NCBI GenBank assembly: GCA_964016885.1
Contig: OZ024741.1
Location: 176,762,001-176,826,000, forward strand
Source of the DNA: Eledone cirrhosa
Taxonomy: Eukaryota
Length of the DNA: 64,000 nucleotides
Direction: 5' to 3'
The position numbers and the translations under genes are program-made. A model generated the notes under the pieces. The model was not told the origin of the DNA and ran no database searches. It was given only the letters and a program-made list of their open reading frames with translations. Shown here one piece after another: positions 1 through 64,000 of this stretch. Within the stretch, counting starts at the first letter, position 1. The number at the start of each line of letters is the position of its first letter.

Positions 1-45
<45 letters not shown>

Positions 46-411
46 GTGTGTATGTAAGTGTGTGAGTGTGTACGTCTGTGTGTGTGCGGGCGAGTGTATA
101 CCTGTGTATTTGTGTGGGTTTGCATCCAGGAGAGTGATATTTTATATAAAGTATTCCTGGTATTCCTGGTATTCCTGGTAGAAGATGGTACATTTTGATA
201 TGATATATATAATTTGCTCTTATGTCTAACAGTTGCAGAAACGAATAACTGGACATTAATTCGTTGGTTCGGATCACATACTATGAATGTATCGGTCTGG
301 ATTTAGTACAGACACAATGTAATCAAATTTTAATCATATGAGATTTATAAAATAAACTTATTATCATGTATATATCTTGAAAAAAATACTAAAATTATGT
401 TTTAAAGATTA

Positions 412-2122
412 CACCGTGTAACAAAAAATGTTTTTTCTCTGTTCCTGGCTTGTAATCACCTTTTTTGTGTTGCTTAGGTCCCAAATAAATAAAAAAGTGC
501 TATTAAACAGTTAAAAGTTTGGGTTTGTAAATATTCTAAGCTATTAACTAGAATTATTTGTATGCTGGATTTTCTGTTGTATGTAAGTTTAATTTGCTTA
601 TGTTAAATGATTTGTTTTATATATGTTTCAGGTTAAATTAAAATTATAAAATAAAGTGTAATACCTAAAGAAAATTATAAAAGTGCAATAAAGTATAACA
701 TTGTTAAAAAGTGGTTTAAAGAGATTTATTGATACTGGATTTTCGCACCCTGAATAAAGGGTAAGTTGTGTTTTAAGCATTCGTCTCCAGGATGAAGCAG
801 TGGAACTCGGTCAAGGAGGAAATGCAGTTGACAAGTCAGAGAAGTCGACACGAACCTTTCTCAGGCTTTTACACTCTTAGGGATGGCCTCTGCTTCAACC
901 ATGACGTGCCTGGACTGTTTGACGTTATTGGGGTGCCGTTTGTGCCCAAGGAGTGGCGGCTATTTATAGACAGCTCCACCACAAGTTTGAAGGTTGTCCT
1001 CCTCCATAATGGAAACAGTCTGCTTGAAGGAAGATTACTACAGTGTGAAAGTCCTCTTGGAGGCTCTACAATACAACCAGTACAATTGTGAAATCATTGG
1101 AGACTTCAGGATGGTAGCTTTCCTGCTTGGACTCCAAACAGGCTGTATCAAATTCCAATGCTTCCTCTGCCTTTGGAACAGCAGAGCTACCTCTGACCAC
1201 TACAAAAGAAAGAACTGGGAGCAGCGAACAGAATTTGTAGTTGGGACCCGGAACGTCATGTGGGAGCCACTGATTGATCCCAGGATTGTGCTCATTCCGC
1301 CACTGCACATTAATTTGGGGTTGATGAAGCAGTTTGTGAAGGCTTTCAACCAAGAATCAGCCGCTTTTAAGCACCTTCTTGAGTTCTTCCCCAAGTTATC
1401 TGAGGCAAAAATCAAAGGTTGAATTTTTGTTGGACCTCAGATAAAGAAGGTGTTTGAGTCTACCGAGTTCTCCAATAAGCTCAATAGGATTGAGAGAACA
1501 GCATGGAACTGTTTCAAGGCAGTTGTTAAAGGCTTCCTGGACAACTACAGAGCTGAAAACTACCAGCAACTGGTGCAGGATCTGATATAGGCTTATGGTG
1601 CAATGGGATGCAGGATGTCGCTTAAACTCCATATGCTGGACGCTCACCTGGAACAATTCAAGGATCATATGGGCGCCTACTCAGAAGAACAAGGCGAACG
1701 ATTTCACCAAGATGTGAAAGAGATAGAGTGGAGGTACCAGGGCCACTACAATGAAAACATGATGGAGGACTATATTTGGGGGCTAGTGCCGGAATGCGAC
1801 TTGGACTACAACCGCAAATCCACGAAATCCAGTCATTTCAGACGTGTATACGTTGCTTTATAAGTGTTATTTGTTTTTACTTATTTGCTTTTGATAAGCT
1901 AGTGTAATAAAATAAATATATACTCTGTTTAATTAATTATATGAAATGATAAATTTTTTAAAATGTGTTTTTTCTTGAAAAATATGAAAATTTCGAAATA
2001 TCAAACTCCTGACGACAAACCCAAACTTTTAATGAAATAATAATATTTCTCTATAGTAATGGGATATACCAAACTAGGAAATGACACTTAGAACCGGGGA
2101 ACAATAAATATCTTAAACGGTG
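412..2122 (+). mobile_element. Chapaev3-like (CMC superfamily) DNA transposon, internally deleted
   Basis: TTA|CACCGTGTAA at the left end and TTAAACGGTG|TTA at the right end (CAC/GTG termini, 3-bp TTA TSD). Imperfect TIRs include an 18-bp exact inverted match at 511-528 / 2015-2032. Transposase remnant inside. Confidence 0.85.
780..1863 (+). pseudogene. Chapaev3-type DDE transposase, frameshifted, with in-frame stops and no N-terminus
   Basis: Motifs EWRLFIDSS..SLKVVLLHNGN, IIGDFRMVAFLLGLQ..CFLCLW, PPLHINLGLMKQFVKA, MSLKLHMLDAHL and SEEQGERFHQD..RYQG are split over ORFs 792-1091, 994-1422 and 1603-1863. Confidence 0.85.
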
Positions 2123-5100
2123 TTATCAACCATCCAGATGTGAAATATACTTTACCAGTTTTCATATTGCAGATTTATGCACAATGTCAGGTGTCAGACT
2201 TAAACCTAAGAAAAAATATCTTCGAGATAAGCTTCTAAAAACATCAATAATTCTTAGATATTACTTTACTTAATTTCTTTTTTTTATTTTTCGAGAATTT
2301 TCATTGAAGTTAAATCTGCTAGTATAATCAATATCAGATTAGGTCCCATCATTCTTAGATAAATTCCTGTATTTTTGTCTCCCATCATTTCACTGATCCT
2401 TTCCTAAAATATATTTAAATGGATAAAAGTGAATATAATATATCTTATATCTTATTCAGTGAGTTCAATCAATCTGTTCAAACATGTGTCTGAAAGATAT
2501 GTTAAAAGATATATGCACTTTGATGTTGGTTTGTATTCTACATGTATATTATACATGTATATTCTAGATGTATATTTAGTGAAGCAATATTGTCCTGGAA
2601 ATTCAATATCAGATGACATGGATCGGACGCTTATAACCGAGTAGAATCCACGAAAGGCACTCGTAGCTGTAGTGGTATTCTTATTATGTTTACCAGTCAC
2701 ATAAGTCACTGCGAGGTTTAAAGTAAGAACACATTGAGCCTTAAAATGTCGGCCATTAAGGAAAATTAAAATGAGTAACGCAATGACTTAAAATCTTGTT
2801 TCAATTATTAAACAATATTTTTTGTGTTTTTTAAATAATTTCAACCCGGGTTTATTCAATATGGAATATTTTGATATATAGGCGTATCTGTATGTAACTG
2901 ATAATGTGTAAGAAAAAACTAAATGAGCGTTTATAGTCGAACAAATAAAGGAAAGAAATATGTTGATTTGTTAATATAGTAACGACTATCTTTATAATAT
3001 AAACAAATTTGACAATAATTGTGCAAAATGACACAGATCCGAAGAGAAGTCGTATACACTAATATATATATTTCATACAATTACATGACTGGTACATTTG
3101 TCATTGATGAAAGAAGAATATGATGCAGCTTTTATTATAATGGAATTTGAAAATATATCGCAGAGATAAAATACTGTACGCCATTTAGAATATTACTCAA
3201 TTGAGTAATTTATGGTATACTGCCACCCTTTGCTACGCCTCTGTATTTTCCCAAAACAATAACAATAATAGCTGAAAACTACAGCCACAATGACAGTAGA
3301 AACATTTATAGACACACATTCATTGTTATATTAAAGATACCTTGAAAACACATTTCTCATTCTAGACATGTGAATAAAATAAATTTTAAACATATATGTT
3401 TAAATATCAAAAACTATATTGAGATAGGTTTCAATTTTGTTTCTATGTAATATTTCTAATTCCTTTCAAATAATATCTTTATAATATCTCCTCCGTTTTC
3501 TTCAATGAGAAAAGCGAACCAATTTTTGTTTGGCTTCTTCTTAGCTGGTAGGTATATATTAAATTTTGGCTTTTTTATATTCCCATACAAAACATCAATT
3601 CTTTTGAAGAATAATACACGTCTTCAGAAATTTCCCCCATTGTTTGCAGAACTTTTAAATTATTTAAAGTGATGTTGCAAAACCATTATTACTTTAAGTG
3701 TAGAATTGGTTTCTATTCAAATGGAATATTAAAAACATGGAGAAACTTTAAATATTATGTTCCACAAAATATAAACGTAATCGTAATATTTCATAATCTC
3801 TTAGGCATTTCTGGGGTATTTATTCGTCGTTCTTGTTGCAAGCTATGGAAAGTGTTAAGAATGCATTCTTGAAACGAATATTGGTCTGCCATTATATCTA
3901 ACGTTCTCAGATGGTCTGGATAATATTCCTGATAGAAATTATAGTATTAATTAATCTGCCGAAAAAAAATCGACAACGACGAATATGTAATCCATTTAGC
4001 AAACGTACCACTTTTTGTTTTTAACAGTTCAATTGAGTGACAAATGAACTGCTATTTATCATCGATTACAGCCAAATCTCAAGGACCTGCAATTACTAAC
4101 CAAGACTTATAAAACCCTTCCTGACATGGGTAATATTGTCATTATTGAGAATAAACAACACATAACAGAGTTTTATATAACCTATGTTTAAATTATGCGT
4201 AAGATCTTGGAATTTTCAAGTACGCATACTAACTCATATAATATATTGTCGCCTTTGTAGTGGGTTTTAATTGTTGGACATCGAGAAACCATCATCATGA
4301 GGGATGATCATGTAAAGAGAGGCGATGTCCAAAGGGAGGAGTGAGCAAAATGGGCTACGAGAAAATGTATCTTACTGTACTGAATGCTTGCATAGATAAG
4401 GTGCCTTCAACGTTGCAGTATATGGTTATGTCAATAGATATATACAAATATATATCATTGGTGAAATGTCCGAATCTGTTATTTGAAAATAAAGCATGAA
4501 TAGAATAAAAATCCTATCCGGTAAAGGATATCTCCGATTACACATTGTTGCAAATTTAAAACAATAAAACTTATAGATCGTCTAATACAGATTATTTATG
4601 ACTTAAACAGATGGGAAATTACAGTCCTGCTGATATTTACAGGAACAAATAATTTTAGGCAAACGGGCAAAAAGAGAAGTTAAAAAAGATTACTCACTGC
4701 TGAATATATTCAATGGACAGGTGGTCTGTTGATTGAATATATGGAACTGTTGAATGAATATTTTCACTCTATTATATTTCATTCACCTAATTTTGATCAA
4801 CTCGTGAGTATAGTGATAGAGTTTCCAATGGTGCTGCTGAAAGAGATCAACACTGAAATCATAAAATGGCTATCCACTGCCAAAACATTATCAAAAGTAA
4901 GAATCACTGATGAAATGCCTAACATGAATCATGTAAATATTCTCTTCACTTGCTACTCTATACTCATGGCATTACTCTCCGTAATCTAAACAATTCATAT
5001 TCAAGCTCTGTAATCCTTATATGTGACTGGTGCAGATGTCAGAATAATGGTCTATTACATAATAGTTAAGGTAGATTAGGTGTGTCATTGTAATTATAAT

Positions 5101-6087
5101 CTGGAAATAGGTTAATTTTAAGAGTTTGGGTAGGATTTAATGTTTTTCTAAGGCCAAAGTGAGTCTCTACCTCTAGTATTAACAGTTCTAGCTAAACGAC
5201 ATATAGATTACATTAGATTTCATGAAGGTATTTCATATTATAATCAACCCATTTGTATTCAGTCTTCTCAATCTAAATGCTGAAAAGGAAATATAGTAAA
5301 TGTTGGATATCGTTGTTGATTTTGCCTTGTATTAGAAAATATTAAATGTATTTTAAGGAAAACCAATAAAGGTAATCCAGATAGCAAAGAAGAATACTTC
5401 TATTGATTTCTTACACTGATATAAGACGGTAGATGTTTGGGAGATACATATAGAATGTCTACAAACTATCCAGACGTGCGGTGGACTTCTAATTCGTTTA
5501 ATGTTTCTCGTGTATTTAAGAAACTTAATACAGTAGCAACCTATTCAACATGCATAATATAATACGTTGTTATTCATAATTGAACATTTATGACTTAAGA
5601 GATTAGAAGGGATTTTTCCTTTGATGTAAATGAGTTTATGTGATTAAAGGACCGAATTTAAGTTTTAAAAGGTCGACTTGAAAGGGAGATAAAATGTGGT
5701 TAACAACATAAAAGATGTGATATCAGTTCTGTTAATTGTATCTGCTTGGAAAAAAGGTATAACAAAAGAAATCACGTTTAAAAATCGAACAAGTCAGTCG
5801 ATCTTTTATTTGCACTGCTTCATCGACATTATGTCTACAAACATTCTTTATGTATATCATTATCTTGTTATCACCTCTATTTGAATGAAATGCATAGATT
5901 GTAAAAATACCGTCAGATATACTATCCTACATCGAATGGGTGAACAAGTAACCGTATTTACGTAGACACAGAATAATATTTGTCTGTTTCGCTCAGTCAT
6001 TATATCAATAACAGTGATTGAAAGAAATATCCATGCATTTTTAAAACATGATTCCCTGGATGATAATATACAAGAATATTAGGAATA

Positions 6088-6266
6088 GACGGGGAGAATC
6101 GTTACAGCGTCGGAGAACAACGTTTTCAGGCGTTCAGGTACGGTTTTTATCCGTTCTCAGTTCGAATCCGGCGGTCAATAAAATAAAGTACCAATCACGT
6201 ACCGGAGCTGATGACATCAACTTTGTCTTTTCCTATATTTACTGGCATTGTGCCTAAATTAGGAAT
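6088..6266 (+). mobile_element. Degenerate tRNA-derived SINE (Nin/Deu-core family)
   Basis: B-box-like GTTCGAATCC, ATAAAATAAAGTACCA and 3' TGGCATTGTGCCTAAA resemble the other SINE copies in the window. Confidence 0.6.
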
Positions 6267-7244
6267 CTATATTAGTAATGTTTTTTCGTTGATAGCCAAA
6301 TGATATTTTACACTAAATTTATGATTGTTTTCCTAAAGATAAATGCGATTATTTTTACTGTATTTAATTTAAACGTGATAAAATCAATTAAACTTGAGGA
6401 ATATTTTTTTTTTTTGTCATCAGAGTGATAATCTATCTCATTAAACCCCATGTAGCCTACGCTCCTCCGTCACTAAACACGTGAAGGAATAATGTGAACT
6501 CCCCTGTCGATTAAATATAATTAAAGAGTGTGGGTTATTCAACCATTAAATAGGAACTTCTGACCTACCAGTCAATCATCAAATATAGTTTTAGTGAAAT
6601 GTCACTTATCAAATATCGTTGCTGTGAACAGTTTATGACCAATGTATGCCACCAGAGTAAGATGTTCTTTAATTATTATATGATTCTATCTCCTTGTTCC
6701 CATAGATTGGCGCTTTAACTCGGAGAACCAGCATGTTAATTCAGTTTCTAAATGTGTAATATTCCTTTTATCACACGTATCTATCCATATTAAACTATAT
6801 TTATAGCTAATGCCATAATTCCAGCATACATAAAGTAAATAACGAATGGGTAGTTAAGAATCCGTTATGCCTTTGCTGGTAGTGTAAAAATTATTAACTC
6901 AGCTAGCTATATAAATAAACGCTGTGATATTTATATTAAGGAAGCGTGTCTGCAGCGAGTATCTTTCTTCTCAATATATTATATCGATGTCATTTATTAA
7001 TCCGCAGCGGATATTCTCCTAAAAGCTGCACAAAATAGAAGTGTTAAGCATCATCGAGTAATGCTTGTCCGTTGAGAATCTTTAAGCCATTTTAACGGGG
7101 TTTTGTTTTATTCCCCCGTAGGATACCCCAACCTCTCCCATCTCATCAAAAGAAAGCTTAGTGGTGTACCGGGTTTAGACAAAAACAACACCACCCGGGG
7201 CCAGGTTGTACCTGACACACTAACACACACACACAAATATATAT

Positions 7245-7274
<30 letters not shown>

Positions 7275-7275
<1 letters not shown>

Positions 7276-7565
7276 GCGGCGATGAATTAGTTTAGGTTTT
7301 TTATATGAAATCGTGTGTCGAAACAGATATTGTTATGTGCAACGAAAGATTTATGTAAATTATGTAAACTATATATATGTGTTTGTGTCTATATTGTATC
7401 TGTATTATTTTTGACCGTCGGTCAATCAATGGCAACATTGAGGACCGAGTAAGTTAGATCGCAGATATAAAATACAGCGAGAAGCGAAAACCAACCAAAC
7501 AGTGAGTGTGTTCTGTTATTAATTCTGGCAATATTACGCAAATATGACACTCCCCAAGTATAACT
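7275..7565. repeat. Fragments of a dispersed PLE-pLTR-like repeat family
   Basis: 7434-7564 is the reverse complement of 22309-22446. 7307-7336 (GAAATCGTGTGTCGAAACAGATATTGTTAT) recurs at 14901-14930. Confidence 0.55.
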
Positions 7566-7587
7566 ATATATATATATATATATATAT

Positions 7588-7732
7588 AGAAGAGGAAGAC
7601 CAAGGTTAACATATGTTGATGCCCTAAGGACAGACACTGGTCTGTTGGAGATGCAGGATATGGCAGCGATAATGAGGGACAGAGACCGCTGGAGAGAACT
7701 CGTCCATGGATCTCGGGAATTTTACCCGCCTT

Positions 7733-7734
<2 letters not shown>
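7588..7734 (+). mobile_element. 3' end of an RTE/RTE-X LINE inserted in (TA)n
   Basis: Translates RRGRPRLTYVDALRTDTGLLEMQDMAAIMRDRDRWRELV..*, the typical RTE ORF C-terminus. Confidence 0.7.
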
Positions 7735-7810
<76 letters not shown>

Positions 7811-7811
<1 letters not shown>

Positions 7812-8058
7812 AGGCAAATTGCGTAGTGGTAAGCGTGTTGAACAAACGATCATAATGTCGTGGATTCGATTCCTGGGTTGCGTAATGTGTTCTTGAGCAA
7901 AATACTTCGTTTCACGTTGTTGCAGTATACTCAGCTGTTTAAGCCTGCGATGGACTTGCATCCTCTCCAGGGAGGAGTCTTGTACTCTCACTCACTTCAC
8001 GCCATGAAATCGGCATAAGCACCGACAAAATGAGCCTTCTAGCTTGAGACATACCTTA
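7811..8058 (+). mobile_element. tRNA-derived SINE of a second family (CORE/V/Meta-like central domain)
   Basis: A box TGCGTAGTGG and B box GATTCGATTCC, then TGTGTTCTTGAGCAAAATACTT and GCGATGGACTTGCATCC..CCAGGG. Confidence 0.65.
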
Positions 8059-8290
8059 GAGTTTATATATATCTAACTCTCTCTCTCTCTCTGTCTCTCT
8101 CTCTCTCTATATATATATATATAAACAGAAATCCATATAGCTACACATACTTAGCTACCTTATGATAGCACGAGATTCGACACAACTATAACTATCTTAG
8201 ATTAAGGGTAGATTTATTAAGGTTTTAAATTAGTGAACAAGGCGCTGAGCTTGATGACGTCAATAACGTCATTTATATAAATAATTGTAT

Positions 8291-8463
8291 CTACTATTGG
8301 CACAAGGCCAGCAATTAATCCAGTGCATTACTGGTACATTATTTTATCGACCCCGTAAGGATGAAAGGCAAAGTTAACCTCGGTGGAACTTGAACTAAGA
8401 CCATAAAAGGGGGTAACTCCATGCTGGAAAGCATGGCGTCCGACCCTCTACCTATACTGTCAA
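8291..8463 (-). mobile_element. tRNA-derived SINE (Nin/Deu core)
   Basis: GGCACAAGGCCAGCAATT..TTTTATCGACCCCGTAAGGATGAAAGGCAAAGTTAACCTCGG is shared with about 8 other copies. Confidence 0.85.
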
Positions 8464-10086
8464 GTGGGCTAACACAGTGCCTTGTGGAACGCCACGACTG
8501 ACCTAGGCTGGGATTGATTTTACTCCATCGACGGAAGCATGTTGGACTCTGTCGGACAGGAAACGGTGTATCCATAGCAGTAACTTTTCAGAGACACCAA
8601 TGTTAGATAGTGTTTTCAGTAGAATGTTGTGATCAACCTTGTCAAAGGCCTTGCTGAAATCGAGGTAGATGACATTAGTGTTGGAGCCCTCTCCCAAAGC
8701 TCTTCAAATGTCATCAAAGGGATGCAGAAAATGCGTTAGGCAGTTCCCTCCATTACGGAAGCCATATTGGTTGGAGTTCAGCAGTTCTCAAATACTTTAA
8801 TGATATGAGAGATGAATCAGATCGGACGGCAGTTCACTGCAAGAAATTGTTTCCCTTTTTGAACATTAGGACTACAGACCTGGACAGAAGGTTTTCAGGA
8901 ATATAGCCAGCATCCAGTGAGTTCCTCTACAGATTAGCAAGAGGAGATGCAGGATGGTGTCGACACACCTTCAGCACACAAGCAGGGAACCTATCGGGGC
9001 CTACTGCTGAATTGTGTTTAATTTGCTTTATTGCCCGCTAAGACATCAGGGGCGCCGCACGTTATTTCCGATATAGAGTGTTGAGGGTTAACATCACTGA
9101 TAAGGTCCAGGTTGGCCATGTCAGGATTGCTGAAAACAGAGCATTTGTTTTGTTTTTTTTGCAGTAGCTCACCCATGGTTTTGGCATTATCTTGGAGAGT
9201 GCCATTTTCATCGGAGCGCCGACAGTGGAGACGGTGACCATGTGTTACTTTCGCAAAGGAAAAGAACATTTTGGGATTGCAGTTCATTTTCTCAATGGCT
9301 CATTTCTCCTTAGCTGTTTTTGGTTATTGATGTTGGTGTTTATGCAATGTTGGAGGTTATATATTTTTTTATTCAAGCATTGCGATAGCCCTCGAATGTG
9401 TGAGTTGCTGTGGGCAGTATTTTAGTTTGTTAATTTTTTGTTTGTTCTTTTCATTTTTCCGATAATAGTTGTTCTGTTTCGAGGAATTCTGCACTTAGAT
9501 TTGTACACAGATATTGGTGACGTGTGTTTTGCATATATGTTTGTGACAGTGACTGCAAAGATCTGCCAAGATGATTTGATGTTGCTGGAGATGTGTGAGT
9601 GTGTAAAAGACCAGCCAACATGTGATAGCTCGTTCATGATTGCGTACCAGTTGGCATTATAGAGATCTGTGTTATCAAATGGCTGGCTTGGAGGGAAGAC
9701 ACTAGAATTTACTTCCGGCTGGTGACATCTCAGGTGACAGACAACCATATCATGGTATGAAAGAAGGCTGTAATATTAAGTATAGTGTTAGTGTGGTTGT
9801 TAAACACAAGGTGCAAAATGTTATTCTGATATCCTATTGGTGCAAGGAAAATTTGGGGTTGGAAAATCTCATTCATAAAGTCGAGAAGTGACTCTACTTC
9901 TTTGTCAGCGGTTGAACTGGGAGTGTCTGCCTGGTTCCAAATTATTTCTGGACAAATCAATACAGGGTAGATTAAAGTTTCCAATCATTAGTATGGTACC
10001 AGAATGGTACTGTTCAATAGCACACTTAATTCTGTTGGGGCATTCTTTAAAGCGCAGTATGGGCGTTTGGAGTGGCCTATAGAACT
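8464..10086 (-). mobile_element. Decayed CR1/L2-group LINE ORF2 (APE end plus RT), truncated at both ends
   Basis: YRP..GNFNLPCID (APE), NPKMFFSFAK, IYLDFSKAFDKVDHNILL and GVPQGTVL on the minus strand, with many frameshifts. Confidence 0.85.
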
Positions 10087-10178
10087 CATATATTAATATA
10101 TTATGTATATATATATATTTATATATGGACATATATATTTATATAATATTATATATATATGTGTATGAGTGTGTGTGC

Positions 10179-10257
<79 letters not shown>

Positions 10258-10323
10258 AAAATATGTATATAAATATTGAGATATGTTTATTTCTCTCTCT
10301 CACCTATATATACATATACATAC

Positions 10324-10386
<63 letters not shown>

Positions 10387-10388
<2 letters not shown>

Positions 10389-10586
10389 AATCAGTAAGAC
10401 CCCGACAGCTGAGCTCAAGCCGTTTCGACGGCTAATTCTGGACTAATTCAGTCCAGAATTAGCCGTCGAAACGGCTTGAGCTCAGCTGTCGGGGTCTTAC
10501 TGGTTCCTATTACCCACTCTACTACCTCAAGTATTGAGTACTTTGGTGCGTTATGGTCCACCTGGTTCCTTACCACATTTCCTTCG

Positions 10587-10588
<2 letters not shown>
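10387..10588 (+). mobile_element. Palindromic truncated PLE pLTR insertion (family also at 12703 and 32228)
   Basis: ~60-bp inverted arms around a 5-nt spacer plus an ~80-nt unpaired 3' tail, flanked by (TA)n. Contains the 3' half of an HHR (GAAACGGC..GCTGTC). Confidence 0.75.
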
Positions 10589-10631
<43 letters not shown>

Positions 10632-10644
10632 CACACACACACGC

Positions 10645-10690
<46 letters not shown>

Positions 10691-11169
10691 AAATGAATAC
10701 ATATATGCATACGCGAACGCACACACTAGCAGATAATTATATATTTGACGCAGACTCTCATATATCCTTGATTTAGACATTCATATATCTTTGATTTCGT
10801 TGTAACATAAATAACAGTAATTGTATCTATGTCTCTCACTTGACAATAGTTCCTTAGTCGTTTGTTGTCTACATAGACATTTATTTTTTATATAACGCAG
10901 ACAAAAATAACCTACACGGATAATATACCACTTTTATTAGATTAGAAAACAAAGGACGAAGCCATATTGAGATATTCATCTAGATTCTGTGTAGTGATGA
11001 ATATTAAAAACATCTCACGGAAACTTAATGTCTATTTATATATACATATATACATGAATACGCACAAATATGCATACGTACGGACGTGCCTGCATACATA
11101 CAGACACACATATACCCATAAATAAATATGTTTGCGCATGCGTATCTACGTACACCCCCACACAAAAAA

Positions 11170-11205
<36 letters not shown>

Positions 11206-11502
11206 AAACAGCTGATTTGAAACAGACTCATCCACTTTCTCGGAGAGAAATAATAGCTTCTTCGTAATTCGATGAGAGACAGACTTATTCTGTTGAAAAC
11301 ATGTTTTGATCCTCTAAATTAACGCACATACATGCACATTCCATACGTAATCATTGACACACATATATGTAGAGATACACACATTCACACACGTATATAG
11401 TTACATGGAAATATATATATATATATGCAGACGTTATATTTAATTTGTTGGGATTCAGCAAGCTTAAACATTTTTATAACTGATATATATATATATATAT
11501 AT

Positions 11503-12393
<891 letters not shown>

Positions 12394-12456
12394 GTGTATA
12401 TATATATATTAGAGTACAAATATTAATAAAATAGATGTTCTTTTGATCATTTAAAT

Positions 12457-12505
12457 TTTATTATAGATATTTCAGAGCTACAACAGTACGTCCTCATCAG
12501 TAAAA
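12457..12505 (-). ncRNA. Degenerate hammerhead ribozyme motif
   Basis: CTGATGA GGACGTAC..GTAGCTCT GAAA TATCTA TA, with imperfect stems I and II. Confidence 0.4.
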
Positions 12506-12584
12506 CTCATTCTTTGATGTACTCATTGAATCTTGTTTAACTCGCTAATATGTATATGTATATATATATATATACACACACACA

Positions 12585-12681
<97 letters not shown>

Positions 12682-12702
12682 GTGTATATATATATATATA
12701 TA

Positions 12703-12895
12703 GGAACCAGTAAGACCCCGGCAGCTGAGCTCAAGCCGTTTCGACGGCTAATTCTGGACGTCCAGAATTAGCCGTCCAAACGGCTTGAGCTCAGCTGTCG
12801 GGGTCATACTGGTTCCTATTGCCCACTCTACTACCTCAAGTATTGAGTACTTTGGTGCGTTATGGTCCACCTGGTTCCTTACCACATTTCCTTCG

Positions 12896-12898
<3 letters not shown>
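12703..12898 (+). mobile_element. Spacerless palindromic PLE pLTR insertion
   Basis: Centre ..CTGGAC|GTCCAG.. at 12759/12760. Same family and tail as 10387-10588. Confidence 0.75.
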
Positions 12899-12926
<28 letters not shown>

Positions 12927-12933
<7 letters not shown>

Positions 12934-13420
12934 CGTAAAATAAGAAAATTATAAAATTAACTTACTTACTTAAATTTCACTCCCAACTAATTAGTTTCTG
13001 AAAGGGATTAAATGTACTATCCGAAGAGAGCACGGAGAAGCCTTTCGTCATCAGGGAAGTCTATTCTCAGCTAAGTTTCCAGGCAATGGAATTAGTCCTC
13101 GCTTTGCTTTTTCCATCCACTGAATTATTTTTGTATAAGTTCCCTGTGTCCACGTATTGCCTGGAAACTTAGCTGAGAATAGACTTCCCTGATGACGAAA
13201 GGCTTCTTCGTGCTCTCTTCGGATAGTACGTTTAATCCCTTTCAGAAACTAATTAGTTGGGGGTGAAATTTAAGTAAGTAAGTTAATTTTATAATTTTCT
13301 TATTTTACGTCTCTCATATTATTGTTCTGCAACCCCATGCATTGAACCACATAGTTACTAAGACATAACCTATGTATTTGCTAACATAAGGCTGCATCTG
13401 TGTATATATATGTTACTAGA
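12927..13420 (+). mobile_element. Inverted PLE pLTR pair with HHR-like motif
   Basis: ~160-bp arms at 12927-13087 and 13156-13318 plus a tail. CTGATGA CGAAAGG..CCTTTCA GAAAC TAATTA GTT GGGG at 13185-13263. Confidence 0.7.
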
Positions 13421-13430
13421 TATACTAATT

Positions 13431-13467
<37 letters not shown>

Positions 13468-13997
13468 ATAAGAAACGGAGGATGCGTGGTGCGACGAATA
13501 AGATTTATTAGACATATTACAATCGTTTATCTGGCGACAGCTCTCTTAGCTTATATTCTCTTTACGCCGGTAGTTAAAATCCTATAAATGAAAACACACT
13601 CTCCTGTGTTTTTCCTCTCTATATTGTATTTTAAAGTGTTATAGTTGCTGTTTAAAGTAACTTAAAAGGCAGTGGGAATACGAAGAAAGCAAGAACAGAG
13701 TCTACAGTTGTCTACTGGGGGGGGGGGGTCTAGGATATTTCTACGCTTTAAAGACAAGATACCACATCACCCCAGGGCGTCAATAACTGGAAAAGTTATT
13801 GGAAAACGAAGGAAGAAGGGAAGGAAAGCAAAGGGGAAGAAAAGAGAAACAATAACAAAACAGCGTAAAAAAAACACAAACCGAACAATTTGAGGGCAAC
13901 TATAGGTAGGAAATCTAAGACCACTCGATAAAAGAACTTAAGTTCGAGACTGAGTAATCGAGCGAAACAAGACACCCGCACACACACAGACACAAAG

Positions 13998-14030
<33 letters not shown>

Positions 14031-14075
14031 GCTACATTGCTATATTAGTGTTTTTCTATTGACACGTTTATTTAC

Positions 14076-15597
<1,522 letters not shown>

Positions 15598-15609
15598 TAT
15601 ATATATATA

Positions 15610-16457
15610 GTGGTAGAACACTGGAAGGCAATATCCGTAGTGGTAGAGCACTCAGGCCAAGGGACGAGTTCGGTAGAAGTGGTTACACAACAGTTAGTTC
15701 ACCACACTGAGAACAATTGTTTCACCTTAGCCGATCCTCAGCTCGTAATGGAAATGGTTATACGGAACAGGAAGGACAACTGTACGAACGCGCAAGTGCA
15801 AAAACGGTCATTTCACTCAGGCAATACTAAATTTCGTGCGAGAGGTGTAAGGCAAATAACTGCGAAATTCCGAAAGTTTCTAGTTGATAAAAACATTAGG
15901 ATGTTGTTGTAATTCAATCCGGAACTTTGTAGTTATGTAAGATAGGTTTCCAGACGCGTGGACAACATGTGATGAATTTATTTAGGGTTTAGGCAATCGC
16001 TATTGCGTAATCTCTTTAGAATATTTATTCGTTCATCAATACATAGTCCACACGACGGATTGCCCCTTGCGTATGGCTTGTACTTAGTGATGGCTTTCCT
16101 TGGAATGGAGTAGTCTATACTTGAGTCCTCGAAGGACCATACATCACTCACAAGTTTGGTGGATGAACGTCAGTCCGGGTACCTAAAGGTCGACTGATGG
16201 TTCAAGAAGCGTTCCTTCAATCGACCCTCCGCCATATCCATATAGGATTTGACTTCCTGTGGTTGATTTGGTCGGTTGGAAGTGACTACAGCTTCATAAA
16301 CTACAGCGGGTGTGTTGCATTGCTGTTGAAGGGGACAAGCTTCGGGCTTACGGTAACAGCCCCCTGGTGGGGTGTTGCTCTTAGGGCTGTTGGTGATGTG
16401 GGCTTTCATGTTCTTACCGCAGGAGTATCCTAGTTTTACTTTGTATATGTTTTGCAA
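15610..16457 (-). mobile_element. PLE 3' fragment: GIY-YIG endonuclease (Nematis-like Cys pattern) plus pLTR
   Basis: CPLQQQCNTPAVVYEAVV..SYMDMAEGRLKERFLNHQSTF, then PYARGNPSCGLC..E. HHR in the 3' UTR. Confidence 0.8.
15709..15744 (-). ncRNA. Minimal type I hammerhead motif
   Basis: GAG CTGAGGA TCGGCTAAGGT GAAAC AATT GTT CTC, with palindromic stem III. Confidence 0.6.
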
Positions 16458-16536
16458 GAATTCTTATAAATAAATATATATGTTTATCATATTACCGTTT
16501 TATATTATATATGCATATAAATGTGTGTGTAACCGA

Positions 16537-16569
<33 letters not shown>

Positions 16570-16584
16570 TGTATATATATATAT

Positions 16585-17388
16585 AAAATTAGAATTGGTG
16601 CTCTGAAATAGCGATGTATATATATGAATGTATGTATATAGTGTATTTTGCAATACGCTGTATGCTTAATTAAAAGCATTTGGAAGACTTTACGCTATAG
16701 TTTTAGAGTAGTGACAGTCTCACTTACGTTAATTTTCAGCAAACAGTGGAGATAAAGCTGACAGAGCCCTGTTTCGCACTTTTTGGTGCTTATCAAAGCT
16801 AAGTACTCCGTTTGTTTGCTGAAAATCATGAATGTTTGATTCTTATAGAATTCTAGTAATAATCAGGAACCGATTATACAGAGCGGTTACCGGTCAAGCA
16901 GAAATTGAAAATTAGAATTGGTGCTCTGAAATAGCGATATATATAAGAATATGTTTGCTGAAAATTAAAGTAAGTGAGACTGTCACTACTCTAAAATAAT
17001 GGCGTAAGGTCTTCGAAATGCTTTTAATTAAGCATACATTGTATTGCAAAATACACTATATATACATTCATATATATATCGCTATTTCAGAGCACCAATT
17101 CTAATTTTCAATTTCTGCTTGACCGGCAACCGCTCTGTATAATCAGTTCCTGATTATTACTAGAATTTTATAAGAATCAAACATTCATGATTTTCAGCAA
17201 ACAGGCGGAATACTTAGCTTTGATAAGCACCAAAAAGTGCGAAACAGAGCTCTGTCAGCTTTATCTCCCCTGTTTGCTGAAAATTAAAGTAAGTGAGACT
17301 GTCACTACTCTAAAATAATAGCGTAAGGTCTTCGAAATGCTTTTAATTAAGCATACATTGTACTGCAAATTACACTATATATACATTC

Positions 17389-17390
<2 letters not shown>
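16585..17390. mobile_element. Retrozyme-like ~320-bp non-coding monomer in tandem and inverted arrangement
   Basis: Periods of 323 (16585/16908, minus sense) and 319 (16952/17271, plus sense). One HHR per monomer, flanked by (TA)n. Confidence 0.8.
17216..17260 (+). ncRNA. Type I hammerhead ribozyme, U3-A8 core variant (inverted copy at 16756-16800)
   Basis: AGCT TTGATAA GCAC CAAAAA GTGC GAAA CAG AGCT CTG TC AGCT; all three stems pair. Confidence 0.85.
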
Positions 17391-17464
<74 letters not shown>

Positions 17465-17489
17465 GTTAAAATACTGGAGCGTGTTGGAG

Positions 17490-17523
<34 letters not shown>

Positions 17524-17524
17524 G

Positions 17525-17617
<93 letters not shown>

Positions 17618-19158
17618 ACATATGTGTATGTGTATTTGTGTGTGTTTGTGTGATTGTGGATATATCTATGTAAGATTATACGTGTATACATACTTCTCGT
17701 GAGATGTAGAACGACCAAATAGCGATATTTATAATACATCATGTTCTGTTAATGAAATAATAACTATACATTCATTGATAAGAGTCATTGAATTTAATGT
17801 ACCTGACAAAAAGCGAGCGAAAGAGTATAGATAGTGTCTAGATTATTCAAGGCTGTATATATTGATTAAACTGTTAAATGCTGTACCTACTCACGAGATA
17901 GACACTCAGTCTGTAAATGTTTATTTCACAGACACAATACCAATATGTTACATTAAGTGCTCCTATTAATTTAACGTTGATTGACTTACTTCCGTACTCT
18001 TACTTTATTGTCTGTCTCTTATGCAATTCAATTCTTAATCAGATACGTACATAAATTACATGCATACATACGTACATACATACATACAACAATTCTGTTT
18101 CTAATAACTGAATATAGACTTGTACAGATTCAAAGCATATGAACATGCATACATACAACTCAAAACATCCACATCCACACATACAATAACATCCATACCT
18201 GCATACACATGCATACATGCAGACATACACACATGTCTACCTAGTTGATGTTGTGCAAATTACAATGAGAGCGTCTTGCATCTATGTTAGAAACCCGCTC
18301 TCTCTCTCTCTATTTACAAACATTTGCGAAATTATAAAACCAGAAGAGCATACAAATATACATACATACATTGATACACATATACATATATTCGTATATA
18401 AATATACATATACATACATACGTACATACATATATACATATATACATACATACTTACATACCTGTATTCATACATTCATACATATATACATATATTATGG
18501 TTATACCTCAGTTTCGAGATTTGCCATCACTCGACCATTTTACACACGTGTATGGCACGAACATGATATTTCAGACTCTTCTAGGAGTTAGAGTCCTTTG
18601 TGCACATGTTGAAGCGGAAGAACAGAAGAAAAAGCCATGCTCGAGCAACACACATGGAAGTTAGTTAGATGAAGTGATGTGTGTGCTTGAAGATTTTTTG
18701 AGTGGAGAATGGCTTTAGACTGGACCAATTCTAATCTCTGAACAACGCTAACTGTTATCCAAAAAGGAAATAAAACAGAAATATCATTGGGCTGTCACTG
18801 AATCGCAGGATTTACATCAGAGTTGTTCCTTTTCTAGAAGGATGTGCTGAGAAGAATTAGGTGGCTCACTCACGTTGGGCTATTCACGCACTCACGCACC
18901 AAACGAACTATTACCATATCCAGGCGCATATATATTTATATAACTCAAATACAAAAAATATATGTTGAGAGGGGAAAAGAGTCATATATCTTTAGAGAAA
19001 CAGTATTATGTAGACATATATAATGCAAATACTAAATATATCCTTTGAAATTGAATTAATTCTGGTCTGAACCAAGGTCCATTGAGCCTATTTATTGAGA
19101 GAGATGATCATCATATATATTAGAATATGTATTGATAACTTAAAAAATTATAAATATG

Positions 19159-19192
<34 letters not shown>

Positions 19193-19243
19193 CGTGTGTG
19201 TGTATGTTTGTTTGTGTGTTTATGCGCGTGGGTGTGTGTGTGT

Positions 19244-19311
<68 letters not shown>

Positions 19312-19463
19312 TTTATATATATATGAAAACAGGGAGAAAGAGACGATTATTAGGAAGAAAAATATTTTTTTTTCCTTTTTTATTTCTCTTTTTTCTGGGT
19401 TAGAAAATGATTAAAACGAATTGTTTTACTTTGTGCTTCATTATTATTATGTTTTACTGTGTG

Positions 19464-19544
<81 letters not shown>

Positions 19545-19580
19545 TATATATATATATATATATAGTTTTAATATAGATGA

Positions 19581-19629
19581 GATTCTACAGGACTAGAACT
19601 GTTTCATTCTTTAGAAATCATCAGGAATC
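19581..19629 (-). ncRNA. Type I hammerhead ribozyme (partner copy 23854-23902 +)
   Basis: GATTC CTGATGA TTTC TAAA GAAT GAAA CAG TTCTAGTC CTG TA GAATC, with a U-U closing pair of stem II. Confidence 0.75.
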
Positions 19630-20098
19630 TGGGTATCAAAAAATTAGTATGGCATTTATAGGTCTCTTCAAGTGGTAGGAGAGGGTAGGGAGTGGGATGG
19701 GTGTAGGTCATTGGTTGATAGAAAAGGGAATTCATTAAAAGCTAATTCTTCAAATCTATAGTTTATTTTTAGAGTAACAAAGGCAGAAAGAATTCTATAA
19801 ACAAGTTCAGAATGGGATGCCACTCCTTATTTTTAAGTTTCTCTTAAGCTAACAGGTGTCTATAAGATCAGTGGGGGTCAGTCATGGTTGATGGATTTAA
19901 AGGAAAGGGAGATTCTTTAAAAGCTAAATTCTTTAAGGTTCTACCTAAGTGACAAAGGCCTAGAGAATTCTGTAGACAGATTCAAAATATTGAGTGAATA
20001 TCATATGATTATCTTCAAATTTCTCTTTAACTATTACTACTATATGCCAAAAATCAACATACACATTCACAAACACACTCACATACATATATACATAT

Positions 20099-20143
<45 letters not shown>

Positions 20144-20234
20144 TATACATATATATACATATATATATATATATACATATATACACATATACATACATAC
20201 ATATACATATATATACATGTACACACACACATAT

Positions 20235-20303
<69 letters not shown>

Positions 20304-20308
<5 letters not shown>

Positions 20309-22238
20309 TATTAAAAATAATGAATAAAAACAAAGAAACAGTTCCTTATATTACAAAATTCATCATTTTACGATCGTTTCTAGGATATATATGTTTGTGT
20401 TGGTATGTATATCATATGTATATCATATCTATGTAAATTGTTTACAAACTATCAGAGGGAATATACATACATACACATATATATGCTGTCTTCAGAAATA
20501 ATGATATTTGTTTATTGAAAAAAACCAACAAAGAATTAATATCATAGGTCTGTTTGGGAATTTCTTTTGAATTGACCAATAGAAAGGTAGTAAATGGTCA
20601 AGATGGTAAAATATTTGTAATAGAACTTTAATTTAGGGGTAGAGGAAAGCAGATTTCAGTTTTGAATGGAAAGAGTATGATGAATGAAAAGATTATTTTA
20701 GGGATGAAAATAGGTCAAGTCGGTAAAAAGTACATGAAAAATTGATGTTATAAAAGAATAATGCTAATGTAAATATCTAAGGAGAATAAAATTTTACGAT
20801 AAATGTATTAGTGAAAAATATCAATCTTATTTAAAATATAGAGAATTTACATCTATAAAAAGAAAATAAATTAATTAAATTGGTAGGTATATATATATTG
20901 ATAAATTTATATTAATGCATATAGATATGATAAATAAGACTTAGATGTAATTGAAGAGTGCTGTTAAAAACGAAGGGAAAATAAAAAAGTAATAATAATA
21001 ATTATTGGGGGGGGGGGTAAATTTATTAGTGAGAAATAACAAATTTATATAGATTATAAGGAACATAGAATCATAACCTGGAATTAAAATAGTTTATATG
21101 TATACTTAATGGTATACATTTTAGGAAAAGATAGCTGTAAAAGGGAAATAAAATTATGTAGTTCATTAGTAGTAGAATATTAATTATAGGTTAACTAATT
21201 TAAAAAAAGTGTTATTATAATAATTTCTAAAGTGTATATTAATTAGGTTTATAATATTTAAAAGTTCTTCTCAGTTTATGATTACATGATATAATTAATT
21301 CCTGTCGTTTATTTAATAGTATATCCTTAGATTTCATTATTTCAAACAGTTCCTGGGAACATAATCTACATTCATATCTATTATTTTGATAAGGGGTGGC
21401 CATTTTGAGCACACTCCAGGTCAGGTCATAATCTATATTCCTCTTTCTATAATTATTAATTATTTCAGCTAAAGATGTTGTATTAGCTAATGCGGCATTT
21501 TTAAAACTGTGTTTGTGGGTATTAAATCTTACTTTAAATTGGTTAGAAGTAGCTCCTATATATGAATAAATTGAGTCCTTAGTGTTAACTTTACATTTAT
21601 ATACTATGTTATTAATAAGGCAATTTCCTTTTAATGGCAACTTGCTTTGTTTCTACAGTTACAACCTTTCGTGAATGCTGTATCAGAGGAGATAGTCAAA
21701 TTAGGTGTGGAATTTTCACGACTTGTTGTATGTGATGAGATGGTGGTTTGCTGTAGTTTATTTTAGTATTATGGTTAGTTTGATGTATTGGTGGTATATT
21801 CATGTTTTTTTTTACATTTATATGCATTATAGGCACTTATATTTTGTTGTATGTTTTTGGTTGTTGAGTAGGAGAATTTAACCGTTGATCTATTTAAAAT
21901 TTGAATAAACAAATATCATTATTTCTGAAGAGGGCATATATATGTGTAGGTATGTATATTCCCTCTGATAGTTTGTAAAATGTTTACATAGATCTATATG
22001 ATATACATACCAACACAAACATATATATCCTAGAAACGATCGTAAAATGATGGATTTTTTTAATAAAAAGAACTATTTCTTTGTTTTTATTCATTATTTT
22101 TATTAATTTATCTTGACTCTGTTTTCCTGTATTTTTCATCGGAAAAACATTTTTGAATACATCTCTTTTCATGATATTCGGATTACATTGAGTCCTTCAT
22201 ACGGATTGGACACTACCGTACATTTTGGTAGATTCATC

Positions 22239-22240
<2 letters not shown>
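20304..22240 (-). mobile_element. Nested PLE insertion: GIY-YIG fragment with inverted pLTRs
   Basis: ORF 21239-21640 reads PLKGNCLINNIVYKCKV..SYIGATSNQFKVRFNTH..CRLCSQE. 20304-20520 is inverted at 21901-22108. Confidence 0.85.
21916..22053 (+). ncRNA. Hammerhead motif with ~100-nt stem II (inverted copy 20361-20504)
   Basis: TCATTATTT CTGAAGA ..long stem.. GAAAC GATC GTA AAATGATGG, with a 9-bp stem I. Confidence 0.65.
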
Positions 22241-22313
<73 letters not shown>

Positions 22314-22446
22314 ATTCTTGGGGAGGGTCATATTTGTGTAATATTGCCAGAATTAATAACAGAACACACTCACTGTTTGGTTGGTTTTCGCTTTTCGCTT
22401 CTGTGTCTTTTATATCGGTAATCTAATTTATTCGGTCCTCAATGTT

Positions 22447-23095
22447 GGATAAAATGAGATTTCTTAATTCAGTTCCCTAATGCATATACCAGCAGGCTAC
22501 CAGCATTGTTGTTATTCAGTAGCAGTGAAAATCTCCTTCTTCCTTAATTGACACATTATATCTATTAATACTACTACACCAAACGACCAGCCCTGTCCAT
22601 TGTTCAATTGGTCAAGTATAGATTAAAATAGGCACTCCCAAAAATTCTTATTTAGATAAAATAAACCATATACTCATTGTATTCTCATTAGAAACCTTTT
22701 AGATACGTGTTTACCAGTAGATTGAATGGCCATCTGTCATATACTATCCCCTCTCCTCTTCCTTTCTTACAACTGATATAAATACTTCAAATTTTCTGAT
22801 TTTTTTCCCAATGTATCCAATATCTCTGGTGAAGTGACAACTGATTATACATTTGCTATCGAATACTTGTTAACATTATATGATTACGCAAGCAGCGATA
22901 CATAGGCATTCCGTCTGTTACAGAAACATATGTCAATACCTAATAAATTCCTTTATAAAAGCACTTTCATTTTATATTCATCTTTTCTACATTTACTCCG
23001 GAATATAATTTATACTCGTTGAGCAAACCTACACGTACGCTGTTCATCTCTAACGTGACGATATATTATCACTACATTATTGATAACCTGAAATT
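22447..23095 (+). mobile_element. PLE pLTR fragment with variant HHR
   Basis: TATAAATA at 22777, then CTGGTGA AGTGACA..TGTTACA GAAAC ATAT GTC AATA at 22826-22938. Confidence 0.5.
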
Positions 23096-23101
23096 ATATA
23101 T

Positions 23102-23216
<115 letters not shown>

Positions 23217-24009
23217 GTGTATGTGTGTATATTTATGTGTGTGTATGTGTGTATATATGTATGTGTGAATATGTGTGTGTATATGTATATATATGTATAT
23301 GTATGTATGTATATGTGTATGTATACATGTATATGTGTGTGTGTATATATATATATGTATATATGTATGTGTGGGTGTTTGTGGGTGCGCGCGAGTGTGT
23401 GAGTGAGTGTGTTTGTGAATGTGTCTGTTGATTTTTGGCATATAGTTGAATAGTTTAAGAGTAATTTGAAGGTAATCATATGATATGCACTCAATATTTA
23501 GAATATGTCTACATAATTCTCTAGGCCTTTGTCACTCAGTATGACCTTAAAGAATTTAGCTTTTAAAGAATCTACCTTTCCTTTAAATCCATCAACCATG
23601 ACTGACCCCCACTGATCTTATAGACACCTATTAGCTTAAGAGAAACTTAAAAATAAGGTGTTGCACCCTATCCTGAACTTGTTTATAGAATTCTTTCTGC
23701 CTTTGTTACTCTAAAAATAAATTATAGCCTTGAAGAATTAGCTTTTAATGAATTCCCTTTTCTATCAACCAATGACCTACACCCATCCCACTCCCTACCC
23801 TCTCCTACCACTTGAAGAGACCTATAAATACCATACTTATTTTTTGATACCCAGAATCCTGACGATTTCTAAAGAATGAAACAGTTCTAGTCCTGTAGAA
23901 TCTCATCTATATTAAAACTTTTATACTCTGCAATGTATTGAGTACCTTACTTACTGTGGTTACCTCCGACTCAACCCGGAATAACGTATATATATATATA
24001 TATAAAAAA

Positions 24010-24190
24010 TAATTGTTTCTACTTTAGGCACAAGGCCAGCAAATACCCAGTGCATTACTGGTACTTTATTTTATCGACCCCGTAAGGATGAAAGACAAAG
24101 TCAACCTCGGCGGGATTTGAACTCAGATCGTAAAGGGACGTAACTATGCTGGAAAGCATGGCGTCCAACCCTATACCGATACTGCCAATC
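24010..24190 (-). mobile_element. tRNA-derived SINE (Nin/Deu core)
   Basis: Near-identical to 42003-42177. Confidence 0.85.
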
Positions 24191-24660
24191 CAAAATAATA
24201 ATATCGAATATGCTTGGCAGAAACTTTCTAATGCTTTGTCTTATAAAAAAAATGCTTCCGTATCTCAACTAAGTGACTTCTGTGCCACAAACATTTACAT
24301 ATAATTTTGTAATATGCGTATAATTATCAATAAACGATTCGATGTATTCATCTCTTCTCTTCAAAGATTTTCGAAAATGTTTCATAAAATGTTTAGATAA
24401 ACTTAATAAAAAAAAATGTTAAATAAGTAAAATTTCTTCATATGATTTTTAATCCATTTTATTTACATCGAAAATAAAAACGAATAGACAAAATACGTAA
24501 ACTAATTTTTTTTTTCATTCTTATAATAATAGTTACGCAAATAGTTAATATTTTCCTCTATATAATACCTATTTAAATATAATTGTTGAAAGGATAAATT
24601 AGGCCACGGTAATTGCAACTCTTCTTTTGAACTAAATAATATATCTCATAGCATTATAAT

Positions 24661-24775
24661 CAAATCCCGCCGAGGTTAACTTTGCCTTTCATCCTTACTG
24701 TGTCGATAAAATAAAGTACCAGTAATGCACTGGGATAATTGGTGGCCTGGTGCTAAAAGTAGAAACAATTATAAT
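24661..24775 (+). mobile_element. 5'-truncated SINE (Nin/Deu core)
   Basis: CAAATCCCGCCGAGGTTAACTTTGCCTTTCATCC..GTAGAAACAATTAT. Confidence 0.8.
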
Positions 24776-25327
24776 GATATCAGTTATATAAAAAAGCCAT
24801 ACCAATTGTTAAATATCTTTCCACACATAATATCAATTTAAATTGTACAGAAATTCTTTATTATTTAGTTTCAATTTGATTCTTGCATTCTAAAATATTT
24901 TTCTTTTGTATAATATATATCATTTTTAGTATAGTATTCATTTTACGCTAATATAAGTAACATATAAACCTTTTAACGCTGAATATTATTTATTTATTTT
25001 TTTTTTTACCAATCTATTTAAGTCATATTTTAAATTTCAAAACCGTTAAGTAGACTTTTCTCCCACTCACGTAACATCTCCTGTGTTGGGTTTTCTTTCT
25101 AATCATATGCTTACGTACCACCGATCTGTGCAACACGTTTGACCGCCAATATATCGAAAGATACATGCACCTACGATGCATTTTGTCTGACAAGAACATG
25201 TTTTGGATTATGTTATACATAAGCCTTGCATTTTTGAAATAGATATAATAAAATAAATACACATGATCTAAAGTAACTATTTTTTGTATATAATAATTAT
25301 TAGATATATATATACATATGTATATAC

Positions 25328-25380
<53 letters not shown>

Positions 25381-25392
25381 GAGTCACACACA

Positions 25393-25454
<62 letters not shown>

Positions 25455-25543
25455 GAGTCACACACAGACATATATATATATATATATATATACATACATA
25501 TGTATATATGTTTTACGCTTTCAAAGCATTTCAACCGATTTGA

Positions 25544-25635
25544 AACATATCTGAGGACCTTGCGAATGCAGAGTCAGGTTCGATCTGTAACAGATCCTGC
25601 CTTGAGCTGATCGTCGGAGAAATATGTCATATGTT
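25544..25635 (+). ncRNA. Hammerhead-like motif in a short pLTR remnant
   Basis: AACATAT CTGAGGA ..GAAA TAT GTC ATATGTT; 7-bp stem I, shortened stem III. Confidence 0.5.
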
Positions 25636-25764
25636 AATTGTGTTTTGATACATCGTTGATTCCTCTTTATCTATAATAATATAATAATATACTCTGCTCT
25701 GCGAGAGCGTCGAGTGCTCAAATATTATATATATATATATCAAAATAACAGATTAAAGTTTATG

Positions 25765-30936
<5,172 letters not shown>

Positions 30937-30952
30937 TTAGTTCTTCCTATAT

Positions 30953-31039
<87 letters not shown>

Positions 31040-31040
<1 letters not shown>

Positions 31041-31690
31041 CAACTAGAAATTGATTGACATATATATATATATATATAAAATAAACATATGAAATAATCA
31101 CAGGGGATAATCTGTAAAAGTGTGTAAGCACACACAGCTATGTGGTTAATTAATTAAAGTTTAACTAGAATTTCAAAAATTGATACCTTATAAATTGATT
31201 AATCTTCCACGTATATATTTCATTAAATAAATATATTTCACCAATTAATCGCTGGTGCGATGTGTGGATTTGTATTAAATGCAACACGTGCTAATAGTTA
31301 GTCACAGATTTGAATTTGATGTGTAAACACAGATAGTTAAGTCTTCTTCCTTGTTAAAAATGCAGGAATAGGCGTTTACAAATCGATTAATTGGTGAAAT
31401 ATATTTCTTTATTGAAATATAAACAAGGAAGATTAATCAATTAATAAGGTATCTATATTTAAAGTTCTAGTTAAACTTTAATTAGTTACCTACCTAGCTA
31501 TGTGTGCTTACACACTTTAACAGATTATCCCCTGTGATTGTTTGATATGTTTATTTTATATATATATATGTCAATCAATTTCTAGTTGACACAAAATGCT
31601 CGGATCTATTCATTGGAATCTTGGAGCATATTTTACAGTGGATATGGTACATCTCTCTCTGACATAACACCCTTAATTTAATTTAAATTT
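31040..31690. repeat. Inverted repeat (arms ~31040-31251 and ~31384-31589) plus tail, PLE-like
   Basis: Diverged reverse-complement arms within (TA)n. No HHR recognised. Confidence 0.65.
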
Positions 31691-31880
31691 TGGATATATA
31701 TATATATATACATATCAATATAATCTGATTTTTTTTAATATTAAAAATAATATTCGATTCGTTTGCAAACATCCCCTTTAAAGTCATTCTTGCTCTTGTG
31801 TTGGCATGTAAACAGTTTCGTTTACACGAAACTGACTGGATTTCTGCTGATATAAAAATCTTGTTGATATATATATATAT

Positions 31881-32180
31881 GTAAAAAGGTAAACAGAAAT
31901 AACAGCAAAATAGGTACAGTATATCGAAGGACTATATATTAGTTTAACGCTTGAAATAGCAGGAAGTGGGTCTTAACGTTTCGGACGCATGTCCTTCATC
32001 AGAAGAAATAATGAGAACTTAGAAAGATTGAGGAGGGGGGAGGGCTAATCGGAATAAATGTTTTTTGACAAAAATAACAGGTCCATTTATGTTGCCATCC
32101 TTTGGAAAACTTTTTATGCTGGTGTTTTGTGTATGATTTATTTTTTCAGAGCGCGAAAACAAAACGTTTTGTATATAGAA
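31881..32180 (-). mobile_element. Solo pLTR related to the 25765-29108 element, with HHR at 31971-32006
   Basis: Reverse complement similar to 28790-29108. TCTT CTGATGA AGGAC ATGC GTCC GAAAC GTT AAGA. Confidence 0.75.
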
Positions 32181-32227
32181 CTATTTGTGCGCGCGCGCAC
32201 GCACACACACACACATATATATATATA

Positions 32228-33008
32228 GGAACAAGTAGGACCCCGACGGCTGAGCTCAAGCCGTTTCGACTGCTAATTCTGGACTAAATGAAAATGTTTA
32301 TCCTGGTAAATGAATAGCCGAACTTCTCAGGGGGTAATTCCGTATATGGTAAATGTGATTGTCACAAGGATTTGTCAAAAGTTTGTTGTTGAGACACATG
32401 ATTCTATCATGGCATTTTGTGGAATGTAGGGGTAGCTGAACTTGCCAGTAGAAGAAAGAGGAAGAGGGAGTGGAGGAAACCCAGTCAAGCGTTGAAAGTG
32501 ACAACTACAGCAGATTCTAAGGATCGTTTATAGAAGGTCGAATGTTCGATGTATTTACTCCATTTAGATTTACTTATTGTTTCAACTTCCTCCCCCCTCC
32601 CCTTCTCCAGTATACTTTTTTCGACATTCTATACACTATCCTTAGAATCTGCTGTAGTTGTCACTTTCAACGCTTGACTGGGTTTCCTCCACTCCCTCTT
32701 TCTTCTACTGGCAAGTTCACCTACCCCTACCTTCCACAAAATGCCATGATAGAATCATGTGTCTCAACAACAAACTTTTGACGAATCCTTGTGACAATCA
32801 CTTTTACCAAATATGGAATTACCCCCTGAGAAATTCGGCTATTCATTTACCAGGATAAACATTTACATTTAGTCCAGAATTCGCCGACGAAACGGCTTGA
32901 GCTCAGCCGTCGGGATCCTACTTGTTCCTATTACCCACTCTACTACCCTAAGTATTGAGTACTTTGGTGCGTTATGGTCCATCTGGTTCCTTACCACATT
33001 TCCTTCGT
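32228..33008 (+). mobile_element. Inverted pLTR pair (~310-bp arms), long member of the 10387/12703 family
   Basis: 32228-32541 is the reverse complement of ~32620-32930. HHR CCCC CTGAGAA..GAAA CGGC TTGAGCTCA GCCG TC GGG at 32822-32915. Confidence 0.8.
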
Positions 33009-33012
33009 TATA

Positions 33013-33070
<58 letters not shown>

Positions 33071-33074
<4 letters not shown>

Positions 33075-34230
33075 AAAAAGGAACGGGAACAAATCAGAGA
33101 GGCAGTACGAACAAAGGATTATTAGTTTCACATTCTTGAGAGTGGGGTGGTGGTGGGGAACGGCGTTTCGGGCATAATCCCTTCTTCAGGCGAAAAGTGT
33201 GTGAGGAGAGGGTTCCAAGGGTGTGTAGGGGAGTGGGAGAGAGACATTTAGAAAAAAGGGAGTGAGAGGAAACTGTACAAATGAAAATACATATAAAAAC
33301 ATAATAAAAATAAAAATAAACATGAAGATAAACAACTGGTGGAATGATATGGGGCGTGTAGGGGTGGTGGCAGATGGAGTAGGGAGAGGCAGGCGAGGTG
33401 TCCGAGCGGGGAGGGCTGAAGATGGTGTGTGTGTGTAGTTGTACGTGTGTGTGTGTATGTGAATGTGAGAGTTGGTGGAAGAACGGGGTTCCATATTCAG
33501 GAAAAGGTGTGTGTGGCGCTGGGGTGTAGGTCGGTGTGTGTGCGCGTGTGTGGACGGGGAGGAGTCATAGGGGTGGGAGAGGCCGAGAGGATTCCGGAGG
33601 CTGAGTGTGTAAATATGTGGTGGTTCGCACGTGTGTGTGGTGTTTATACGTATTGTGGATGTAGGTGGCGTGTGGGAAAAAAGATTTTTGTGAGTGTATG
33701 TCCATGGGTAAGTTCCTAAGGTAGTTCCGTAGAGGGTGTTGTGGGTTGCCGGATAATTTCCTTGTGATGGTATTTATTCGTGGGAGCGATGTCCAATGTG
33801 TGCAATCCGTGGTTGGGTAGGTCGGAAGAGAGGAGATGTGGGGTGCGCGCGCAACAGGAGTGGTCAGAGGGTCAAGGCAGGAGGAGGGTTGTGTGTCTGT
33901 GTGTGCGGAGAGGTGGTCACAGATTCAGGGCATAGCCGCAGTGGGGGAGAATGGCAGGTGGAGAAAGTCGGTGTGTCAGTCTGTGCGGAGGTGCGGTGGA
34001 CAGGGGAGAGGATGGGTAGGTATGAAAGGTGGAGTGGGGAGGGTTGTGTATTAGTAGAGGTGTTAGTGAGATGTGTGTGTGTGTCTGAGAAGGGTTGTGG
34101 GTGGGGGGAGGCGGGAGGCAGAAAGGTGTGGGGCCGGAGGAGCGAGTATTGTCTAATGGTGTGTTTGTGCGTGTTTGGATGAGTGTGTTTATGGTGAAGG
34201 GGGTGTTAGTGGGTGTCTATTTATGTGTGT
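33071..34230 (-). mobile_element. Degenerate PLE 3' region with HHR-like motif at 33161-33192
   Basis: C/A-rich minus strand ending in CTGAAGA AGGG ATTATG CCC GAAAC GCC. Coding signal is weak. Confidence 0.5.
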
Positions 34231-36019
34231 GTATAATATTTTGGTCATTATATGAAGTCCTGGATTTTGAGCGAACGTGTACCCTTAAAACATGTTCAGA
34301 GAGATTCAGGGTCAAATAGAGTGTGACAAAGTTTTAGCTTTGAATGACTTGTCGATCTCGTCTTTTTAGCTATATGAACGTGAGAAACGTGAAATAAACT
34401 GGCTTATATGAAGACAACCTTCTATCCGGTCGGGGCGCCAAACTTAAGAATTTACAATCATGCGTTCTGCATCATAACCACCTCAAAATGGGCCTTCATT
34501 TGTGTACTTCTATTTATACAATTATGTTAACCCCTTCACTGCCATTTGGTCATTATGCATAGTTTTTTTATTTTGCTTAGTCTCTAATAATCCCTTGAAA
34601 GTTGAAAAGTAGCATTATCTCTCGATGCATTTTGAACCTAGAGCCGTGAGGCATTTTGTTGGAAACTAAACATATGTCGCAACTTTGAATAATGGTTTCC
34701 TGAAGCCATAATATAGTTGTTACTTAACGAATAAATTCAACTAAAAGTAATCTACCAACTGTTGGTTTGTTTGAAATATAATCCATTAAAAGTAAAGTAG
34801 TAATTGTCGTCATTGAATGAAATGTTTCCAATAGGGACATTTTTAGAATTACAACTGGATTGCTGTAAAGATCTGTCTTTTCGCCTTCCTTTACCAAATG
34901 GAATTTAATTTATCATTCAGTAGATTAGCCAAACATTGGATTATATTACCACATTGATAGTTTCTTCATGCACACAGTTAAATTGACAAATCAGGGATTG
35001 TGCAGGCAGTACATGTAAATGTACTCAATCTTTAACTAAGCAGATTAAAACCAACGACAATGTCAGTATGTTGCCTCAGTGTGAATAATTTCAAACGAAG
35101 TGGTAATGAGTGGTCGACGATTCTTTTCAGATTGTTCGTTGATTGAGCATATTTATCACAAAACTTCATTATAAAACAGTTTACACTTTGTATTTGTACA
35201 AACGTAAAACAAATATGTGTGTACAACGCTATTACGCTTGTCATTGAAATTCTCTAATTGAAGATTACTTTCCTGTCTCTGTAATTTATGTAGACGACAA
35301 CTGAAATCGACTAGAACCATCTGAAATGTTCAGCATTTTATTCAATAATGGATATCCTGTTAATTGTAAATGCTAGCTATTAACACTAAATTAATTTTTG
35401 TTATTGGCAAAATAAAGTTGTTATATTTATTTTGGATTCCAGTCAAATACGAAATACTCACTTTTGTTTAAATATATTGCCTTGTATTTGAATAAATACA
35501 TCGGTTACTAAATAGTTAAGATTTTGAAATATCGGTTTGTTCTTAAATTTTCAAGTGACGTAGCTGTCATTTGAGATCATGTAATGCATATTATTTGTGT
35601 TCATTTGTAGATTGCTCGTAAAAGATAATATTGACATTATAATGCATATAACATATGAACAAAAGAGTTATCTTCCTTCGTCGACCATTTGAAGTTTCAT
35701 ACACATTAACATGTATATATTTGTTGTTGTACCTCCGCAGTTCCCAACGACCAGCACTACAATTGATTCAAATAACACAACGGCATGCTCAGGAAATTAC
35801 CGTGTAGGTGGCTGAGAGTCACTTAGACCAGTTCTTTAGATTGAATATACTTTCCAATTGCAAACATCAGGCATAAATGCATCCATTTCAATGCACAAAT
35901 CCTAATGTTGGGTAATTTCGAATTAGTAAGGAATGAATACTCAAATATTCTATAGATGGATCATTGGAACGGAAAGAAATTCATCCTACCATCATTTTGG
36001 TATTTTTGTTTCATAGTTG

Positions 36020-36198
36020 CTGCTGCTGCTGCTTCTTCTTCTTCTTCTTCTTCTTCTTCTTCTTCTTCTTCTTCTTCTTCTTCTTCTTCTTCTTCTTCTT
36101 CTTCTTCTTCTTCTTCTTCTTCTTCTTCTTCTTCTTCTTCTTCTTCTTCTTCTTCTTCTTCTTCTTTCCTCTTCTTCTTCTTCTTCTTCTTCTTCTTC
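36020..36198. repeat. (TTC)n microsatellite, likely the expanded tail of the adjacent RTE element
   Basis: More than 50 TTC units preceded by (GCT)n. Confidence 0.9.
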
Positions 36199-36850
36199 CT
36201 GAGGGCGTCGTGTGACAGAGTCCTCAAATAGTATTTCCAATGGATCCTATTAGAGGCAACCGTCTCCAGACGAGACTAGCTGAGCTCATGAATTCATGAA
36301 TATTATCCAACCATCTTGCTCAGGGTCTACTCCTGGGTGTCTTGTCGATTGGTAATTCCCGTAAAATATATCCATCGATTCTTTTCTGGGACATTCTAAC
36401 CACGTACCCTTGATGTCTCAATTGGTAGAAGTAGTGGCTTTACCTGGATCCACTCTCTGATCTCCAAGCGACCCACTCTATCGAGAAACTATACGCCTAA
36501 TCCCTTAACAGGGACCCAATTTGGCTGCTTGTGTTCATTCGGTCATTAGCCAATATTCCTGAACCGAATAAAAGATAGTGAGTTTTGGTTTTATTTCTAT
36601 ACAATTTATCTGATGACATCATGTTGAAACTGGTGTATTACTGCACCAGCTCCTGCAATTATTGCATTTAATTCAGCCTCCTGTCGTTCATCACTCATGA
36701 AGACGGCTTCGAGAGAATTGAACTCTCCACCTGCTTTAGTGGAGATGCACTCAAATGTAGAGGCAACTACAGAGGCTTCCCTGGAGGATGGGTTTCTCAG
36801 CACTGATTTTCATTTTAGCCGTTCAGCACTCGGATAACTGATATCATGTT
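36199..36850 (-). mobile_element. Decayed RTE-clade (Expander/Rex3-like) LINE 3' fragment
   Basis: VFMSDERQEAELNAIIAGAGAVIHQ and QLRHQGYVVRMS..PRSRP..WLDNI. Confidence 0.65.
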
Positions 36851-37594
36851 ATTCCTTAAATTTGAGCCAAACTCAGTAAATTGATTCTACGAAAAAGACG
36901 CGCGTACCATGTGACTTTTCATCGATTGTAAGAGCTTAGAAACCATTGCCCATTCATACGTAGTCAGGATGTCGTTTTATTTCCTCTTACTTTTGACCAG
37001 CAGAATAAACGTTACAATAAAATACAATAATATAAAGGGTTAATATTTTAAACAGTCTAGTTATTGACTGGCACATTTGATCAATATTAGTATTTACATT
37101 GTTCATCTAACCATGATAAATACTATGAAATAGTAATCTTTAGATATAGTCACTTAATAGATACCATGGCTTTCAACTTGAGAGTATTTACTGAAAATAC
37201 TTTCGAGATAGATATTATATAGATATGAGAGCACAAATTAAAATATTTATATTATAAGGTATAAATATACGCTTCCAATATCCCTCTGTGTCTCTGTTCC
37301 TATATGTTTGGCAGATTCATGAGATGATGTGATTATTTTCGGAAATATACTCATACTGACTAACAAACATAATCATACACATGTATATATACATATCTAT
37401 ATATATATATATAATAAAATAAATAAGTCAAATATTTAAAATTTGGTTTCGTTTATTAAAGGTGTACTGCTATAAATATTTGACTTATTTATTTTATTTT
37501 ACATTACTACTGAGTAACCAAACCAACCTACGCACTTCGTCGAGTGCTCCAATCTACTGAGTTGTCGATAACAACCAATATATATTTAAAAAAA

Positions 37595-37690
<96 letters not shown>

Positions 37691-37710
37691 ATATATACAC
37701 ATATATATAT

Positions 37711-37767
<57 letters not shown>

Positions 37768-37768
37768 C

Positions 37769-37808
<40 letters not shown>

Positions 37809-37839
37809 ATACATATATTCATATATATATATATATATG

Positions 37840-39694
37840 ATAATAATGATGGCTGCACGTTGCAAATGGTGGGGCATATGAAAAAGTAAGTCCTTCGTCA
37901 GTGACCCTCCAACCGTCCCAGGCATTTCATCGCTTTAAGGGCCATATGCCTCAGGTTGGTGCGAACAACGACTAAAAAAAGTCGTTGGGACACGTAAACA
38001 AAGGGGACGCCAGGGTAACAAACAAAAAGGTTTAAGCAACGGAAAGTGAGAAGAAATAGACAAGTCCCAGATCTCTATGAATATAAACTTGGTGAAATCG
38101 TGAACAAGAGACAAAAGACCATCAAACCTGGTTGAAATGTGAGCAAGGAAAGAATTTCGCACAAGTCTAACGGGGGGGAAAAAGAGAAGAAGAAGAAGAA
38201 GAAGAAGAAGAAGAAGAAGAAGAAGAAGAAGAAGAAGAAGAAGAAGAAGAAGAAGAAGAAGAAGAAGAAGATAAAGGGGTCTGGTCTACGAATTCGGTAA
38301 ACATAAGTTTTGTGAAGTCGCAGACGAAAGAGAGAGAGAGAGAAAAAAATGTCCATACCAGCTTGGTCAAGACCACGCGAGAAAAGAATTACACACAGGT
38401 CAAACTTGAAGGAGGAGGAGGAAAGAGGAGGAGGAGAGGTAGTGACAGAGAATGAGTGAGTGAAAGTTGAGGAGGAGGCTAATAGAGAGAGAGACTGCTA
38501 GAAAGGGTAAAAGGTAACGAACAGACGAGTGGCAGCAGAAGAAAAATGATGTGTAAATATGATAACAATGATGGCTGCACGTTGCAAATGGTGGGGCATA
38601 TGAAAAAGTAAGTCATTCATCAGTGACCCTCCAACCGTCCCAGGCATTTCATAGCTTTAAGGGCCATATGCCTCAGGTTGGTGCGAACAACGGCTAAAAA
38701 AAGTCGTTGACACACGTAAACAAAGGGGACGCCAGGGTAACAAACAAAAAGGTTTAAGCAACGGAAAGTGAGAAGAAATAGACAAGTCCCAGATCTCTAT
38801 GAATATAAACTCGGTGAAATCGTGAACAAGAGACAAAAGACCATCAAACCTGGTTGAAATGTGAGCAAGGAAAGAATTTCGCACAAGTCTAACGGGGGGG
38901 GGGGGAGAAGAAGAAGAAGAAGAAGAAGAGAAGAAGAAGAAGAAGAAGATAAAGGGGTCTGGTCTACGAATTCGGTAAACATAAGTTTTGTGAAGTCGCA
39001 GACGAAAGAGAGAGAGAGAGAAAAAAATTTCCATACCAGCTTGGTCAAGACCGCGCGAGAAAAGAATTACACACAGGTCAAACTTGAAGGAGGAGGAGGA
39101 AAGTGGAGGAGGAGAGGTGTCCCAACGACTTTTTTTAGCCGTTGTTCGCACCAACCTGAGGCATATGGCCCTTAAAGCGATGAAATGCCTGGGACGGTTG
39201 GAGGGTCACTGATGAAGGACATACTTTTTCAAATTTTTTTCTCTCTCTCTCTCTTTCGTCTGCGACTTCACAAAACTTATGTTTACCGAATTCGTAGACC
39301 AGACCCCTTTATCTTCTTCTTCTTCTTCTTCTTCTTCTTTTTCTTCTTCTTCTTCTTCTTCTTCTTCTTCTTCTTCTTCTTCTTCTTCTTCTCTTCCCCC
39401 CCCCCCGTTAGACTTGTGCGAAATTCTTTCATTGCTCACATTTCAACCAGGTTTGATGGTCTTTTGTCTCTTGTTCACGATTTCACCGAGTTTATATTCA
39501 TAGAGATCTGGGACTTGTCTATTTCTTCATCACTTTCCGTTGCTTAAACCTTTTGTTTGTTTCCCTGGCGTCCCCTTTGTTTACGTGTCCCAACGACTTT
39601 TTTTAGCCGTTGTTCGCACCAACCTGAGGCATATGGCCCTTAAAGCGATGAAATGCCTGGGACGGTTGGAGGGTCACTGATGAAGGACTTACTT

Positions 39695-39700
<6 letters not shown>
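37840..39700 (-). mobile_element. Non-coding ~720-bp monomer: ~1.8 tandem copies plus an inverted partial copy, in (TA)n (PLE-type architecture)
   Basis: Period 722 (GGCTGCACGT at 37851 and 38573). 39117-39700 is inverted. Internal (TTC)n. Four copies of a ~113-nt structured segment. Confidence 0.8.
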
Positions 39701-39751
<51 letters not shown>

Positions 39752-39849
39752 CATTATATTGGTGTATGTGAATAGCATAATTGGTTTTCATATATGCGTG
39801 CAGCAACAAAGGTAATCATACAAATTTATTTTATATATATATATAAACA

Positions 39850-40640
39850 TCTCTCTCCATATTATTTACTCACTTCAATCTACATTTTTTTTACTCACCT
39901 CAATCCGAATTCTGACGTGGAAAAAAATTTCTAACTTTTAATTACTAATTGTTAATCTTTTAATTGTTTAATTTATAATTTCTGATACTTGATTTAGGAC
40001 TTTAATTTTTATTTCCAACTCTCACTCTTAACTTACAATGTAAAATCAGGATACTTAGAATTAAGTTTATTTTCCCTTTGAGTTGATGGTTAGTCGTACT
40101 GTCCACGCTAGGTGAGAGGTAGTATTATGACCTGTAAAAACTAACACTCTCCCACCCCCTCTGGCTTTTGACTGACTACCACAGTCGAGATGGGTAGCAG
40201 TAAACTATGGTACGGGCCATTGTGTCACTGAGAGGGTGAACTGACTAAGCGAATTTCGTTGAAATCTGCGGTAGCTAATGGTCAACTTTCTTCGGACATG
40301 CGCACGCGCAGACCCATGGGGGTGAATTGGTACTCACATGGGAACGGCTGATAAACCGAAAAGCACGCATTTCATCCGTTCCCATGTCGATTCAATTTGG
40401 ATTGCCTCGGAAACATAACCTTATTATGTAACAAGCTGTCTGATGATGTCACGACACTCGCACACAGAACAGTGTGGCCAGTGTCGCCATTGAAATATAT
40501 ATCACAGCATTATTATTAAAGGATTGAACATCTGAAACTACTTCGCTTTTCCTTATTCGATATTTACTCCGTCACTCCTATGTGGAGAAATAACGTTGAG
40601 TGCTTGATTTGAATTGCATCAATATTTACCCTAATATACA
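39850..40640 (+). mobile_element. PLE pLTR/3' UTR remnant
   Basis: GC-richer island between (TA)n tracts, ending in an HHR and tail. Confidence 0.6.
40435..40508 (+). ncRNA. Type I hammerhead ribozyme
   Basis: GCTGT CTGATGA T..CGACACT..AGTGTCG..T GAAA TATATA TC ACAGC. Confidence 0.75.
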
Positions 40641-40868
40641 TATATATATATATAATATACATTATGAATTGGGATATGTGAAAAGCATAATTGGCCTCAT
40701 ATATATGTGCAGCAATAACTCGTCTGTATATGCATCATGCACGTATTTGCGTGGGAATCTTAGTATCATTGTACTTACAACAAAGCACACATACGTACCC
40801 TGCTCTCTCTCTTTCAATCTCCCTCTCTCTCTGTATTTATATATATATATTTATACATACATATATAT

Positions 40869-40943
<75 letters not shown>

Positions 40944-41166
40944 GGTATGTATTTATGTATACGTATATGTATATGTATGTATACATACATATATGTATAT
41001 GTGTGCATGTATGTATATATATATATATACACAATACTGTACGTCTGTATACATATATGTATGTACGTATACATTCATACATACTTACATTTAAGTAACT
41101 GCCGTACTAAGAGTGAGAAATGACATTTCGTTTCATTCTATTCCATTTATATATATATATATACAT

Positions 41167-41315
<149 letters not shown>

Positions 41316-42002
41316 TATATATATATATATATGTATACACATACATTTATATATATATGAATGTATATATACGTGTACATGTGTACGTGTGCGTGTGTGT
41401 ATCTGTGTGTATGTGTGTGTCTGTGTGTATCTGTGTCTGTGAGTGTATATGCAAGTAAGTATGTGTACATACGTATTTGTATGATGTTTAGTCGACTGGT
41501 CCACGTCACATCTAAAGTCAGCTTACATTTCGTTTCGTCATTAAAATATTTAATTGAAATATCAGATAGTAAGAAACAATTTGATCTCAGTGAACTTTCA
41601 ATTATTTGCCTTTGAATAAAAGCGATATCTTTCTTTTTGTCTCTGCTACAACAAGTTTGAACAATACATTCGTATAATACTTACGTATATCATTCATGTT
41701 TATTTTCTTTCTTCGAAATTTGTAAAATACACTTTCGCAAAGTAAGTGGTATATTATGAGCAATGGACGTTTATGTAAAAGAATATGATTGTTACTAGTT
41801 TAGAATAAATTATTTTCATTCGATATCAGCAGCAATAACAACAACAGAAAATACAATAACAACGACAAAAAATCACAAATATAAGGTTGACAAATACTAA
41901 ACATTGTGTTTTACAGTTATTTTGGTACTAAACAATTTTATCTGTTTTATGTGAAATCTAAATATATTCCTATATTGCTTTCTTATATTTCGGACTTAAT
42001 AT

Positions 42003-42177
42003 TCTACTTTAGGCACAAGGCCAGCAATTATTCAGTGCATTACTGGTACTTTATTTTATCGACCCCGTAAGGATAAAAGGCAAAGTCAACCTCGGCGGGA
42101 TTTGAACTCAGATCGTAAAGGGACGTAACTATGCTGGAAAGCATGGCGTCCGACCTTCTACCGATACTGCCAATCCA
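42003..42177 (-). mobile_element. tRNA-derived SINE (Nin/Deu core)
   Basis: A box TGGCAGTATCGG, B box GTTCAAATCC and the family core. Confidence 0.88.
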
Positions 42178-43151
42178 TAATGCCACGAAAATATATAGAT
42201 GTAGATTGAGTATAACAAATATCGAGAGAATTTATTCATAAAATATATATTGTATTACGATTGAGTTGTAAATTAAAAGGAATTTGATGTGAATGTATAT
42301 CTTCATTTAATACTCAAATTGTTAAGGTTAAGCTAGATTTAACTTGTCGCCAAATTTAACAAGACTACCTTGTATTTTGGTGCATTTAGTTGAGCCCACA
42401 AGCATTTGGGCGAGAAATCCTGTTTGGGGATACCATCTATCCTTCTTCCAACCAGTTTCACACTACCTTAAAGGATTCATAGAAACGGTTTTATATTCTT
42501 TCATTAAACAATATAAAATATAAAATATGCTTGTATATTTTCTTAGTTTGAATGCGATAGAAAACAATATATTTATAGAATCTTTTTATGCACAAACATA
42601 CTTGCAAACTACTCTATAAGATAGATTGCTCTCAGTAAATACTCATGTTGAATCACAAAAAACAAAACTCCAGAGATTGTACGCAATGGCGAAGTCTATT
42701 CTTAAATTTTTGTTCAGCTTTCTCACGAATACATCCACACAGAAAATAAATGGAGAATTTCCAACGATTGTTTATAACCTGCAGTGAAGTCGATAATGTA
42801 TATTTTCTTTAAAGATTTCTTTCTTCTGTTAGATTCTCTCTTTACCAGTCTTCAGGTTATATATTTCAATCAAAATTATTGTGTCATGCTACATCTCGAA
42901 CGTTGTGATATTAGAAACAGGTAATACACTTACGATCACATGACAGCCAAGATTCATATAGAAAAAGTGAAAGGTCGAGCAAATGAAAATGAGAATAATA
43001 AGCTGAATCAGAAAGAGCAATATCGAAAGCTGATCAGAATCCATATACGTTTACTTGTTCATATACGCACGATGTTTAACTATAATGCTTAAGTTTTCTT
43101 GTATACATTTAATCGTATTCATAGCAAATGAAGTAAATATATTTGGACGTT

Positions 43152-43557
43152 GATTGGCACTATCAGTACAGGGTCGCACGTCATAACGTACATTATAGAG
43201 TTACTCCCCTTTACGATAGGAGTTCAAACCCCGCCGAGGTTAACTTTTCCTATCATCCTTAAGGGGTCGATAAAATAAAGTACCAGTAATGCACTGGGAT
43301 AATTGCTGGCCTTGTGCCAAAAGTAGAAACAATTATCATTGACTGTATCGGTAGAGCGTTGGACACCCTGCTTCGAAGCAAAGAGTTTCGGCCCTTTTTG
43401 TTCTGAGTTCAACTCTTACCGAGGTTACCTTTGCCTTTCATCCTTACGGGGTCCATAACATAAAGCACCAGCAATACACTGGGGTCTATTTAATCGACTT
43501 TCCCTTCCCCCAAAATTGCTGGCCTTGTGCCTATAGTAGAAATGATGATTATTATTA
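43152..43557 (+). mobile_element. Two tandem SINE copies (43152-43340, 43341-43557) ending in (ATT)n
   Basis: Two copies of the core and of the TGCTGGCCTTGTGCC..GTAGAAA 3' end. Confidence 0.85.
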
Positions 43558-46500
43558 CTTTCATTTTTATTTTCTTTCATTATTGTTTGTGAGATATATG
43601 CCGAGTGTCTTTCTAACACCTAGGGCAAATAAATTCACAGTGTGCATTGGTAAGCCATTTAATACAGCACATTGATTATAATTTAAAAAAAACAGTATAC
43701 ATATATACACGTGCATATGCATATGGAGGGATATCAATCTTACAGTGATAGTGCTCTTCTCAATACGTGTGCAGTACCAGTCAAAACATTTTTTGGCACC
43801 TCGTGTAGAGAGGGTAGACCAGGAATCATTCGCAAATATTGTTCTGTTCCTTTCTTGATCATTCCCAGTCCTCCCACAATCACTGGTATTGTAACGGCAT
43901 TGAGGCGCCACATTTTCTCAATTTCAATAAGCAGATCTTTATATTTTCGTAGCTTGTCAAATTCTTTTTCCGCGATATTGTTATCACATGGGATGCTCAT
44001 ATCTATCAATAAACAGACCTTGTTATGTTGATCTTTTACAATGATGTCAGGTCTATTTGCTTTTATGGTCCTGTCAGTATATACGGGAAAGTCCCAGGGA
44101 ATTGTTACTTTTTCTCCTTCAGTTACAGCCTCAGGGTGAAGATTGTACCACTTGTCTTCAGCTTTGATTTTGTAATGCCGACATATTACCCAGTGTAGAT
44201 AATGGCCAACTCTGTCATGTCTATATTTGTATTCTACTGCTGCTAAAACTTTACATCCAGAGACTAAGTGATTCACTGTTTCAACCTCAGCATTGCAGAA
44301 TCGGCACTTTGGGATTATTCAGTTTCTCATCACATTGGCCTGGTAATTACGAGTCAATAAGCTTTGATCTTGGGCAGCTAAGATGACGCCTTCACTCTCC
44401 GCCCTGAACTACGTAGCCGCTGATGGGTGTGCTTTTGGTCAACATCAACTTGTTTGCTACGGGCCACATATTTGCCATGCATAGGATTCTGCTCCCAATT
44501 TGATGCTAATTATCCCTGTCCTTTTGCTTTTGCCAGTGATTTTATGTGCCTAGCAGCATCAGTTGTAACGGTTTCTTTAGTCTGTCCAGCCTGGGTATCA
44601 AGCATGAGATCAGTAGCATATTTCTGGCTCTCCTTTAAGATAGAATTAAGCTTCTTACTTCTCTCATGCTTTTCAACAAGTTTCAGCATGCAGTCGTTAG
44701 TTGTTTCAAGGTATTTGGCCAGTTCAATGATGGTGGTCTTGTAAGCAAGTCCAAATTGGATCAAGCCACGGCCTCCTTGAGTTCTAGGAGGGTAAAGACG
44801 ATCCACATCTGCTTTTGGGTGGTGCATCCTATTACAGGTCAGTAGCCTACAGACTTTGGTGTCGATTCTTCTGATTTCACTCATATTCCAGTTCAACACA
44901 CCGAAGCTATAATTGACAACTGGGACTGCCAAGGAATTTATGGCTAGCACCTTGTTACGAGCCTTTAATTCTGATCTCAGAAGTTCACGTACTCTCCTCT
45001 AACATTCTTTCCTTATCCTCTCTTTCATACTTGCATGCTGTATGCCAGAGCCCTCATTAATCTCTAAGTATTTATAGGTTTGTTCCTGCTCAAGTTCCTT
45101 TATGATTGTTTCAGCATCCAATTCAACTGAATCTAAGTTGACAAGCTTCCCCTTCTTGAAAGTGGCTTTTGTACACTTTTCAAGTCCAAACTCCATCCTG
45201 ATGTCATCGCTAAACGTTTTTACTGTCCGCTAAAGGCCTTCCCGTTCGCCATTGTCTTTGCAATATCAAATCATCCATATAAAATAGGTGGCTTATTCTT
45301 TTGTTGTCAATTCTATAACCGTATTAAGTTCGGGTGTAAGGGGTATTAAAGCTATGCAGGAAATCAAGGGTGAAAGTGAGTCACCCTGGAATATACCACA
45401 GTTGATGTTTATATTCCTAGAGCACAGTACCCCAGTGGAATGAGACAATTGGATATTTGTGTTCCATAATGACATATTGTGTTTCAGGATGTTTGAGATC
45501 ACAGGTGAGATTTTGAAGATGTTCAGTGACTTCAGAATCCATGAGTGTGGTATGCTGTGAACGGCTTTTTTATAATCGATCCATACAGAACTGAGATTTC
45601 TGTGTTTATTATGACAGTTCTCAAGAATCATACGATTAATCAAAAGTTGATCTTTGCAACCATATGAACCTCGTCGGCACCCGTTTTGTTCAATGGGGAA
45701 AAGATTATTCTACTCCAAAAACACGTATGCTTTTTCCATGAGAATAGAGGTTAATAGTTTATAAGTGGTGGACAAGCAGGTTATGGGCCGATAGTTTTTT
45801 AATCTTTGGTTTCGTTGTTCTTTGGTAGAAGGTAGAAAATGCCACTTGCTATCCAATCAGGTGTATTTTTTTGAACTTTTATAAGTCCATTAAACAGCTT
45901 GACCAATATATTGTGAATGCACGGGCGTGAGGAAAGCCAGAAATTTGGCAACAGGAGATTTCCATTTATGAGATTTATTAGGTGCTGTCCTTAAGTCCAC
46001 TATAGAGATGTTTCCCACGCTTGTTCTAAATTTGTGTAGGAATTTTCCAGGCGACTAATCCAATCTACATTAGCATTATATGTCTTTTCATCACTCCAAA
46101 TCTTACTCCAGAAGTGTTAAACTTCTATGGACGGGGGTGTCTTCAATAATAATTTTTTTCTTCCCTACTTCTCTATAAAATGACTTGGCATTGGATGAGA
46201 ACAACTCATTTTGCCTGTAGAAGTTGTTTCGCTTCTCGAATCTACGAATTCGTTGGGCTTTTACTTGGACTTTTTGTTTCAGAGATTCTTTTGTTGAAAC
46301 TATTGCTTCTCTAGAAGACAGTCCATATTTTCTCTTTAGCCTTCTTACCTTCTTGGATCTATTATCATTTCCAGCGGTTAACTCACTCAATAAAGATATT
46401 TCTCCTCTCATTACGTCAATCTCCTTTTCGATTCTACTCTTCTAAATTGGTTAACCTCGAAGGTTCGACTTTTTTTGTTTTTTTGTTGGTAAACAACTTG

Positions 46501-48290
46501 TTTCAATTGCTGTAGCTCAGTAAGATCAGGTTCAAGTTCTTCTATGATTTCTTTTGTCACAGAATTACCAATCATTATTTGTGAATTGGCAGTATCGGTA
46601 GAGGGTCGGACATGCTTTCCAGCATAGTTACATCCATTTACGATCTGAGTTCAAATCCTGCCGAGGTTAACTTTGCCTTTCATCCTTACGGGGTCGATCA
46701 AATAAAGTACCAGTAATGTACTGTATAATTGCTGGCCTTGTGCCTAAAATAGAAACAATTATTTGTTTTCTACTTTGGATTGTATTTGGGAGTTTATGAA
46801 GTGGTTCTCTATCATTTATACTAGAATGTCTTACTACTGCAAGCTCATTCAGCAGTTTTTGCTTTAATTCCTTCACAGTCTCCCCGTGTTCTTCAGCAGA
46901 TGTTTGCTTTTCAATTACTGTTTCTAAGTCCCTCTTCTGGCCATTTTCAGCGGGTTGAATAGGGCTTCTCATTTCTACAAACTTATTTGTGATTTGGTTA
47001 GATGGAGGTCTTTCAGTAAAGACTTGTGACTGGTTACTATCTCCAGGAGATTCTTCAGTTCTTTCATCATTTATATTTATGTCATTCTCCACAGCCTGCT
47101 TGATCGCAGTTAGTTCAGTGTCTGTGAGTCTATTATTTCTGAAGATATACCTCCTTACATTTGCCAACTTATTTCCATCCATATCACGTCTGCTAGCTTG
47201 ATTCCGAGTTTTCCAGATTTTGTAGGAGTTTAAAGTGTGTCTGTCTTGTGATGGCTTACCTAATGCATAGTAATATGCATATATTACTTCTTTATACTCT
47301 TCTCGGGTCCATTTCATCCTTTTACGCTTTTGTTTTTGAGGTGGTTTGGGTGGTGGATCTGGGGGGCTCGAGTTGGGGCAATCCCCGATCAAGTGACCAT
47401 CCAGGTCCATAATTGGAAAATAGTTTGTGGCAGAGGAGGACTGTTCGATCTCAGGTTGGCACGTTCCTGAGGGACACACTTCCTGATTAACCATAGGAAA
47501 AGCGATTTGGTATTGTGTATTAATTTGTATTTGTTCATCTCACAGTACATGCTTCCGTTGCGCATGGTATTGGGCGTACATGGAAAGTAACCCGGCTGTT
47601 TGGGTAGTGCATTTGCTGGCTGGCACTGAGATCATTATTACTATTATAACATTATAGTTATGGTCATTGCTGACGTTGACGTGATATTGTTTGTTTGCAG
47701 CTGTAAGAGGTGTACGAGAATTTCCCCAACTGTTCTTGTGGTGTGAGTGGTGTGGTGGTTGTGGCAGGGAGATAAATGCTGGGGGTGGGGATGCTGAGAG
47801 TGGTAGTGGGTAGGGGGACATTGTAGTTTATAGGAGTTGTTTCTCCGATGTTATTTTCTGTCTATTTTGAGTTTGAGATGTAAATGGGGTGCTAGTATTC
47901 TTTTTTTCCCCTTTGTTTCGTCCTTTATGTGGGCTCCATACACATACATAAATATACATTCACACGTGTATACTTATACACACGTATGTATATACACATA
48001 TATATATACACACATATATATACACACATGTATATACACCCACACATTAGACACTGAGAAGGGAGGTAGGTAGCAGTCTGTGACAGTAGTCTAAAACTGG
48101 TGTGAATGTGTGAGGAAGTGGTTGTGAATGTGGTGGTGGGAGAGAGAAGTGATCTTTCAACTGTCCATTTTCCTTTCAAAATGTGAAATTGAGCCACAAT
48201 CGACCAAAATGTAAAAAAAGAAAATTGTATTGGGGAAATATTTAAAAAAATATATGCACCTTTCACATCTTCAGCCACAGAGATGATTGC
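43558..48290 (-). mobile_element. Near full-length decayed R4/Dong-like non-LTR retrotransposon (RT plus CCHC plus RLE)
   Basis: ORF starts at 47494 (RMKWTREE..LANVRRYI), then WIDYKKA, GIFQGDSLSPL, YMDD, CRFC..H.VSGC, RHD and RPDI..LID..EK..KY ending at 43740. The 5' boundary is uncertain. Confidence 0.9.
46583..46757 (+). mobile_element. SINE inserted in the Dong ORF with 9-bp TSD ATTATTTGT
   Basis: TSD at 46574-46582 and 46758-46766. Removing the SINE restores ..SRKQIMIGNSVTKEIIEEL. Confidence 0.92.
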
Positions 48291-48397
48291 ATAATAATTA
48301 GTCACATTTTTTATTAAACAAACTTATCCCCCGAAATAAACAGTGTGTTTTCCGATCTATGCTTGTTTCTTTTCTTCAAATAATTGTTTCAACAATT

Positions 48398-48571
48398 GAC
48401 ACAAGGCCAGCAATTAACCAGTGCACTACTGGTGCTTTATTTTATCGACCCCGTAAGGATGAAAGGCAAAGTTAACCACTGCGAGATTTGAACTCAGAAT
48501 GGCAAGGGCCGTAACACTATGCGTCAAAGCATGGTGTCCAACCCTCTACCGATACTGCCAATCCACCGCCA
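48398..48571 (-). mobile_element. Full-length SINE (Nin/Deu core)
   Basis: 5' GGCGGTGGATTGGCAGTATCGGTAGAG tRNA-like head plus core. Confidence 0.88.
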
Positions 48572-48945
48572 TAATATGTAAACGGCGATTGTAATGGGTA
48601 AATATATAAAAATATTTATGCAGTTCTCACAACTAGTGTCAGATTATTTGTAGAGATAAGTGGTGAAATAATTTGTCGAATTTTCGTGTTAGGGAATACC
48701 AAATTAAACAAAACTTACTCCTCGAAATAAACAACGTGTGTTGTGCGATCTACGACTGTGTCTCTTCTTCAAATAGTTTTTTCTTCAAGTTCAAAGAGCG
48801 AACGCCTGTATATCTACATGTTTGTTTTGTGTACATTTTTCGTTGTGTTTATAATACATTTATGTGTAATATAATCAATAGAGTTTGTTACTTACATCGT
48901 TTTTCTTTTTGTTTTGACTTAAAATGCTGTGTATTATTATTATTA

Positions 48946-49028
48946 TAAAGTACCAGTAATGTAATGGGTGATTTCTGTATTTGTGCCAAAAAGTAGAAAC
49001 AATTATCATTATTATTATTATTATTATT
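48946..49028 (+). mobile_element. SINE 3' fragment with (ATT)n tail
   Basis: TAAAGTACCAGTAATG..TTGTGCCAAAAAGTAGAAACAATTATCATTATT. Confidence 0.7.
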
Positions 49029-52000
49029 GAATGCTATGGTTGACGGAGGCTCGGATCTGTAAGGTATTGTAAATTTTGACCGCTATAACAATTGTAAATT
49101 GTTTAAAACTTTAACCATCTTGTAGACAGAAACACCCTCCTCCTCGTGAGAGAGGTCACTGCCCGTTATTTGGCCCTTCGGGGTTAAATAACCGCTTATT
49201 GGGGTTTTGTGACCAATGTTTATTTTAAACAAAAAAAAAAAAACATGGCTACGAAAAAGAATTTTCATAGGTCACTCCAACTCATTCCGTCTTCTTCTTC
49301 CTCAATCGTCACTACAGCAGAGAGAAGATTTTCTCTCTCCCTCCCTTCTCTTTCGCAAGCGACGCCAGAAAAGAAAAATCACGTGCAAAGCGTGCAAGAT
49401 TTCTCCACGACGACGACGAAAAAGGTGTGCGGGAAATACGAAAACCCATTTCATTCGTCTGACATCAGGAATAATAGCAGTAGCAGCCGTAATAACAGCA
49501 GCAGCAGCAACAGTGACAAGGAAAACAACAGTAGCAGCCGCAACAGCATCAGCAGCAGCATAAACGACAACAGCATTAGCAGCAACAACAACAGCAGCAG
49601 TAGCAACAACAACAACAACCACAGCAACAGCGGCGGCGGCAGTAGTCGTAGTACCTGCAGCAACAACAAAAGTAACAGCAGCTCTGACGACAACAACAAA
49701 AACAACAGCAGCAGCAAAAGTATCGCAAAGAACCTGGAAACCATCCTCATAACAAATGAGGAATCAGAGGAAGCGAAGAAGATGGTGACGAAAACCGGAC
49801 ACCGAGCAATCTGCAAGGCAGCCGAAAAATGTTTCGAAACCCAACAGCACTGTACGGTCAAATACCGTACAGTAAGCACAAAATCCCGTAGGGTTGAAAG
49901 AGCCACAGAGGCTCAAATACAAAAAGCCTTAGGATCTGTGTGGCAGCGGAAAACGCACATCACCCGAGGCAAGAAATATGCCACCGTTGACGTGCTTTTT
50001 GCCACACCCCAGGAATCAAAGGCTCAATCCTTAGTGACCCTAAGGAGCGAGGAAATGGTGTTGGTGCCCTCCTACAGCGGGCAAAAAATTGTGAGTGTCA
50101 AACTGACCCACGTCCCCCCCCGCGTCTGTCCTCGTCGGAATCGAGGACAAAACAACTGTACTGCAAGTACAGAAAAAAGTAAGAGAATATTGGGTCGGCT
50201 CCTCCATTGAGATGTTAATCCAAACCAACCAGGAGTGCATCGAAGCTATCCCTGATGTGATAGATTTCGATAACGGCACTCAACTGCGCATAAGTTTTGA
50301 GGGCAAACGCCCGAAATGCTTTCGCTGTGGATCGAAAACTCACCTCAGGGCCTTCTGCAACGAGAAGACCCTGAGAAAGGAGAAAACCCCCCTCCTTCCG
50401 AATCCGGCTCCACGGCTACCAGCAACAGGACAAGCGGCAACCAGGAACGATAGGTCCGTGGCACCCATACCCACGCCACGGAAATCAATATCAGCAGCAG
50501 CAGTGGAAATATTAACAACAACAACAGCAATACCAAATGCAGCTGCAACAGAGACTCCAGTGCAAACATCACCAACAACAACAAGTGAAAGAGTGGAGCT
50601 GGTACCCCTCCCCGACCTCACAGAATCAGACAAGGAGTGTGAGGTGGGAGAGGGATGGCAAAAGGTCGTAAGAAGGCACAAACGCAGAAGCAGCGCATCG
50701 TCGCCTTCGAAAAGGGAGGAAACAAACGAAAAAAGGGTAAAGGCTACTGCAAAGAGACTCACAGAAGCAACACCACCAACACCATCACCACCCACACTAG
50801 CACCATCATCCGCACCGGCGACAGCCCCAACGCCAACAACAACAACACCTTCAACACCACCAACACAAGCACCAACATAGCAAACACAACAACAAAACAC
50901 ACACGCCCAGCAACAACGACAAGAAAATATCAGAACCACACCCCACCCCCAGAAAAACAAATGCACGGCAATAAATAAACACAAGAAACTAATGACTTAC
51001 ATAATTGAACACACAGACATTTTACAGCACGACTACATAATACCAGTACCAATCAAAACGCCAACGAACATAAGACTGCTAAAAAAATCACAGAAACAAT
51101 ACACAAACATTAAAACGAAATTCCCTAACGCAGTTGGTGATTTCAGAGAGGGACTCTCAACCAGAGAGTATATTCGGACATACTCATAGAAGAGCCGACG
51201 ACCAGCCGAAGGGACGATTCAACGGTCCCTTCACCAGACGATCAAGTGAAAAGGGATGTAAAAACCATCCCTCCTCTACGAAAAGTACGGTAAGTGGTCC
51301 TTCCCATCTTTTCCACTCTATTTTAAACATCACCTCACTCAGAATAGGCAGCATATATGCACGTGGCTTGGGATCGTCATGGAAGCAGGGTCACCTGCTC
51401 AACGACCTGAGGTCACTAAACATAGATGTAGTGGCCATCAGCGAGACCAATATTCGAAGCACGGGCCTTCGCACCAATCTTCGGCGGCTACGATGTGTAC
51501 GCATCTCCCAGCCGTCCTGGATCGGGGGGGGGGGAGTTGCTGTGCTTTTTCGAAGAGGTTTGGATCTCGCCGAGGATTAGCGAACTAGTTAAGTGGGCGT
51601 TGACGGGGGCCATCGTCAACAACAAGTGGTGGTTTGCTCTGAAAAGAGCGATTAGAATAGAATCCATTAGATTTAGTAAAGCTTTAGCAATAGAGAAAAA
51701 TAGAGCAGAGGGAGAACTAGTTAGAAAATTAGACGAGGCGCTTAGCAAAGGTATCGCGACCGACGTGCTTGCGGCGAAATTGGCCCTTGACCAATTCTTC
51801 AATGCAAAGCACGACGGCTGCGTTGTCAGAGCTAGGGTGCGTGCTCTCAGACACGAGGGGACGAAAGCCGTTCAATGGGCCCGAGTGGCGTAGGCGCGTC
51901 GTAGCAACAAATCCACGTCCGGTCTTTGGTGGACCACGACGGGCGCATGCTACACGATCACGGGCAAATGTGTGAAGCTTTTCAGCGACACTTCGCTCAG

Positions 52001-53235
52001 CTGTTCGGGGGCAGCGGTGGGCCGGGTCGAGGGATGGGCTTTAGTGTCTACCTCGACGGACTGCCGGTCAGGCGGTCCATCTGTTGTCAACACCCGCTAC
52101 GTTGAGGGCTGGGCTTGCCGTGGCTGATGATGCGCAGGCACGCGCTCAGGCTACGACATCTCCACCTCTTCCTCGACGGTGATCAGGTGTGGTCGCCGTT
52201 TGCTAGACACGTATTTCCCCAGCTCGTTTCCTTGACGGAGCTGCAGTCCTGGGTCAAGCAAAGACCGAGAGCGAGCGCCTGGAGACTGGAATGTCTTCAG
52301 GCGCTCACAGCCCTCGACCAATCGGGCAATGTGATCGGTGGAAACTGCACCTCGGCATTCTATACAGGATTATTAGAGGGGAAAAGCGACGACGTACTTG
52401 TGGAAAATCTAGGCGTCGACGAAAATCAACTAGCCAATCTCTTCGGAAGAACTTTTGGGCCGGGACCTACGGACAACTTCCAGAAATCTCTGGCCTGGCA
52501 GTGCTACCGAGGAGCCTTGCCAGTTCGGGATAAACTCTACAGGCATGGAGGTGCCGTCAGACGGGCATGTCCGAGATGCGCGCAGGGCGACGAAACCGTC
52601 CTGCACGCACTCGTCCAGTGTCCCAAAATGGCTGACTTGTGGGTTTATGTCGAAAACCTGCTGTCGCGTGTAGTACGGATCCGGCTATCATCTGTGTCCA
52701 TCGTGAGGATTGCCCCGCCCTCTTCCTTTAGCCGGGAAGGGCAGGCAGTTTGCATCTCCCTGGTGGCCATGGCGAAAGAGATAGTATGGTGGACACGTTT
52801 GAAAGGGCTGAAGACGAGCACTTACCTCTTCGGTGATGCCCTGATTAACTTTTTCAAATTTCATTTGAAAAGGAAAATCAGGGTAGAGAAGGAAGTGCGC
52901 TCTTCCCAGCATTTTGTTGAAAGATGGGTTAGAGAAGCAAGAATGGCCCGAGTGAATGGGCCTATTCAGAGTACGTATCTGTAAATTAAAGGTGGAAAAC
53001 TGGGAGAGGGCACTTGCCTTGGTGATGAGGGTCACTGTGGTCTTTTACTCGGCTTTCTCCACAAATGTCCCTCCGAAGCCTCCCCCCTATTGGGGAACTT
53101 TTCATTGTTATTTTTTTGTTACATCCTCTGTTTTTATTTTTTACACGCAGAAATGGCCATTTGTACCGACCTGTATTGTCCTGCACTGTCATTAATGTCT
53201 ACTTTATGTAAACCCTTGTGGTTAATAAATAAATC
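49029..53235 (+). mobile_element. L1/Tx1-clade LINE, internally deleted (most of APE and all of RT missing)
   Basis: ORF1 from ATG 49245 to 50880 (frameshift ~50115) with zinc knuckle CFRCGSKTHLRAFC. ORF2 start IGSIYARGL..DVVAISET and C-terminal CPRC..ETVLHALVQC. AATAAA, then (ATT)n. Confidence 0.88.
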
Positions 53236-53275
53236 ATTATTATTATTATTTTTATTATTATTATTATTATTATTA

Positions 53276-54626
53276 CAGTTGCATTTATCTTGCTTTATGT
53301 TCATACGAGTTATCACCAAGTCACAACCAGTGACCTCAAGAGACAACAAGGTCCACCATGTTCAAGAAAGAACATACATACTCACACATGCATCTTTAGT
53401 GTTTAGACTTGTGATGTACTTATATTGACAGAATCTTCCTTAGTATATGGGCAGTTACCATTAGTACTATCTTTTGTATTTCTCCTATACGCGGGTTTCC
53501 TGGGATTTGCGATAAGTAATCATTAGACCCCTTAGGTATCATTCCCAGAGCGCCTACAACCACTGGTATTGTTTTAGTTCTCAATTTCCACATTTTTCCA
53601 ATTTCTATCTCCAGGTCCTTATACTTGCTCAATTTTTCAAATGTTTTTATAGATACATTCTTGTCTATTGGAACAGACATATCAATTAACAGGCATACCC
53701 TCTTTTGAAAGTCTTTCAATATTATATCAGGTCTGTTTGCATCTATTTTTCGGTCTGTCTGGATGCTAAAGTTCCACAAGATTGAGATGTGATCTTTTTC
53801 AAGTATGGGAGGTGGTTGATGCTCCCACCAATTCTTTTGATGGGGCAGGTCAAAATGCTTACACATTATCCAATGTATGTATTGTGCAGCTCTGTCATGC
53901 CTGTTTAGGTATTCGGTTGGAGCTATAGGACTGCACATTGAAATTATATGGTCAATGGTCTCTGGTTGTTTTTTGCATACACGGCATAATGGGCTGCACC
54001 CATTTTTTTATTATGTTGGCTTGGTCATTTTTTGTTGGCAGACACTGATCTTGTGCCGATATAATCAGTCCTTCAGTCTCCGATTTCAGTCCAGAGGATG
54101 CCAACCACTGATGGGTTAAAGTTTTGTCAACATCAGGATTGTTAGCTCGCTCTGGGTATTTTCCATACAGAGGCTTTTCTTGCCATTTCTTAGCCAGTTT
54201 CTGTAGCAGTTCTTTCTTTGCAGTTACTTTTACCTGCTTTGCTTTTTCTGTGTTTTCCATTTCAGCAGTAAATGGGACTTCTGAAATTTGTAGTCCATTA
54301 CTGTATCTTTGTGCATCTTTTGTAATGGAATATGATCTTTTGATACTTTCGTGCTTCAAAACGAGTTTGATCATCCAATCATGTGATTCCCTTAGATATG
54401 TAGATAATCCAATTGTTGCAGTTTTCAACGCAATGTCTAACTGGATTAGCCCACGTCCTCCTTCTTTCCTAGGAAGATATATTCTATCTATATCTGCCTT
54501 AGGGTGATGCATTCTGTGCATGGTTAAGAGTTTTCGAATTTTTGTATCGAGCCTACGGATCTCTGTGCTTGTCCAGTTGATGACATTGTAACTGTAGGTT
54601 ACTACTTGTATGGCAAGCGTGTTTAT
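53276..54626 (-). mobile_element. 5'-truncated R4/Dong-like element, family A
   Basis: RLE domain RHD..RPDI..LID..EKLSKY. Near-identical to 61419-62766. Confidence 0.92.
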
Positions 54627-54663
54627 TATTATTACTATTATTATTATTATTGTTATTGTTATT

Positions 54664-54752
54664 CCTTGAATCTCAGTCATTGATGTTGGTTAACTGGAAA
54701 GTCCGTTGGATTGAATATCAAGCCACTACCTGCAGCCTCAGATATTCAGGAC

Positions 54753-54756
<4 letters not shown>
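54664..54756 (-). mobile_element. ~90-bp 3' end of Dong-like family B
   Basis: YVLNI* plus 3' UTR matching 59501-59595 and 60783-60874. (TAA)n on both sides. Confidence 0.85.
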
Positions 54757-54815
<59 letters not shown>

Positions 54816-54817
<2 letters not shown>

Positions 54818-57800
54818 GGTCTGTTCGAACGCTTTTGCTCCCAGTAAGTCGCATTATTTGCCTGTTAAAATTATTCGTTGTTAAATATTTCTTGTTGTGT
54901 AAGGGATATAAGCCCTTAGACTTTTCCCTGTGAAGGGGAAAGTAAAATATTTGGGCCTATAGGCCCAAATATTTGAAAATTTTACTTTTAAAAAGAAATT
55001 GTCTAAAAACAAAACATGGCTGAGCCACGCCCCCCCCCCCCCCACCAATATGTCTGCTGTCGTCTGACAACGGCGTAAAAGTTGAGAGGAGGGTTACAAA
55101 AATTGTTACAACAGGCACCACCACAAACAACGTGAACAAAGACAACACTGAGAACACAAATTTTGAAAAAATTACCACACCAACTACAACAATAACAGCG
55201 TCAACCAAAATACAGACAACAGAAAAAAATAACAAATGCAACAACGATATTGACAACAATAACAAGAAAATTAACAACGACAACAGCATCAATACAAATT
55301 GCACCGAAAACAACAACAACGGTGGCACCAAAAACACAACCAACTACAACTGTGATAACAGCAACAACACCAACAACACCGTTTGTAGTAGTAGCAACAT
55401 CAACAGCACCAATAACAAGACCAGTAGCAGCAGTAGCGGTAGCAATAATGGTGCCGCTGAAAAAGGGGGCACTTCGAGAAACGACAACAGAGTTTCCCTG
55501 AAAACTCCACCCGATTTCTTCAAAGACCAGCTACTGCGCAGGGTGAATTACAGCACCGTAAGCAAAATGTCACAGCGGGTGGAGAGAGCCACGGAGGCTC
55601 AAATCCAAAAGGCCTTGGGGTGCATCTGGGCGCGCAAAACCCACATCACCCAAGGCAAACGGTACCCCACAGTAGACGTACATTTCGCCAGCCCCCTCAA
55701 GAGGCGAAGTCTCACTCTTTGGAAACCCTAAAGTGTGAGGAGATAGTCTTCGTTCCCTCCTACTGCGGGCAGAAAATTGTGAGGTTGAAAGTGACCCAGG
55801 TCCCACCCGATGTGCCATACCTTGGCTGGCCGCGTCTGTCCTTGCTGGAATGGAGGACAGGACGACCAGGCTGCAAGTAGAGAAAATAGGGAGAGAGAAC
55901 TGGTCAGGTATAGGCATGCAAATGCTAATACAAACTGACCAGGAATGTATCGACGCTATCCCCGATATCATAGACAACGAGGAAGGACCCAACTCCCTAG
56001 AAGCGTAGAAGGAAGACGTGGCCATACCTTAGATGGCCGCGTCTGTGCTGGCTGGAATCGAGGAGAAGACCACGATACTGCAAATACAGAGAATCGGAAG
56101 AGAGAACTGGTCAGGAATAGGCATGCAAATGATAATACAGACTGACCACGAGTGTATCGAGGCCATTTCAGAACTCATAGGCCTCGAAGAGGGCTCCAAC
56201 TCCCTATAAGCGTGGAAGGAAGGCACCCAAAGTGCTATCTCTGTAGGCAGAAGGGTCACCTCAGGGCCTTCTGCCCGGAGAATACATCCAAAAAGAGGAT
56301 CGCCTTCCTTCCGACGCCTGATCCGCTGCGCTCAAGAGCAGAGCAGACTACAGAGGCAGAATACCTTTCCATGGTGAGTAGGATGGCAACGTCCGTGGCA
56401 CCCATACCAAGGCCACAGACAACAAAAGCAGCGGCAGCAGTGGTGGCAACAACAACTGTGAAGTTGACTCAGATAGAGTCCATAGGCAAGGGCCCGGCTA
56501 CTGGAAGCTGAACGCATCGTTCCCGGCGCGCAAAGCTTACAGAGACCGGATTAGCGAATTAGATAATCGTGCGTTGACGGGTGCGATCGTCAACAACAGG
56601 TGGTTGTTTACCCTGAAAAGGGCTATTAGAGGAGAATCGATAAGATTTAGCAAAGGAGTAGTGATAGAGGAAAATAGAGAAGAGGGAGAGTTGTTAGACA
56701 GCTAGAAGAGGCGTTTAGGACAGACATTGCAACAGGCGTCTTGCGGCGAGATTGGCACTCGACCAATTCTTCAACGCAAATCATGAACTCTGCGTTATCA
56801 GAGCTAGAACGCGTGCTCTAAGAGACGAGGGGACGAAACCCGTTCAATGGGACCCGGTGGTGGAGGCGCGAGATGGCAACAAGTCCACAATTCTGTCTTT
56901 GCCTGATCAAAATGGGCGCATGTTGCTCGAACCCGAGCAGATGTGTGTGGCTTTCAGCAGCACTTTGCTCAATTGTTCGGGAGCGGTGGCGGGCTAAGTC
57001 GGAGTATGGACTTCCGTGCATACCTCGACGACCGCAGCACAGTGTTGCGAAAAGCCAATAACAGCCGGTGAAATACTTGAAGCGATGGCTAACTGCATGA
57101 GAGGTAAATCGCCAGGTTTGGATGGTCTGCCCTACGAGCTTTATGCATTTATGCCAGACTTGTTCGGTGACCTCTTGGCAGACGTCTACTGCAACTGGCA
57201 GCAGAACGGGAGCTTTCCCGGTGTTGTGAGCCGGGTAGCGGTGGCGCTGCTGAGAAAAGACCCGAACAAGGGGGATGTTATCGATAATTTCAGGCCCATA
57301 ACCCTGCTAAACACAGAGTTCAAGGTTTTGGCCAAGGTGTTAGCAACGAGGTTGGCGCATGTCGTCAAGAGTCTGATGGGAGAGGCGCAGACATGCGCCA
57401 TTCCGGACAGATACATACACGACAACCTCCACCTCGCGCGATACATCATAGAGAGGGTGGTTAAGGAACCTGGCACGGGTGGGCCCTGATCAACTTGGAT
57501 CAATCGAAAGCATTCGATAGGGTCGATCATCGGTACCTGGCGGCGGTCCTCGAGGCAGCCGGTTTCGGGCCCGTTTTCAGGGTTGGATCGCAGCGATGTA
57601 CAGCAATATCTGCTCAGTTGCGAGGGTGAACGGTCACCTGCCGCAGCCGTTCAGCATCATGCGCTCGGTCCGCCAGGTTTGTCCCCTCTCGTCCCTCTTG
57701 TACGTATTGGCTCTCGAGCCGTTACTGCACAAACTGGGTGAGATGAGGGGCGTCCCACGCGAACTAGGATGCCGGAAATCCGAGTCGGCTTATGCTGACG

Positions 57801-59450
57801 ACGTCACCGTGGTGATGTCGATCACCGGAACGTCCAGATGCTCGGCACCGCTCTCAACGAATACGAAGCGGAGACAGGAGCAAAGATAAACCAGGAAAAG
57901 TGGGCTTGCAGCTCGGCACCTGGAGAGGCATGTCAATGCCGTCCGACAGCGTCGTGGGGCGTTGGACGGACGGACCGGTTAAATTGCTCGGGGTCTGTTT
58001 CGGAATGGAGCTCCAGATGGAGAAAAACTGGAAAGAGGTGACGAGCAAGGTAGCCTCCCTCACCCAGAAATGGGCCGAGAGGAAACTGTCCCTGAAAGGT
58101 CGGGCGGAGGTGGCGAATGCGTACATCGCATCCGTCCTCTGCTACCGCCTCACCGTTGTCCCTTGCTCCGGCCCAACTCTCACCAAAATGGAGCGCCTCC
58201 TCTTCCGCTTTTTGTGGAAGGGATGCGCTCCCCTGGTCAGACGATCCATCTGCAGTCAACACCCATTGGGTGGAGGACTGGGCATGCCATGGCTGATGAT
58301 GCGCAAACATGCGCTGAGGCTGCGATATCTCTGGTGCTTTCTTGACTGTGAACAGGTATCGTCGCCGTTCGCCAGGAACGTTTGCCCACAGCTCGTCTCC
58401 TTGACGGAGCTGCAGTCCTGGGTCAGAAAAAGACCGAGGGATAGCGCTTGAAAACTGAAATGTCTCCAGGCGCTCACTGCCCTCTGCCAGCTGGGCACCA
58501 GTATCGGTGGAACATCCACCTCGGCGTTCTATAGTGGACTAGTGGAGGAGAAGTGCGACGACGTTCTCAGAGAGATGATGGGCGTCGAAGAAGATCAGCT
58601 GTTTGCTCTCTTCCGGAGAAATTTCAGCCCATGGCTTATGGATAACTTCCAAAAATCCCTGACCTGGCAGTGCTACCGGGGAGCGCTGCCGGTTCGAGAA
58701 TAGCTTTACAAGCACGGAAGTGCCGTCAGCTGAGCCTGTCCGAGATGCGCGCAGAGCGACGAAACCGTCGTGCACTCACTCCTTCAGTGCCCGAGCATTG
58801 CTGACTTGTGGAGCTATGTCGAACAGTTGCTGTCCCGTGTAGGACTGATCCGGTTATCGACTGAGTACATTGTGCAGATGGTCTCGCCGTCTTCTTTCGT
58901 GGAGGAAGGGCAGGCGGTTTTCATCTGCCTGGTGGCCATGGCGAAAGAGATTGTGTGGTGGACAAGGTTGAAAGGGTTAAAGACAGACACTTTCCTATTC
59001 GGTGAATCCCTAATTAACTTTTTCAAGTTTCACTTGAAGAGGAAAATCAGGGTGGAGAGGCAAGTGCTGCCTTCTAGCAAGTTTGTTGAAAGGAGGGTGA
59101 ATGTAGCGAGAATGGTCCAAATGAACGGGACCGCTTTGAATATACGATGTAGTTTGAGAAATGGAAAAATTGAGAGGGGGCGCTCCTCTGGTGGTCAGGG
59201 TGCCGTGGTCTTTTGTGTACTTTTCGGTACGAGTAACACGGGAGATTTCCTCCCTATTGGGGAATTTTTCATTGTTTCAATTTTCATTTTTATTGTTTAT
59301 ATATATGTTTCTATGTCCTTTATTTTCTTTTCTTATATAAATAATAAAAATATTTACACGCCCCAAACCCACATCGTACCGTCCTGTACCGTCCTGTGCC
59401 GCTGTAATGTTTTTTTGTTGATGTCAGCCCTTGTGGCCAATAAAGAAATC
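54816..59450 (+). mobile_element. Second L1/Tx1-clade LINE, frameshifted, APE deleted
   Basis: ORF1 ATG at 55016, CYLCRQKGHLRAFC, jump to GPGYWKLN. RT motifs KSPGLDG, FRPITLLN, LDQSKAFDRV, SVRQVCPLS, AYADD. C-terminal CCHC, AATAAA, then (ATT)n. Confidence 0.9.
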
Positions 59451-59500
59451 ATTATTATTATTATTATCATTCTTATTATTATCACTATTATTATCATTAT

Positions 59501-60748
59501 GCTTTGAGTCTCAGTCATTGATGTTATTTAACTGGAAAGTTTGTTGAAATGAATATCAAACAAACTACCTGCAGCCTCAAATATTCAGGACATATCGGAG
59601 GGTTTTTGCTGTTACTAGCAAGCATGCCTTTTGAAGTGTTCCAAAAAGCGGGGCGGGCCCAATTTTCTTTAACCATCATTGGAAACTCTGTGAGATAGTA
59701 CCTAGTGCGCCTATGACAATCGGGACGACTTTGACCTCATGGCAGTTCCAAATCCTTTTTACCTCCCACTTCAAATCCTGGTATCGGTTAATTTTCTCCC
59801 TCTCCTTCTCTTGCACTCTCGTGTCGAATGGGCAGGCTACATCCACAATCAGGCACGATCTTTTTCCCTTGTCGAAAACCACCAGGTCAGGTCTATTGTG
59901 TTCCAGTTTCTTGTCCGTCTGTATCCTAAAATCCCACAGCACCTTCACCTGATCATTTTTCCATCACCGACTCTGGCTTATGCTCATACCACTTCTCAGA
60001 ATGTGGTAAATTGTTTACTTTGTATAGGTGTCAGTGGATAAACCTGCCCATCACATCATGTCTCCAGCCTTTATAGTGAGTCTGGGCTAGGTGTTTACAC
60101 TCGGATACAATGTGAGCCAGTCTCCTCTCTCCACAGATTCTACACAGTGGGCTAGCCTCCTCCTTGTAAATATGGTGTTTCAGCCACTTCGTTTTGAGGC
60201 CTGCTCTTGCGCAGCCATTAGCATTCCCTCTGTAGCCTTTTCAAGGTCTCCTCTTCTCAACCAGCTCCATGTCTGTGGATCTCTAAATTTAGTTTTCTCA
60301 AAGAAGGCACTATGAAGGTATTTTTCATGAAGTTTGCTCTTTCTCCTTGTTTTTATTTCCTCCCTGGACATCCCATGGTCCATTGTCCTCTGCTTCAGTA
60401 CAATTCTGAGCATTGACTCCATACTATCAGTCACGTATTTGTGTAGGTTGTTTTCTCCATCTGAACACAGTCCTCTATGCTGATAAGACTTCTTCCAACT
60501 TCAGATCTCCTTAAGGAGAGTCTATCGACATCACTCCTTTTGTGGAACATGTTGTAGATAGTCAATAGCTTCCTAGTCTTCCTATCCATTTCTTTTTGTT
60601 CAGCAACATTCCATCTCAGAATTGCCGCACTGTATCTAATAATGGGCACAGCTCGGGAATTTACTGCACTTATGGGATTCCTACTGTTCAGATGTGACTT
60701 CAATACGCTCTTTACTCTCTGAGTGTATTCAGATCTTATCAATTCCTT
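59501..60748 (-). mobile_element. 5'-truncated R4/Dong-like element, family B
   Basis: AVNSRAVPIIRYSA..TEGMLMAAQEQ..WDFRIQTDKKLEHNRPDL..EKINRY. Confidence 0.9.
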
Positions 60749-60782
60749 TATTATTATTATTATAATTATTATTGTTATTGTT

Positions 60783-61394
60783 CTTTGAGTCTCAGTCATT
60801 GATATTAGTTAACTGGAAAATTTGTTGAAATGAATATCGAGCCACTACCTGCATCCTCAGATATTCAGGACGTATCGGAGGGTTCTTGCTGTTCCCAGCA
60901 AGCATGCCATTTGAAGCGTTCCAAAAAGCGTGAAGGGGCCAATTTTCTTTAACCTTCCCTGGAAACTTTTTGAGATAGTACCTAGTGTGCCTATGACAAT
61001 CGGGACCACTTTGACCTCATGGCAGTTCCAAATCCTTTTTACCTCCCACTTTAAGTCCTGGTATGGGTTAATTTTCTCCCTCTCCTTCTCTTGCACTCTC
61101 GTGTCGAATGGGCTGGCCACATTCACAATCAGGCACGATCTTTTTTCTTTGTCCAAAACCACCATTTAAGGTCTATTGTGTTCCAGTTTCTTGTCCGTCT
61201 GTATCCTAAAATCCCACAGCACCTTCATCTGATCGTTTTCTATCACCGACTCTGGCTTATGCTCATACCACTTCTCAGAATGTGGTAAATTGTTTACTTT
61301 GCATAGGGGCCAGTGGATCACCCTGCCCTTCACATCATGTCTCCAGCCCTTATAGTGAGTCTGGGCTAGGTGCTTACACTCGGATACAATGTGA
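60783..61394 (-). mobile_element. 5'-truncated R4/Dong-like element, family B
   Basis: HIVSEC..RHD..RP..EK, similar to 59501-60115. Confidence 0.9.
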
Positions 61395-61418
61395 TTATTA
61401 TTATTATTATTATTATTA

Positions 61419-64000
61419 CAGTTGCACTTATCTTGCTTTATGTTCATACGAGTTATCACCAAGTCACAACCAGTGACCTCAAGAGACAACAAGGTCCGCC
61501 ATGTTCAAGAAAGAACATACATATTCACACATGCATCTTTAGTGTTTAGACTTGTGATGTACTTATATTGACAGAATCTTCCTTAGTATATGGGCAGTTC
61601 CCATTAGTACTATCTTTTGTATTTCTCCTATACGCGGGTTTCCTGGGATTTGCGATAAGTAATCACTAGACCCCTTAGGTATCATTCCCAGAGCGCCTAC
61701 AACCACTGGTATTGTTTTAGTTCTCAATTTCCACATTTTTCCAATTTCTATCTCCAGGTCCTTATACTTGCTCAATTTTTCAAATGTTTTTATAGATACA
61801 TTCTTGTCTATTGGAACAGACATCAATTAGCAGACATACCCTCTTTTTTAAAGTCCTTCAATATTATATCAGGTCTATTTGCATCTATTTTTCGGTCTGT
61901 TTGGATGCTAAAGTTCCACAAGATTGAGATGTGATCTTTTTCAAGTATGGGAGGTGGTTGATGCTCCCACCAATTCTTTTGGTGGGGCAGGTCAAAATGC
62001 TTACACATTATCCAATGTATGTATTGTGCAGCTCTGTCATGCCTGTTTAGGTATTCGGTTGGAGCTATAGGACTGCACATTGAAATTATATGGTCAATGG
62101 TCTCTGGTTGTTTTTTGCATACACGGCATAATGGGCTGCACCCATTTTTTATTATGTTGTCTTGGTAATTTTTTGTTAGCAGACACTGATCTTGTGCCGA
62201 TATAATCAGTCCTTCAGTCTCCGATTTCAGTCCAGAGGATGCCAACCACTGATGGGTTAAAGTTTTGTCAACATCAGGATTGTTAGCTCGCTCTGGGTAT
62301 TTTCCATACAGAGGCTTTTCTTGCCATTTCTTAGCCAGTTTCTGTAGCAGTTCTTTCTTTGCAGTTACTTTTACCTGCTTGCTTTTTCTGTGTTTTCTAT
62401 TTCAGCAGTAAATGGGACTTCTGAAATGTGTAGTCCATTACTGTATCTTTGTGCATCTTTTGTAATGGAATATGATCTTTTGATTCTTTCGTGTTTCAAA
62501 ACGAGTTTGATCATCCAATCATCTGATTCCCTTAGATATGTAGATAATCCAATTGTTGCAGGTTTCAACGCAATGTCTAACTGGATTAACCCACGTCCTC
62601 CTTCTTTCCTAGGGAGATATATTCTATCTATATCTGCCTTAGGGTGATGCATTCTGTGCATGGTTAAGAATTTTCGAATTTTTGTATCGAGCCTACGGAT
62701 CTCTGTGCTTGACCAGTTGATGACATTGTAACTGTAGGTTACTACTGGTATGGCAAGCGTGTTTATGGCATCGATCCTATTCCTTGCATTCAATTCCGTT
62801 CTTAAGATTGCTCTTACTCTGCGGTAACATTCCTTCCTTATCCTTTCCCTCTTTGTCGAGTGCTTGATTCCGTCTCCTTCACAAACACCTAGATATTTCT
62901 AAGTTTTTTCTTGATCAAGTTCTCTTATCACGTTCCCCCGATCAAGATTAATGTCTGAACTCTTCAGCAGCTTTCCTCTGGTGAACGTTGCTTTGGCGCA
63001 TTTATCTAGTCCAAACTCCATTTTAATGTCATCACTGAACTGCTCCACAGTGGATAATAGCCCTTGCAATTGTTCATCATTGTTTGCAAATAGTTTCAGG
63101 TCATCCATGTAGAACAAATGATTAATGGTTTTGTCATAGACTTTATATCCATGTTTTGTTTCATTGAGCATTTTACTTAATGGTATAAGTGCGATGCAGA
63201 ATAAAAGCGGTAATAAAGAGTCACCCTGAAAAATTCCACAATTAATATTAACTTCTCCAGCTTCCAGTGATTTTGTTTCACTATTCAAAAGGAGTGTCGT
63301 TTTCCATGTCTTCTTACTAAATGACAAAAACCTCCTGACAATGGGGGATATTTTGAAAATCCCTAAACGTTTTTCAATCCAACTGTGTGGCAAACTATCG
63401 AATGCTTTTTTATAATCTATCCAAGCAATCGATAGATTTTTGTGTCTATTATGACAATCTTCCAGTATCATTTTGTTAACGAAAAGCTGATCCTTACAGC
63501 CCTATGAGCCTCGTTTACACCCTTTCTGCTCAATGGGAAATAGGTCATTTGTTATCAGGTGGTCATATGTGTATTCAGTTAGGACTGATGTTAAAATGTT
63601 ATACATTGTGGTCAAGCAAGTTATCGGTCTGTAATTTTTGGGATTGTTTGTCTCATCATTCTTCGGAAGCAGGAATGTAATGCCGTTAACTAGCCATGAT
63701 GGTATCTTTTCTGGCTCCTTAACTATTTCATTGTAAAGTTGGGCTAACAGCTCATGAGACTCTGTGAAGGCATTTATCCAAAAGTTTTGTATTTTGTCTT
63801 TTCCTGGGGATTTCCATTTGCTGGTTTTTCGTAGAGCCAAGCGCAACTGTTCAACTGTTATATTTTCCCATATTTGTTCCTCAAGGTGAGCTGTATCTTT
63901 CATTTGTCTGTCTATCCATCGGGCATGTATGTTATGAACATTTTCTTCGGCCCAGATCTTTTCCCAGAATTCTTGCACTTCCTCCTTGGGTGGTATTGAT
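61419..64000 (-). mobile_element. R4/Dong-like element, family A (continues beyond the window)
   Basis: WKSPGKD, YRPITCL, WIDYKKAFDS, GIFQGDSL, YMDDLKL, CRVC..H...C and RLE, with a few stops and frameshifts. Confidence 0.93.

Follow-up and report, generated by a model that had tools for sequence, protein, structure and literature searches.

The closest described relatives of the RNA reported here are permuted hammerhead ribozymes, animal retrozymes and the Naiad group of Penelope-type elements (PLEs). Eckert et al. (2023; PMC10085705) split the hammerhead into three blocks, S, G and C, and validated two non-circular orders of these blocks, SGC and CSG. The accessible part of that paper treats the blocks as uninterruptible, gives cleavage rates in vitro of 0.004-0.19 per min for permuted hammerheads, and draws its SGC and CSG examples from metatranscriptomes, with only two CSG sequences reported. 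According to the available passages of the respective papers, animal retrozymes are cleaved into monomers, which are then circularised (PMC7229834), retrozymes derive from PLEs (bioRxiv 10.64898/2026.07.22.740005), and PLE hammerheads have been proposed to process precursors (PMC4209133). Naiads, as described in the accessible text of Craig et al. (2021; PMC8557442), target (TA)n, form partial tandem and inverted insertions and have an optional tail; they are reported there to be without canonical hammerheads, with only unexplained 'HHR_core' and 'HHR_half_core' marks. Their proliferation without canonical hammerheads has been read, in the same text, as a hint that ribozymes may merely parasitise PLEs. 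A literature search, largely outside subscription papers, found permuted hammerheads described neither for animal genomes nor for Naiads, and the available part of a 2026 paper (PMC13725137) cites only Eckert et al. and viroid-like agents for such variants; it is quite likely that none has been reported.

The window analysed here is a stretch of 64,000 nt from Eledone cirrhosa (contig OZ024741.1, positions 176,762,001 to 176,826,000). A preliminary description had singled out a heavily pseudoknotted RNA in it, which could not be fitted to the hammerhead consensus and whose strand was left undecided. Read on the plus strand, 39585-39702 holds a complete hammerhead core, comprising CUGAUGA (39677-39683), GAAA (39650-39653) and stems I-III, with all core nucleotides present in a permuted order; the strand that carries CUGAUGA and GAAA is plus for this copy, and the CTGATGA once regarded as an orphan has its GAAA partner upstream. 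Judged from its letters and pairings, the motif is a hammerhead in non-circularly permuted order and not a new ribozyme class, and the permuted fold is almost certain. As a whole, we favour, with a probability of about 80%, a permuted hammerhead with a four-way junction by the core that cuts its own RNA after A39633, likely on a Naiad-mobilised non-autonomous element.

The core blocks follow one another as the cleavage block (AGGCAU-A), GAAA and CUGAUGA, that is, in S-G-C order, and the last A of GAAA pairs with T39632 and begins the ATGCCT strand. Pairing was scored in a MAFFT alignment of 32 copies of families A-D, all related by descent and hand-chosen from a pool of 369 instances (266 distinct); 14 of them are cluster medoids and 18 are diverged copies of full length, and truncated and rearranged copies were excluded. 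The 3′ strand of stem III and the NUH triplet occupy 39627-39633, and stem III (AGGCAT/ATGCCT) is 83.3% paired. The 5′ strand of stem I (39634-39640) pairs with 39670-39676 as TGGCCCT/AGGGTCA, directly 5′ of CUGAUGA (89.2% paired, two-sided changes at 6/7 pairs), and a linker of 4 nt leads from it to stem II. Block G extends over 39645-39658 by sequence and pair counts (stem II 3′ strand GCGA, U39649, GAAA, stem III 5′ strand), and 39664-39688 reads as the 3′ strands of the I/II helix and stem I, CUGAUGA, A39684 and the GGAC strand of a further helix, P0. Between stems III and I lies the triplet AUA (39631-39633) with an A15.1:U16.1 pair, and the cut is predicted 3′ of A39633 (39633/39634); that cleavage occurs as predicted is very probable. 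Two positions that were not selection criteria are kept in 31 of the 32 copies each, U16.1 and a non-G H17 (C or A). Among 153 copies anchored by the upstream hairpin, 136 retain CUGANGA and GAAA undamaged, most of the loci having been fetched with patterns containing core letters; the invariance of core letters in the alignments is not taken as evidence, because those letters were selection criteria.

What sets this hammerhead apart is the route to stem II, which is reached through a junction. The strand 3′ of CUGAUGA does not pair with the strand 5′ of GAAA; instead, GCGA (39645-39648) pairs with the upstream TCGC (39614-39617), GGAC (39685-39688) pairs with GTCC (39587-39590), and a hairpin lies between. 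We take TCGC/GCGA to be stem II, because the linker and the I/II helix connect to it, and infer that this helix would stack on the core. Its 5′ strand thus stands 5′ of the cleavage block rather than 3′ of CUGAUGA; it is 92.7% paired with two-sided changes at 1/4 pairs, its letters having been used in part to choose the copies. P0, whose 5′ strand is 39587-39590, closes the ribozyme where the RNA enters and exits (83.6% of cells paired, 2/4 pairs two-sided), and the inserted hairpin (39591-39612; 92-100% paired, 5/8 pairs two-sided) forms the third arm of the junction. A 6-bp helix links stems I and II at their far ends, as in a tertiary stem I-stem II contact: its 5′ strand, 39619-39624, pairs with 39664-39669 (94.2% paired, 6/6 pairs two-sided; poorly aligned in family E). 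From 5′ to 3′ the order is P0, hairpin, II, I/II helix, III, cut site, I, II′, GAAA, III′, I/II′, I′, CUGAUGA, P0′. P0 and the hairpin are inserted beside A9, giving a four-way junction and splitting block C between A9 and stem II; the topology equals a CSG ribozyme joined end to end and reopened inside block C.

Compared with the SGC and CSG ribozymes in the accessible part of PMC10085705, the Eledone RNA has the same core, crossed stems I-III, a short I-II linker and a I/II helix, together with the S-G-C order of SGC. It differs in that block C is split, with P0 and the hairpin between A9 and stem II, and in that the II and I/II strands come first; moreover, those examples are metatranscriptome agents, whereas this hammerhead is present in more than 11,000 copies in an animal genome. 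The succession of cleavage site, GAAA and CUGAnGA is that of type SGC, but no stem II strand directly follows CUGAnGA, its partner being upstream and the downstream GGAC pairing in P0. Type CSG does not describe it either: the part of block C that comes first is its stem II half alone, and CUGAUGA stands last.

Covariation supports these helices. The model pairs 89.0% of cells in the 32 copies against 78.1% after shuffling, a level that none of 500 shuffles attained, and slid-partner controls pair 31-45%. Two-sided changes occur at 24 of 36 pairs, and at least 38 Watson-Crick swaps on the tree are spread over all helices (P0 4, hairpin 5, stem II 1, I/II helix 10, stem III 4, stem I 9, core-closing pair 5). 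In contigs from three sequencing runs, one of them from a second organism, paired changes are seen at 39630/39655 in stem III and 39639/39671 in stem I, and the core is without variant among the 40 of 50 variants listed; no joints or ends were seen in these contigs. The preliminary pairings AGGCAT 39627/ATGCCT 39653, CCAACC 39619/GGTTGG 39664, TGGCCCT 39634/AGGGTCA 39670 and TCGC 39614/GCGA 39645 and the side hairpin are confirmed at these coordinates. A proposed GTCCC/GGGAC helix does not: it pairs in 57.5% of cells against 57.0% after shuffling, with 225 of 500 shuffles as high, which is the level of chance. Its GGGAC strand belongs to an unpaired linker (39659-39663) that is variable among families, and GTCC pairs with the GGAC after the core instead.

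The four occurrences noted earlier in the window are all ribozyme copies, recognised by sequence and descriptor. A second plus-strand copy lies 468 nt upstream of the first (39117-39234; predicted cut after 39165). On the minus strand, 38601-38714 has an intact core with damaged P0 and stem II, and 37880-37993 is intact (CUGACGA) and is followed by a tail of ~40 nt and (TA)n. When the window is searched for the S-G-C order, with a minimum of 5 bp each for stems I and III, the descriptor matches these four sites and no others; 60 dinucleotide-shuffled windows gave no match, and the four copies are not due to chance.

Genome-wide, a general pattern gives 11,473 matches in 3.0 Gb, and patterns for individual families give 3,560, 506, 1,026 and 462, the first two of which overlap the general count; each control gave 0. 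All 40 scored DNA matches to the 39585-39702 copy are 100% identical to it (family A). Stems I and III (at least 4 bp) form at one UH site in 49/51 loci of family A, 25/30 of B, 20/26 of C and 32/36 fetched regions, and in 19/28, 34/44 and 11/40 loci of mutation-selected sets. Both stems formed at one UH site in none of the 120 pattern matches listed from viral contigs and in none of 43 from metagenomes.

The host element is non-coding, contains simple repeats and is set in (TA)n repeats, and the ribozyme appears to sit at its 3′ end, which agrees with the original proposal of a pseudoknotted, probably self-cleaving RNA ending a non-coding Penelope-type element. By blastn of the full unit against the window and by its repeats, 37826-39118 (minus strand) is a partial tandem dimer with ribozymes 722 nt apart; it abuts an inverted, internally shortened copy at 39117-39702 (plus strand), which ends tailless in (TA)n according to blastn and end analysis. 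Neighbouring ribozymes on the same strand are separated by a median of 634 nt (quartiles 529-736; 103 spacings, overlapping loci counted twice). A (TA)n repeat follows within 160 nt of 237 of 290 last copies, and 40 of 271 loci carry copies on both strands. Like the animal non-LTR retrozymes in the available passages of PMC7229834 and bioRxiv 10.64898/2026.07.22.740005, the element forms non-coding tandem units with one hammerhead each, and PLE-dependent mobility has been proposed for those retrozymes; unlike them, with their type I hammerheads in units of 150-450 bp, it has a permuted fold and a median spacing of 634 nt.

A replication scheme can be proposed on this basis. A read-through transcript of a tandem pair would be cut at both ribozymes, and the double cut would release a unit of ~470-770 nt with 5′-OH and 2′,3′-cyclic phosphate ends. 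The two halves of the ribozyme could then re-pair, and ligation would restore it intact in a circle. A PLE reverse transcriptase with a GIY-YIG endonuclease, of the Naiad type, might copy the unit into (TA)n, leaving partial tandem and inverted insertions. The position near the element end and the extra base 5′ of the helix after CUGAnGA recall hammerheads with a weak stem III; those need dimers, whereas a full stem III and a I/II helix are present here. Stem III is long, and the ribozyme would therefore work as a monomer.

Several observations connect the element with Naiads, as the preliminary description had guessed. The (TA)n target, the tandem and inverted insertions and the optional tail are those of Naiads in the accessible part of PMC8557442, although the Eledone element encodes no protein. 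Partial passages of the published consensus file (54 records), compared by eye and unscored, show the split or the plain CSG fold in 15 records, and the same ribozyme as in Eledone is readable in several 3′ UTRs. The split fold stands at the end of Naiad_Ovul and of the preceding record (Naiad_Obim by file order), 3′ of the ORF in Naiad_EuTe from a clam shrimp, and at the end of three coral records, which their place in the file assigns to Acropora; more examples occur around file parts 8 and 12. By eye, the octopus version and the Eledone families have the hairpin loop and a linker in common. A plain CSG arrangement with a I/II helix is found in seven records of file parts 13-16, nematode by file order, three of which are headed Nippostrongylus in the supplement. 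Neither the split nor the CSG fold was seen in the bivalve records in the passages of the file examined. On balance, these readings incline us to the view that hammerheads are present in Naiads after all, in non-circularly permuted form: nematode Naiads would have plain CSG, and those from corals to octopus a seventh topology, in which a core block is split and a four-way junction is formed. From its sequence features, the Eledone element is probably mobilised by a Naiad.

An autonomous partner bearing the motif was nevertheless not found in the genome. A decayed Naiad-like family (L435-L488) gives 145 matches, most with stops, and has a common 3′ UTR ending in (TA)n; no ribozyme is readable in these remnants, whose shared 3′ ends are too decayed. 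None of 30 Naiad remnants has a recognisable ribozyme within 1.5 kb downstream, and 20 have none within 4.4 kb, save for one partial profile match in L486, at a distance of 1.7 kb. The genome did not yield the octopus-Naiad-type motif itself, a Naiad RT pattern had no match in viral contigs or in the genome, a DKA-motif pattern found four decayed genomic copies, none with a ribozyme, and a search for homologues of the window's PLE RT gave no Naiad motifs among the at least 120 proteins listed. Alternatively, the element with the same permuted hammerhead would be mobilised by another PLE clade and would have only inherited its ribozyme from a Naiad. Canonical PLEs with a C-terminal endonuclease sit in the window and their hammerheads share CTGATGAAGGAC, and the sampled Naiad remnants are decayed and without the ribozyme, while the scored family A copies are identical (40/40). 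The remnants represent a single Naiad family found with a 95-aa query, however, the canonical PLEs of the window carry type I hammerheads and not the split fold, and the Naiads of the accessible records agree with the element in fold, loop, linker, (TA)n target and tail. We regard mobilisation by another clade as unlikely, and prefer the Naiad.

The topology itself could also be read as an ordinary hammerhead of type SGC whose stem II is 1 bp long (A39684:U39649) and whose upstream helices are accessory. The core order is indeed S-G-C, the linker between stems I and II is 4 nt, near the 3 nt of SGC in the available part of PMC10085705, and the 10.1:11.1 position shows A-U, U-A, G-C and G-U pairs. 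A39684 can pair with U39649, so that the junction next to the core in the 39585-39702 copy is a single A-U pair; over the 32 copies this column pair is 56.3% paired, with four pair types, and is unpaired in 14. Family E and the published Naiads, as far as their records are available, speak against such an arrangement: both have a stem II of 5-6 bp formed from the upstream strand and adjoining GAAA, and in both the sequence after CUGAnGA pairs only in P0. The strand of the I/II helix is also upstream, unlike in SGC. In family E (14 copies; five helices pairing 74-92%) the cut site is the canonical GUC, and a 5-bp stem II, GGCGC/GCGCC, adjoins GAAA with a G-C pair next to it (88.6% paired). Covariation in this family is weak (77.3% paired against 75.7% shuffled), and its I/II helix reaches only 31.5% in the MAFFT alignment, a low value that, judging by eye, we put down to subfamilies aligned out of register with one another. 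A plain SGC ribozyme is therefore given little credence beside the split fold.

It is also improbable that the fold is kept as a recognition or priming structure for a PLE protein, with little or no cleavage. Insertions end in two classes ~40-50 nt apart, 16-17 or ~55-67 nt past the core, and the region therefore lies near the start of reverse transcription; minimal PLE hammerheads, moreover, cleave weakly in vitro according to the accessible part of PMC4209133. Against this, the catalytic nucleotides, whose core letters had served for selection, and the non-G H17, which had not, are kept across families with swapped helix pairs, and stem III and the I/II helix are intact. An Rfam scan gave no hit in the window at gathering scores and, over 37700-39800, no ribozyme hit up to E=10, with only weak microsatellite-driven matches; nested folding was uninformative, missing the structure on both strands (z -1.3 and -1.9), and nested-structure programs cannot represent the pseudoknotted topology. 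A ribozyme class of its own or a nuclease-blocking RNA on either strand, to which the missing Rfam match and the failure of plain folding would lend some colour, can hardly be maintained against a full hammerhead core that lies, on one strand, in register with its three covarying stems, and the earlier HDV-like reading of the opposite strand is not needed.

Should the favoured reading hold, permuted hammerheads would be an ancient, abundant and active feature of animal genomes that all standard descriptors have missed, and the element would represent the first family of retrozymes to use a permuted hammerhead. Non-circular RNA permutation, so far a matter of rare agents in metatranscriptomes, would be present in thousands of copies in the genome of an animal, and the rule of three uninterruptible hammerhead blocks would be broken. 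For PLEs, it would offer an answer to the open question of how Naiads proliferate without canonical hammerheads; if Naiads have permuted hammerheads, self-cleavage may be a general feature of how PLEs replicate.

Other features of the window and the genome are recorded here as observations. A broken canonical PLE (RT, then GIY-YIG; 26646-28478, plus strand) is followed by a conventional-order core, CUGAUGA-A-stem II-GAAAC, at 28990 (plus), and three further conventional-order hammerhead cores lie on the minus strand at 29348, 32002 and 33189; an ORF at 29794-30471 (minus) is a PLE endonuclease fragment. An inverted pair of CTGATGA-C-GAAA cores at 13054 (minus) and 13189 (plus) possibly represents very minimal hammerheads. 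Judged from translations only, 43740-47539, 51083-59507 and 61823-63501 contain non-LTR retrotransposon fragments. In the available part of the Naiad consensus file, records near file parts 17-19 have longer inserts, with GAAA placed well 5′ of CUGACGA, and may be further elaborated forms; those near file parts 25-26 have a different conserved 3′ motif in common. Four further, more diverged Eledone copies (L423-L426), whose stem II ends read GUC-GAAA, resemble the published octopus Naiad ribozyme more closely in style and have no PLE ORF within ~6 kb upstream. Finally, one locus (L342; G000:C1:43917300-43925000) is a head-to-tail array of nine ribozyme-bearing units ~740 nt apart.
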